NCBI GenBank assembly: GCA_049840735.1
Contig: JASGJN010000020.1
Location: 192,001-256,000 of the forward strand
DNA: 64,000 nt
DNA from: Anaeromyxobacter sp.
GTDB taxonomy: Bacteria > Myxococcota > Myxococcia > Myxococcales > Anaeromyxobacteraceae
Direction of reading: 5' to 3'
Shown: positions 1 to 64,000 of the stretch, piece by piece
How positions within the stretch are numbered: the first letter of the stretch is position 1
Layout: each line of letters starts with the position of its first letter
Notes under the pieces: generated by a model
The model's input: the letters and a program-made list of their open reading frames with translations, nothing else
Told to the model about the DNA's origin: nothing
The model's database searches: none
Translations under genes and position numbers: made by a program

Positions 1-1114
1 GCTCGCCGTCCAGCGCCACGCCGCTGGCCCCGGCGCCGCCCGTGACCGGGAAGTCGGAGGACTGGGTCCAGCCGGTCAGGTAGGCCGCGCCGGCCGCGTC
101 GATGGCGATGCCCGTGCCCTGGTCCGCGGTCCCGCCGCCCAGGTAGGTGGCGTAGACCAGCGAGTCGTCGCCGTCCTGCAGCGGATCGAGCTTGGCCACG
201 AACGCGTCCGAGCCCCCGGCCTTGTCCTCGAAGGCCCCGAGCCGCGTCGGGAAGTCGAGCGAGCCGGTCTGGCCGGTGACGTAGGCCCTCCCGGCCCCGT
301 CCACCGCCAGCCCGAGCCCGGTGTCCTGCTGGTCACCGCCGAGGAAGGTCGAGTAGACGACCACCGGGTCGATGACCAGCGGCAGGCGCCGGTCGTACCG
401 GCCCACCTCGAACCCCAGCGCCGGCTCGCCGTCCACGTCGCCGCGCAGCACGAAGCGGCTCTCCACCGGGCGGCGCCGTCCGGCCACCAGCTGGTAGGCC
501 ACGGGCGGCTGCTCGCCCAGCACGGCGGGCGGGGCCACCACCTCCAGCCCGCCGCCCCGGGACAGCCGCAGGGCGCTGGCGCCGCGGTAGGCGAGCCTGA
601 CCACCCCAGGATCGACGCCGGGCGCGAGGACCAGGTCGTACTCGAGCCGCCCGCCGGGCCGGCGGAACACCACGTCCACCCCCGGCCAGACCTGCTGGTA
701 CACCACCTCGGCGAAGGACGGCAGCCCCGTGCGCCAGGCGCCGGGGTCCCTCCCCACGAGATAGCTCACCTGCCCCGCCAGCTGGCGCCGCGCCGAGACC
801 TGCAGGGCCGGGCTGGCGGCGAGGAAGCGAAGCGCCACCGCCACGCGTCGCGCCGGCGCCGGCGCCTGGGGGCCGGCATCCTGCACGAGCACCACCTCGT
901 CGCGCGTGAAGTAGACTGCCTGCCCCGGGCCGTGGCCCAGGAAGCTCACGCGCGCGTCGGCCTGGCCGCGGTTCGGCACGAAGCGGGCCGCCACCGCCTC
1001 GGCCGGCCCGCCGGCCCGGGCCTCCTCCGCGCCCATCGCCACCGCCACGATCAGCGCCCCGCAGGCCCTGGCCAGCCGCGGCGCTCCCCTCCACCCCGCC
1101 TCGCTCTTCCGCAT
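1..1114 (-). CDS. Secreted SBBP (beta-propeller) repeat protein, 3' end outside the window
   Basis: Manual translation from ATG at 1114 gives a signal-like N-terminus, then FVPNRGQ, LEYDLVLAPG, PLVIDPVVVYSTFLGG and LAVDGAGRAYVTGQTGSLDFPT, all typical of SBBP-repeat proteins. Not in the ORF track because it runs off the edge. Confidence 0.85.
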   Translation of the reverse strand, partial: MRKSEAGWRGAPRLARACGALIVAVAMGAEEARAGGPAEAVAARFVPNRGQADARVSFLGHGPGQAVYFTRDEVVLVQDAGPQAPAPARRVAVALRFLAASPALQVSARRQLAGQVSYLVGRDPGAWRTGLPSFAEVVYQQVWPGVDVVFRRPGGRLEYDLVLAPGVDPGVVRLAYRGASALRLSRGGGLEVVAPPAVLGEQPPVAYQLVAGRRRPVESRFVLRGDVDGEPALGFEVGRYDRRLPLVIDPVVVYSTFLGGDQQDTGLGLAVDGAGRAYVTGQTGSLDFPTRLGAFEDKAGGSDAFVAKLDPLQDGDDSLVYATYLGGGTADQGTGIAIDAAGAAYLTGWTQSSDFPVTGGAGASGVALDGE

Positions 1115-1246
1115 GTGCGCCCCCGTCCCGCCTTCCTAGCGGGTCCGGCGCCCTGGGCGCATGTCACCCAGCGTGCGAGCCGGAGGAGGCAGCCGCGGGC
1201 GGGACACGGCCCGGCGGCCGAGCCCTCGCACGAGGCGGGCCGTAGC

Positions 1247-2401
1247 TCATCCGACCCGGTCCGCCGCCGGCTGCTGCTCCGCGCCGCCCATCGCCGGATC
1301 CGCCGGCGCGCCCGCCAGCAGCCGCTCGACGAAGGCTCGCATCCTGCCCAGCGCCTCGTCGTGCCCCCAGTGGCGGCGGATGTGCTCGCGGGCCGCCGCG
1401 CCCCAGGCCCGCGCCCGCTCCGGATCCTCGGCCAGCCCTGCGAGCGCCGCCCCGAGCGCGGCGGGATCGCGCGTCGGCACCACGCGCCCGCAGACCCGGT
1501 CCAGCACGATCCCGCGATTTCCGGGGACGTCGGTGACCACGGGCGGCCTGCCGACGCACATGGCCTCGAGCAGGCTCTTGGTGAGCGACTCCCCGTGGCT
1601 GGATGACAGCACGTACCCGTCGCACGCAGCCATGATCTCCAGCGCGTCCGGGCGCGGCCCCAGGACGTGGAGCCGATCCGCCATGGGGCTCTCCCGCAGG
1701 AGGCGGCTGAGCCCGGGGTCGTCCAGGCCCTGGCCCATGAGCACGAGCCGGAGCGGCGAGCCTGGCGGGACGTGCCAGGTGGCCCGCAGCAGCGTAGGCA
1801 GGTCCTTCATCCGCCTCACGTTGGCGGCGAAGGCGACGTTGAAGCCGCCGGGCGGGATCCCCAGCGCGCGCAGGTCGGCCGGCCGCGTCCCGTCGTACCA
1901 GGCCACGTCGTGTCCCTTGGAGAGGGCCACCGCCCGCTGACCGCGCCCGGGGAGGTTGGCGCGCAGGGTGTCGCGCACCGAGGCGGCGTTGCACCAGTAG
2001 GCGTCGATCCGGGGGTGGAGGAGCTTCAGGTAGGCGCCGGGATCCCACCAGCGGACGTTGCCGTCGAACCCGCGGTACGCGACCACCTTCACCGGCAGCC
2101 CCAGCGCCGCCCAGGGCCCGGCGCGGAGGGAGCGGCCGGAGCACAGGAAGAGGAGCTGGTGCCCGCCGCGGACCAGCTCTGCGCGGATGCGGCGGACCTC
2201 CGCGAGGCTGGCCCGCTTCCTCGGGACCCACTCGACCACCTCGATCCCGTGCGCACGCAGCCGGGGCAGGTACGGGCTGCCCGGTCTGCACATCATGGTG
2301 ACCCGGTACCCGGCAGCGCGGAGCCCGATGAAGAGCTCGGTCTCGGGGCGGGAGGAGACGATGGTGCTGCACTCGGAGATGACCAGGATAGAGGCGGTCA
2401 T
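1247..2401 (-). CDS. Glycosyltransferase family 4 (GT-B)
   Basis: C-terminal ESLTKSLLEAMCVGRPPVVTDVPG matches the GT4 E-x7-E region. Adjacent to a sugar epimerase. Confidence 0.85.
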   Translation of the reverse strand: MTASILVISECSTIVSSRPETELFIGLRAAGYRVTMMCRPGSPYLPRLRAHGIEVVEWVPRKRASLAEVRRIRAELVRGGHQLLFLCSGRSLRAGPWAALGLPVKVVAYRGFDGNVRWWDPGAYLKLLHPRIDAYWCNAASVRDTLRANLPGRGQRAVALSKGHDVAWYDGTRPADLRALGIPPGGFNVAFAANVRRMKDLPTLLRATWHVPPGSPLRLVLMGQGLDDPGLSRLLRESPMADRLHVLGPRPDALEIMAACDGYVLSSSHGESLTKSLLEAMCVGRPPVVTDVPGNRGIVLDRVCGRVVPTRDPAALGAALAGLAEDPERARAWGAAAREHIRRHWGHDEALGRMRAFVERLLAGAPADPAMGGAEQQPAADRVG

Positions 2402-2409
2402 GGCGGGGC

Positions 2410-3420
2410 TCAGGCGGAGAGCGCGATGGGGCCGGGCGCCGCCGCGGCGGCGCCGTCGTACGCCGCCAGCCAGCGGGCCAGCCGCCCCAGGCCGACGTCC
2501 AGCGTCGTGCCCGGCGAGAAGCCGGTGACCGCCTCCACCTGGCGGGTGTCGGCCCAGGTGGCAGGGACGTCGCCGGGCTGCATGGGCAGCAGCCGCAGCA
2601 CCGCCTTGCGCCCGAGGTGCCGCTCCAGCGTGGCGACGAACTCGGTCAGGGTGACCGGCGAGCTGTTGCCGACGTTGAGCACCCGCCAGGGCGCCGCGCC
2701 GTCGGCCTGCGGCGGGCGCCGGAGGACGCGGGTGATCACCTCCACCACGTCGTCCACGTAGGTGAAGTCGCGGCGCATCTCGCCGTGGTTGAAGAGCGCG
2801 ATCGGCTCGCCGCGGAGGATGGCGCGCCCGAACAGGATGGGCGCCATGTCCGGCCGCCCCCAGGGCCCGTAGACGGTGAAGAAGCGGAGCCCGGTGGCGG
2901 GGAGTCCGTGGATGTGGGCGTAGGCGTGCGCCATGAGCTCGTTGGCCCGCTTGGTGGCGGCGTAGTAGCTGACGGGCCGATCCGCGGCCTGCTCCTCGGA
3001 GAAGGGCACCTCCGCGCTGGCCCCGTAGACCGAGCTGGAGGAGGCGTAGACCAGGTGCCGCACGCGGCGGCGCGCGCAGGCCTCCAGCACGTTCTGGAAG
3101 CCCACCAGGTTGGTGCGCGTGTAGGCGGCGGGGTGCTGGATCGAGTACCGGACCCCGGCCTGGGCCGCCAGGTGGACGACCTGCTCCGGACGGGCTGCGT
3201 CGAGCACCGCCTCCACCGTCGCGGCCTCGGCGACGTCACCGCGCGTGAACGTGAAGCCTGGCTCCCGCCGCAGCAGCTCGAGCCGCGCCTCCTTGAGCGC
3301 CACCTCGTAGTACGGATCGAGGTTGTCGAGGCCGGTCACCGCGTGCCCCTCCCTGAGGAGCCGGAGCGCGGTGTGGAAGCCGATGAAGCCGGCGCAGCCG
3401 GTGACGACGGTGCTGGGCAT
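2410..3420 (-). CDS. NAD-dependent nucleotide-sugar epimerase (UDP-glucuronate 4-epimerase-like)
   Basis: VTGCAGFIG, HLAAQAGVRYS, YAATK and FFTVYGPWGRPDMA motifs. Start placed at MPSTVV (3420). Confidence 0.92.
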   Translation of the reverse strand: MPSTVVTGCAGFIGFHTALRLLREGHAVTGLDNLDPYYEVALKEARLELLRREPGFTFTRGDVAEAATVEAVLDAARPEQVVHLAAQAGVRYSIQHPAAYTRTNLVGFQNVLEACARRRVRHLVYASSSSVYGASAEVPFSEEQAADRPVSYYAATKRANELMAHAYAHIHGLPATGLRFFTVYGPWGRPDMAPILFGRAILRGEPIALFNHGEMRRDFTYVDDVVEVITRVLRRPPQADGAAPWRVLNVGNSSPVTLTEFVATLERHLGRKAVLRLLPMQPGDVPATWADTRQVEAVTGFSPGTTLDVGLGRLARWLAAYDGAAAAAPGPIALSA

Positions 3421-3496
3421 CCCGCCGCCCTGGTGCATCGAGCGCGCCAGGCGCGCGCCCCGCGCACATCCGTCGATCGCGAGGGCCGGCCGGGTT

Positions 3497-3550
3497 CGGA
3501 CTGTCGTCTCGCCGACAGTCCGGCACCGCGAGCTGCCCGATTCCCGACAG
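3497..3550. promoter_or_regulatory. Tandem palindromic sites, candidate enhancer (UAS) for a sigma54 activator
   Basis: Perfect 10-bp inverted repeat CGGACTGTCG-N6-CGACAGTCCG at 3497-3522. Degenerate second copy CTGCCC-N6-CGACAG at 3533-3550, 32 bp downstream. Confidence 0.55.
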
Positions 3551-3591
3551 CGCGCCAGGCCAAGCGGCCGCGGCCGCGGCGTGCGGGCCGG

Positions 3592-3607
3592 TGGCACGCG
3601 CCATGAA
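3592..3607 (+). promoter_or_regulatory. Candidate sigma54 (-24/-12) promoter
   Basis: TGGCACGCGCCATGAA has a perfect -24 TGGCACG, but GA replaces GC at -12. It lies just upstream of the 3623 ATG. Confidence 0.45.
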
Positions 3608-3622
3608 CTGCCCGACGGGTCC

Positions 3623-4528
3623 ATGATCAACCGGCCCGCACCCGCTGCCCCGCCGCGCTCGCCCGAGGAGGCCCTCCGGGCCTACGCCGAGGTCCTGGCG
3701 CCCACCGCGATCGACGCCGCCCACCTCGACCGCGTGAGGGCCACGGTCGAGCGCGCCTGCCGCGGCTTCGGGGTGACCGCGGTCGAGCCGGCGGGGAGCA
3801 GGGTGCGCGGCACGGCCATCCGCGCGGCCGAGCCGCTCGACCTGCTGGTGATCGCGCCGCGCGGGGACGGGTGGGGCGAGTGCTCACGCGCCGCCATCGC
3901 CGGGCTCGCCGCGGCTGCGGCGGAGACCATGGGCGTGAACACCTGGGACGAGCGGCTCGGCGCGTTCGTCGAGCTGGAGCCGGGCCCTGGGCTGCAGCTC
4001 ATCCCGGCTGCCGGTCGCCCCTCGACGAGCGCAGCGCGACCCGAGCCTCCCGCCGCGTTCGAGGTGCGCCTCCCCGACGGACGCGGGGGCTGGACCGACG
4101 CCACCCCGCGGGCCCACGACCTCCACCTGGCAGCGGTGGCGAGCGGCAGCCCCACCCACCTCATGACCGTGCGGATCCTGCGCGCCTGGCGGGCGCTGCG
4201 GCCGGCGGTCGAGGGCCTCTCGGCCTTCGCCATGGAGCTGGCCCTCGCGGCGTGCGGCGGTGTAGGCCAGGCAGGCCGGCTGACGGAGGCCGTGCAGGCG
4301 GCCCTCGAGGCGCTCGCCGCCCGGCTGGGCGGTGGTCAGGGGGTGCGCGATCCGCTGGGGCTCCTCCCGCCCATCCAGCTCGCCTCCCCGGACGGCCGCG
4401 CGCGGCTCGCCCTCGAGGTCGAGCGGGCGCAGCGGCTGGCGGCCCTGGCCGCGCGCGCGGAGGCCGAGGGTGACCTGGAGGAGGCGCGCCTCCTCTGGGC
4501 GCTGGCCATCGGATACGCGGAACAATGA
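3623..4528 (+). CDS. cGAS/DncV-like (SMODS-type) nucleotidyltransferase-fold protein with degenerate catalytic acids
   Basis: GSRVRGTAIRAAEPLDLLV, LQLIPA, LPDGRGGWTDATPRAH, VRILRAW, SAFAMEL, DP and A..AE..G...A...W...G occur in the order seen in SMODS/CD-NTases. The DxD reads PLD and the third acid reads Q. Confidence 0.7.
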   Translation: MINRPAPAAPPRSPEEALRAYAEVLAPTAIDAAHLDRVRATVERACRGFGVTAVEPAGSRVRGTAIRAAEPLDLLVIAPRGDGWGECSRAAIAGLAAAAAETMGVNTWDERLGAFVELEPGPGLQLIPAAGRPSTSAARPEPPAAFEVRLPDGRGGWTDATPRAHDLHLAAVASGSPTHLMTVRILRAWRALRPAVEGLSAFAMELALAACGGVGQAGRLTEAVQAALEALAARLGGGQGVRDPLGLLPPIQLASPDGRARLALEVERAQRLAALAARAEAEGDLEEARLLWALAIGYAEQ

Positions 4529-4654
4529 CCCGGCGCGCTGGCCTCCCTCCCCGCCATCCAGGGATGGCTTCCGGGGAGCTGCCCCGGCATCATCGGTGCC
4601 CGATGAAGGACTGCAATCAGAATCCCAACCCCCGACCTCCAGAGCGCCGTGGCG

Positions 4655-5947
4655 ATGCTGGACCGGCTGTCGCCGGATCGGTGGCAGCGCGCCCTCGCCG
4701 CCACCGTCAACCAGCGCTGGGCGCGCAGCCGGCTCCTGCTCTTCGCCGCGCTGTACGCGGCCTGGGGCGCGCTCTGCCTGACCTTGTGGCGCGTCGGCTA
4801 CCCGCCCTGGCGCGTGGCCGTGCTCGGCGCGGCGCTGGTGTCCCTCGTGCTGCTCCACCTGCGCGGGCTCTGGGCCGACGAGCCCACGGCCTACCAGCGC
4901 GACGATCGGCGCTCGCTCTTCGCCGCGCTGGTCGCGATCTGCGCCACCGGCGGGCTCGACAGCCCGCTGCTCCTGGCCATCACCGGGATGTTCTCCAGCT
5001 ACCTCATGCGCCAGGGGCTCACGCGGGAGGTCCGGATCGCGTTCGGCACCCTCTTCGCGCTGGCGGTCGGCCTGGCGCTGATCCCGGAGGCCTGGATGGC
5101 CCCGCCCATGCCCGCGCCGATCCACCGGATCACCACCCTGGTCGTGCTGCTCTCCAGCCTGGTGCTCAACGCCGACTACATGGTGCTGATGATGCGGACC
5201 GGCAGCGACGCCCTCCGCGCGCTGGTCCGGAGCCGGAGCGAGCGCGCCAGCGAGGCGCTGGAGCGGGCGGCGCAGCTGGAGCGGATGTCCTCGCGCCTGT
5301 CCCACGAGCTCAAGAACCCCCTCAGCGCCATCAAGGCGCTGGTCCAGCTCTCCGTGGCCGCCGAGCGGGATCCGGACAACCGCCTCCGGCTCGAGGTGGT
5401 CGCCGGGGAGGTGGACCGGATGCAGGGGATCATCCAGGGCTACCTCTCGTTCTCCCGCCCGCTGGACGCGCTCCAGCTCTCGGCGCTGGAGCTGGCGCCG
5501 CTGGTGGACGAGGTGGTGGCCATCCTGGAGGGCCGGGCGGAGGCCGCCCAGGTGGCGCTCCGCAGGCGCGGCGACGGCGCGACGCGCGGCGATCCCCGCC
5601 ACCTCAAGGTGGCGCTCATCAACCTGGTCGCGAACGCCATCGAGGCGTCGCCGCCGGGCACCACGGTGGAGCTCGGCATCGACCGCCTCGGGGACGCGCT
5701 CCAGCTGACGATCCGGGACCAGGGGCGCGGGATGACGCCGGAGGTGCTGGAGCGGGTGGGCATCCCCTTCTTCACCACCCGGGAGGCCGGCACCGGGCTG
5801 GGCGTGAGCATCGCGCGGGCGGCCATCGAGGCGCACGGCGGCCGGCTGTCCTACGAGAGCGGAGCGGAGCGCGGCACGGTCGCGACCGTGACGCTCCCTC
5901 ACCGGACCGGGGAGGCGGATCATGGCGCGCGTGCTGCTGGTCGATGA
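4655..5947 (+). CDS. Membrane-bound sensor histidine kinase
   Basis: Several TM segments with TGGLDSP, H-box SHELKNPL, N-box NLVANAIEA, DQGRGM, and FFTT..GTGLG. Confidence 0.93.
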   Translation: MLDRLSPDRWQRALAATVNQRWARSRLLLFAALYAAWGALCLTLWRVGYPPWRVAVLGAALVSLVLLHLRGLWADEPTAYQRDDRRSLFAALVAICATGGLDSPLLLAITGMFSSYLMRQGLTREVRIAFGTLFALAVGLALIPEAWMAPPMPAPIHRITTLVVLLSSLVLNADYMVLMMRTGSDALRALVRSRSERASEALERAAQLERMSSRLSHELKNPLSAIKALVQLSVAAERDPDNRLRLEVVAGEVDRMQGIIQGYLSFSRPLDALQLSALELAPLVDEVVAILEGRAEAAQVALRRRGDGATRGDPRHLKVALINLVANAIEASPPGTTVELGIDRLGDALQLTIRDQGRGMTPEVLERVGIPFFTTREAGTGLGVSIARAAIEAHGGRLSYESGAERGTVATVTLPHRTGEADHGARAAGR

Positions 5948-7283
5948 CGAGTCGGCGGTCCTCTTCGCCATGAAGGAGGTGGTCCGGGCGGCCGGGAACG
6001 AGCCGGTGCTGGCGCGCTCGGCCGCGGAGGCGCTCCAGCAGCTCGAGGGCGTGGACGCCGTGGTGACGGACTTCGCCATGCCCGGGGTGGACGGCCTGGC
6101 CCTCCTGCAGGCCATCCGCGAGCGCGATCCGTCGCTGCCGGTGATCCTGCTCACGGCGCAGGGCTCGGAGCGGCTGGCGGTGCGCGCCATGAAGGCGGGG
6201 GCCCACGAGTACGTCACCAAGCCCTTCGACGTGGAGGAGATGTCGCTCGTCATCGAGCGCGCGCTGGAGGCCCGCGGCCTCAGGCTCCGCAACCAGCGGC
6301 TCGAGACGGAGAAGGCCCTCGGCAAGGCCTTCGTGGCGGACGCGCCCCCCATGCGCCGCCTGCTGCGCGAGATCGGGCAGGTGGCGCCGCGCGACGTCAC
6401 GGTGCTGGTTCGCGGGGAGACCGGCACCGGCAAGGAGCTGGTCGCCTCGATGCTCCACGCCCAGAGCCGGCGCGCCGCGGGGCCGCTCGTCCGCTTCAAC
6501 TGCGCCGCGATCCCGGCGGAGCTGGCGGAGGCAGAGCTGTTCGGCCACGCGCGGGGCGCCTTCACCGGCGCCACCCAGGCGCGGCGGGGCTTCTTCGCCG
6601 AGGCGCACGGCGGCACCATCGTGCTGGACGAGGTGGGTGAGCTCCCGGCGGCGCTCCAGCCGAAGCTCCTCCGCGTGCTGCAGGAGGGCGAGCTCCAGCC
6701 GGTCGGCTCGGGCCGGATCGAGCGGGTGGACGTGCGCGTGGTCGCCTCCACCAACCGCGACCTCGAGGCCGACGCCCGCGCAGGCCGGTTCAGGGAGGAC
6801 CTCTATTACCGGCTGGCCGTGCTGGAGCTCGTCGTCCCGCCGCTGCGCGACCGCCGGGAGGACATCCCCGCCCTCGCGACCGAGTTCGCGCGACGCTGGG
6901 CGGAGCGGTTCAGCCTGGAGAACGTCCGCCTCTCCCCTGCCCTCCTCGCCCGGCTGGGCGCCGCAGACTGGCCCGGCAACGTCCGGCAGCTGGAGAGCGC
7001 CGTCGCCCGCCTGGTGGTGCTGGGAGGCGGTGGCGAGCTCGGCCCCGAGGCCTTCCAGGGCACCGGGAGGCCGGCCACGGCGCCGGCCGCGGACGAGCCG
7101 GAAGAGGGCGCAGTCCCCGAGGGCGGGCCTTCGCTCCGCGAGCAGCTCGAGGCGCTCGAGCGCAGCCTGATCGTGAGGGCCATGGCCGCGGCGAGCGGCA
7201 ACCAGTCGGAGGCCGCGCGCAGGCTGGGCATCGGGAGGACGCCGCTCATCGATCGGCTGAAGAAGTATGGCCTGTCCTCCTAG
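5922..7283 (+). CDS. Sigma54-dependent response regulator (NtrC family)
   Basis: Receiver domain, [38 protein letters not shown] and a C-terminal Fis-type HTH. Confidence 0.96.
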   Translation: MARVLLVDDESAVLFAMKEVVRAAGNEPVLARSAAEALQQLEGVDAVVTDFAMPGVDGLALLQAIRERDPSLPVILLTAQGSERLAVRAMKAGAHEYVTKPFDVEEMSLVIERALEARGLRLRNQRLETEKALGKAFVADAPPMRRLLREIGQVAPRDVTVLVRGETGTGKELVASMLHAQSRRAAGPLVRFNCAAIPAELAEAELFGHARGAFTGATQARRGFFAEAHGGTIVLDEVGELPAALQPKLLRVLQEGELQPVGSGRIERVDVRVVASTNRDLEADARAGRFREDLYYRLAVLELVVPPLRDRREDIPALATEFARRWAERFSLENVRLSPALLARLGAADWPGNVRQLESAVARLVVLGGGGELGPEAFQGTGRPATAPAADEPEEGAVPEGGPSLREQLEALERSLIVRAMAAASGNQSEAARRLGIGRTPLIDRLKKYGLSS

Positions 7284-8352
7284 GCCCTCCCGCAGCGCGA
7301 ACCTGGGCTCCTCGCCACCCTCCCCGCCTCCAGCGGGCCGCCGCCCATCGGCGGCGCTGGCCCTGGCCCTGGGGGCGGTCCTGGCCCTGGCCGGCTGCGA
7401 AGCCCACCTGCCAGCGCCCAACGAGCCCTCGGCGTTCCTGGAGCGGTCCACCGCCTTCGTGTCCTCCGACCGCGCGCAGGCGTTCGAGGTCGATCCGGCG
7501 CTGCACCTGCTGCTCTGGAACGACCTCGCCGACCTGGCCGCAGCCGGGCAGGACGGCGTCGCGACCGTCGGCTCCGTCTCGGTCCTCGGGCAGTTCCGCC
7601 TGCTGTCCGGGGAGTCCACCCCGCTGCGGATTCCCACCTACGAGCCCCGGGTCAAGCTCCAGGTCTTCGACCGGCTCAGCGTCGCGCGCACGCCCGACGA
7701 GCCGCCGGAGGTGGTCCTGGCCGCGCTCGAGCTGTTCCTGGGACACCGCTCGAACGGCCAGGACGCCTGCGCGCTCGCGAACCACGAGCGCATCGGGGGC
7801 TCCGACTTCGCCTGCGTCCCCACCACCGACCCGCCCGACACCGCGCTCGACACCCGCAGCGGGAGCTTCACCACCAACTATGTCGGCCTGGGCGCCGGCG
7901 GGCAGTGGATCGGTCCTCGCGCGGCGGGCGGGCTCCCGTCCTTCCTGGCCGCGCTCCACGCCAGCAGCGAGTGGAACCTGGGCTGCGACCTGGGGGCCTG
8001 CATGTCCAACCGGCTGCGCCGGCGCTATGGCGCAGCGCTGCTCCGCTGGTCGGTGGAGGGTGAGCTCCCGGCCCTCGGTCGCCTGCCGCTCCCCGGGGTG
8101 GGCGTGGACCTCGGGCTGCGCGCCGGCGTGTCCGGGGTGATGCACGCGGCCGCGGCCGAGCACGAGCCCTTCGGCGAGGTGAGCCTGGAGGTGGCGGTGG
8201 CGGGGCGCCCCCGACGCAGCGGGCTGACCACGGCCCTCTTCCTCAGGCGGCACCAGGGGAGCGACCCCCTCAACATCCGGTTCGAGGAGCGGCTGGACGT
8301 CTGGATCGTGGGCTTCAGCTTCGAGCCGGCCACCTTCCGGGCGACGCGCTGA
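7267..8352 (+). CDS. Putative lipoprotein resembling outer-membrane phospholipase A (OMPLA/PldA-like)
   Basis: Lipobox LAGC. STPLRIPTYEP and GHRSNGQ resemble PldA SPFRETNYEP and HxSNG. Amphipathic beta-strand C-terminus. Start uncertain. Confidence 0.55.
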   Translation: MACPPRPSRSANLGSSPPSPPPAGRRPSAALALALGAVLALAGCEAHLPAPNEPSAFLERSTAFVSSDRAQAFEVDPALHLLLWNDLADLAAAGQDGVATVGSVSVLGQFRLLSGESTPLRIPTYEPRVKLQVFDRLSVARTPDEPPEVVLAALELFLGHRSNGQDACALANHERIGGSDFACVPTTDPPDTALDTRSGSFTTNYVGLGAGGQWIGPRAAGGLPSFLAALHASSEWNLGCDLGACMSNRLRRRYGAALLRWSVEGELPALGRLPLPGVGVDLGLRAGVSGVMHAAAAEHEPFGEVSLEVAVAGRPRRSGLTTALFLRRHQGSDPLNIRFEERLDVWIVGFSFEPATFRATR

Positions 8353-8380
8353 GCCCGTGGCGCGCCGCGTGGCACGCCGC

Positions 8381-9433
8381 TCAGCCGAGCAGGTCCAGCA
8401 CCCGCCGCGCCGCCCGCTCCGCGCCGCCCAGCTCCGGCGGCGGCGGCACCGGCAGCTCCAGCGCCCGCCGGATGGGCTCGGCGATCCGCCCCGCCCGCAG
8501 CTCGGCGTTGGGCACGTGCACGCAGGCCAGCCAGCGCGGCATCTCCGCCACCATCACCGGGTACTCGGGGAAGTCGCCGCGCTCGGTGTAGACCACCCGC
8601 GCGCCGCAGGCGATGGCGTCGGTGACGATCCCGTAGCCGGGCTTGGTCACCACCACGTCGCTCGCTCCCACGGCGTCGATGTAGCGGAGCCCGGCCCGGG
8701 CCAGCCGTTCCTCCGTCAGGTCTTCGGGGAAGAGCCACTGCCAGGCGGCCTCGCGCGCCAGCACCGGGCGCGTCAGGGCCGGCACGCCGATGCCGCCGAA
8801 CGAGACCAGCACCACAGGTCGCCCGTCCAGCCCCAGCCGGCGGCGCGCCTCTGTTCGCGGCGCGCCGGGGCGGCGGGCCACGAAGCCCACCGGCTCGCGG
8901 CGCGGGAAGGCGGACAGCTCGCCGGCGAAGGGCAGCTCCAGCAGCAGCGCGGCGTGGGCGTAAGCCCGCGCGGCCCGCTCCGCGCTGGCGAGGAGCGTCG
9001 GCTGGCGGACCGCCAGGTGCCGGTAGATCCAGTCCCAGGAGAAGTTGCTGCAGCCCACGGCCGGCACGCCTGCCCGCGCGGCCGCCTCGAAGGGCAGCGC
9101 CGGGAGGTCGGCCAGCACCAGCCGCGCGTCCGACCGGCGCAGGAAGGCGGCCTCGCGCTCGACCACGGCCTCCCACCCGGCGTCGAACGCGGCGCAGCGC
9201 CGGGCGCTCTCCGCCTCGTCGATCTCCAGCGCGTCGCGCTGGACCAGCCCCACGTCGCAGGCCACCGGGCGCAGCGCCAGCGGGTCCGACACGTCGCGTC
9301 GGACCAGCCCCTCGGGGACGGTGCCGGTCAAGGTGATGGGAAGGTCCGGGGCGGCGGCGCGGACGGCCCTGAGGACCTCGCAGAGCCGTACCAGGTGGCC
9401 GTAGCCGTGGCCGGAGACGTAGGCGGCGAGCAT
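8381..9433 (-). CDS. GT-B fold glycosyltransferase-like protein (similar to arabinokinase N-terminal domain)
   Basis: SGHGYGH, NFSWDWIY, VTKPGYG and ERGDFPE motifs. Confidence 0.75.
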   Translation of the reverse strand: MLAAYVSGHGYGHLVRLCEVLRAVRAAAPDLPITLTGTVPEGLVRRDVSDPLALRPVACDVGLVQRDALEIDEAESARRCAAFDAGWEAVVEREAAFLRRSDARLVLADLPALPFEAAARAGVPAVGCSNFSWDWIYRHLAVRQPTLLASAERAARAYAHAALLLELPFAGELSAFPRREPVGFVARRPGAPRTEARRRLGLDGRPVVLVSFGGIGVPALTRPVLAREAAWQWLFPEDLTEERLARAGLRYIDAVGASDVVVTKPGYGIVTDAIACGARVVYTERGDFPEYPVMVAEMPRWLACVHVPNAELRAGRIAEPIRRALELPVPPPPELGGAERAARRVLDLLG

Positions 9434-9588
9434 GGCGCCGCGATTCTTCCATGGCTTGGGGCCGCGCGCCCGGGGAGAGCGCGTGCCGGTGGACCGGGCA
9501 GGCCGCTGCCCGATCCTGCACCCCGAGTGTCTTCACCCAGGGAGGAACCCATCAGGTCAGGGGTTGCACACCCTTGATGTGACTCGAC

Positions 9589-9618
9589 TTGAAGCCGGGT
9601 GCGGCCATTCTCTACGCT
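9589..9618 (+). promoter_or_regulatory. Possible sigma70-type promoter for the M43 protease
   Basis: TTGAAG-N18-TACGCT in a lower-GC intergenic region. Confidence 0.3.
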
Positions 9619-9676
9619 TCGCACGCTTCATGCTTCACACCTACCCGGCACTACTCTCTCCCTGGAGATCAACCGG

Positions 9677-10597
9677 ATGACCCACCGTCGCCTGCTGAGC
9701 CTGGCCGCAGCCTCCCTCACCCTCGCCGCCTGCGATGCCGCGCGCATCGACCAGAACGTCGCCAACGCCGACCGCCCCGCCACCGATCAGCTGGTCCGCA
9801 GCTGCGGCACCGAGAACCCGTCCGCCGAGGAGCAGGCGCGCGTCGAGGCCGAGGTCGCGGCCGCGCTCCAGACCTCGAACCCGTTCATGGCGGCGGCCCG
9901 CGCCGCCGGCTCGGTGACCATCCCGGTCTACTTCCACGTCATCAACAAGGGCTCCGGCACCGCCAACGGCGACGTGACCAGCGCGCAGATCAACGATCAG
10001 ATTGCCGTGCTCAACAACGCCTACTCAGGCGCGACGGGCGGAGCGAACACGCCCTTCCGCTTCCAGCTGATCTCCGTGGACCGGACCACCAACGCCACCT
10101 GGTTCAGCTCCTGCGACGCGTCCTCGGTCGAGACGGCCATGAAGACCGCGCTCCGCAAGGGCACCTCGGGCGCGCTCAACCTCTACACCTGCAGCCCGGG
10201 CGGCGGCCTCCTCGGCTGGGCCACCTTCCCCTCCAGCTACACCTCGCAGCCCAAGATGGACGGCGTGGTCATGCTCTACTCCTCGCTGCCCGGCGGCTCG
10301 GCGGCCCCCTACAACCTGGGCGACACCGCCACCCACGAGGTCGGCCACTGGCTCGGCCTGTACCACACGTTCCAGGGCGGCTGCGCCCAGGGCGACCAGG
10401 TCTCCGACACCGCGGCGGAGAAGTCGGCGGCCTTCGGCTGCCCGACCGGCCGCAACACCTGCACCGGCTCGCGCTACCCGGGCAGCGACCCCATCACCAA
10501 CTTCATGGACTACACGGACGACAGCTGCATGTTCCTGTTCACGTCCGGTCAGTCCTCCCGAGCCGACGCCCAGACCGCGGCCTATCGCGCCTTCTAG
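9677..10597 (+). CDS. Zinc metalloprotease, peptidase M43 (ulilysin/pappalysin-like) lipoprotein
   Basis: GGAG RBS, lipobox LAAC, RSCGT cysteine switch, [13 protein letters not shown] and the NFMDY Met-turn. Confidence 0.93.
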
Positions 10598-10648
10598 GCC
10601 GACCCTGGGGCCGCGCCTGCAGGCCCGGCCACACGCTCACCACGATCG

Positions 10649-10685
10649 GAAGCGCCCTCTCCCGGCTGCGGGAGGGGGCGTTTCC
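10649..10685. terminator. Hairpin between convergent genes, probable intrinsic terminator
   Basis: GCGCCCTCTCCC-loop-GGGAGGGGGCGT followed by a short T run, between the M43 gene and msrA. Confidence 0.55.
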
Positions 10686-10695
10686 CCTTCTGCCC

Positions 10696-11340
<645 letters not shown>

Positions 11341-11380
11341 CCCCCCATTTAACGGGCCGGCGGCCCACCGGCAGCGCCGC

Positions 11381-11584
11381 CTACTCGAGCTTGAAGCCGA
11401 CCCGCAGCGTGACCTGGAACTCGCTCACGCGCCCGTCCTTGATGGCGCCCCGCTGCTCCGCCACCTCGAACCAGCTCAGGTGACGGACCGACTTGGAGGC
11501 CTCCTCGATGGCGGCGCGGGCCGCGTCGGCGAAGCTGGTGGGGGACGTGCCGACGATTCCGATCTTCTTGTACACCCCGGCCAT
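11381..11584 (-). CDS. Dodecin family flavin-binding protein
   Basis: 67 aa, [10 protein letters not shown]...WFEV...[12 protein letters not shown], with a GGAG RBS. Confidence 0.92.
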
Positions 11585-11728
11585 GCGACTCCTCCTGGGC
11601 GCGGCGCGCCCGTGCGGGACCGTTGACGGTGGGTGAGCATCACCGGCGCGGCGGCGGGTTGCTCGGCCCTCTTGGGGGCGGCGTCCCCTCGCGCCAGCGG
11701 CACCATCCCAGGATGGCGGCGGGAGCCC

Positions 11729-13711
11729 CTACACGCTCCCCAGGTACGTGTAGCCCTTCATCACCTGCTCGTAGAAGTCGCCCAGCGAGACGCCCTCCTT
11801 CGGCCGGATGGCGCCTTCCTTGATCTTCTGGTCGATGGCCGTCTTCACGCGGCGGAACAGGTCGGCGGGCTCGTACTGCACGCGCGAGAGCACCTTCTCG
11901 ATGGTGTCTCCGGGCACGACCTCCTCGATGTAGAAGTCCTCCGGGTCCTCGTCGTCCACGAAGACGTGGATTTCGTTCACCCGCCCGAACAGGTTGTGCA
12001 TGTCGCCCATGATGTCCTGGTAGGCGCCGGTCATGAACATGCCCAGGAAGTACGGCTCGCCAGGCCGGAGCGCGTGGAGCGAGAGCGTCTCGTCCACGCC
12101 GTCGTTCTCGATGAACCTGTCGATCTTCCCGTCCGAGTCGCAGGTGATGTCGACGATGGTGGCGTCGCGGGTGGGCGCCTCGCCCATGCGGTGCAGCGGG
12201 AGGATGGGAAAGAGCTGATCGAAGGCCCAGTGGTCCGGCGCGCTCTGGAAGAGCGAGAAGTTGGCCATGTACTGATCGGCGATCTTGTCGCCCAGGTCCT
12301 TGGTGTCGCGCGGGAGCCGCTTCTTGCCGCGGTTCAGCTCGGCGATGCCGCGGACCAGCATCCAGAACAGGCTCTCCACCACCGCGCGCTCCTCCAACCC
12401 GAGGATGCCGAGCTTGAACATCTGGAGCGCCTCCTCCTTCTTGGCGGCGGCGTCGTGGTAGGTCTCGGCCCGGTTGCGGGGCGTGAGGCCGGCGATGATT
12501 TCGCGCATCTCGCGGACCACCTTGGCCTCGTTCGGCTGCGGCACCGAGGCGGCGGCGATCTCCTCCGCCGAGCCGATCTCGATGTGGCCGAACACGTTCA
12601 TGATGATGCAGGAGTGGTGGGCCACCGCGGCGCGGCCCGACTCCGAGACGATGTGCGGCTCGGGGACGCCCTCGTTGGCGCAGATGCGCTGCACGTTGTA
12701 GACGACGTCGCCGGCGTACTCCTCCAGCGAGTAGTTGAGCGAGGAGCTGTACCCGCCGCCGCGCGTGCCGACGTAGTCCACGCCCAGGCCGCCGCCCACG
12801 TCGAAGTACTCGATGGGCAGCCCCAGCTTGCGCAGCTTGGCGTAGACGCGCGCCCCCTCGTTGACCGCGTCCTTGACCACGCGGATCTCGGTCAGCTGCG
12901 AGCCCACGTGGAAGTGGAGCAGCTTGGCGCAGTGCTCCTTGCCGGCCTCCTTGAGGATCCGGACGGCGTGGATCATCTCGGGGATGGTCAGGCCGAACTT
13001 GGCGAAGTCGCCGGAGGAGCCCTCCCACTTCCCGGTGCCGCGGGTGGTCAGCTTGGAGCGCAGGCCGATCATGGGCTCCACGCCCATCTCGTCCGAGAGC
13101 CGCAGGAGCTGCGGCAGCTCGGAGAGCTTCTCGATGACCACGATGACCTTGCGGCCGAGCTTGCGCCCGAGCAGCGCCAGGCGCAGGAACTCCTCGTCCT
13201 TGTAGCCGTTGCAGATGGTGAGCGCCTCGGGGTCGGCGTTCATGCCGAGCACGATCAGGAGCTCGCCCTTGGAGCCGGCCTCCAGGCCGTAGCGGTAGGG
13301 CGCGCCGGCGTCGAGGATCTCCTCGACCACCTCGCGCATCTGGTTCACCTTGGTCGGGAAGACGCCATAGTAGCGCGCGCCGTAGCTCTGCTCGGCGATG
13401 GCCTTCCCGAAGGCCTCGTTGATTTGCTTCACCCGGGCGCGCAGCACGTCCTGGAAGCGGACCAGGCAGGGGAAGCCGATCCGGCGCTCCTGGATGTCCT
13501 CCACCACGTCCATGATGTCGATGGTCGGACCGCCCGGCCCCATCGGATGGACGACCACGTGCCCCTTGTCGTTCACCGAGAAGAACCCGGCCCCCCAGCC
13601 GGCCACGTTGTAGTACTGCGCCGCGCGCTCGATGGACCAGTCCGACGCCGCGGTCACCGTCGTCGCGTCGCTCCGCCCTTCGGGAAGGCTCAGATCGCCA
13701 GGTGCTCTCAT
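11729..13711 (-). CDS. speA: Biosynthetic arginine decarboxylase
   Basis: FPTKVNQ, GLEAGSKGEL, CNGYKD, HFHVGSQ, DVGGGLGVDY, DITCDSDG and GAYQDIMGDMHNLFG. True start may be GTG at 13657. Confidence 0.95.
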   Translation of the reverse strand: MRAPGDLSLPEGRSDATTVTAASDWSIERAAQYYNVAGWGAGFFSVNDKGHVVVHPMGPGGPTIDIMDVVEDIQERRIGFPCLVRFQDVLRARVKQINEAFGKAIAEQSYGARYYGVFPTKVNQMREVVEEILDAGAPYRYGLEAGSKGELLIVLGMNADPEALTICNGYKDEEFLRLALLGRKLGRKVIVVIEKLSELPQLLRLSDEMGVEPMIGLRSKLTTRGTGKWEGSSGDFAKFGLTIPEMIHAVRILKEAGKEHCAKLLHFHVGSQLTEIRVVKDAVNEGARVYAKLRKLGLPIEYFDVGGGLGVDYVGTRGGGYSSSLNYSLEEYAGDVVYNVQRICANEGVPEPHIVSESGRAAVAHHSCIIMNVFGHIEIGSAEEIAAASVPQPNEAKVVREMREIIAGLTPRNRAETYHDAAAKKEEALQMFKLGILGLEERAVVESLFWMLVRGIAELNRGKKRLPRDTKDLGDKIADQYMANFSLFQSAPDHWAFDQLFPILPLHRMGEAPTRDATIVDITCDSDGKIDRFIENDGVDETLSLHALRPGEPYFLGMFMTGAYQDIMGDMHNLFGRVNEIHVFVDDEDPEDFYIEEVVPGDTIEKVLSRVQYEPADLFRRVKTAIDQKIKEGAIRPKEGVSLGDFYEQVMKGYTYLGSV

Positions 13712-13803
13712 GTCGAACGCTGATCTACGACACCACGGCCGCGATTTGAAGGGTGCGGCGAGTCGACTTTGGCCTGGCGCGGCGTTAAGGAACGGCTCCG
13801 CCC

Positions 13804-15668
13804 GTGTCGCCCCCTCGCCCCCACTCCCGCCCGGCGCCCGCCGCGACCTTCCGGGAGCGGCTCGCGGGCGCCCGGGTGGTGTTCCGGCAGCTGCCCGGGA
13901 CCCTGCGGCTGGTGTGGGAGGCCGACCGCGCAGGTGCCCTGGCCGTGATCGGCTTCACGCTGGTCCTGGCGCTCCTGCCGGCCGGGATCGCCTGGGTGGG
14001 CAAGCTGATCGTGGACGGCGTGGTGGCGGCGGCCCGCAGCGGCGCCGGCGCCGATCGCGACCGGGTCCTGTGGCTGGTGGCGCTGGAGGCCGGGCTGATG
14101 GCGGCCCAGACCGGGGCCGGGCGCCTGCTCGGCCTGCGGCGGGAGCTGCTCCGGGGCGCCCTGGGCAACCTGGTCAACGAGCGGATCCTGGAGAAGGCGC
14201 TGGCGCTGGAGCTGCGCCACTTCGAGGACAGCGACACCTACGACAAGATGCAGAACGCGCGGCGGGAGGCCTCCTCCGCCCCCTGGCGCTGGCGCTGGAG
14301 GCGCTGGCCATCCTGCAGAACCTGGTCACGCTGGCGGCCCTCTCCGGCCTGCTGCTCCGCCTCTCGCCCGCCAGCGTCCTGGTCATCGTGGTGGCCTCCA
14401 TCCCCGCCTTCCTGGCGGAGGCCCGGCTGACGGGAGAGTCCTTCCGCGTCCTGACCTGGCGGGCCCCCGAGGGGCGCAGGCTCAACTACCTCGAGTGGAT
14501 CCTGACGCGGGACTCCCACGTCAAGGAGGTGAAGCTCTACGGGCTGGGCGGGCTCATCCTGGGCCGGTACCGGAAGCTCTTCACCCGCTTCTTCGAGGAG
14601 GACCGGCAGCTGGCCCTGCGGCGCCTGCGCGCGGGGCTGGGCTTCGGGCTGGCCTCGCTGGCCGCGTTCTACGGGATGTACGCGCTCATGGCCTCGCGGG
14701 CGGCCCAGGGCGCCATCAGCCTGGGGGACCTGGCGCTCTACATCGCCGTCTTCAGGCAGGGCCAGGGCGCGTTCCAGGCGGTGCTGACGGCGATCGGGAA
14801 CCTCTACGAGGCGTCCCTCTTCATGTCCAACCTCTTCGCCTACCTCGACCTGCCTACCGGCGGCGAACGGCCGCGGGTCCACCCGCCCCTCTCCCCGCCG
14901 CGCGGCCGTCCGCTGGCCATCGAGCTGCGCGGCGTCTCCTTCCGCTACCCCGGGCGCCAGGACTGGGCGCTGCGCGACGTGAACCTGACGCTCGCGCCGG
15001 GCGAGAAGCTGGGGCTGGTGGGCGAGAACGGCGCCGGCAAGTCCACGCTGGTGAAGCTGCTGCTGCGGCTCTACGACCCCACCGAGGGCGAGATCCGCTA
15101 CGGCGGCGTGGACCTGCGCGACATGGACCCGGAGGACCTGCGCCGGCGCATCGGCGCCGTGTTCCAGGACTTCGTGCGCTACCAGTTCTCGGCGGCCGAG
15201 AACATCGGCCTGGGCGATCCGGCGCGGGTGGAGGACCGGCCGCGCATCGAGGAGGCCGCCCGCCGCGGCGGCGCGGCCCCGGTGGTCGAGTCGCTCCCCT
15301 CCGGCTACGAGACCATCCTGGGCGGCTGGTTCGAGGCCGGCCACGAGATCTCCGCCGGGCAGTGGCAGAAGCTGGCCGTGGCGCGCGCCTTCATGCGCGA
15401 CGACGCCGAGGTGCTGATCCTGGACGAGCCCACCGCCGCCATCGACGCGGAGGGCGAGCACGAGCTGTTCCAGCGCTTCCAGGCGCTGGCCGCCGAGCGG
15501 AGCGCCATCGTCATCTCGCACCGCTTCTCCACCGTGCGGCTGGCGGACCGGATCGCGGTGCTGCACGGCGGGCGGCTGGAGGAGCTGGGGTCCCACCGCG
15601 AGCTGGTGGCCCAGGGCGGCCGCTACGCCCATCTCTTCAAGCTGCAGGCGCAGGGCTACCTGGACTGA
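13804..15668 (+). CDS. ABC transporter fused permease/ATP-binding protein (apparent frameshift near 14278)
   Basis: N-terminal TM part in one frame and the rest in another. GENGAGKST, ISAGQWQK, LILDEPT and ISHR. Confidence 0.88.
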
Positions 15669-15676
15669 GAGGACTC

Positions 15677-16258
15677 ATGCGCGGCCTCGAGCAGATCCCC
15701 TGGCTCTACGACCTCGGCCTGGCCATCTCCGAGCGCGGCCCCTTCGGCCGCTGGCGCGCCTGGCTGGGCGCCGGCGCCGCCGGGCGGACGCTGGACCTGG
15801 GCACCGGCACCGGCCGGAACCTGCCCCATCTGCCGCAGGACCTGCGCGCCGTGGCGCTCGATCCCGACCCGCGCAACCTGGTCCGCGCGCGCCGCCGCGG
15901 GCCGGCCACGCCGCTGGTGCGCGCCCGCGCCGAGGCCCTGCCCTTCCGCGACGCGGCCTTCGACACGGTCACCTGCGGGCTGGTGCTGTGCAGCGTGGAC
16001 GACCCCGCCGCCGCACTCCAGGAGGTGCGGCGGGTGCTGCGTCCCGGCGGCACGCTCCGGCTGATCGAGCACGTGCGTGCCCGGGGAGCGGGCGGCGCGC
16101 TCCAGGATCTCCTGCAGCCTGCCTGGACCTGGGTGACCGGCGGTTGCCGGCCCAATCGGCACACCGAGGCGGCCGTGGAGGCCGCCGGGTTCGCGGCGGT
16201 GCCCGGCACGCGCCGGGCGCGCGGGGTGCTGCGCCGCTGGGTCGCTTCGCGCTCCTAG
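15677..16258 (+). CDS. Class I SAM-dependent methyltransferase
   Basis: GAGG RBS then MRGLEQ. LDLGTGTG, AEALPF..FDTV and RVLRPGG motifs. Confidence 0.88.
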   Translation: MRGLEQIPWLYDLGLAISERGPFGRWRAWLGAGAAGRTLDLGTGTGRNLPHLPQDLRAVALDPDPRNLVRARRRGPATPLVRARAEALPFRDAAFDTVTCGLVLCSVDDPAAALQEVRRVLRPGGTLRLIEHVRARGAGGALQDLLQPAWTWVTGGCRPNRHTEAAVEAAGFAAVPGTRRARGVLRRWVASRS

Positions 16259-16500
16259 TTCACCGACGCCGGCCCGCGCACCACGCCGGCCTCCAGCAGC
16301 GCCTCGGCGAACCACTCGGCCAGCGCGCCCTCGCCGTACAGCTCCTCGAGCCGGAACAGGAGCGCCATCTCCTCCCGCGAGAGGCGGCTGGCCATCCAGC
16401 GGTCCAGCGCAGCGCGCCCCGGCGCCGGCGCAGCGGCGGGCTCCTGGCGCATGGCCACCACCAGCTTGCGTCGGACGGGCTCCAGCGTGCGGTCGAGCAT
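16255..16500 (-). CDS. Small hypothetical protein (81 aa)
   Basis: Strong GGAGG RBS and coding-like composition. No recognised motif. Confidence 0.6.
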   Translation of the reverse strand: MLDRTLEPVRRKLVVAMRQEPAAAPAPGRAALDRWMASRLSREEMALLFRLEELYGEGALAEWFAEALLEAGVVRGPASVN

Positions 16501-16670
16501 GTGGTCCTCCGTTCACCCTGGGAGCTAGCAAGCGACGGGCCACCCCTCACCCGTGTGACAGTGGGCACCTGCGCCCAGGGTTGCCGCACCCGGGCCACGC
16601 GGACCCAGGGCAAGCGGCGCCGGGTGTTCTGGCTGTCCTCCCGCGGCCGGGGCGGATAAGTTCCATCCAG

Positions 16671-17993
16671 GTGACAGGCCCCACCCGTCTCCACACCTCC
16701 CCACGCCACCTGGCCGCGGCCCTCCTGCTCCTGTGCTGCGCGCGGGCGGCGGCGAACCCCGTGGCCCCAGCCGTCCCACCGGGCGCTCCGGAAGCGCCCG
16801 CCACGCCGGCAGCCGCCGCCATGGGCCCCCGCTCGCCGAAGGCCTCGCCGCCTGCCGCGGAGGTGCCCCCCCTGCCCCCGCCCGACGAGCAGCCGGTCCC
16901 CTACGAACCGGGGCGCGACGCCGCCGCCCCGGGCGACGCGACCGGCACGCCGGCGGTGGTGCAGCTGCCCGAGAACCCGCAGCCGGCCGCGCCGCCCGGC
17001 CCGCTCCCGCCGCTCGAGCCCTACCCCGAGGAGACGCCCGGCCCGGACGCGGCCATGGCCGGCAGGCCGCCGGCGGAGCCGCTCCCGCCGGATCCGCGCG
17101 AGAAGCCCGACGGCTGGCTGGACGCCAGCCACGCCGCCGTGGAGCGGCTCCTCTTCAAGCCGGTGATCGAGTTCGACCGCTTCTTCTCCGACGAGCGGGA
17201 GCTGGACGCCGAGCGGGCCCGCTCCTTCCTCCGCGTCCGGTCGGAGATCGAGGTGACCCAGCACGGACCGCCGCGCGTCGGCGCCAGCCTGCGCGCCAGC
17301 CTGCGCTTCCCGGGGATGGGCGAGTGGATGGAGCGGTTCCGCCTGGTGGTCAACGGCGACACCGAGGACACCAGCGCCGCGCTCTTCCCGGAGGACGCGA
17401 CCGCGGTGCGCAGCCGCGACGCGCGCCGGGCCAACGCCGAGCTGCGGCTGGGGGCCTGGCGCGACCTCCTCTCCAGCATCGACCTGGGCACCGGCGTGCT
17501 GCTCACCGTCCCGCCCGGCGTCTTCGTGCGGGCCCGCTACCGGGCCACGCTCCCCGTCACCGAGCTGTTCCTGACCAAGTTCGGCACCAGCGTCTACTGG
17601 CAGAGCGACACCGGCCCCGGCACGCGCATGGACCTCGACCTGGAGCGCACCTTCGGCGAGAGCACGCTGCTGCGCCTGGCCGGCAGCGGCGACGTGAACC
17701 AGCGCGCCACCCGCGGCGTGGAGTTCGGCTCGGAGCTGGCCCTGCTGCACGCGCTGGGGCCGCGCCGCGCCGTGCAGGTGGCCGGGGCGCTGGAGGGCGC
17801 CAGCGACTCGCCGGCGCCCATCGACAGGTACCGCGCCTACGTCCGCTACCGGCAGGACCTCTTCCGCCGCTGGTTCTTCGTGGAGCTGGAGCCGGAGGTG
17901 TTCTGGCCCTGGGCGCCGATCCAGGCCTACCACACCACGTACGGCGCCACCTTCCGGCTGGAGGTGCAGTTCCAGGGCGTGGAGCCGGACTGA
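16671..17993 (+). CDS. Exported protein with Pro-rich N-terminus and probable outer-membrane beta-barrel domain
   Basis: Signal-peptide-like HLAAALLLLCCARAAA, a Pro/Ala linker, then amphipathic strands ending FRLEVQF. Start approximate. Confidence 0.65.
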   Translation: MTGPTRLHTSPRHLAAALLLLCCARAAANPVAPAVPPGAPEAPATPAAAAMGPRSPKASPPAAEVPPLPPPDEQPVPYEPGRDAAAPGDATGTPAVVQLPENPQPAAPPGPLPPLEPYPEETPGPDAAMAGRPPAEPLPPDPREKPDGWLDASHAAVERLLFKPVIEFDRFFSDERELDAERARSFLRVRSEIEVTQHGPPRVGASLRASLRFPGMGEWMERFRLVVNGDTEDTSAALFPEDATAVRSRDARRANAELRLGAWRDLLSSIDLGTGVLLTVPPGVFVRARYRATLPVTELFLTKFGTSVYWQSDTGPGTRMDLDLERTFGESTLLRLAGSGDVNQRATRGVEFGSELALLHALGPRRAVQVAGALEGASDSPAPIDRYRAYVRYRQDLFRRWFFVELEPEVFWPWAPIQAYHTTYGATFRLEVQFQGVEPD

Positions 17994-18105
17994 GGACGCC
18001 TCACTCGCCTGGCCGATCGCTGCGCGCGCGCTGAGCCTTTGGGCCTACATTCCTTCCGCCCTGCCCGGTCCTGGCGTACGCTCCTCGTCCCACCGGGAGG
18101 CGGAC

Positions 18106-19197
18106 ATGGACAGGCTCAGGATCGCGATCAACACGGGCGGCGGCGACGCCCCCGGCCTCAACGCGGTGATCCACGCGGTGACGATGGCGGCCCACCAGCG
18201 CGGCTGGGAAGTCCACGGCATCCTCTCCGGCTACGAGGGGCTGCTCGACACCTCCAAGATCACCCAGCTCACGCCCGAGCGCGTGCAGGGCATCGTGGCG
18301 CACGGCGGCACCATCCTGGGCACCAAGAACCGCGGCGACCCCTTCCGCTACCCGGTACCCAACGTGACCGGCGGCACCGACCTGGTCGACGTCTCCGACC
18401 GCGTGGTGGAGAACTTCCGGCGGCTGCGCTTCGACGTGCTGGTGGCGGTGGGCGGCGACGGCAGCCTCACGCTGGCGCACCAGCTCTCGCAGAAGGGCGT
18501 GCCGGTGGTGGGCGTGCCCAAGACCATCGACAACGACCTGGCCCTGACCCTCACCACCTTCGGCTTCGACACCGCGGTCTCCACCGCCACCGAGGCCATC
18601 GACAAGCTCCACACCACCGCCGCCGCCCACGAGCGCGTGCTGGTGGTCGAGGTGATGGGGCGCTACGCCGGCTGGATCGCCCTCCACAGCGGCGCGTCCG
18701 GCTCGGCCGACGTGATCCTCATGCCGGAGATCCCCTTCGACATGGACAAGGTCTGCGCCCGGCTCACCGAGAACGAGCGCCACGGCAAGCGATACGGCAT
18801 CGTGGTGGTGGCCGAGGGCGCCAAGCCCATCGGCGGCGCCATGGTGACCAGGCAGCTGGACGACAAGAGCCGCCCCGAGGTGCTCCTCGGCGGCATCGCC
18901 GAGCAGGTGGCGCGCGAGATCGCCAAGCGCACCGGCAAGGAGACCCGCTCCATGGTGCTGGGCCACCTGCAGCGCGGCGGCTCGCCCACCACCTTCGACC
19001 GGCTGCTGGCGCTCCGCTTCGGCGCGGCCGCGGTCCGGTTCATCGCTGAGGGGAAGCGCGACGTCATGGTGGCGCTGCAGCCGCCGGAGATGGTCGCGGT
19101 GCCGCTGGCCGAGGTGGCCAAGAAGACCAAGCAGGTGGACCTCACCGGCGAGACCATGCTGACCTGCCGCGACCTGGGCATCGGCTTCGGCGACTGA
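18106..19197 (+). CDS. pfkA: 6-phosphofructokinase (group III type)
   Basis: GGGDAPG, GGTILGT, GGDGS, PKTIDND, EVMGR and LGHLQRGG. Confidence 0.95.
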   Translation: MDRLRIAINTGGGDAPGLNAVIHAVTMAAHQRGWEVHGILSGYEGLLDTSKITQLTPERVQGIVAHGGTILGTKNRGDPFRYPVPNVTGGTDLVDVSDRVVENFRRLRFDVLVAVGGDGSLTLAHQLSQKGVPVVGVPKTIDNDLALTLTTFGFDTAVSTATEAIDKLHTTAAAHERVLVVEVMGRYAGWIALHSGASGSADVILMPEIPFDMDKVCARLTENERHGKRYGIVVVAEGAKPIGGAMVTRQLDDKSRPEVLLGGIAEQVAREIAKRTGKETRSMVLGHLQRGGSPTTFDRLLALRFGAAAVRFIAEGKRDVMVALQPPEMVAVPLAEVAKKTKQVDLTGETMLTCRDLGIGFGD

Positions 19198-19228
19198 TAG
19201 GCCCTTCAGCTGCGGTCGTCCTGCCCCT

Positions 19229-20040
19229 GGGCTTCGACTTCGCGAGCCCTGCGGGCTCGCTACGCTCAGCCCGAACGGTTCTAAGGCCCGGTCGCCCTGA
19301 GCGTAGCCCGCGGCGAAGCCGAGAGGCGGCCACGCCCAGCCCGAGCGGTTCGGCAGCCGTTCGCCCTGAGCGTAGCCGCGGCCCCGCCGCGGCGAAGTCG
19401 AAGGGCGGCCACGCCCAGCCTGAGCGGTTCGGCAGCCGTTCGCCCTGAGCGTAGCCGCGGCCCCGCCGCGGCGAAGTCGAAGGGCGGCCACGCCCAGCCC
19501 GAACGGTTTTGGAGCCCGTTCGCCCTGAGCGTAGCCGCGGCCAAGCCGCGGCGAAGTCGAAGGGCGGACACGCCCAGCCCGAGCGGTTCGGTAGCCGTTC
19601 GCCCTGAGCGTAGCCGCGGCCAAGCCGCGGCGGAGTCGAAGGGCGGACACGCCCAGCCCGAGCGGTTCGGTAGCCGTTCGCCCTGAGCGTAGCCGCGGCC
19701 AAGCCGCGGCGAAGTCGAAGGGCGGACACGCCCAGCCCGAGCGGTTCGGTAGCCGTTCGCCCTGAGCGTAGCCGCGGCCAAGCCGCGGCGGAGTCGAAGG
19801 GCGGACACGCCCAGCCCGAGCGGTTCGGCAGCCGTTCGCCCTGAGCGTAGCCGCGGCCAAGCCGCGGCGAAGTCGAAGGGCGGCCACGCCCAGCCCGAGC
19901 GGTTCGGCAGCCGTTCGCCCTGAGCGTAGCCGCGGCCCCGCCGCGGCGGAGTCGAAGGGCGGCCACGCCCAGCCCGAGCGGTTCGGCAGCCGTTCGCCCT
20001 GAGCGTAGCCGCGGCCCCGCCGCGGCGAAGTCGAAGGGCG
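19229..20040. repeat. Tandem array of REP/BIME-like palindromic elements, 79-bp period
   Basis: CCGTTCGCCCTGAGCGTAGCCGCGGC(CCC/CAA)GCCGCGGCG(A/G)AGTCGAAGGGC starts at 19357, 19436, 19516, 19595, 19674, 19753, 19832, 19911 and 19990. There is also a degenerate unit near 19288 and an inverted variant at 19229-19278. Confidence 0.92.
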
Positions 20041-20121
20041 GCGTCGCTTCCACCTGGTCCGATGGGCGCCCCGCCCCGTGCCCAGGGGTGACGGGCCCGG
20101 GCTGGGCTACGATCAGGGTTG

Positions 20122-21615
20122 ATGAGGCCCCGCCGCCCCTGGCGCCCCGGCGCCGCGCTGACGGCCGCCGCGCTGGCGGCCGCCCTGGCCTGCAGCGCCG
20201 GAAAGCCCTTCCGCTGCCCGGCCCGCGGCGGCCCGCCCTGGCAGCAGCTGGTGAGCGACCACTTCGTGCTGCGGACCGACCTCCCGGCCGACCGCGCCGG
20301 CGAGATGATGGGCGACCTGGAGCGGCTGCGGGCCGCCATCCGCGGCGCGCTCTTCGCCGACGCCCCCCAGCCTCCGGGGCGCATCGAGGTCATCGCCTTC
20401 CGCTCCGACGCCGAGTTCGCCCCCTTCGCGCCGGAGGGGAACGCCGGCTACTACTTCCGCTACGCCGGCGGCCCACCGCGCATCGTCCTCTCCGGCGCCA
20501 TCCGCTCATGGCAGCGGATCCTGCTGGCCCACGAGCTCACCCACCACTTCCTGGCCGGCGCCTTCGTGCGACGCCCGGCCTGGTTCGCCGAGGGGCTGGC
20601 GGTCTACATGGAGTCGATCTCCCCGGGAAGGCCGGGCGAGCCGGTGGTGGTGGGCGAGCCGCCGCCGGCCCGCATCGACCGGGCGCGGAAGTCCGGGGTC
20701 GGCGTGCGCCAGCTGCTGGCCTGGGACGGCGGCCCGCGCCCGGACGCGCTCGACTACTACGCCCGCAGCTGGCTCCTGGTGCACTACCTGGTCCACGAGC
20801 GCGGCCAGGACTTCGCCGCGCTGCAGGCGCGCCTGGCGGCCGGCGCGCCGCCCGCCGAGGCCTGGTCCCAGACCTTCCCGGAGTACGCGCCGGAGGCCGG
20901 CACCGGCCCGGAGGCGCTCGACCAGCTGCTGAAGCGCTACGCGTTCGGCCCGCTGGAGCGCACCCGCAAGCCGATCGAGGTCCCCATCGCCATCGGCTAC
21001 CAGGCGCGCCCCGAGCCCCCCGCCGAGGTGCACGCGCTGCGCCTGGCGCTCTGGCCCTACGGGCCGCGCAAGCCGGCGGCGCAGCTCCGGGCCGAGGTGG
21101 AGGAGATGCTGCGCGAGGACGCCGACCACCCGCTGGCGCTGCAGATGCTGGCGCAGCTCGACGGCACCGACCCGCTGCCGCTGGCCCGCCGGGCGGTGGA
21201 GGCCCACCCGGAGGACCCGCGCGCCTGGACCTTCCTCGGCCACTCGCTGATCCTCCCCGGGAGCGGCGAGGCGCGGGTCGACGCCTACCGGAAGGCCGTG
21301 GACCTGGCCCCGGAGAACCCGGCGGCGCTCTACAACCTGGCGCAGGAGCTGCTCGAGCAGGGGCGCTCCGGCGAGGGGCTGCCCCCGGCCCGCCGCGCCG
21401 CGCAGCTCGCCCCCTGGAGCCCGCCGCTGCTGGCCGGGTTCGCCGCCGTCCTCTCCGACCTGGGCCAGTGCGACGCCGCCATCCCCATCCAGCAGCGCGC
21501 GCTGGAGGCGCTGCCCGAGCGCGGCGGAGTGGAGGCGCGCGGCGAGCTCCTGCGCGGGCTGGACCGGTACGAGCGGCAGTGCAGCCACCCGGCGATGGCG
21601 CCGGGCACGCCCTGA
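20122..21615 (+). CDS. Lipoprotein with HExxH zincin-like (DUF1570-like) domain and TPR repeats
   Basis: LAC lipobox, LAHELTHH...WFAEGLA and C-terminal TPR-like helices. Confidence 0.75.
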   Translation: MRPRRPWRPGAALTAAALAAALACSAGKPFRCPARGGPPWQQLVSDHFVLRTDLPADRAGEMMGDLERLRAAIRGALFADAPQPPGRIEVIAFRSDAEFAPFAPEGNAGYYFRYAGGPPRIVLSGAIRSWQRILLAHELTHHFLAGAFVRRPAWFAEGLAVYMESISPGRPGEPVVVGEPPPARIDRARKSGVGVRQLLAWDGGPRPDALDYYARSWLLVHYLVHERGQDFAALQARLAAGAPPAEAWSQTFPEYAPEAGTGPEALDQLLKRYAFGPLERTRKPIEVPIAIGYQARPEPPAEVHALRLALWPYGPRKPAAQLRAEVEEMLREDADHPLALQMLAQLDGTDPLPLARRAVEAHPEDPRAWTFLGHSLILPGSGEARVDAYRKAVDLAPENPAALYNLAQELLEQGRSGEGLPPARRAAQLAPWSPPLLAGFAAVLSDLGQCDAAIPIQQRALEALPERGGVEARGELLRGLDRYERQCSHPAMAPGTP

Positions 21616-21618
21616 CCC

Positions 21619-22575
21619 TCACCCTCCCCGCAGCACCGCCAGCCCGCGCGCCAGGTCCGGCGGCAGCGGGGCGGTGAAGCGGAGCCGCTTCCCGGTGCGC
21701 GGGTGGTCGAAGGCCAGCCGGGAGGCGTGGAGCGCCTGGCGCCCGACGGCCTGGGCGGCGCGCCGGACCGGATCGGCCTCGGGCAGGCGCGCCTCGCGGC
21801 GGGCGCCGCCGTAGACCGGATTGGCCAGCAGCGGGAAGCCGGCCTCGGAGAGGTGGACGCGGATCTGGTGGGTCCGGCCGGTGTGGAGCGTCACCTCCAG
21901 CAGCGCGGCCGCCTCCCCGAACCGCTCCAGCAGCCGCCAGTCGGTCTGGGCCCGCCGCCCGCCCTCGCGGAGGCGGCTGGTGTAGCGGGTCCGGTCGCGC
22001 GGGTGGCGGCCGTAGGGCGTGTCCAGGTGCCCCTCGGCGGCCGGCGCGCCGTGGCAGAGGGCCAGGTAGACCTTCTCCACCGTCCGCCCCTTCCACTGCG
22101 CCTGCAGGGACGCCAGGGCCGCCTCCGTGCGCGCCACCACCAGGCAGCCGGAGGTGTCCTTGTCGAGCCGGTGGACCAGCCCCAGCCGCGCCGGGGCCCC
22201 CTCCGCCTGGCCCAGCCGGTGGAGCAGCGCGTTGACCACCGTGGAGTGCGGGGTGCCGCGGGCCGGGTGGACCACCATGCCGGCCGCCTTGTCCAGCACC
22301 AGCAGGTCGGCGTCCTCGTGCAGCACCGCCAGCGGGAGGTCCTGCGCCAGCAGCCCGGAGGGCTCGGGCGGCGGCAGCTCCACCGCCACCGTCTCGCCGC
22401 CCTTCAGCCGGGCCGAGGCCCGGGCCAGGCGGCCATCAAGCTGGACCCGGCCGTCCTCGATCAGCCGCTGCACGCGGGCGCGCGACAGCTCCGGCCAGAG
22501 GCGCGGCAAGGCCACGTCCAGCCGCAGGCCGGTCAGGTCGCTGGAGACGGAGAAGGAGCGGCGCTCGATGACCCA
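21619..22575 (-). CDS. rluD: RluA/RluD family pseudouridine synthase with S4 domain
   Basis: RLDVAL..SRARVQRLI, VHRLDKDTSG, TGRTHQIRVH and QALHA. The frame continues upstream of the 22515 ORF start, so the true start is unclear (possible indel). Confidence 0.9.
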   Translation of the reverse strand, partial: WVIERRSFSVSSDLTGLRLDVALPRLWPELSRARVQRLIEDGRVQLDGRLARASARLKGGETVAVELPPPEPSGLLAQDLPLAVLHEDADLLVLDKAAGMVVHPARGTPHSTVVNALLHRLGQAEGAPARLGLVHRLDKDTSGCLVVARTEAALASLQAQWKGRTVEKVYLALCHGAPAAEGHLDTPYGRHPRDRTRYTSRLREGGRRAQTDWRLLERFGEAAALLEVTLHTGRTHQIRVHLSEAGFPLLANPVYGGARREARLPEADPVRRAAQAVGRQALHASRLAFDHPRTGKRLRFTAPLPPDLARGLAVLRGG

Positions 22576-22606
22576 CCGCCTCGCGCGCGGCCCGCAGGCC
22601 GCGGCG

Positions 22607-22873
22607 CTACCAGATGCGGGACTTCACGTGACCCTTCGACTTCAGGATCACGTCCACGATGGCGCGGTCGTAGAAGTTGGACCGCCCGTAGAGGTCCGGG
22701 GAGACGCGGGACCGGTACAGCTCCCGCCCCTCCTCGAGCTCCTCCTTGAGCGCCTCGAAGAAGTCGTCGTGCTCGATGCCTCGGACGATCTTCTCCTCGT
22801 TGTAGAGGGAGACGTCCGAGCAGATCGCCCGGGCTAGACGCATCGCGGCCTCGGGAGAATCGATGAGCGGCAT
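22607..22873 (-). CDS. Conserved-looking small hypothetical protein (88 aa)
   Basis: Non-biased globular sequence RLARAICSDVSLYN...EGRELYRSRV, with good codon usage. Confidence 0.8.
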   Translation of the reverse strand: MPLIDSPEAAMRLARAICSDVSLYNEEKIVRGIEHDDFFEALKEELEEGRELYRSRVSPDLYGRSNFYDRAIVDVILKSKGHVKSRIW

Positions 22874-22938
22874 ACGGGCGGATGCTACGTCGGCCCCGCC
22901 GGCTGGTCAATTCTGCCGCGCACGTCGGGGTGCAGTTC

Positions 22939-24159
22939 TCACCGGCCCCGGGGTGGCGGGGTGGCGGCGGCGGACGCCCCCACGCGCTCGAGGTAGGAGC
23001 GCGCCACCTTCTGCCCGTCCAGCCGCAGCTCGCGGGCCAGGGAGAGCAGGATGCCGCGCAGGTAGACGGCGGCCGGGAGCTGGTCGAACCGGTCGGTTCT
23101 CGATGTTCTCGATGTGGTGGCGGGTGACCTTGGTGCGCTCCGCCACCTGCTGCAGCGACAGGCCGCGGGCCTCGCGGATGCGCCGCAAGACCTCGCCGCT
23201 CCAGGCGGTGCCCTCCGGCAGCGCCACGGCCGCCGGGGCGGCCGGCCTGGGCGCGGGCGTCGCCACCGGCTGCGGGGCGGGCGGGGGGCGGCGCGGCGGC
23301 GGCGGCCGGCGGCGGCGCGGCGGGGGGCGCTGCGCCACGGGGGGCTCCCGGGGGCGGGCTGGACCTCGCGGCTGAGCAGGATGGGCGCGCGGGCGGGCCG
23401 GGGCGGCTCGGGCGGCGGGGACACCGCCGGACCAGCCACGATGGGCGTAGGGACGCTGGCCCACACCGCCGAGGCCGAGCTGGGGGTGGCCAGGGCCGGG
23501 GCGGGCGGCTCGGCCGGCGCCGGGGCGGCGGGCGGCGCGGGCAGCTCGGCGGCGGCCGCGGGCGCCTCCGGGGGCTGGGCCGCCAGGACCGGCGCGGCCG
23601 ACGGAGGCTCCTCCGCCGGCGGCGGGGTGGCCGCGGCGGGCTCGAGCGGCGACGGGAGCGGGACCGGGGTCAGGAGCGGGCCGGGCGCCGGCGAGGCCAG
23701 CGCCGGCACCACGATGGGCAGGATGACCGGCGGGAGCGGGGCGGCGGCGGAGGGGGCCGGGGTCAGCTCACCCTCCCCCACCTCCTCGTCGCCCTCGTCG
23801 CCCTCGTCGTCCAGGTCGTCCTCCGCCCCCAGGGCGGCGACCACCGGCGGCAGCCCGGCCCAGGGGTCGCGGGACAGCGGCGCGGGGGCGGGCGTGGGCG
23901 GCGGCGGGGCCTCGACCACCTCGGCCAGCTGGGCGTCGTAGCGGGCGCGCGCGGCGGGGTCGAGCAGCGTGGAGCGGGCCTCCTCGATGCGCCGGGAGAG
24001 CAGCCGCTCCTCCTCGGCGGAGACCAGCGTGTAGGTGGCGAGCGAGCCGGGCCCGTAGAGCTGCAGGGCGCGGTCCACCGCCTCGGCGATCACGGGGACC
24101 GCGGCGTCGGGGGGAATCTCGAGGATCTCGTAGAGCGTCTGATCGGCCAGCGGCTTCAC
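22939..24159 (-). CDS. J-domain-like / Pro-rich linker / RodZ-like HTH protein (two apparent indels, near 23340 and 23097)
   Basis: YEILEI...IEEARSTLLDPAARARYD at the N-terminus. GEVLRRIREARGLSLQQVAERTKV lies in an alternate frame, followed by FDQLPAAVYLRG. The GTG overlaps the upstream stop. Confidence 0.75.
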   Translation of the reverse strand: MKPLADQTLYEILEIPPDAAVPVIAEAVDRALQLYGPGSLATYTLVSAEEERLLSRRIEEARSTLLDPAARARYDAQLAEVVEAPPPPTPAPAPLSRDPWAGLPPVVAALGAEDDLDDEGDEGDEEVGEGELTPAPSAAAPLPPVILPIVVPALASPAPGPLLTPVPLPSPLEPAAATPPPAEEPPSAAPVLAAQPPEAPAAAAELPAPPAAPAPAEPPAPALATPSSASAVWASVPTPIVAGPAVSPPPEPPRPARAPILLSREVQPAPGSPPWRSAPRRAAAGRRRRAAPRPPRSRWRRPRPGRPPRRPWRCRRAPPGAARSCGASARPAACRCSRWRSAPRSPATTSRTSRTDRFDQLPAAVYLRGILLSLARELRLDGQKVARSYLERVGASAAATPPPRGR

Positions 24160-25157
24160 TTCGTGGCTCCAGGCCGTGCGGCGATGTCGAGGGCGAGGAG
24201 CGAGTCGACGATGCCGCCGATCGCCTTGGCGGCCGGCACGTCGGGGCGCTCCACCAGGAACGGGCGGCGGGCGCGGAGCGTCCGCCACATCTCGTCGTCG
24301 TAGTGGATGTAGCCCAGGTAGTCCATCTCCAGCCCGAAGTACTTGCGCCAGGCCGCCACCACCGCGCGCCCGACGTCGGCGTCCTGCGGCGTCCGGGCCT
24401 GGTTCACCACCAGCCGCGGCCGGAACAGCGCCAGCTGCCGCGCCAGGTTGGCGCCGGCCTCCGGATCCCGCCGCGACACCGTGGCGACCAGCTCCACGGG
24501 GCTGCGGAAGCTGGTGCCCTCCATCACCGCGCGCAACAGCGGCTCGTAGCCGAAGACCTGGGCCACGTTGCGCATGCGCCGCCAGAACGCGGCCTTCACG
24601 AAGCGGTAGGCGTTCTCGACCGCGGTCGGCTCGGGGACCAGCACCAGCACGCCGTGGTCCGAGACCAGGAAGAAGTCGAGCACGTTGGTGTGCGTGCCGG
24701 CGCCCAGGTCGAGGATGGCGTAGTCCACGTCCAGCTGCTGCACGTGGCGCAAGAGCCGCATCTTCTGGGCGTAGCGCGGGTTGGCCGCGTCGAGGTGGTC
24801 GAGCGCGCCCGAGACCAGCCCCAGGTTCTCGATGCCGGTCGGCGTCACCACGTCGTCGATGCGCGGGAACTTCCGCTCGATGAAGTCGGAGAGCGTCCGC
24901 TTGGGCACGTCCAGGCCGAGCGTGGTGTGCAGGTTGGCGCCGCCCAGGTCGGCGTCCACCAGCACCACCTTGCGGCCGCGCCGGGCCAGCTCGATGCCCA
25001 GGTTGGCCGAGAGCAGGCTCTTGCCGATGCCGCCCTTGCCGCCGCCGATGGAGATCACCCGCCGCGCGCGCAGCGGACCGCGCGCCGCGGGCGTCGCGGC
25101 GCGCACCGGCTCCGGCGGTGCGGGGTGCACCAGCTTCAAGGTCGGGACGTCGGCCAT
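24156..25157 (-). CDS. MinD/ParA family (FleN/FlhG-like) P-loop ATPase
   Basis: Deviant Walker A GGKGGIGKS, plus DADLGGANL, LDLGAG and PEPTAVENAY. Confidence 0.9.
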   Translation of the reverse strand: MADVPTLKLVHPAPPEPVRAATPAARGPLRARRVISIGGGKGGIGKSLLSANLGIELARRGRKVVLVDADLGGANLHTTLGLDVPKRTLSDFIERKFPRIDDVVTPTGIENLGLVSGALDHLDAANPRYAQKMRLLRHVQQLDVDYAILDLGAGTHTNVLDFFLVSDHGVLVLVPEPTAVENAYRFVKAAFWRRMRNVAQVFGYEPLLRAVMEGTSFRSPVELVATVSRRDPEAGANLARQLALFRPRLVVNQARTPQDADVGRAVVAAWRKYFGLEMDYLGYIHYDDEMWRTLRARRPFLVERPDVPAAKAIGGIVDSLLALDIAARPGATK

Positions 25158-25184
25158 CCGGGCAATCCTAAACCGAACGGGGCG

Positions 25185-25778
25185 TCAGTCCAAAAGCTCC
25201 GCGTTCCAGTAGGCCGCGTCGGCCAGGGAGAGGAACGGCCGCCACTCCCGGTACAGGGCCCGGCGGGTGGCGCTCCGGAACATGGGCGTCCAGCGCGGGC
25301 GTGCGGGAGCGCGCAGGAGACGCATCCCGGCCTCCTCCGGCGTCCGCCCACCTTTCCGCAGGTTGCACGGCACGCAGGAGCAGACGACGTTCTCCCAGGA
25401 GGTGGACCCGCCGCGGGAGCGCGGGATGACGTGGTCCAGGTTGAGGTCGGCCCGCTTGAACTTGCGCCCGCAGTACTGGCAGGTGTTCTCGTCCCGCGCG
25501 TAGATGTTGAAGCGCGAGAAGCGGACGCGCGCGCGCGGCAGGTGCTCGTAGGCCAGGAGCACGATGACGCGCGGCACGCGGATGCGCCGGCCCACCGTGC
25601 CGATGGAGTCGTGCTCCGCCGCCGCCAGCGCGCTCCAGCTCTCGAAGTCGAAGAGCTGGAACTGCTCGTCGATGGCCCGCGCCGCCCCCTGGTACAGGAG
25701 CGTGAAGGCGCGCCGGACCGAGGTGATGTGGACCGGCTGATAGACCCTGTTGAGGACGAGGACCCCGGTGTCGAGCAT
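25185..25778 (-). CDS. HNH endonuclease (McrA-like)
   Basis: VLVLN..Y, RDENTCQYCG, DHVIPRSRGG and WENVVCSCVPCNLRKG. Confidence 0.93.
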   Translation of the reverse strand: MLDTGVLVLNRVYQPVHITSVRRAFTLLYQGAARAIDEQFQLFDFESWSALAAAEHDSIGTVGRRIRVPRVIVLLAYEHLPRARVRFSRFNIYARDENTCQYCGRKFKRADLNLDHVIPRSRGGSTSWENVVCSCVPCNLRKGGRTPEEAGMRLLRAPARPRWTPMFRSATRRALYREWRPFLSLADAAYWNAELLD

Positions 25779-25875
25779 CTTGCCGGGAGATCTTACGGAG
25801 ACGACCGGCCTCCCGCACGCGGAGGCGAACGCTCGCCGGTTCTGCCCCCCCTCACGGGGGCATTCGACCGCTCGC

Positions 25876-28327
25876 CTACCCGGCCACCTTGAACAGCTCG
25901 GTGGCCGCCGCCGGGTCGCCCTTCCCGTAGAGCAGCCGGTAGGCGGCGTAGGACCGGAGCACGCGCTTCACGTAGCCCCGGGTCTCCTCGATGGGGATTT
26001 CCTCGACGAACTCGTCCAGCGCGAGGTGGCCGCGCTGGTCCAGCCAGCGCCCCACCGCGCCCGAGCCGGCGTTGTAGGCCGCCAGCGCCAGCGGGACCTG
26101 CCCGTCGTAGCGGCGGATCAGGTCGCCCAGGTAGCGCGCGCCGATCTGGATGTTGACCGCCGGGACCATCAGGTCGCCGCGGCTGGGCTTGCGCAGCTTG
26201 TAGCGGACCGCCACCGACTGCGCGGTGGGGAGCATGAGCTGGGTGAGGCCGACCGCGCCGGCGGCGGAGATGACCCGCGGATCGAGCGCGCTCTCCTCCC
26301 GCATCAGCCCCTGCAGCAGGTCCACCGGCACGCCGGCGGGCGGGGCGAAGCGGGCGATCTCGTCACGGTAGGCGGGCGGGTAGGCGATGCGCCAGGCCCG
26401 CAGGTTGTCGGCGGTGGGCGGCTGCCGCAGGGCCACCCGGGCCCGGCTGCGGAGCAGGTTGTGGGCGGCCTGGTGGTCGCCGCAGCGATCGAGCAGGTCG
26501 GCCACCAGCACCAGCGGGTCGAGGCTGTCGGCCGCGCGCAGGCGGGCCGGCGAGATGGCGGCGAGCTCCAGGGCGGAGGAGCGCCCCAGCCCCATGCGCG
26601 CCAGCAGCAGGCCGGCGCGGAAGTGCGGGTCGTCGCGCAGCGGCCCCGGGTCGTAGCCGCGGGCCACCGCCGGCGCGGACGGCGCCGCCGGCAGCGGCAG
26701 GCTCACGCCCGCCTCGGCCAGCCGGACCCGCGAGAGGAGGCCGTAGTAGTCGGTGGTGTAGCGCGTGGCCAGGCCGGTCCAGATGGCCCGCGCGGCCTTG
26801 CTCCCGCCCTCGCCGCCAGCCGCCAGCAGCCGGGCCCGCCAGTAGGCGGCCCGGGCCTCCTCGTACGGATCCTGGCCGCGGGCGGACTCCTCCATGGCCA
26901 GGAGCTGCGCCACCGCGGCGTCGGGCTGCCCGGCCCGCCGGGAGAGCCAGGCCAGCCTGAAGCGCGCCTCCCAGCGGTAGTCGCCGGTCGGGTGGATGCG
27001 GACCAGCTCGGCCAGCGCCTCGCGGGCCTCGTCGCCGCGGCCGGCCCGGGCCAGCAGGTCGGCCGAGTAGAGCAGCGCGTCGTCGGCCAGACCGTGGTCG
27101 GGGAACTCGGCCGCCAGCCGGCGGTAGAGCCCCACCGCCTCGTCCTTGTCCCCGGCGATGGAGGTGGCGCTGGCCAGCAGGTACAGGCTGCGGACGCGCA
27201 GCTCCGGATCCTGGCAGGACTCCACCACCGGCCGGAGCGTGGCGATGGCCTTGGCGTACATCCGCTCCTTGCGGTAGGCGCGCCCCAGCGCGCCGCGGAT
27301 GCGGCAGCCGTCGGCGGAGGTGGCCTCGGCGCGGGTGGCGGCGGAGAGCGGCTCCAGCAGCGCGATGGCGCCGGTGTTGCGGTTGCGGTCGAGCAGCTTC
27401 TCGGCCCGGCGCAGCCTGGCGTCGGGGCCGGGCTCGGCGCCGGCCGCGCCCGGCAGCGCCTTGAGGGCGGTCAGGCAGTCCGGGGCCTCCGCCGAGAGCG
27501 GGTGGTCGGCCCAGCAGGTGAGCAGCCAGCCGCGGGCGGCGGCGGGCTCGGCCTTGGGCCCGGTGGCGCGGGATCCGGCCGGCCAGGAGCAGCGCGGTGG
27601 AGGCGCTGTCGGCGCGGGCCGGGTCGAGCGGCGCGCCGGTGCCGAGCAGCGGCGCCAGCGCCGCCAGGGCCGCGTCCTTGTCGCCGGCGGCGGCCAGGAG
27701 CCGGGCCCGGCCCAGCCGCGCGTCGCCGGCCAGGAGCGAGGTGTCCGGCACCGCCGCCCAGGCCTTGATGGCCTCCGCCTTCCTGCCCGCCGCCTCCAGC
27801 TCCTGGCCGCGCAGGTACAGCACCCGGTCGGCCAGGTCGGGGAGCCGGGTCTCCGGCCCATCCAGCGCCGCCAGGGCGGCGGTGTGGCGCTCCAGCTCGA
27901 TCAGGGCCAGCGCGCGGATGTAGGCGGCCTCCGGCGTGGACGCGCGCGCCAGCTGCTGGGCGGCCTCGTTGTAGCGTCCGGCGTCGTACGCGCCCTTCCC
28001 GGCGGCGGCCGGCCCGGTGGCGAAGAGCGGGGCAAGCTCGGCGGCGCCGAGCAGGCCGGGCTGGGAGGGCAAGGGGGCAGCGGCTGCCGCCGCGGCGGGG
28101 GCTGCAGCGGCTGCAGCGGGCGCGGCGGTGGGCGCGGCCGGGGTCGCTGCCGCCGCCGCCGGTGCCTCGGACGCGGCCGGACCCGCCTTGGCCTTGGCCG
28201 GGGCCGGGGCGGCGGGCGCCTGCTCGACCTCCGGGTAGGTGTCGGCCGGGTCGTGAAGCTCCGGCAGGGCTTGGGGGCGGGCGGGGACGGCAGCGAGCAG
28301 GAAGGCGAGGAGCGGTGCGGCGATCAT
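25876..28327 (-). CDS. Soluble lytic murein transglycosylase with TPR repeats (apparent frameshift near 27575)
   Basis: Signal peptide and TPR helices, then SLT motifs MREES, GAVGLTQLM, AAYNAG and ETRGYV. Confidence 0.88.
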
Positions 28328-28527
28328 CGGGGTTCCACATTCAGCCCCTGCCGGCGTGCGGTCAAGGGCCCGGCCGGCGGGTTCGAAAGGGGGCGCACGG
28401 GGCCCGGCGAGCGCCGGTATCCCCGCGCCGACGGGAACCGGTGCGCAGCCCCCTCGATTCCCGCCGGGCGAGGCGAACTCTCGCCGAAATGCCTGGAGCC
28501 CGGATCCGGGCTCAGGATCCCGCCCGC

Positions 28528-30771
28528 GTGGACATCCGGAGCCAGGCGGCGCTGCTCGCCGCCATCGTCACCCTGGCGCTCGCCGCCGCCGCCCTCCTGC
28601 GCGACAACCGGTCGCGCGTCTTCACCCTGTTCGCCCTCTTCTCGGCGGACGTCTTCCTCTTCTCCCTGGCCACCTTCTTCCTGCGCTGGATGGCGCCAGG
28701 TGAGGTCTGGTGGGAGCGGCTGGGCGTGGCCTCAGGCGCGCTGGTGCCCGCCGCCGCGCTGGCCTTCTTCCTCGAGTTCCTGGGCGTGGCCCGGCGGCCG
28801 GCGCGGCGCGCGCGCAACGGCATGCTGTTCGGCTCGCTCGGCGGCCTGCTGGTGGCGGTCACGCCGCTGGTGGAGCTCAAGGCGGCCAAGCTGCTGGTGG
28901 CGGCCTACGTGGTGGGCGGGCTGGTGGGTGTGCTGTCCGCGCTGTGGGCCAAGATGCACAGCTCGCAGACCCGGGTGGAGCGGGCGCGCCTGCAGTACCT
29001 GTGGCTGGGCGCGGTGGTGGCCGTCGGGCTCTCCACCCTCGACATGCTGCCGCGGCTGGGCGTGCCCTACCCGCTCGAGGGGCTCGGCTCCATCACCCTC
29101 ACCATCTTCATGTTCTTCCTCTCGCAGACGCTGCAGCGCCACCGGCTGCTCGAATCTGCACGAGTTCCTGGGGAAGATCGTGGTGGTCACCGCGCTGGGC
29201 CTGGTGCTGGTGGCCATCTACGGCGGCCTCGTGTCCTGGGTGGGCGACCGGCCGGAGCTCTTCTACTTCAACACCATCGTGGCCTCCTTCGTGATCCTCT
29301 CCCTCTTCGAGCCCATGCGCGAGAAGGTCGAGGAGTGGGTGGTGGCCACCCTCTTCCACGAGCGGTACGAGCTGGTGCGCCGGCTGGACCGGATCCAGGA
29401 GCGGACCGGGAACGTCATCGACCCGGCCGGGCTGGCCTCGGTGGTGCTGGACGGGCTGGTGGAGACGCGCCGGGTCACGCACTGCTCGCTCTGGCTGCTG
29501 GCGGAGGACCGCCCCGGCTACCAGCTGCTCGACTACCGCGGCCCGCCCCCGGCGCGCTTCCTCGAGCCGGCCTCGGCGCGGGCCCTGCTCTCCACCGGCG
29601 GCTCCGGCCAGAAGGCCATCCTGCTCGAGAACCTGGATCGCCGCGTGGCCGAGCTGCGGGCGCTCCTGCCGCCCGGGCCCTCGGAGGAGGAGAACCGCGG
29701 CGGCCGCGGCGCGCCGGCGGCCATCGCCGAGGAGCTGAAGCGGCTGGGCGACGCGCGCACCGTGATGACCTCGATGCGGGCCGGGATTGCCATGCCGCTG
29801 CTGGCCGGGGACCGCGTGGTGGGGTTCCTGGCCTGCTGGGACGAGCGGGTCCCGGAGGCCTTCGCCTCCGACGAGATTGCCGCGCTGCTGGGGGTGGGCG
29901 ACCGCTGCGCGCTGGTGATCGAGAACTCCAAGCTCTACCAGCAGATGAAGGAGCGCGACCGCCTGGCGGCGCTGGGCGGAGCATGTCGGCCGGCCTGGCC
30001 CACGAGATCCGCAACCCGCTGGCCGCCATCAAGGGGGCCATCCAGTACCTCGACCCGCGCAAGCTGCCGCCGGACGACCGCGAGTTCCTCGAGATCGTGA
30101 TCGAGGAGGTCAACCGGCTGAACGGCGTGGTCTCGCAGTTCCTCGACTACTCCCGGCCGGCCCGCGCCTCCATGGCGCCCACCGACGTGAACGACGTCCT
30201 GACCCGCACCTTCAAGCTGCTGCAGGCCCAGGTGCCGGCCAACGTGGCGGTGGACCTGGAGCTGGCGGACTGGCTGCCGCGGGTGCAGGCCGACGCCGAG
30301 CAGCTCAAGCAGGTGTTCCTTAACCTGGCCCTGAACGCCTTCCAGGCCATGCCCGGCGGCGGGCGCCTGGCGGTCTCGACCCACCTGGCCCGCGACGAGC
30401 TGGCCTTCTGGCGCGAGCGGACCCGGCGCACCGACGTGGTGGAGATCCGCTTCCACGACAGCGGTCCGGGCATCCCGGAGGAGGAGCGGGCCAGCATCTT
30501 CGTCCCCTTCTTCACCACCAAGGAGAAGGGCACCGGGCTGGGGCTGGCCATCTGTCAACGGATCGTGAAGGAGCACCAGGGGACCATCGGCGTCCGGTCC
30601 GAGCCAGGCCAGGGCGCGGAGTTCCTGCTGGCGCTGCCGGGCCTCCGCGAGGAGCGCCCCTCGGCCCCCCACCCCACCCCGGCCCCCGAGGACCGCGCCG
30701 CCGCCCGCGAGGCCCGCCGGGCCCGCGCCGAGGCGCGCCTCAAGAAGCGCAAGGGGAAGCGCCGGGCCTGA
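28528..30771 (+). CDS. Multi-TM GAF-containing sensor histidine kinase (compensating indels near 29152 and 29980)
   Basis: TM region, a GAF-like segment in an alternate frame (GIAMPLLAGDRVVGFL...ALVIENSKLY), AHEIRNPL, NLALNA, DSGPGI and FFTTKEKGTGLG. Confidence 0.88.
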   Translation: MDIRSQAALLAAIVTLALAAAALLRDNRSRVFTLFALFSADVFLFSLATFFLRWMAPGEVWWERLGVASGALVPAAALAFFLEFLGVARRPARRARNGMLFGSLGGLLVAVTPLVELKAAKLLVAAYVVGGLVGVLSALWAKMHSSQTRVERARLQYLWLGAVVAVGLSTLDMLPRLGVPYPLEGLGSITLTIFMFFLSQTLQRHRLLESARVPGEDRGGHRAGPGAGGHLRRPRVLGGRPAGALLLQHHRGLLRDPLPLRAHAREGRGVGGGHPLPRAVRAGAPAGPDPGADRERHRPGRAGLGGAGRAGGDAPGHALLALAAGGGPPRLPAARLPRPAPGALPRAGLGAGPALHRRLRPEGHPAREPGSPRGRAAGAPAARALGGGEPRRPRRAGGHRRGAEAAGRRAHRDDLDAGRDCHAAAGRGPRGGVPGLLGRAGPGGLRLRRDCRAAGGGRPLRAGDRELQALPADEGARPPGGAGRSMSAGLAHEIRNPLAAIKGAIQYLDPRKLPPDDREFLEIVIEEVNRLNGVVSQFLDYSRPARASMAPTDVNDVLTRTFKLLQAQVPANVAVDLELADWLPRVQADAEQLKQVFLNLALNAFQAMPGGGRLAVSTHLARDELAFWRERTRRTDVVEIRFHDSGPGIPEEERASIFVPFFTTKEKGTGLGLAICQRIVKEHQGTIGVRSEPGQGAEFLLALPGLREERPSAPHPTPAPEDRAAAREARRARAEARLKKRKGKRRA

Positions 30772-30810
30772 TGCGGTGCGGCCTGGACCGTGCTAATCAC
30801 CGGATGATCC

Positions 30811-32225
<1,415 letters not shown>

Positions 32226-32226
<1 letters not shown>

Positions 32227-32396
32227 GGCGGCCGGCGGCCGTTCCTTGGAGGGAACCCCGATCCACTATCGCCGGCGATAGCTCGAGTGGGGCGCGCGCA
32301 GGTCGGGGTTGACCAACCGTGATCGAGGCAGGTCGTAGCCCGGTCCGTTTCGAGCGGCGCCCTCCCATGACGCACGTCACGGTCGACCGGCCGCTC
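32226..32396. other. Structured ~170-nt intergenic element (candidate ncRNA or repeat element)
   Basis: Nested complementary segments GCGGCCGG/CCGGCCGC, GGAGGG/CCCTCC, AACCCCGA/TCGGGGTT and CCACT/AGTGG, plus the 16-bp palindrome CTATCGCCGGCGATAG. Confidence 0.4.
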
Positions 32397-32411
32397 GCAC
32401 CCCCGAGCCCA

Positions 32412-33272
32412 TCACTCCCCCCGCTTCACCTTCTCCAGCAGGTCATACACGTCCGACCGCTTGAGCCCGCGCGCCTTCGCGACGTCGCGCGCCAGCGCCG
32501 AGGGCGCTTCGCCGGCGGCCAGGCGGCGGCGCAGCTCGTCCTCCAGCGGCTCGGCGGGCGCGGCGCCCGAGGCCGCCGCCGGCGCCTCCTCCCCGGGCGC
32601 GGGCGGGCCGACCACCAGCGTGATCTCGCCCTTCACCTCGTGCCCCTCGAGCCGCGCGGCCAGCTCGGAGAGCCGCCCGCGCAGCAGCTCCTCGTGCAGC
32701 TTGGTCAGCTCGCGCGCCACCAGCGCGGTCCGGTCGCCCAGCGCCTCGGCCAGGTCGCGCAGCGTCTCGGCGGTGCGGTTGCCGGCCTCGTAGAGCACCG
32801 CGGTGGTGCCGGCCCGGGCCAGCCAGGCCAGCGCCTCGGCGCGGCCGCCGCCCTTGCGCGGCAGGAAGCCGGCGAAGACGAAGCGGTCGGCGGCGAAGCC
32901 GGAGGCGGCCAGCGCGGTCACGGCGGCGCTGGGGCCGGAGATGGAGACCACGGTGGCGCCGATCTCCCAGGCGCCCGCCACCAGCGCGGCCCCGGGGTCG
33001 GAGACGCCGGGGGTGCCGGCGTCGGTGCAGAGCGCCACGGCCTGGCCCTCGCGCAGCCGGTCCAGCACCCCCTCCACCCGGCCCCGCTCGTCGAAGGCCG
33101 GCAGCGAGAGCAGCGCCGGCGCGGGCACGGCCAGGTGGGCGTAGAGCCGGAGCGTGCGGCGGGTGTCCTCCGCCGCCACCGCGGCCACGGTGCGCAGCAC
33201 CTCGGCGGCCCGCGGCGAGAGGTCGCCCAGGTTGCCGATGGGCGTGGCCACCACGTAGAGCGTGCCGCTCAC
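32412..33272 (-). CDS. rsmI: 16S rRNA C1402 2'-O-methyltransferase
   Basis: LYVVATPIGNLGD, AEDTR, DAGTPGVSDPG and ARELTKLHEE. Confidence 0.96.
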   Translation of the reverse strand: MSGTLYVVATPIGNLGDLSPRAAEVLRTVAAVAAEDTRRTLRLYAHLAVPAPALLSLPAFDERGRVEGVLDRLREGQAVALCTDAGTPGVSDPGAALVAGAWEIGATVVSISGPSAAVTALAASGFAADRFVFAGFLPRKGGGRAEALAWLARAGTTAVLYEAGNRTAETLRDLAEALGDRTALVARELTKLHEELLRGRLSELAARLEGHEVKGEITLVVGPPAPGEEAPAAASGAAPAEPLEDELRRRLAAGEAPSALARDVAKARGLKRSDVYDLLEKVKRGE

Positions 33273-33691
33273 CAGATGCTCCGCTGGCCGTCGGCGGTGA
33301 ACGCCGCGGGGAAGTGCTCCAGGGCCGGCTCGCCCTCGCCGAAGGTGATGGCCACCACGTCGAAGCGGATGGGCCGGTCCAGGCCGCCGTTGCGGAGCGC
33401 CCAGTCGGTGGCGGCGGAGACCACCCGGCGGGCCTTCCGGACCCCCACCGTCTCCTCCGGCCCGCCCCGGTCGGTCGAGCTGCGGCTGCGCACCTCCACG
33501 AACACCAGCTCCTCCCGCTCCTGGCAGACCAGGTCCACCTCGCCTCCGCGGCTCCGGTGGTTGCGCGCCAGCACCGTGAGCCCGCGCGCCTCCAGGAACC
33601 CCGACGCCAGCCGCTCGGCCTCGCGCCCGCGCTCGCCGCGCCGGTCCGGCCGCTCCGGCCTCCCCTGGCCCCCCGGGTCCTTCGCGCCCAT
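33269..33691 (-). CDS. yraN: YraN family nuclease-like protein
   Basis: GREAE.LA..FL...G, RN.R..GGEVDLV, LVFVEVRSR and RFDVVAI. Confidence 0.92.
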   Translation of the reverse strand: MGAKDPGGQGRPERPDRRGERGREAERLASGFLEARGLTVLARNHRSRGGEVDLVCQEREELVFVEVRSRSSTDRGGPEETVGVRKARRVVSAATDWALRNGGLDRPIRFDVVAITFGEGEPALEHFPAAFTADGQRSIW

Positions 33692-33699
33692 GGCCGGCC

Positions 33700-35567
33700 T
33701 CAGGCGCTGTGGTCCGCCGCCTCGCGGAAGGCGGCGTCGCTGGTGCCGTGGACCACCTGGCCGTTGCGCGCCAGCTGCTTGATGATCCGGGCGGCGAAGC
33801 GGCGGGACCCGTCGGAGAGGCCGCCGAAGGCGTCCTCGATCAGCGCCACGCGGCGCGCCCCCTGCAGCGCGTGCTCCATGAAGGCCAGCTTGAGCGCCAC
33901 GTAGACCAGGTCGCGGTCGGCCGGCGGCAGGGTCATGGCCGGGGTGGTCCGTCCCCCCTGGACGGCGTGGATGCCGCCGCGGTCGTCCACCTGGATGGCG
34001 TTGAAGCGCTGGAAGGAGAGGCCGGCGATGGCCTGGGAGGCCTTCTGCGCCACGGTCCGGGCGGCGCCGGAGGGGCTGCCGCCCAGCGCCGCCGCTGCCT
34101 TGTCCAGGAGCCCGCGCAGCGGCTCCACCGCCGGGCCGGCCGGGCGGGCCGGCGCAGGGGCGGAGGCGGGCGCGGCCGGGGCCGGCGGCGCGGCCGCCTC
34201 GGACTCCAGCCGCTGGATCTCCGCCTCGATGGACCGCACGTCGCGCACGAAGCCGCCGGCCTCGCCAGCCAGCTTGGCCTCGATGGCCTTCACCTGCGCG
34301 TCCAGCTCGGCGCGCTGCGCGCGGGCCCCGGCCGCCTCCGGGTTGGCCTCCCACTCCCCCACCCGGCGGCGCCAGTCGGCCACCACCTGGTCGGCGTCCT
34401 CCACCCGGCCCAGCGCCTCCAGCAGGTCGGCCGGCTTGGTGACGTTGCAGGCCTGCATCGCCCGCTTCACCTCGCCCGAGTCCCGCTCGTACTGCGCGTC
34501 GATCTTGGCCTGCCAGTCGTCGATGACGCGGCGCTTGCGGCCGGTCCGCTCCCAGCGCTCCAGCGCCCCTACCCAGCGCAGCGCGGCCAGCGCGCCCCAG
34601 CCCAGCCCGAAGACGTCCAGCAGCATGACATAGCGCAGCGCCGAGTCCATGGCGGCGCCGATCACGCCCACCGTCACCAGCGCCGCGGCCGCGCCCACGC
34701 CCACCCAGAGCTGCGGCTCGTTCCACAGCGGCCCGGGCGCGCCGGCCGCCTCGATCTCGTCCAGCGCCTCGCGCTCGGCGGTCACGCGGGCCAGCGCCTC
34801 CTCCCTCCGGCCGGTGGCCCGCTGGAAGGCGGCCAGGCGCGCCGCCGGGTCGCCCAGGGTCGCAGCGGCCTGCGCCAGCGGCTCCAGCTCCCCGCGCGCC
34901 TCCTCGGCGCGGCGCAGCCCGTCCTTGAGCTCGGTGCCGACCCGCAGCACCTCGTCCAGCTTGAAGGTGCGGGACTGCAGCTCGTCCAGGTCGGCCTGGA
35001 GCTTCTCGGCCACGCGCGCCCTGCGCAGCTCGTCCTGCAGCTGCGCCAGCCGCTTCTTGAGCTGCTCCGGCGAGAGCGCGGTGCGCGGCGGGGGCGCCAG
35101 CGCGGCCGCGGCCCCGGCGCCGCCCAGGCCGCCGCCCCCTGCCCTGGAGGGCAGGTCGGCGGCGGAGAGGGTCAGCAGCGCGCCCATGCGGTCCAGCGGC
35201 GGCACGCCCGGCGCCTGGCGCAGGAAGGCGGCGATCTCCTTCAGGTCCTGCGAGACCAGGGCGAAGGCGCGCTTCTCTGCGTCGAAGCGGTGGAGCTGGG
35301 CCCCGGCCGCGAAGTCCCGCACCAGCCGGTAGGTGACCTTGTCGTCGCCGACCAGGGTGAGCCCGGCGCGCGGCGCCCCCCCGCCCGGCGCCTGCGGGCG
35401 CGGCAGCGACTCGGCGTCGTGGGGATCGGGACAGAGCAGCGCCTCGAGCAGCCGGCGCAGCACGGCCCCTTCGGCCGCGACCACGTTGTAGCCCGGACGC
35501 AGCACCACCCGCCCGCTGGGGGGGAGACGCCTCGGATGCCCTGGGCTGCGAACTCGAGGAGGATCAC
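33700..35567 (-). CDS. SMC/Rad50-like coiled-coil protein with degenerate ATPase motifs (apparent frameshift near 35520)
   Basis: The start VILLEFAAQGIRG is in a different frame from RVVLRPGYNV. Long coiled coils with two central TM-like segments. C-terminal LPPADRDLVYVALKL and ALIEDAF resemble the ABC signature and Walker B. Confidence 0.7.
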
Positions 35568-35713
35568 GCTCGACCCGGATCTTACGCCGGGTGCACGGGC
35601 CCCGGGAAGAGCGAAGCGTGGACGTGCAGACGCACACACGCCGCGACCACCCGCTGGGCGGGTGGCGCGGCGCGCGGTGGGACGGGCCCGGCGCGAGGCC
35701 GGGCGCCAGGCGG

Positions 35714-36094
35714 CTAGGCCTGGGCGGGCGCCTCGGCGACCCCGCCCTCCGCCTGGTGGAGGCGGGCGGCCTTGCCCTGCAGATCGCGCAGGTAGTACAG
35801 GCGCGAGCGGCGGACCTCGCCGTGGCCCAGCACCTCGATCTTGTCGATGCGCGGGCTGTGGACGGGGAACATGCGCTCCACGCCGACGCCGTAGCTCACC
35901 TTGCGGACCGTGAACATGGAGGAGCCCGGCTGGCCCTTCCGGTACGCGATGACCACGCCCTCGAAGATCTGGATGCGCTCCTTGTCGCCCTCCTTGATCT
36001 TCGTGTGGACGCGGACGGAGTCACCCGCCCGGATCTCGGGGATGTCCTTGCGGACGTACTTGGCCTGGATGTCGGCGATCGCCTTGCGCAGCAT
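35714..36094 (-). CDS. rplS: 50S ribosomal protein L19
   Basis: [32 protein letters not shown] and LYYLR. Confidence 0.97.
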
Positions 36095-36108
36095 GACGTA
36101 CCTCTCCT

Positions 36109-36858
36109 TTACAGCTCGTCGTCTCCGGCGTCGATGAGCCGGAGGTCGGTCTCCGTGAGGTGGAGCCTCGCGAAGAGGTCCGGCCTCCGCTCGCGGGTGG
36201 CGCGCAGCGACTCGCGGCGGCGCCACCGCCCGATGCGCCGGTGGTCCCCGGACAGCAGGACCTCCGGAACCTTCTCCCCCCGGAACTCCGGGGGCCTCGT
36301 GTAGTGCGGGTGCTCGAGGAGCTGCTCCTCCCCTTCACCCGCGAAGCTCTCCGCGACGGCGGACGCGTCATTCCCGAGCACGCCCGGGACGAGCCGCGCG
36401 GCGGCGTCGACGACGCAGAGCGCCGCCAGCTCACCGCCGGTGAGGACGAAGTCGCCGATGGACACTTCCATGTCGATCGCGTTCATCACCCGCTCGTCCA
36501 CGCCCTCGTAGCGGCCGCACACCAGGATCAGCCGTCCGTGTCCTGCGAGCCGCCGGGCCACCGCCTGCGTCAGGCGCTGTCCGCGCGGGCTGGTCAGCAC
36601 CACCAGCGCCCCGGGGAGCCTCTCACGGGCGGCCTCGATGGCCCCGGTGAGCGGCTCCGGCTTCATCACCATCCCGGCGCCCCCTCCGTAGGGAGCGTCG
36701 TCGGCGACCCGGTGCTTTCCGGCGGCGTGATCGCGGATGTCGGTCACCCGCGCCTCGAGCAGACCGGCCTCCTGCGCCCTCCCCAGGATGCTCTCCCCCA
36801 GGTACCCCGTGCACATGCGCGGGAACAGCGTCAGGATGTCGACCTCGAGCCTCGCCAC
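36109..36858 (-). CDS. trmD: tRNA (guanine37-N1)-methyltransferase
   Basis: [22 protein letters not shown] and [11 protein letters not shown]. Confidence 0.97.
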
Positions 36859-36893
36859 GTCCGTCCTCTCCTGCGGCCTCCTTCCGTCGCCTT

Positions 36894-37421
36894 TCAACGG
36901 CCGCGGTCCGCGGCCTCCTCGTCTTCCAGCAGGCCCTCGGGCGGATCCACCACGATCCGGCCGCCGGCCCTGTCCACCTCGACGTACGGCGCCAGCGGCA
37001 CCAGCCGCTCGCCCCGCTCGCCGGTCACGACGAGCACGTCCACCGCGCCCGTCTCCAGCAACCCGGTCACCTTGCCGACCGGCTCACCCGAGACCGTCAC
37101 CACCGGCAGGCCCTCCAGATCCGCCCACCAGTGCCGGTCCTCGCCGGCCTCACCCAGCGCCTCGCGGGGCGCCAGGACCTCGACCCCCACCAGCCGCTCC
37201 GCCGCGGTCCGATCCGCGACGCCCTCGACCAGCACCGCCCAGAGGCGCCCCTGCGGCCGCGCCTCCAGCACCTCGCGCAGCGGCGGCTCACCGCCGCCGG
37301 GCTCGCCGCGGGAGAGCGCGATCCGCTCCAGCCCCGCCAGCGCGCCCTCCGTGCCGGCCACGCCCAGGTGGCCCTTGAGCCCGATGGCCCGGACCACCTT
37401 GCCGATCACGACCAGCGCCAC
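36894..37421 (-). CDS. rimM: Ribosome maturation factor RimM
   Basis: [17 protein letters not shown] and TGAVDVLVV, in the expected synteny. Confidence 0.93.
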
Positions 37422-37422
37422 G

Positions 37423-37653
37423 TCAGTCCAGGATGTCGAGGACCGCCCGCTTGCCCTCGCGGCGGGCCGCGAAGTCGAGGACGGTCCGGAACGCCTTGGC
37501 GGTCTTCCCGCCGCGGCCGATGACGCGGCCCAGGTCGTCCGGCGCCACCGAGAGCTCGAGCACCGTCGAGCGTTCCCGCTCGATGGTCTCGACCTTCACG
37601 GCGTCCCGCTGCTCGACGAGCTCGCGGGCCAGCCAGAGGACCAGGTCGCGCAC
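37423..37653 (-). CDS. khpA: KH-domain RNA-binding protein
   Basis: DLGRVIGRGGKTA, located between rpsP and rimM. Confidence 0.92.
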   Translation of the reverse strand: MRDLVLWLARELVEQRDAVKVETIERERSTVLELSVAPDDLGRVIGRGGKTAKAFRTVLDFAARREGKRAVLDILD

Positions 37654-37657
37654 GGAC

Positions 37658-37924
37658 CTAGGCCTTCTCGGCGACCGGCTTGGCGGCCTTGGCGGCGCGC
37701 TTCAGCAGCATGGCCACCGTCTGGCTGGGGCGAGCGCCGACCTTGATCCAGTGCTCGATGCGCTCGGCCTTGAGCTCGATCCGCTCCGGGCGCTGCGTGG
37801 GATTGTAGATGCCCACGTCCTCGATGTACTTGCCGTCCCGCGCGTTGCGCGAGTCGGTCGCCACCACGTGGTAGAAGGGCGCCTTGTGCGTGCCCGCGCG
37901 GGAGAGCCGAAGAACGACCGCCAT
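37658..37924 (-). CDS. rpsP: 30S ribosomal protein S16
   Basis: MAVVLRLSRAG..PFYHVV..RDGKYIE. Confidence 0.97.
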   Translation of the reverse strand: MAVVLRLSRAGTHKAPFYHVVATDSRNARDGKYIEDVGIYNPTQRPERIELKAERIEHWIKVGARPSQTVAMLLKRAAKAAKPVAEKA

Positions 37925-38010
37925 GTGTACCGCCTCCTGAGATGCTGACTGCTGCATCGTGGGAGGAGCCGCGGGACGGGCCCGGGGGCTGCTCGCACGA
38001 AAAGTGGGTT

Positions 38011-38039
38011 CCCTTACGCCAACTTAGCCGATCTGTCAA
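38011..38039 (-). promoter_or_regulatory. Sigma70-type promoter of the rpsP operon
   Basis: TTGACA-N17-TAAGGG on the minus strand, about 90 bp upstream of rpsP. Confidence 0.6.
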
Positions 38040-38098
38040 GGCAGCACGGGCCGCGCGCGGCTTTCCGCGGGCGGCCCGTGCAGGGGCGCTGCGGCCCC

Positions 38099-38548
38099 TT
38101 ACCCCTCGGCGGCCTTCTTGGCGGGCTTCTCGGCCTTGGCCTTCTTCGGGGCCTTGGCCTTCTTCTCGTCGCCCTCGGCCGCGGCCGGCGCCGCCTTGTC
38201 GACCAGTTCGATCACCGACATCTCGGCGTTGTCGCCGGCGCGGGGCCCGACCCGGATGATGCGGGTGTAGCCGCCCGGCCGCGACTTGAAGCGCTCGGCC
38301 AGCTCTCCGAAGAGCTTGTTGAGCACCTCGACGTCGCGGACCTGGACGTGCGCCTGGCGGCGCGCGTGCGCGGTCCCGCGCTTGGCGAGGGTGATGACCT
38401 TGTCGGCGAAGCGCTTCAGCTCCTTCGCCTTGGGCGTGGTGGTGACGATCTTCTCGTGGCGGAAGAGGCTGGTCACCATGTTCTTGAACATGGCCGTGCG
38501 GTGCTCGGTGGTGCGATCGAGCCGGCGGCCGACGACGCGGTGCTTCAT
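38099..38548 (-). CDS. rplQ: 50S ribosomal protein L17
   Basis: [17 protein letters not shown] and RPGGYTRI. Confidence 0.97.
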
Positions 38549-38581
38549 CTCGTGATTCCCGTCCCGTTGCCGGGCGCTTGC

Positions 38582-39601
<1,020 letters not shown>

Positions 39602-39796
39602 GGGCTGTCTCCTTGACCGCCGTCCCCTCCCCCGGTCCGCTCAGCCTGGCGGCAGGAGATCCGTGGGACGCGCGACCGCTCGTGAAAGACGGGCCGGCCC
39701 TCATGACCGGCCCGTCGAAGGACCCTCGGGCGCGCCCATCCAGGCGCGACCCCCGACCCGGCGGCGCGCCGCGAGGCGCGCGCCAGGGCGGTGAGG

Positions 39797-40423
39797 CTAC
39801 TTGGAGTAGAGCTCGACGATGAGCTGCTCCTGGATCGGCATGGTGATGTCCTCGCGGGCCGGCTGCGTCTTCACCGTGCCCTTGAAGCCACCCTTGTCCA
39901 GCTCGAGCCAGGTCGGGACGCCGCGGCGGTCCACCGCCTCCAGCGCCTCGCTGATCCGGACCACCTTCTTCGAGCGGTCCTTGAGCTCCACCTTGTCGCC
40001 CGGGCGGCAGAGGTAGCTCGGGATGTTCACCTTGCGGCCGTTCACCTTGAAGTGGCCGTGGCGGACCAGCTGCCGGGCCTCGTTCCGGGTGTCGGCGAAG
40101 CCCAGGCGGAAGATGACGTTGTCGAGCCGGAGCTCGAGCGTCTGCAGCAGGTTCTCGCCGGTCTTGCCCTTGGCGGCCGCCGCGTTCTGGTAGGCGTGGC
40201 GGAAGCCCGCCTCGAGCACGCCGTACATCCGCTTCACCTTCTGCTTCTCGCGGAGCTGGACGCCGTACTCGGAGAACTTGGTCCGGCCCTGGCCGTGCTG
40301 GCCCGGGGGATAGGGGCGGCGCTCGATGGCGCACTTGTCGGTGTAGCACCGATCGCCCTTGAGATACATCTTGAGGTTTTCCCGGCGGCAAAGCCGGCAG
40401 ACGCTTTCGCTGTAACGGGCCAC
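39797..40423 (-). CDS. rpsD: 30S ribosomal protein S4 (Zn-binding type)
   Basis: CRLCRRE, PPGQHG, QLREKQK and LELRLDN. Confidence 0.98.
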
Positions 40424-40445
40424 GTCGTGTTCTCCTGGGAGGTGA

Positions 40446-40937
40446 TCAGACCCGGCGACGCTTGGGAGGCCGGCACCCGTTGTGCGGGATCGGCGTCACG
40501 TCGCGGATCAGGGTGATCTTGAGGCCGGCGGCAGAGAGGGCGCGGAGCGCCGACTCGCGGCCGGCGCCGGGGCCGGACACGACCACGGAGACGGTCTTGA
40601 GGCCGTGCTCCATCGCCTTGGCAGCCGCGTCGCCCGCAGCCACCTGGGCGGCGAACGGCGTCGACTTGCGCGAGCCCTTGAAGCCGCGGGCACCCGCGCT
40701 CGACCACGCGATCACGTTGCCGGTCGGGTCGGTGATCGTGATCTGCGTGTTGTTGAAGGTCGAGGCGATGTGGACGATGCCGGCGGAGATGTTCTTCTTC
40801 ACCCGCTTCTTCCCCTTCTTCGGGGTCACGGGGGAAGCCGTCACCGGCTCGATGCCGCCGAGGTTCGGCGCCGCGGGCGCGGTCGCCTCCTCCTTCTTCG
40901 GCTGCTCAGCTGCCTTCGTCTGCTTCTCGTCGGCCAC
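40446..40937 (-). CDS. rpsK: 30S ribosomal protein S11 with N-terminal extension
   Basis: [20 protein letters not shown] and [13 protein letters not shown]. Confidence 0.98.
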
Positions 40938-40969
40938 TTAGGACTCTCCGGTTCTCTGGAATGGTTCGG

Positions 40970-41359
40970 TTACTTGGGCGCGGGGGCCGCGGTCGGCGCC
41001 TTGCGGACCAGCCCCTTCTTCGGACCCTTCCGCGTGCGCGCGTTGGTGTGCGTGCGCTGACCGCGGACCGGGAGGCCCTTGCGGTGGCGGAGGCCGCGGT
41101 AGCAGCCCAGGTCCATCAGCCGCTTGATGTTGAGCGAGATCTCACGGCGGAGGTCACCCTCCACCTTGACGTTCTGCTCGATGGTCTCGCGGATGCGGCG
41201 GACCTCGTCGTCGGTCAGATCCTTGGTGCGGGTGACCGGGTTCACGTTCGCGCGCTCGAGGATGAGCCCCGCGGTGGTCTTCCCGATACCGTAGATGTAC
41301 TGCAGGCTGACCTCGATCCGCTTTTCGCGGGGCAGGTCGACGCCGGCGATGCGAGCCAT
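40970..41359 (-). CDS. rpsM: 30S ribosomal protein S13
   Basis: [10 protein letters not shown] and [18 protein letters not shown]. Confidence 0.98.
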
Positions 41360-41383
41360 TCGTCTCTCCGATTCGCGCGGGCG

Positions 41384-41500
41384 TTAGCCCTGACGCTGCT
41401 TGTGACGGGGGTTGGCCGGGCAGATGATCCGCACGGTGCCCTTGCGCTTGACGACCTTGCACTTGTCGCAAATCTTCTTGACCGACGCGCGGACCTTCAT
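41384..41500 (-). CDS. rpmJ: 50S ribosomal protein L36
   Basis: Manual translation [38 protein letters not shown]. Too short for the ORF track. Confidence 0.97.
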
Positions 41501-41661
41501 GTGCGAGGCCTCCATGCCTCTGTACGTAAGACAAAAACGCCCGCCGCTACGGCCGGCGGGTGCGGCGGCCGGGGGCTCTCCGCGCCCCCTCGTCTAGCCG
41601 CCCGTATTCTCCGGGCTTTCCCGGAAGGCCGCCCTGGCTGGAGCGGCGTTGCGGAGCGGGC

Positions 41662-41690
41662 CCTATAACACAGGCCTTTTTTGGCTGCAA
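41662..41690 (-). promoter_or_regulatory. Sigma70-type promoter of the rpmJ/alpha operon
   Basis: TTGCAG-N17-TATAGG with a TG just upstream of the -10, on the minus strand between map and rpmJ. Confidence 0.6.
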
Positions 41691-41738
41691 GCGCCGCCGT
41701 CACGCGCCCGTGACCGGCAGCCCGTCTCCTCGTCCCCC

Positions 41739-42519
41739 TCACCCCGCGTCCATCGACACCCCATCGGGCAAGGTCAGGATTCTCAGGCCCCTTTTCCGTG
41801 ATGGCCACGGTGTGCTCGAAATGCGCGGAGCGGGCGCCGTCGGCGGTGACCGCGGTCCACCCATCGTCGAGCGTCCGCACCTCCGGCCCTCCGGCGTTGA
41901 CCATCGGCTCGATGGCCAGCACCAGGCCAGGCCGGAGCAGCATCCCGGTGCCCGCCTCCCCGTAGTTGGGGACCTGCGGCGGCTCGTGCAGCCGGCGGCC
42001 CACGCCGTGGCCCACGAAGTCCCGCACCACGGAGTAGCCCTGGGCCTCCGCCCACGCCTCCACGGCGTGGCCGATGTCGCCCAGGTGGCCGCCAGGCCGG
42101 GCGGCCGCGATGCCCCGGGCCAGGGCCTGCCGGGTGGCCCGTAGGAGCCGCTCCGAGGCTGCGTCAATTTGCCCCACCGCCACGGTCCGGGCAGAGTCGG
42201 CGTACCAGCCGGCCAGCACCACCCCGTGGTCGATGCCGACCACGTCCCCCTCCTGCAGCACGCGAGGGCCGGGGATGCCGTGGATGACCTCCTCGTTGAC
42301 CGAGATGCAGAGCGAGGCCGGGTAGCCGCGGTAGCCCAGGAAGGCCGGGCGGGCCTTCAAGGCGCGCGTGCGGGCCTCCGCCAGGCGGTCCAGCTCGGCG
42401 GTGGTGACGCCCGGGACGGCGGCGCGGGCCACCTCCTCGAGCACCTGGTGGACCACCTGCCCCGCGTCGCGGATGCGGGCGATCTCGTCGGCCGTGCGCA
42501 GCGTGGGACGCGCCTCCAT
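41739..42519 (-). CDS. map: Methionine aminopeptidase type I (apparent +1 indel near 41781)
   Basis: CISVNEEVIHGIP, GHGVG..LHEPP, AIEPMVN and SAHFEHT. The natural ending ILTLP lies in an alternate frame. Confidence 0.95.
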
Positions 42520-43172
42520 CAGCGCCCCTCCCCCAGCAGCGCGCGGGTGTGCGCCAGCACCTGCTCCGGCGGGCCGGCGTCCGCCCGGACGGCGGTGATG
42601 CGCCCATGGTCGGTGTAGTAGCGCTTCACCGGCTCGGTCTTGCTGGCGTACTCGTGCAGCCGGTGGCGGACGTTCTCGGGGGCGTCGTCGGGGCGCTGCA
42701 CCAGCGCTGCGCCGTCCTGGTCGCAGCTCCCCTCGCGCCGCGGCGGGTTGGCCGCCAGGTTGTAGACCGCGCCGCAGCGCGGGCAGCTGCGCCGGCCGCT
42801 GATGCGGGCCACCACGGTGTCCTCGTCCACCTCGAACGCCAGCACCCGGTCGATGGTCCGGCCCAGCGAGGCCAGCAGCTGGTCCAGGTAGGCCGCCTGC
42901 CCCACCGTGCGCGGGTAGCCGTCGAGGATGAAGCCAGGCTGGACGTCCTCGCGCGAGAGCCGCTCCTTCACCATCAGGTTGGTCAGATCGTCCGAGACCA
43001 GGCCGCCCTGCCCGATGAGCCCCTGCACGTGGTGCCCGAGCGCCGTGCCGCGGGCGATGTGCTCGCGGAACATGTCGCCGGTCGACACGTGGGGCACCGC
43101 GTAGGCCGCCGAGAGCAGCTTGGCCTGCGTGCCCTTGCCGGCCCCGGGGGGCCCGAGGAGGATCAGGATCAT
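42519..43172 (-). CDS. adk: Adenylate kinase
   Basis: GPPGAGKGTQA, STGDMFR, LDGYPR and a CxxC lid. Confidence 0.97.
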   Translation of the reverse strand: MILILLGPPGAGKGTQAKLLSAAYAVPHVSTGDMFREHIARGTALGHHVQGLIGQGGLVSDDLTNLMVKERLSREDVQPGFILDGYPRTVGQAAYLDQLLASLGRTIDRVLAFEVDEDTVVARISGRRSCPRCGAVYNLAANPPRREGSCDQDGAALVQRPDDAPENVRHRLHEYASKTEPVKRYYTDHGRITAVRADAGPPEQVLAHTRALLGEGR

Positions 43173-43244
43173 CGCGTCCACCAGAAGCGCGAAGGGCCTC
43201 GCCTTCCGGCGAGGCCCACGCGCGTCATGCGTCGACCGCGCCCG

Positions 43245-44600
43245 TCATGCGTTGACCGCAGAGCCGGTCGTCATCCGCCGCCCGCGGATCCGCGGGCCGC
43301 GCGGCCCGGTGAACCCTTCGTAGTGGCGCGTGATGAGGTGGCCCTCGATCTGCTGGACCGTGTCGAGCGCGACGCCGACCACGATGAGGAGCGACGTGCC
43401 GCCGAAGTAGAACGGGACGTTGTACTCGTTCATCAGCACCGTGGGCAGCACGCAGACGGCGGACAGGTAGACGGCGCCGCCGAAGGTGATGCGCGAGAGC
43501 ACGTGGTCGATGTGCTCCGCGGTGGCGCGGCCCGGCCGGATGCCCGGGATGTAGCCGCCGTACTTCTTGAGGTTGTCCGCCACGTCGACCGGGTTGAAGG
43601 TCACCGCCGTGTAGAAGTAGGCGAAGAAGATGACCAGGGCGACGAAGATGGTGTTGTAGATCCAGGTCCCGGTGTGCAGCTCGGCCCCGACGGCCGCCAT
43701 CCCGGGGATGAAGCCGGCGATGGTGGTGGGGAGGAGCAGCAGCGAGGAGGCGAAGATGGGCGGGATCACGCCCGAGGTGTTGACCTTGAGCGGCAGCCAG
43801 GTGGACTGCCCGCCGTAGAGCTTCCGGCCCACCATCCGCTTGGCGTACTGCACCGGGATGCGCCGCTGGCCGCGCTCGACGAAGACGATGAGCGCGACGA
43901 CCAGCACCATCACCGCCGCCAGCAGGATGAGCTTGGTCGGGCCGAAGGTGTCGCCCGACCGCGAGTTCATGCTGCGGAAGAACGTGCCCGCCGCGTTGGG
44001 GATGCGGGCCACGATCCCGGCGAAGATGATGAGCGAGATGCCGTTGCCGACGCCGCGCTCGGTGATCTGCTCGCCCATCCACATGATGAAGGCCGTGCCC
44101 GCGGCGAGCGAGACCATGGTCATCAGGCGGAACGGCCAGCCCGGCTCCGCCACCACCGGGATGCCGGTGAGCGGCGAGACCTGGCCCTCGAGCAGCTGGG
44201 CGGCGATGCCGTAGCCCTGGACCGCGGAGAGGACCACCGTCAGGTAGCGCGTGTACTGGGTGATCTTGCGCCGCCCCAGCTCGCCCTCCTTCTGGAGGGC
44301 CTCCAGCTTCGGCACGACCACCGTCAGCAGCTGCAGGATGATCGACGCCGAGACGTACGGCATGATGCCCAGGGCGAAGATCGAGAGCTGCTCGAACGCG
44401 CCGCCGGAGAAGAAGTTGAAGAGCCCGAGGTAGCCCGAGCCCTGGCCGGCCATGACGTCGTGCATCGCCCGCCGGTCCACGCCGGGGGTCGTCACGTAGA
44501 TGCCGAGCCGGTAGACGGCCAGCATGCCCAGCGAGAAGAGCAGCCGCTTCCGGAGCTCGGAGATGCGGAAGATGTTGATGAGCCCGCTCACAGCAGACAT
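43245..44600 (-). CDS. secY: Preprotein translocase SecY
   Basis: [28 protein letters not shown] and [12 protein letters not shown]. Confidence 0.99.
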
Positions 44601-44661
44601 GCGCGTCCCTTTCGCCCCAGACCCAGGCCCGCCCTGACTGCGCGGGCCCCCCTGCCCGCCC

Positions 44662-45162
44662 TTACTTCGCCGCCCCGGCCGCCGCCTTCTTCGCGGCCTT
44701 GGCCTTCTGGTACATCGTCACCGGCGCCGGAACGAGCTCCACCTTGCCGCCCGCGCCCTCGATGGTGGCGCGCGCGCTGGCGGTGATCCGGTCGACCTTG
44801 ACGGTCACGGCGCCCTTCAGCTCGCCGCCGCCGATGACGACCACGCCGTCCCGGTTCCCGCGGATGAGCTTGGCGGCCTTGAGCGCCGCGGCGTCCAGCG
44901 TGCCGGTCAGGCCCTCGAGGTCACCCACCTTGACCTCCTCGAGGTCGCGGCGGAAGTTGTTCTTGAAGCCGAACTTCGGGAGGCGGCGCTGCAGCGGCAT
45001 CTGGCCGCCTTCGAACCCCTCGAAGTGCATGTTGCCCGAGCGGGCCTTCTGGCCCTTGCCGCCGCGGCCGGCGGTCTTGCCGAGGCCGGAGGCCTGGCCG
45101 CGGCCGACGCGGGTCTTCGGGCGGGACGCGCCCTTGGGCGCCTTGAGCTTGGAAAGCGACAT
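44662..45162 (-). CDS. rplO: 50S ribosomal protein L15
   Basis: [14 protein letters not shown] and [14 protein letters not shown]. Confidence 0.98.
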
Positions 45163-45200
45163 GGTTGAGGTCCCTCTTCTATCTCAGGGGTGCAGCCCTG

Positions 45201-45434
45201 TCACTGCCGGGCTGCGGCGGACTTGCGGGCCTTGCGGCCGGCAGGCGGAGCGGCGTCGACCCGCTCCCACTCGACCAGGTAAGCGACCTTCGCGATCATG
45301 CCCAGCGTCTGGGGCGTGTCGGGGAGGAGCTTGGTCGAGTCGCGCTTCTTGAGGCCGAGGCCAGCGACGATGACCCGGTGCGGCGCGGGGCAGCCCGCGA
45401 GGCCGCGGACGAGCTTCACCTTGATGGCAGCCAT
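45201..45434 (-). CDS. rpmD: 50S ribosomal protein L30
   Basis: IKVKLVRG, GLGL and GMIAKVAYLV, between rpsE and rplO. Confidence 0.93.
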   Translation of the reverse strand: MAAIKVKLVRGLAGCPAPHRVIVAGLGLKKRDSTKLLPDTPQTLGMIAKVAYLVEWERVDAAPPAGRKARKSAAARQ

Positions 45435-45443
45435 GGATCTCTC

Positions 45444-45947
45444 CTAACCCGTGATCTCGGCGGCCTGCTTGCCGCGGAGCCGGGCGCTGTCCTCGATCGA
45501 GCGGAGCCGCTTGAGGCCGGCGATGGTCGCCTTCAGGACGTTGTGGGGGTTGCGCGAGCCCTGGCACTTGGTGAGCACGTTGCGGATGCCAGCGGCCTCG
45601 AGGACGGCGCGGACGGCGCCGCCGGCGATGACGCCGGTACCCTCGCCCGCCGGCTTCAGCAGGACCCAGCCGGCGCCGAAGTGCCCGAGCACCTCGTGCG
45701 GGATGGTGGTCCCGACCAGCGGGACCTTGAACAGGTTCTTCTTGGCCTGGTCGCCGCCCTTGCGGATCGCCTCGGGGACCTCGTTCGCCTTCCCCAGGCC
45801 CACGCCGACGTGGCCGTTGCCGTCGCCGACGACGACGAGCGCCGAGAAGCTGAACCGCCGGCCGCCCTTCACCACCTTGGCGACACGGTTGATGTGGACG
45901 ACCTTGTCCTGCAGCTCGAGCTCGTTTGCGTTGATGGGAGTAGCCAT
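45444..45947 (-). CDS. rpsE: 30S ribosomal protein S5
   Basis: [22 protein letters not shown]. Confidence 0.98.
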
Positions 45948-45971
45948 TCGATTCCTCGCCCTTTCAGGCGG

Positions 45972-46331
45972 CTAGAACTTCAGCCCCGCCTCGCGCGCCG
46001 CGGCGGCGACGGCCTGGATGCGGCCGTGGTAGTCGAACCCGTTCCGGTCGAAGACGACCGCCTCGATGCCCTTGTCCTTGGCGGCCCTGGCGAGCGCCTC
46101 GCCCACCTTCTTGGCGGCGGCGGTCTTGTCGTCCTCCTTCACCTCGGCCTTGAGGGCCTTCGAGGTGGTGGAGACCGACACCAGGGTCTTGCCCGTCGTG
46201 TCGTCGACGAGCTGGGCGTACATGTGCTTGAGGCTCTTGTAGACCGTGAGGCGCGGACGGGCCGCGGTCCCCGAGATCTTCCTGCGGATGCGGGCCTTGC
46301 GCTTCTCGCGCGGGGTCGTATGCGTCGCCAT
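45972..46331 (-). CDS. rplR: 50S ribosomal protein L18
   Basis: RPRLTVYKS and [14 protein letters not shown]. Confidence 0.98.
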
Positions 46332-46396
46332 GGGCGTCCTCCTTGCGGCGGCGACGGCTCAGCCGCCGCATGAGATGTGGGGTTGAGACCGGCCGA

Positions 46397-46939
46397 CTAC
46401 GCGGCGCCGGTCTTGCCTTCCTTGCGGCGGATGGTCTCCTCCGCGTACTTGATGCCCTTGCCCTTGTACGGCTCGGGCGGGCGGAGGGCGCGGATCTTGG
46501 CCGCGGTGAGGCCGAGCAGGTGCTTGTCCACGGCCTTGACCGTGATCTTGGTCTGCTTGGCGTCGACCTCGGCGGTCACGCCCTCGGGGAGCTTGAAGAC
46601 GATCGGGTGGGAGAAGCCCAGCGTGAAGTGGATGTCCTTCCCCTTCACCTCGGCCTTGAAGCCGACGCCGCTGATCTCGAGGCCGCGCTCGTAGCCCTTC
46701 ACGACGCCCTCGACGGCGTTCTTCACGAGCGTGCGGGTGAGGCCGTGCAGGCCCCGCGCCTCGCGCGTCTCGTCCGGGCGGGAGACCTTCACCTCGCCCT
46801 TCTCCACCTGGACACCGACCTTGGGGTTGAAGGGGAAGGACATCTTGCCCTTCGGACCCTCGACCTTCACCACGTTGCCGTCCACGGAGACCTTGACCTT
46901 CTCCGGGATCTTGACGGGCATCTTGCCGACACGGGACAT
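46397..46939 (-). CDS. rplF: 50S ribosomal protein L6
   Basis: MSRVGK and RPPEPYKGKGI. Confidence 0.98.
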   Translation of the reverse strand: MSRVGKMPVKIPEKVKVSVDGNVVKVEGPKGKMSFPFNPKVGVQVEKGEVKVSRPDETREARGLHGLTRTLVKNAVEGVVKGYERGLEISGVGFKAEVKGKDIHFTLGFSHPIVFKLPEGVTAEVDAKQTKITVKAVDKHLLGLTAAKIRALRPPEPYKGKGIKYAEETIRRKEGKTGAA

Positions 46940-46949
46940 GGTCGTTCCT

Positions 46950-47348
46950 CTACCAGACGGTGCAGATCAGCTCGCCGCCGACCTTCTGCTTGCGGGCCTC
47001 GCGATCGACCATCACGCCCTTGGACGTGGAGAGGATCGCAATCCCCATCCCGTTCAACACGCGCGGGATGGAGTCGGTGGGGACGTAGCGGCGCAGCCCG
47101 GGCTTCGAGACGCGCTTGATGTCGCTGATCGCGGGTTCACGATCGGCGCTGTACTTGAGCATGATGGTGATGGCGCCCTGGGGGCCCTCGTCGTGGATGA
47201 CGAAGTCCTTGATGAAGCCCTCCTCGCGGAGGACCTCGGCGATGCGGATCTTGAGGCCGGAGCGGGGGACCAGCACCTTCTCGTGACGCGCCGCAGAAGC
47301 GTTGCGGATGCGCGTCAGCATGTCGCCAACGGGATCGGTGAAGCTCAT
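46950..47348 (-). CDS. rpsH: 30S ribosomal protein S8
   Basis: [17 protein letters not shown] and STSKG. Confidence 0.98.
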
Positions 47349-47361
47349 CGCGCGGTCTCCC

Positions 47362-47547
47362 TTACCAGCTCGACTTGATGACGCCGGTGATCTCGCCCTG
47401 CAGCGCGCGCTTGCGGAAGCAGATGCGGCACATCTGGAACTTGCGCAGGAACGCCCGGGGACGACCGCAGAGCGGGCAGCGGTTGTACTGGCGGACGCCG
47501 AACTTCAGCTTGCGCTTCGCCTGCGCCATCTTGGAAAGCTTGGCCAT
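47362..47547 (-). CDS. rpsN: 30S ribosomal protein S14, Zn-binding type Z
   Basis: 61 aa, RCPLCGR...CRICFR. Confidence 0.97.
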
Positions 47548-47558
47548 GGTCTCTTCCT

Positions 47559-48101
47559 TTACTGACGGAACGGCATGCCGAGGTGGCGAAGGAGCGCTCG
47601 GCCCTCCTCGTCGTTCCGGGCGGTGGTCACCACCGTGATGTTCAGCCCCTTGATGCGCTCGACCTTGTCGTAGTTGATCTCGGGGAAGATGATCTGCTCG
47701 CGGACGCCCAGGGTGTAGTTGCCCTTGCCGTCGAAGGCCTTGGGCGACACGCCCTTGAAGTCGCGCACGCGCGGGAGCGCGATGGAGACCAGGCGGTCGA
47801 AGAACTCGTACATGCGGTCGCCGCGCAGGGTGACCATCGCGCCGATGGACTGGCCCTGACGCAGCTTGAAGTTGGCGATCGACTTGCGGGCCTTGGTCAC
47901 GACCGGCTTCTGGCCGGTGATGGAGGCCAGCTGCTCGACGGAGGCGTCGATGATCTTGCCGTTGTTGATCGCCTCGCCGAGGCCCATGTTCACCACGATC
48001 TTCTCGAGGCGGGGGGCCTGCATCGGGTTCTTGAACCCGAGCTCCTTCATCAGCTCGGCCCGGACGTCCTTCTCGTACCGGTCCTTCAGACGCGCTGCCA
48101 T
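47559..48101 (-). CDS. rplE: 50S ribosomal protein L5
   Basis: [17 protein letters not shown] and FDGKGNY. Confidence 0.98.
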
Positions 48102-48258
48102 CGTGCTCTCCTTGCCTTCGGCCGGCCGCTGCTCGTGCCGGGCGATGCGTTGACCTGCGTTTCCCGTCCGCCCTGAGCCTGGCGAGCGGCGTCTCCGCCG
48201 GCGTGGGCCGGGTCGGGCGGTGTACCCCTACCCGGCCCGAAACGCCAGTTTTCCTTCG

Positions 48259-48574
48259 CTACCGGGCCGCCTTGCGCTTCTCGGCCCGGGCCTTCTCCTT
48301 GGCGCCGAGCTCCCGGCCGATCTTCTCGCGCCGGACCGGCTCCCCGTCCTTGACGACCAGGACGTTGGAGAGGGCGATGGTCCCTTCCTTCTCCATGATC
48401 CCCGCCCTCGGGCGTGGCCTGGCTGCGGCCCTTCTTCGTGTGCCGCTTGACGACCATCAGCTTCTCGATCCGGACCCGGCCCTTCTCCTTCAGGACCTCC
48501 AGGACCCGGCCGCTCTTCCCCTTCTCCTTGCCGGAGATGACCTGGACGGTGTCGCCCTTGCGAATGGACGGCAT
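48259..48574 (-). CDS. rplX: 50S ribosomal protein L24 (apparent +1 indel near 48402)
   Basis: [19 protein letters not shown]. The continuation [13 protein letters not shown] lies in the adjacent frame. Confidence 0.93.
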
Positions 48575-48576
48575 GG

Positions 48577-48945
<369 letters not shown>

Positions 48946-48947
48946 GA

Positions 48948-49217
48948 CTAGACCTCCGCCGCCTTCTCGAGGGTCTCAGCGACGCGCCAGCGCTTGTCCT
49001 TCGAGAGCGGGCGGGTCTCGACGATCCGCACGCGGTCGCCGATCTGGCACTCCTGCTTCTCGTCGTGCGCCTTGTACTTCTCGGCCTTGGTCACGATCTT
49101 GCCGTACTTCCGGTCCGCGACCCGGCGCTCGACCTTGACGACCACGGTCTTGGTCATCTTGTTCGAGACGACCACGCCGATGCGGGACTTGCGGTTGCCG
49201 CGCTCCATGTCGGTCAC
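48948..49217 (-). CDS. rpsQ: 30S ribosomal protein S17
   Basis: [14 protein letters not shown] and [11 protein letters not shown]. Confidence 0.98.
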
Positions 49218-49435
49218 TCCTTCGCCTGCCCGGCCTTCGCCGCGGCGAGATCCTTCTCGCGAGCCACGGTCAGGCAGCGCGCGATGTCCCGCTTGGTGTT
49301 GGTCAGGTCGGCGGTCGAGTCGAGCACGCCGGTGTGGGCCTTGCTCTTGAGGTCGAAGAGCTTCTGCTTGAGCTCGGCGGCGCGGGCCACCAGCTCCTGG
49401 GACGAGAGCTGACGCAGCTCCTGGATGGTCGCCAT
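49214..49435 (-). CDS. rpmC: 50S ribosomal protein L29
   Basis: ELRQLS..EL, LFDLK and KRDIARCLT, in the expected synteny. Confidence 0.95.
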
Positions 49436-49444
49436 CGGTTCCTC

Positions 49445-49861
49445 CTAGAGCGTCGTGCCGCGCTTCACCATCTTGGTGGCGACGGGCAGCTTGTGGGCGG
49501 CGAGGTGGAACGCCTTCTTGGCGATGGCGTCGTCCACGCCGGACATCTCGTAGAGGATCCGGCCCGGCTTGATCACCGCGACGTAGTACTCCACGTTGCC
49601 CTTGCCGGTACCCATTCGGGTCTCAGCGGGCTTCTTGGTGATGGGCTTGTCCGGGAAGATGCGGATCCAGAGCTTCCCGCCCCGCTTCACGTAGCGGGTG
49701 ATGGCGACGCGGGCGGCCTCGATCTGGCGGGCCGTCAGGAAACCGCACTCGGTCGCCTGCAGGCCGTACTCGCCCTGGTTGAGGTCGGAGCCACGGTACG
49801 CCTTGCCGCGCATGCGGCCCTTCATCATCTTGCGGTACTTCGTTCGCGCCGGCTGAAGCAT
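49445..49861 (-). CDS. rplP: 50S ribosomal protein L16
   Basis: RQIEAAR and [13 protein letters not shown]. Confidence 0.98.
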
Positions 49862-49894
49862 GTGCGTCTCCTGGTGGTTCTGGGCGCCCGGGCC

Positions 49895-50569
<675 letters not shown>

Positions 50570-50582
50570 TGTGTCTCCTGGG

Positions 50583-51023
50583 CTAGCCGCGGGCGGCGGT
50601 GCCGAGCTCCACGTACACGTGGCTGGTCTTCTTCTCCACGCGGTAGGCGCGCCCCATCGCGCGCGGCATGAACCGCCGCATCTTCGGCCCCTGGTCCACC
50701 GTGAGCGTCTTGACGAACAGCGCGTCGACGTCCACGCGGCCGCCCTTCTGCTCGGCGTTCGCGACCGCCGAGCGGAGGAGCTTCGCCAGCGGCTTGGCGG
50801 CCGCCTGCGAGGTGTACTTCAGGATGGCGAGCGCGTCGCCGACCGGCAGGCCGCGGACGTTGTCGGCCACGAGCCGCACCTTGCGCGGCGCCACCCGGAG
50901 GTAGCTGAGGGAGGCGTGCGGCCCGGGCGGCGGCGCCGCCGGGCGGTTGGGCTTCGAGCGGCGCGCCGGCACGGGCTGGCGCACGCGCTTCGTCGCCTTC
51001 TTCTGGGTCTGGGTCTCGGCCAT
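50583..51023 (-). CDS. rplV: 50S ribosomal protein L22 with N-terminal extension
   Basis: [17 protein letters not shown] and PRAMGRA. Confidence 0.97.
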
Positions 51024-51036
51024 GTTCCGCTCCTCG

Positions 51037-51333
51037 CTACTTCTTCCCGGGCGCCGGCGCCGCCGCGACCTTCTTCTCGGCCGAGTGGCCGTGGAAGGTG
51101 CGGGTCGGCGCGAACTCGCCGAGCTTGTGCCCGACCATGTTCTCGGTCACGAACACCGGGACGAACTTCCGCCCGTTGTGGACCGCGAACGTGTGGCCGA
51201 CGAAGTCCGGCAGGATGGTGCTCCGCCGCGACCAGGTCTTGATGACCGACTTCTTGTTGCCCTTGTTCGCGTCCTCGACCTTCTTGGTGAGGTGCTTGTC
51301 GGCGAACGGGCCCTTCTTGATCGAACGCGCCAT
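51037..51333 (-). CDS. rpsS: 30S ribosomal protein S19
   Basis: [14 protein letters not shown] and GHKLGEF. Confidence 0.98.
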
Positions 51334-51356
51334 GGTTGGCTATCCCTTTTGGCCCG

Positions 51357-52205
<849 letters not shown>

Positions 52206-52226
52206 GTCAGTCTCCCGTCCCGACCC

Positions 52227-52520
52227 TTACTGCCCCTCGAAGAGGGCGATGGTGTCGCCGTCCTTGAGGGTCACGAGGGCCTTCTTCCAGTTCGGCCGCC
52301 GGCCGATGTTCCGGCCCACGCGCTTGTTCTTGCCGCGCGCGATGGCGGTGCGGACCGCGGTCACCTTCACCTTGTAGAGCGCCTCGACGGCCTGCTTCAC
52401 CTGCACCTTGGTGGCGTCGCGGTGGACCTCGAAGGCGTACTGGTGCGACGCCTCCCGGTTCCGCTCGGCCTTCTCGGTGATGAGCGGGCGCATCACCACG
52501 TCCTGGGGGGAGAGGTTCAC
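52227..52520 (-). CDS. rplW: 50S ribosomal protein L23
   Basis: [18 protein letters not shown] and WKKALVTL. The GTG start overlaps the rplD stop. Confidence 0.96.
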
Positions 52521-53137
52521 GAGAGCACCTCCTCCAGCTTCTTCGCCGTCTCGGCCGTCAGCACGAGCACGTCGTGCTTCAGGATGTCGTACACGTTGAG
52601 CCCCTCGACCCCGAGGAAGTCGTGGCCGGCCAGGTTGCGCACGCTCTTGGCGAGCGCCTCGTTGGCGGCGGCGTCGACCACCAGGGCCTTCTTCGCGCCC
52701 AGCGCGGCCAGCACCTTGCCGGCGGCGTTGGTCTTCGGCGCGGCGGGCTTCCACTCCTGGACGATCAGCAGCTTGCCGTCCTGGTTGCGGAGCGCGAGGG
52801 CCGAGCGGAGCGCGGCCTTCCGCACCTTCTTCGGCACGTCGTAGCCGTAGTCGCGGGGCTTGGGGCCCATCGCCTTGCCGCCGCCCACCCACTGGGAGGC
52901 GCGGGTCGAGCCCTGGCGGGCGCGGCCGGTGCCCTTCTGCTTGAAGGGCTTCTTGCCGCCGCCGGACACCAGCGACCGGTTCTTGACGGCGTGGGTGCCC
53001 GAGCGATCGGAGGCGAGCTTCGCCTTCACCACCTCGTAGAAGAGGTGCTCGTTCACCTCGCCGGCGAAGACGGCGTCGGCGAGGTCGATCTCGCCCACCT
53101 TCTTCTTCGTGAGGTCGTACACGTCGAACTTGGCCAT
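52517..53137 (-). CDS. rplD: 50S ribosomal protein L4
   Basis: [20 protein letters not shown] and GPKPRDY. Confidence 0.98.
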
Positions 53138-53148
53138 GGTGTCCTCGA

Positions 53149-53453
<305 letters not shown>

Positions 53454-53550
53454 CGAAGAGCCTTCTCTCCGTCACTCGGCGCTGCGCGGAGTCTCCCCTG
53501 CCCACGATGCTGCGAGCCGGGAGGCTCCGCCGTTCGCCGTGCGGTGCTAC

Positions 53551-54741
<1,191 letters not shown>

Positions 54742-54774
54742 CTCGCGTCTCCTTCCGTTTCCTGGTGCGGCGCC

Positions 54775-56865
<2,091 letters not shown>

Positions 56866-57012
56866 CTTGTCCTTCCGTCCTTCGTGCGTACGCGAGACCA
56901 GGCCGCCCAATGCGGCGCCGGGACCAACGACCGAGCTGTCAAAGAGCTTCCGGATCCAGCGGATCCGCGGGCCGACCGAGCCGACCCAGCTCCTGTTCTA
57001 ACCGTCCCTTCC

Positions 57013-57483
57013 CTACCAGCGGTAGTGGGCGAAGGCCTTGTTGGCCTCGGCCATCTTGTGGGTGTCTTCCCGCTTCTTCACCGCGTTGCCGCGGTTGTTG
57101 GCGGCGTCGATGATCTCGCCGGCCAGCTTCTCCTGCATCGTCTTCTCGCCGCGACCCTTCGAGTACTCGATGAGCCAGCGCATGGCAAGCGCCGTGCGCC
57201 GATCCTGGCGGACCTCGACCGGGACCTGGTAGGTGGCGCCGCCGACGCGGCGGCTCTTCACCTCGACCACCGGCTTCACGTTGTCGAGGGCCTTCTTGAA
57301 GATCTTGAGCGGATCGTCCTTGAGCTTCTGCTCCACCTGATCGAACGCGCCGTAGATGATGCGCTCGCCAGTGGACTTCTTGCCCTGGCGCATCAGGTTG
57401 TTGACGAACTTGGCGACCACCCGGTCCTGGAACTTGGGATCGGGGAGGATCTTCCGCTTCTCGACTTCGCGACGACGAGGCAT
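57013..57483 (-). CDS. rpsG: 30S ribosomal protein S7
   Basis: [12 protein letters not shown] and [12 protein letters not shown]. Confidence 0.99.
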
Positions 57484-57509
57484 TGAATCGTGTCCTTATC
57501 GGCGGGGGG

Positions 57510-57881
57510 CTAGCTCGGGCGCTTCGCGCCGTACTTCGAGCGGCCCTGCTTGCGGCCCTGGACGCCGACGGCGTCGAGGGTCCCGCGGATGATGTGGTAG
57601 CGAACGCCCGGGAGATCCTTCACGCGGCCCCCGCGGATGAGCACCACCGAGTGCTCCTGCAGGTTGTGGCCCACGCCGGGGATGTAGCTCGTGACCTCGA
57701 AGCCGTTGGTCAGACGGACGCGGGCGACCTTCCGGAGCGCCGAGTTCGGCTTCTTGGGCGTCGTGGTGTAGACGCGCGTGCAGACACCGCGCTTCTGCGG
57801 CGACTCCTTGAGGGCAGGCGCCTTCTTCTTCACCTCGAGCTTCTCGCGCCCCTTGCGCACCAGCTGGCTGATCGTCGGCAT
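57510..57881 (-). CDS. rpsL: 30S ribosomal protein S12
   Basis: [17 protein letters not shown] and [10 protein letters not shown]. Confidence 0.99.
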
Positions 57882-57968
57882 CGTGTGCGAGCTCTTTTTC
57901 CCAGCAAAAACGCCCACCAATTGAAGCACGGGGGCGTTCGTTGAAACATCCCGTCCAGAGGGCGGCGG

Positions 57969-57996
57969 ATTATACGGATCGCCCCCCTCGTGTCAA
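57969..57996 (-). promoter_or_regulatory. Consensus sigma70 promoter of the str operon
   Basis: Perfect TTGACA-N16-TATAAT followed by a GC-rich discriminator CCGCCGCC. Confidence 0.85.
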
Positions 57997-59226
57997 GGGT
58001 GTTCGTGATCTCGGCGCGCCGGACTCTTTTCGACGCGACGAGGGCGCCCCTTCTACACGATTCCGCCCGCGGTTGCGAGCCCATCCCTGCTTTTTTTCAT
58101 CCGGCGCCGAAGCGGGCGCCTGAAGCGCGTCCAGGACGCTGGCCACCAGCGCCTGCATGGCAGCGGGCAGGCCGGCCCAGGTCAGCGCGGCGAGGGGCAC
58201 CCAGGTCCCGGCGCCGCCCTCCCCCACTCCCCCACCCGCCCTGCAGCGGTAGGCCGCGAGGCGCAGGCGGCGGTGCGTCAGCAACCGCTCGGCCTCGGCC
58301 AGCGGCGCTCCGGCCGATATCGGCCCGCCCCCTGCTCCCTCCGCCCACGCCGCAAGGGCGCGCCGCGCCGCCGCGGCGCTCGCTCCCTCGGCCGCCGGGA
58401 AGGCCCGCAGCCCTGCGAAGAGCCCGCGGGACGGCCGCCGCTCCAGCCACACCGCGCCGCCCCGCTCCACCACCGCACAGGCCAGCCAGAGCGGCTTCGC
58501 CTGCGCCCGCTGCCGCGCCTGCGGGACCTCGCGCTCGGCGCCCGCGCGGCGCGCCTCGCAGCCCCGCGCCAGCGGACAGCGACCGCACGCCGGGGCCGGC
58601 CGCGCACAGACCGTGGCGCCCAGCTCCATCAGCGCCTGGTTCCAGTCCCCCGGCCGCGCCGGGTGCACCAGCGCCGCGGCGAGCGCCTCGAGCCGCGCCC
58701 GGACCTCCGGCCGCGCCGGATCCCCGCGCAGCAGGAAGAGCCTGGCCAGCACGCGCGCCACGTTGCCGTCCACGGCCGCGGCCGGCAGCGCGAAGGCGAT
58801 GGAGGCCACCGCGCCGGCGGTGTACGGGCCGAAGCCCGGCAGCGCGCGCAGGGCCTCGAGCGAGCGCGGCAGGCCGCCGTGCGCCGCCAGCGCGGCCCGC
58901 GCGGCCGCCAGCAGGTTGCGGCAGCGCGCGTAGTAGCCGAGCCCGCTCCAGGCCGCGAAGACCTCGGCGTCGTCGGCCGCGGCCAGCGCCTCCAGCGTGG
59001 GCCAGCGCGCCAGGAAGCGGCGGTAGTACGGCGTGGCGGTGGCCACCTGCGTCTGCTGCAGCATCACCTCCGCCAGCCAGACCCGGTACGGATCGGCGGC
59101 GTGCTGCGGGAAGCGCCAGGGCAGGTCGCGGTGGCCGGCGTCCCACCACGCCAGCAGCTGGCGCTGGAGCGCGGCGCGGCGGGCCGGGGGGAGGACGGGA
59201 GCGGTCACGGGCAGGGCTGGCCTCAA
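57970..59226 (-). CDS. mutY: A/G-specific adenine glycosylase
   Basis: [39 protein letters not shown] and Cx6Cx2Cx5C. The C-terminal tail is questionable. Confidence 0.94.
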
Positions 59227-59410
59227 GGCCTCGGGTGATCGTCCCCTGGATCCTGCGGAAGCGCAATCGGCGCCTCTCCCGAGCCTGCGGCCGCAGCGTT
59301 GGCCCCATCGCGGCGCCTGACCCCGGCGCCCAGCGACCTCGAGCCCCAGCAGAAGGGCCCGGCCCCCGCGAGGGAACCGGGCCCGCCGGCCTGCAGCGCG
59401 GGGCGCGGAC

Positions 59411-60016
59411 CTACTTCAGCCGCTTCTCCGCCGCCTCCCAGTTGACGTTCTTGAAGAACGCGTCCACGTACTTGGCGCGCTCGGTGGCCTGGTAGTCGCG
59501 CATGAACGCGTGCTCCCAGCCGTCCAGCGCCAGCACCGGCTTGTAGCCCACCGGGACGTTGTCCTGGTGGAGCGAGATGAAGTGGTTGGAGAGCCAGCCG
59601 GTGGCCGGATCCTGGAAGGTCATGGCCCAGCCGATGCCGGGCATGGTGGCCACGGAGCGGAAGTCGGCCAGCCAGACCGAGTAGGAGCCGAAGGACGCCT
59701 CGATGGCGGTGCGCAGCTTGCTGCCGGCCGGCGGCTCGGCCTGCGCGCCTGGGGCGAGGTTCGCGAAGTAGTACTCGTGGTTGATCATCCCCGAGTACTC
59801 GAAGCCCAGCCGGCGGGTCAGCTCGGCGTAGACCGGGTCCGCGCCGGAGGCCTTGCCCTCGCCGGCCAGCCCCTGGAGCTTCTCGGTGAGCGCGTTGGCG
59901 CGCTTCACGTAGCCCTCGTACAGCTTCAGGTGCTCCTCGAGCTGCTTGTCCGAGATGCCGACCAGGCCGCGCACCTTCGAGAAGTCGTGCGGGGTGTAGC
60001 GCTTGACGTCTGCCAT
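59411..60016 (-). CDS. Fe/Mn superoxide dismutase family protein
   Basis: EEHLKLYEGYV, NHEYYF and DGWEHAF, with a GGAGG RBS before MADVKR. Confidence 0.92.
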   Translation of the reverse strand: MADVKRYTPHDFSKVRGLVGISDKQLEEHLKLYEGYVKRANALTEKLQGLAGEGKASGADPVYAELTRRLGFEYSGMINHEYYFANLAPGAQAEPPAGSKLRTAIEASFGSYSVWLADFRSVATMPGIGWAMTFQDPATGWLSNHFISLHQDNVPVGYKPVLALDGWEHAFMRDYQATERAKYVDAFFKNVNWEAAEKRLK

Positions 60017-60274
60017 GTTTGCCTCCGGAAGGCCTGGGGCCCTTGGGCTTCGCGGGCCGGGACGGCCCAGTCCCATCGCGTTGTTGGAGATGCTCGGAGT
60101 TAGGCCCGGCACCCGGATGTGTCAAGGCGCCCATCGGGGGTCGCGCCTGCGTTCACCCACAGAGAAACCGCGGGCGCGGCAGGCCGGCGCGGCGGACCGT
60201 CCCCGCCGGACCCTCGGCGCGCGGCGAGATGCCGGGGCGACACCCACAGGTGCCGCGGTGCTAAGTTGCGCCCC

Positions 60275-61188
60275 ATGCCAGGCCCCTCCCCCTTCCGTCG
60301 CCGCCTCCGGCGCGTGGCCCTGTGGGCCGCGCTGGCCGCGGCGCTGTTCGCTGCGCTGGTGGGGGTGCTGTGGGTCACGAGCCCGATCCCGCCCCTCGCC
60401 CGGACCAACCCGACCACCACCGCGCTCATCGAGCAGCGCCGGGCCGAGGCCAGGGCGCGCAAGCGGACGCTCCGGGTGCGGCGGAGCTGGGTGGGGCTGG
60501 ACCGCATCTCACCGCGGGTGCTGGACGCGGTCATCCTCTCCGAGGACGCGCGCTTCTGGGGTACGAGGGGATCGACTGGGAGGCGACGCGCGACGCCGCC
60601 CAGCACGACCTGGCCCGCGGCAGGTTCGCCCGCGGCGCGTCCACCATCACGCAGCAGCTGGCCAAGAATCTCTGGTTCGGCACCGAGAAGAGCCTCTGGC
60701 GCAAGCTCAAGGAGGCGGTGCTGGCGGCCAAGCTTGAGCGGTCGCTGAGCAAGAAGCGGATCCTGGCGCTCTACCTCAACGTGGTGGAGCTGGACGACGG
60801 CGTGTTCGGCATCGAGGCCGGCGCGCGCGCCCGCTTCGGCGTCAGCGCCGCCGGCCTGAGCACCGCCCAGGCGGTGGTGCTGGCCTCGATCCTGCCGGCG
60901 CCGCGCCGGGCGGATCTGGACCACCCCTCCACCTGGCTGAAGCGCCGCTCGCGCCGGCTGCTGGAGCGCATGGCTTCGGCCGGGCGGATCACCGCGGCCG
61001 AGCACGCGCGCGCGAAGGAAGAGCTGGAGCGCATCCTGGCCGGCGCCGCCCCGGCGGACGACGTGGAGGAGCCGCCGGAGGAGGAGGCGCCGGTGGCGGC
61101 CACCCCGGAGCCCGCGGCGCGGGACGAGGCCGGCGTGCCCGCCGCGCCGGCGAGCGGAGAGGAAGTCCCGGCGTCGGGCGCGCCCTGA
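60275..61188 (+). CDS. mtgA: Monofunctional peptidoglycan glycosyltransferase (apparent indel near 60560)
   Basis: N-terminal TM and SEDARF, then in the next frame GIDW, RGASTITQQLAKNL, RKLKE and YLNVVE. Confidence 0.9.
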
Positions 61189-61292
61189 GCGGGAGCGCAT
61201 CGGTCCTGCCGGCCCCTCGACGGGCGCGAGGCGAACGGCTTCACCTCCGCTGGCGGTGAGCCTGCCGGACCGCGCGCTGGGCGTCGTCCCCG

Positions 61293-62222
61293 CTACGGCA
61301 GCGCCAGGCACCCGCCCTGGCTGCCCAGGCTGCAGGGGGCGCCCTCGCAGCTGACGTCGGCGGGATCGTCCACCCAGGTCAGGCAGCCCGCCTGATCCCA
61401 GCACTGGGCGTAGCTCGCGCTGGCCCCGCCGGACGGCGTGTAGACCACCTCGTCCCGCCCGACCCCGACCCCGTCGAAGCGGCTCGTCACCGTGCGCCAG
61501 CCGCCGTCCTGGTCGCGCTGCGCGTGCACCAGCAGGCCGGGGCCGGCGGTGCCCGCCGCGGTCCACCCGTAGCCGCCGGCGGTGGCCAGCACGCCGAAGG
61601 TGTCCTGCGCCACGTCCACGCCCACGCTGGCCGCCTCGGTCCGGCGGTCGTAGGTGATCACCACCGCGCCCTGCCCCCAGCCCTCCTCGGCCATCCCCAG
61701 CGCCTGGAGCGCGTCGAGGTCGAGGGTGAGCGTTCCGGTCCCGCCGGAGGCGGACGCTCCGTCGAAGACGCCGGTCAGCACCGTCGTCCACTGCAGCGTG
61801 CCCTTCACCCGCGCCTGCGCGGTGAGCGTGAAGCGCGGCACCGCGCCGCCGGCGCGGACGAGCGTCAGGAGCCGCTCGCGGTCGGCGTGGGCCCCGTCCT
61901 CCACGGGCCCGACCACGCGCAGCCCGTCGGCCAGCGTCGAGGCCTCCGACCGCAGCCGCTGGTACTGGGCGAGCGCAGCGCTGGTGGCCTGGTTCATCCC
62001 GCTGGCCGCGCCGGCCGCGGCCAGCCAGGTGGCGGCCGGGCGCGTGTCGCAGGCCGGGGCCGCGGGCGGCGCCGGCACCCACACCTGCAGCTCGGAGCTG
62101 CCCGGGACGCCGCCCAGGTCCGCCGCGCCCGCCGGCGGGATCGCGCTGTTGGACCAGCTGCCGCCGCAGCCCACCAGGGCGGCCAGGGCCGCCAGCGCGG
62201 CCAGCCTATTCACCGAACGCAT
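61293..62222 (-). CDS. Hypothetical lipoprotein with Cys-rich C-terminus
   Basis: Lipobox LVGC, beta-rich body, QCWDQAGC...C....C......C. Confidence 0.75.
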   Translation of the reverse strand: MRSVNRLAALAALAALVGCGGSWSNSAIPPAGAADLGGVPGSSELQVWVPAPPAAPACDTRPAATWLAAAGAASGMNQATSAALAQYQRLRSEASTLADGLRVVGPVEDGAHADRERLLTLVRAGGAVPRFTLTAQARVKGTLQWTTVLTGVFDGASASGGTGTLTLDLDALQALGMAEEGWGQGAVVITYDRRTEAASVGVDVAQDTFGVLATAGGYGWTAAGTAGPGLLVHAQRDQDGGWRTVTSRFDGVGVGRDEVVYTPSGGASASYAQCWDQAGCLTWVDDPADVSCEGAPCSLGSQGGCLALP

Positions 62223-63804
62223 ATTCCACTCCTCCCAGCACCTCGCCGATGCCGAGGCTCTGGTCCTTCTCGCCCTTGGCGCTGTAGTGAAGCCAGCTCA
62301 CCCGGCCCCGCAGCACGGCCGAGAGGCGCGGCGTGAACGCCCAGGCCGCGCCGGCCGTCAGCCCGGGGACCACGGCGTGGTAGTCCTGCGCCGGCAGCTG
62401 CGCGTCGGGCGCGAAGGTGCGGCTCAGGTACAGGTAGCCGACGCGGACGCCGCCGGAGAGGGTCAGCCGGTGGAGCCGCCACTCCTTCCGGAGCGAGAGC
62501 CCGCCAGCCAGCTCGGTGAAGTCGAACCGGACCCCCGGCGCGCCGCCCGGGCCCGCCGCGGTGCCGCTCCCGCCGCCCGCCGCCAGGTCCATCCCCCAGA
62601 CCAGGTCGTGCCCCAGGTCGTCGCGCGCCGCCAGCTCCGCGCCGGCCAGCAGCGCCGGCGGGAAGAGCCCGCTCCGCTCGGCGCGGTCGAAGAACGCCTG
62701 CGAGCCCACGCCGACGGTGGCGGCCCAGCGCCGTCCGCCGAAGCCCTTCTGCGGGTCGCGCTGCAGCGCCAGCCGGTCCATGCGCGCGTCGTCCACCAGC
62801 ACCGGCGCCTCGCCCAGGGACACGGGCGTCACCAGCAGCCCCGAGTCGTCCCCCAGCCGCTTCTTCACGGTGTAGCGGCCGGGCGGGAGCGCCACCCGGC
62901 GCGGACCGCCGGGCGCCTTGGCCACCTCGGCCACCGCCCGGCCGTTCGCGTCGAGCACCACGTAGAGCCCTTGCGCCTCGGCCGGGAAGACCAGCCCGCC
63001 CGCCACCGGCGCCAGGTCGGAGAGGACCACGTCCCCGGCGCCGCCCAGGTCGTAGAGGAAGACCGGGTGCTGCACGCCGGCCGCGCTCCCGGCGGTGGCC
63101 CCGACGGTGCGCTGGTAGGCGTAGGCGTAGGCCTCGGAGAGCGTCACCTTGCCGTCGCCGGAGACGTCGGCGCCGCCCAGCAGCCCGGAGGCCAGGTGGT
63201 GCGTGAAGTAGCTGGCGCCGATGGCGTCGGACTCCTGCGAGTCCTCGTCCGCGGCCGAGGAGGCGATCAGCACCAGGCCGGACGGCGCGCCCTCGGCGGG
63301 CGTGACCTCGAAGCTGGGCGCCGGGCGGACGCCCTTGGCCCGCGTGATGGCGCCGGCCTGGCAGGAGTCGAGCAGCCCGATGCGCACGTCGGCCGGGGCC
63401 GCCTCCAGCGCGGCGCGCAGCTCGGCCAGCGGCAGCGGCTGGCCGCGGAGCAGCAGGGCGCCGTCGCGGGCGTGGCCGGAGTAGTAGACCAGGACGAGCG
63501 TCCGCTCGCCGCGGGCCCGGGCCGCGCCGGCGCGGGCGGAGAGCTCGGCCAGCGCGCGCCGGAAGGCGCCTGCGCCGCCGGAGAGCAGCAGCCGCGCGTC
63601 CCCGTCCTGCACGCCGCCCACCGAGGTGAGGATGCCCAGCATGCGGCGGGCGTCCCGCTCGGCGTAGCGCAGCCGCACCGTCCCCGGCCCGCCGTCCGGC
63701 TCGCCGGCCACCAGGGCGAAGCGGTGCGGCTCGCCGGCGGAGGCCGCCGCCGGCGGGAGCGCCAGCGCCAGGGCCAGCGCGGCGCGCCGGAGCGCTCGGG
63801 TCAC
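62206..63804 (-). CDS. Exported caspase-like (peptidase C14) protein with C-terminal beta-barrel-like domain
   Basis: Signal peptide, RFALVAG, LRYAERDA, YYSGHA, LDSCQAG, SYFTHHL..GL.G.AD..GDGKVTL.EAY. C-terminal strands end GGVEYAF. Confidence 0.85.
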   Translation of the reverse strand: MTRALRRAALALALALPPAAASAGEPHRFALVAGEPDGGPGTVRLRYAERDARRMLGILTSVGGVQDGDARLLLSGGAGAFRRALAELSARAGAARARGERTLVLVYYSGHARDGALLLRGQPLPLAELRAALEAAPADVRIGLLDSCQAGAITRAKGVRPAPSFEVTPAEGAPSGLVLIASSAADEDSQESDAIGASYFTHHLASGLLGGADVSGDGKVTLSEAYAYAYQRTVGATAGSAAGVQHPVFLYDLGGAGDVVLSDLAPVAGGLVFPAEAQGLYVVLDANGRAVAEVAKAPGGPRRVALPPGRYTVKKRLGDDSGLLVTPVSLGEAPVLVDDARMDRLALQRDPQKGFGGRRWAATVGVGSQAFFDRAERSGLFPPALLAGAELAARDDLGHDLVWGMDLAAGGGSGTAAGPGGAPGVRFDFTELAGGLSLRKEWRLHRLTLSGGVRVGYLYLSRTFAPDAQLPAQDYHAVVPGLTAGAAWAFTPRLSAVLRGRVSWLHYSAKGEKDQSLGIGEVLGGVEYAFGE

Positions 63805-64000
63805 CGCCCCTCCCGCCGCAGCGGCCGGAGCACCACGGTGGCGCCGGGCGAGGAGGCCGCGGCGCCGGGCCCGCCCGCCTGCAGCCGCGCCACCAGCGCC
63901 GCCCCGTCCACCGGCCGATCGTCCAGCACCACCACCAGCGTCCCCTCCCCGCCGCCCGTCCACTCGAAGGCCTCGGTGAGCGGGCCGGTCCGCGCCGGTC
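63801..64000 (-). CDS. C-terminal part of an upstream protein coupled to the caspase-like gene (possibly DUF4384/anti-sigma-like)
   Basis: Open frame ...GPLTEAFEWTGGGEGTLVVVLDDRPVD...REGR*, whose TGA overlaps the caspase GTG (GTGA). Confidence 0.55.
   Translation of the reverse strand, partial: PARTGPLTEAFEWTGGGEGTLVVVLDDRPVDGAALVARLQAGGPGAAASSPGATVVLRPLRREGR

Follow-up and report, generated by a model that had tools for sequence, protein, structure and literature searches.

Can a bacterial CD-NTase, an enzyme described as a signal maker of CBASS, lose its catalytic residues and still be kept, as has happened in animals, where cGAS-fold enzymes were repeatedly turned into non-catalytic adaptors? 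The question is raised by an open reading frame encoding 301 aa (3623..4528, + strand; protein P0001) within a stretch of 64,000 nucleotides from Anaeromyxobacter sp. (contig JASGJN010000020.1, positions 192,001 to 256,000; this whole stretch is the window, to which all coordinates refer). An earlier interpretation made from the letters alone (the sequence-only reading) gave correct coordinates and translations, and the ordered SMODS/CD-NTase hallmarks that it claimed for this frame are present. These are G58-S59-x-x-R62-GTAI, E70-P71-L72-D73, L-Q125-L-I-P128-A, W157..P162..H165, R187-A-W189, F202..E205, D243-P244, and A288..W292; the residues retained are G58, S59, R62, D73, W157, R187, W189, and D243-P244.

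The profile and structure comparisons that the same reading had proposed agree on the family. Five PADLOC oligonucleotide-cyclase models match P0001 (best E 1e-10), and a profile built from intact relatives matches it with an E value of 2.4e-29; no CD-NTase (SMODS) model of Pfam or NCBIfam does. The AF2 model, obtained with a 123-row alignment, has a pLDDT of 88, and its best structural match is Pseudomonas aeruginosa CdnD (Z 26.1, rmsd 2.8 Å, 276 residues), a clade D CD-NTase (PDB 6P82/6P8J) with which P0001 has in common the two-lobed pol-beta/SMODS fold as well as the GS-x-x-R, hhPA, W..P..H, DP, and terminal W motifs. This model depends on intact homologues; given as a single sequence, P0001 reaches a pLDDT of 44.5. 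An independent ESM Atlas model (pTM 0.78) matches SMODS clusters with TM 0.75–0.78. On these predicted models, P0001 is a clade-D-like CD-NTase-fold protein, i.e., a two-lobed pol-beta nucleotidyltransferase with a C-terminal helical lobe, nearest to P. aeruginosa CdnD.

The acidic triad, in contrast, is altered. The sequence-only reading had seen PLD in place of DxD and Q as the third acid, and the alignment, unambiguous at both positions, verifies these substitutions: the triad reads P71-x-D73/Q125 in P0001 and D-D-D in 129/129 aligned homologues. The two-metal triad [DE]h[DE]...[DE], the mark of an active CD-NTase, is thus absent. Since each of the changes D to P and D to Q requires at least two base changes, and since no other frame of 3623..4528 scores against the CD-NTase profile, a simple sequencing error is unlikely. 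What the lost and the retained residues may do can be judged from EcCdnD (PMC8096243): metal A requires Asp69, Asp71, and Asp121, and in the ddATP complex Asp71 is the only ligand of metal B, and Ser53 and Arg56 touch the phosphates. Mapping of these pocket residues by motif spacing places them at S59, R62, and D73 of P0001, and the retention of these three together with R187 suggests a pseudoenzyme predicted to bind Mg-NTP. In the S-F-H-x-E motif, Ser and His/Tyr are lost, and nucleotide binding may be weaker for this reason.

Is the loss private to P0001? A word-indexed protein search, queried with full-length P0001 or its residues 45–215, returned the query alone, and it was a later exhaustive search that gave relatives. 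Among its 113 rows (92 DDD, 11 DDE, 5 fragments, and 5 degenerate) are two metagenomic proteins in which the first and third Asp are lost and the second is kept: P0124 (40% identity to P0001, full length, E 7.5e-34), with a triad reading S-x-D..V, and P0136 (37% identity, partial), with G-x-D..V. The conservation of the PLD/Q change, which the earlier interpretation wished to see checked, therefore holds for the loss of Asp1 and Asp3 and not for the replacing residues, which are other than in P0001. On the tree the three proteins lie on the same side of a branch with an SH-aLRT of 100, although this support may be inflated because the stem is long and the composition of P0001 is biased. Twenty-two residues common to the three members each occur in <10% of intact homologues (beyond residue 195 the comparison is of P0001 and P0124 only), and the two full-length proteins have net charges of −4 and −3, whereas intact homologues average +9. 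Identity between P0001 and P0124 is concentrated in family-conserved columns (44/65 compared with 63/218 other columns; Fisher p 3e-8). From these comparisons of sequence, P0001 is a member of a small conserved group with a shared Asp1/Asp3 loss, constrained at family-conserved columns.

The group is small indeed: the known members are three, each a singleton cluster. A three-member profile found no additional member in 92 genomes of the family, 401 of the phylum, and 20 of another class. A single-protein pattern scan gave no match in GTDB contigs, where exact 8-residue patterns would miss relatives at 40% identity, and in metagenome contigs it gave one spurious candidate (L012), a phosphoesterase-like open reading frame by eye. 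A mixed-alignment scan returned six loci of intact CD-NTases, together with 11 matches in actinobacteria; of these 11, the one translated is an unrelated ligase-like frame, and the two compared with the CD-NTase profile gave no score. Separately, two more degenerate CD-NTases, unrelated to this group, occur among the same 113 rows, and such loss may recur.

The reading that we prefer, with a probability of a little under six in ten, is that P0001 is a CD-NTase-fold protein of a conserved group that lacks two catalytic Asp residues and acts not as a cyclase but as a non-catalytic nucleotide binder, with no demonstrated tie to its neighbours. Its ancestor would have been a CdnD-like cyclase that formed a type I CBASS together with a membrane effector; the effector and the metal-A ligands would then have been lost and the gene kept. 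Mg-NTP would still be bound in the donor pocket through S59, R62, D73, and R187, no phosphodiester bond would be made without metal A, and nucleotide occupancy would serve as a conformational signal to a partner protein, as in eukaryotic pseudo-nucleotidyltransferases. The nearest intact relatives (26–32% identity) adjoin S_4TM or SLATT-like genes, and the closest known systems include the type I CdnD-4TM operon, e.g., EcCdnD12-4TM (bioRxiv 10.1101/2023.05.21.541620). Unlike CBASS CdnD, P0001 has lost Asp1 and Asp3 and has no adjacent effector (4TM, SLATT, patatin, SAVED, or nuclease), HORMA, or Trip13 gene; domain searches of the adjacent genes thus bear out the absence of CBASS partners noted earlier. 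A search for S_4TM effectors was blank in its own genome and equally silent in control genomes.

The alternative that survives best, although we regard it as unlikely, follows the sequence-only reading in tying P0001 to sigma54 signalling, with a lipase as the output. In it, a CBASS cyclase domesticated as a nucleotide-sensing pseudoenzyme would control the adjacent kinase or NtrC-type activator within one sigma54-controlled operon, an OMPLA-like outer-membrane phospholipase would be the output, and what is sensed would be either the ATP level or cyclic oligonucleotides, the latter coming from neighbours or from systems triggered by phage. The gene order invites this interpretation. P0001 is flanked on one side by an epimerase and on the other by three genes whose earlier identification is upheld by domain and motif matches: a membrane histidine kinase (4649..5947, + strand; HisKA and HATPase_c, hydrophobic N-terminal half), whose true start may be the ATG at 4603, in a frame offset by one base across the C5 run 4629–4633; an NtrC-type sigma54 activator (5922..7283, + strand; REC, AAA+ with GAFTGA, and HTH_8); and a predicted lipoprotein (7267..8352, + strand; lipobox LAGC44) with the motif HxSNG (HRSNG). 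All four genes run in the same direction and either overlap or lie ≤120 nt apart. HxSNG is the catalytic motif of OMPLA, and it is kept in the lipoprotein at 15/15 loci checked; the likeness to OMPLA and phospholipase A1 (PF02253) otherwise comes from Atlas look-alikes alone, which include PLA1 clusters (TM 0.62–0.63) but of which the best are unnamed clusters, and the lipoprotein has no sequence match in Pfam, NCBIfam, or PDB. It has no relation to the patatin-type phospholipases (CapV) that serve CBASS as effectors, and PADLOC matches neither it nor the kinase.

The comparison of loci speaks against such a unit. Of 40 further loci with the kinase or the lipoprotein (flanks of 8–16 kb in 12 and of 1.5 kb in the rest), none was matched by a CD-NTase profile that included the query, and no intact CD-NTase homologue adjoins the kinase/activator pair or the lipoprotein. 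Across the genus, homologues of the pair and of the HxSNG lipoprotein occur often, and their neighbours vary; at six orthologous loci, where the activator is 72–79% identical, the neighbours are unrelated. The lipoprotein does lie near a kinase/activator paralogue, convergently, at 2/6 wide lipoprotein loci, which counts in favour of the unit. The kinase, moreover, carries a membrane input region of its own and is predicted to have its own promoter: the hexamer CATCAT (4588..4593, + strand), 9 nt before the ATG at 4603, resembles the CATGAT, GATAAT, and CAATGAT hexamers found 7–10 nt before the start of its orthologues (compared by eye in six orthologue and three paralogue regions), so a separate promoter is predicted for the pair, although the hexamer was not among the sites called by a scan for the sigma70 consensus. 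Between P0001 and the kinase no terminator was called, and hairpin folding was no better than in shuffles (z −0.44). A sigma54-like −24/−12 site, TGGCACG-N5-TGAA (3592..3607, + strand), does lie 31 nt 5′ of the ATG of P0001, and the closest kinase orthologue (L043) has a TGGCACG-N5-TGC site nearby, but the former is weak and a lead only: it has A at the C of the usual −12 TGC, and such a site occurs in 1/12 wide loci scanned. Genome-wide, a gene start follows at 24–45 nt in 5 of 35 occurrences of TGGCACR-N5-TGC, in 1 of 11 of the TGA variant (this very site), and in 35 of 695 of the non-TG background. This weak site hints that the activator may control the gene of P0001, which would then be its output and not its sensor. 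In the preferred reading, the two-component pair would be a lineage cassette found beside many genes and, if connected at all, would more likely drive transcription of P0001 from this site than receive its input. The claimed wiring is accordingly left unsupported.

Slightly less probable is that P0001 is still an enzyme, of altered chemistry, in which D73, perhaps together with the acidic position 70, would carry out one-metal hydrolysis of NTP or oligonucleotides or a slow transfer. D73 is invariant, position 70 is acidic in P0001 (E) and P0124 (D), and some activity is left in EcCdnD D69A (PMC8096243). Against this, P0136 has G at position 70, a position that lies outside the DxD register, the third Asp is lost too (Q, V, V), and Asp1 is replaced by the unrelated P, S, and G, as would be expected where constraint on a site has been lifted.

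Improbable as well is the alternative that the sequence-only reading had itself offered, a slowly decaying CBASS remnant without function today. The branch of P0001 is very long (5.1 compared with 0.1–0.9 for its nearest intact neighbours), its composition is GARP-rich and devoid of Lys, and its GC3 falls in the lower fifth of sampled open reading frames. Highly conserved columns are kept at 20/35 in P0001 compared with 28–35 in intact homologues. When it is set against intact relatives alone, the HMM score of 89–92 lies within simulated means of 77–103, and 20–21 conserved columns compare with 15–18 under neutral simulation; measured in this way, conservation is not clearly above neutral decay, and one simulation puts it inside the neutral range. 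Occurrence is patchy, and P0136 seems out of frame past about residue 195, so one of the three members may be broken or mis-assembled. On the other side, the frame is open and its codon-position GC is coding-typical throughout, where neutrality predicts stops (4–7 rejected stop codons per simulated run); GC3 is 0.92, compared with 0.69–0.83 in the neutral simulations, and host-like when compared with the 0.63–0.87 of the eight nearest intact relatives. Two full-length frames at 40% identity, with that identity concentrated in conserved columns, are also not what decay predicts. A lone decaying remnant, our interim reading, was dropped once the two relatives, the shared loss, the grouping, and the constraint were found, and P0001 is probably not one; the same evidence lends support to the earlier notion of a domesticated CD-NTase pseudo-enzyme.

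Very improbable is a role for P0001 as a decoy or dominant-negative regulator, titrating out cyclic nucleotides or CBASS components brought in by mobile elements. Genomes of the same genus have intact CBASS loci, closely related to one another's counterparts here and set in regions of lower GC that look mobile, so such systems do enter the lineage, but P0001's own genome (94% complete) yielded no second CD-NTase, and viral contigs, plasmids (P0124 as query), and phages (P0001 as query) yielded no group member.

Precedents for a non-catalytic protein of this fold are eukaryotic. MiD51 and NF45/NF90 (DZF) are non-catalytic nucleotide-binding adaptors of the same fold family and are among the Foldseek matches to P0001, where the titles of the NF90-NF45 entries name ATP, CTP, or UTP; they are far more distant from P0001 than the clade D enzymes (TM about 0.6, 13–18% identity), and the analogy concerns the mode of working, not shared membership. 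A full-text literature search, with most subscription papers and supplements outside its scope, found no title or abstract on a natural bacterial CD-NTase pseudoenzyme. If the four-gene unit were real, it would be a prokaryotic counterpart of the MiD51/NF45-type pseudo-nucleotidyltransferases, tied to ordinary signal transduction. With three members and that system unsupported, the significance is narrower: a conserved group that has lost exactly the metal-A ligands and kept the donor-site residues would be a small, directly testable case of the domestication of an immune enzyme.

The open reading frame at 3623-4528 (forward strand) encodes a 301-aa protein, P0001, which is a clade-D-like CD-NTase by its predicted fold and sequence ancestry. 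Coordinates and translations of this frame and of the three downstream frames agree with the sequence-only reading, and CD-NTase signal was absent from all other reading frames at this ORF. None of the CD-NTase models of Pfam and NCBIfam matched P0001, but five PADLOC cyclase models did (best E 1e-10), confirming the family membership first proposed from motifs. In the ESM Atlas, the protein's model has pTM 0.78 and overlays SMODS clusters with TM 0.75-0.78. AF2 reached pLDDT 44.5 from the single sequence and 88 when an alignment of 122 intact homologues was supplied; the closest match of the AF2 model is P. aeruginosa CdnD (Foldseek E 1.5e-11; Z 26.1, rmsd 2.8 Å, 276 residues). Although similar to active clade-D enzymes in fold and ancestry, P0001 differs in the triad: the suspected alteration of the catalytic acids is real (P71-x-D73 and Q125), whereas Asp occupies all three positions in 129/129 aligned homologues. 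It retains 20 of 35 highly conserved columns, compared with 28-35 in intact homologues. By membership tests, P0001 is predicted from its sequence not to be an active CD-NTase, and its locus, which has no effector gene adjacent, would not count as CBASS.

Intact relatives (26-32% identity) occur in 11 of the 362 other genomes of the order, all 11 matches with a D-D-D triad. Eight genes adjoining them were tested against Pfam, giving three S_4TM matches above cut-off, one weak SLATT_4 and four without a match; the setting looks like that of type I CBASS, in regions of lower GC that appear mobile. In L008 (7224-9966) and L009, loci of genomes G017 and G007, a 165-aa SLATT-like gene comes after a tandem of intact CdnD-like cyclases that differ from each other; the leading cyclase carries a ~160-aa N-terminal extension with a hydrophobic segment. 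This N-terminal membrane extension recurs in the CdnD-like cyclase of L007 (4753-10401, genome G006), which is followed first by a gene with a weak SLATT_4 match and then by a SMODS-AGS_C cyclase and an ATPase that looks OLD-like by eye, so that one operon holds two cyclases of different clades. Genome G006 also contains an additional intact CD-NTase with a KDVDVL motif and a long ORF behind it (L103, C1:1997365-1998102). Directly 3' of intact CdnD-like cyclases in L010 (8048-9010), L075 (5453-6349) and L076 (6176-7045) lie hydrophobic proteins of ~290-320 aa with zero Pfam matches, possibly divergent 4TM-type effectors. GC of the region around P0001 is 72-80%, with no step at the stretch from P0001 to the lipoprotein, and a second CD-NTase was not found in its own 6.7-Mb, 94%-complete genome.

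Judged against intact relatives alone, P0001 could be either a decaying CBASS remnant or a conserved pseudoenzyme. Its tree branch length is 5.1. Neutral decay was simulated from eight intact genes with 25 runs for each, and P0001 lies inside the simulated range, or a little above it, in profile score and in the number of conserved columns kept. However, an average run had to reject 4-7 stop codons and finished with GC3 of 0.69-0.83, compared with 0.92 observed, and both count against decay. The picture changed when phmmer, run exhaustively on 1.84 billion representatives, found two metagenomic relatives, P0124 and P0136. Among the 113 rows returned (92 DDD, 11 DDE, 5 fragments, 5 degenerate), P0124 is far ahead (289 aa, 40% identity, E 7.5e-34, full length); P0136 is 37% identical over residues 7-195 only and looks out of frame beyond ~residue 195. 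The degenerate triads are P-D-Q (P0001), S-D-V (P0124), G-D-V (P0136), A-D-N (P0152) and K-N-R (P0199). The first three proteins share W..RLGAF, G[LI].LIPA and LR.Y.E..AP, and 22 common residues, rare in intact homologues, support their common ancestry. In a quick tree of 34 rows, with P0136 cut to 200 residues, they all fall to the same side of a branch whose SH-aLRT is 100; caveats are that the stem is long and P0001 compositionally biased. P0152 and P0199 are placed elsewhere, suggesting independent losses of catalysis in these two. P0001 and P0124 are identical at 44/65 family-conserved columns versus 63/218 others (p 3e-8), from which we infer purifying selection after catalytic loss. All three are singleton clusters, and the searches of genomes, viral contigs, plasmids and phages found no additional members. 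Overall, the three make up a real, conserved group of predicted pseudoenzymes.

In all three members Asp1 and Asp3 are gone, while G-S-x-x-R and the second Asp remain; position 187, which contacts phosphate, is still basic (among 129 homologues, K in 115 and R in 14). A protein that still holds Mg-NTP yet no longer catalyses would be expected to show this pattern. P0001 would then be a nucleotide-binding pseudoenzyme whose state is read by some partner, a prediction to which we give a probability of roughly 0.58. Eukaryotic pseudo-nucleotidyltransferases, present among the fold matches, have a non-catalytic nucleotide-binding function, and by analogy P0001 likely works alike. For the E. cloacae CdnD, PMC8096243 describes metal A held by Asp69, Asp71 and Asp121; with ddATP bound, only Asp71 and the triphosphate coordinate metal B, and Ser53/Arg56 contact phosphates. 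CdnC DxD mutants (10.1101/694695) and type I CBASS DDAA mutants (10.1101/2023.05.21.541620) are reported as inactive. The loss of Ser and His/Tyr from S-F-H-x-E and the residual activity of EcCdnD D69A (PMC8096243) count against the predicted Mg-NTP pseudoenzyme. No description of a natural bacterial CD-NTase pseudoenzyme was found in the titles and abstracts of the papers listed, in passages of PMC11506125, PMC7159879 and PMC10732462 or in the abstract of PMC12991175, although such entries may sit in supplements.

The sequence-only reading tentatively joined P0001 to the kinase (4649-5947), the NtrC-type activator (5922-7283) and the HxSNG lipoprotein (7267-8352) in one system. Kinase homologues (E <= 1e-60) occur in 15/36 and lipoprotein homologues in 14/36 other genus genomes; six orthologous kinase/activator loci (47-57% and 72-79% identical) have unrelated neighbours. 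A kinase/activator paralogue lies near the lipoprotein, convergently, in two of six wide loci. None of 40 other kinase or lipoprotein loci holds a CD-NTase (profile including P0001), and none of the three genes adjoins the 11 intact relatives (8-19 kb around nine, 1.5-kb flanks for two). CATCAT-N9-ATG at 4588-4605 mirrors, by eye, the hexamer-start arrangement of orthologues, suggesting a promoter of the kinase's own. The kinase probably starts in truth at ATG 4603, from which the frame is off by one base across a run of five C (C5, 4629-4633). This register agrees with the orthologues, where M plus 7-8 residues precede G-P-D-L; the break within 4603-4649 is an error of assembly, or else the frameshift is real and translation begins again at 4649/4655. 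Neighbours of the flanking gene 8381-9433 differ in all four relatives examined, so the region has been rearranged. With varying neighbours, no CD-NTase at the 40 loci, the predicted kinase promoter and this rearrangement, the four-gene system is unsupported; the domesticated pseudo-enzyme survives as the conserved group, while its wiring to sigma54 and lipase is improbable on the loci covered. HxSNG is kept in 15/15 lipoprotein loci; the family is common in the genus (window, L014-L027), has no Pfam family and also occurs in unnamed Atlas clusters of Myxococcota, Acidobacteriota and Bacteroidota. By Atlas models only it resembles PLA1 clusters, and it is probably an OMPLA-like branch that lacks annotation. 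The P0001 gene is preceded by TGGCACG-N5-TGAA at 3592, which resembles the sigma54-type TGGCACR-N5-TGC but has A at -12. The genome contains 35 TGGCACR-N5-TGC sites; gene starts lie nearby for 5/35 TGC and 1/11 TGA sites against a background of 35/695, a weak enrichment. If the site at 3592 is real, then the P0001 gene would be the target of a sigma54 activator and not the activator's sensor.
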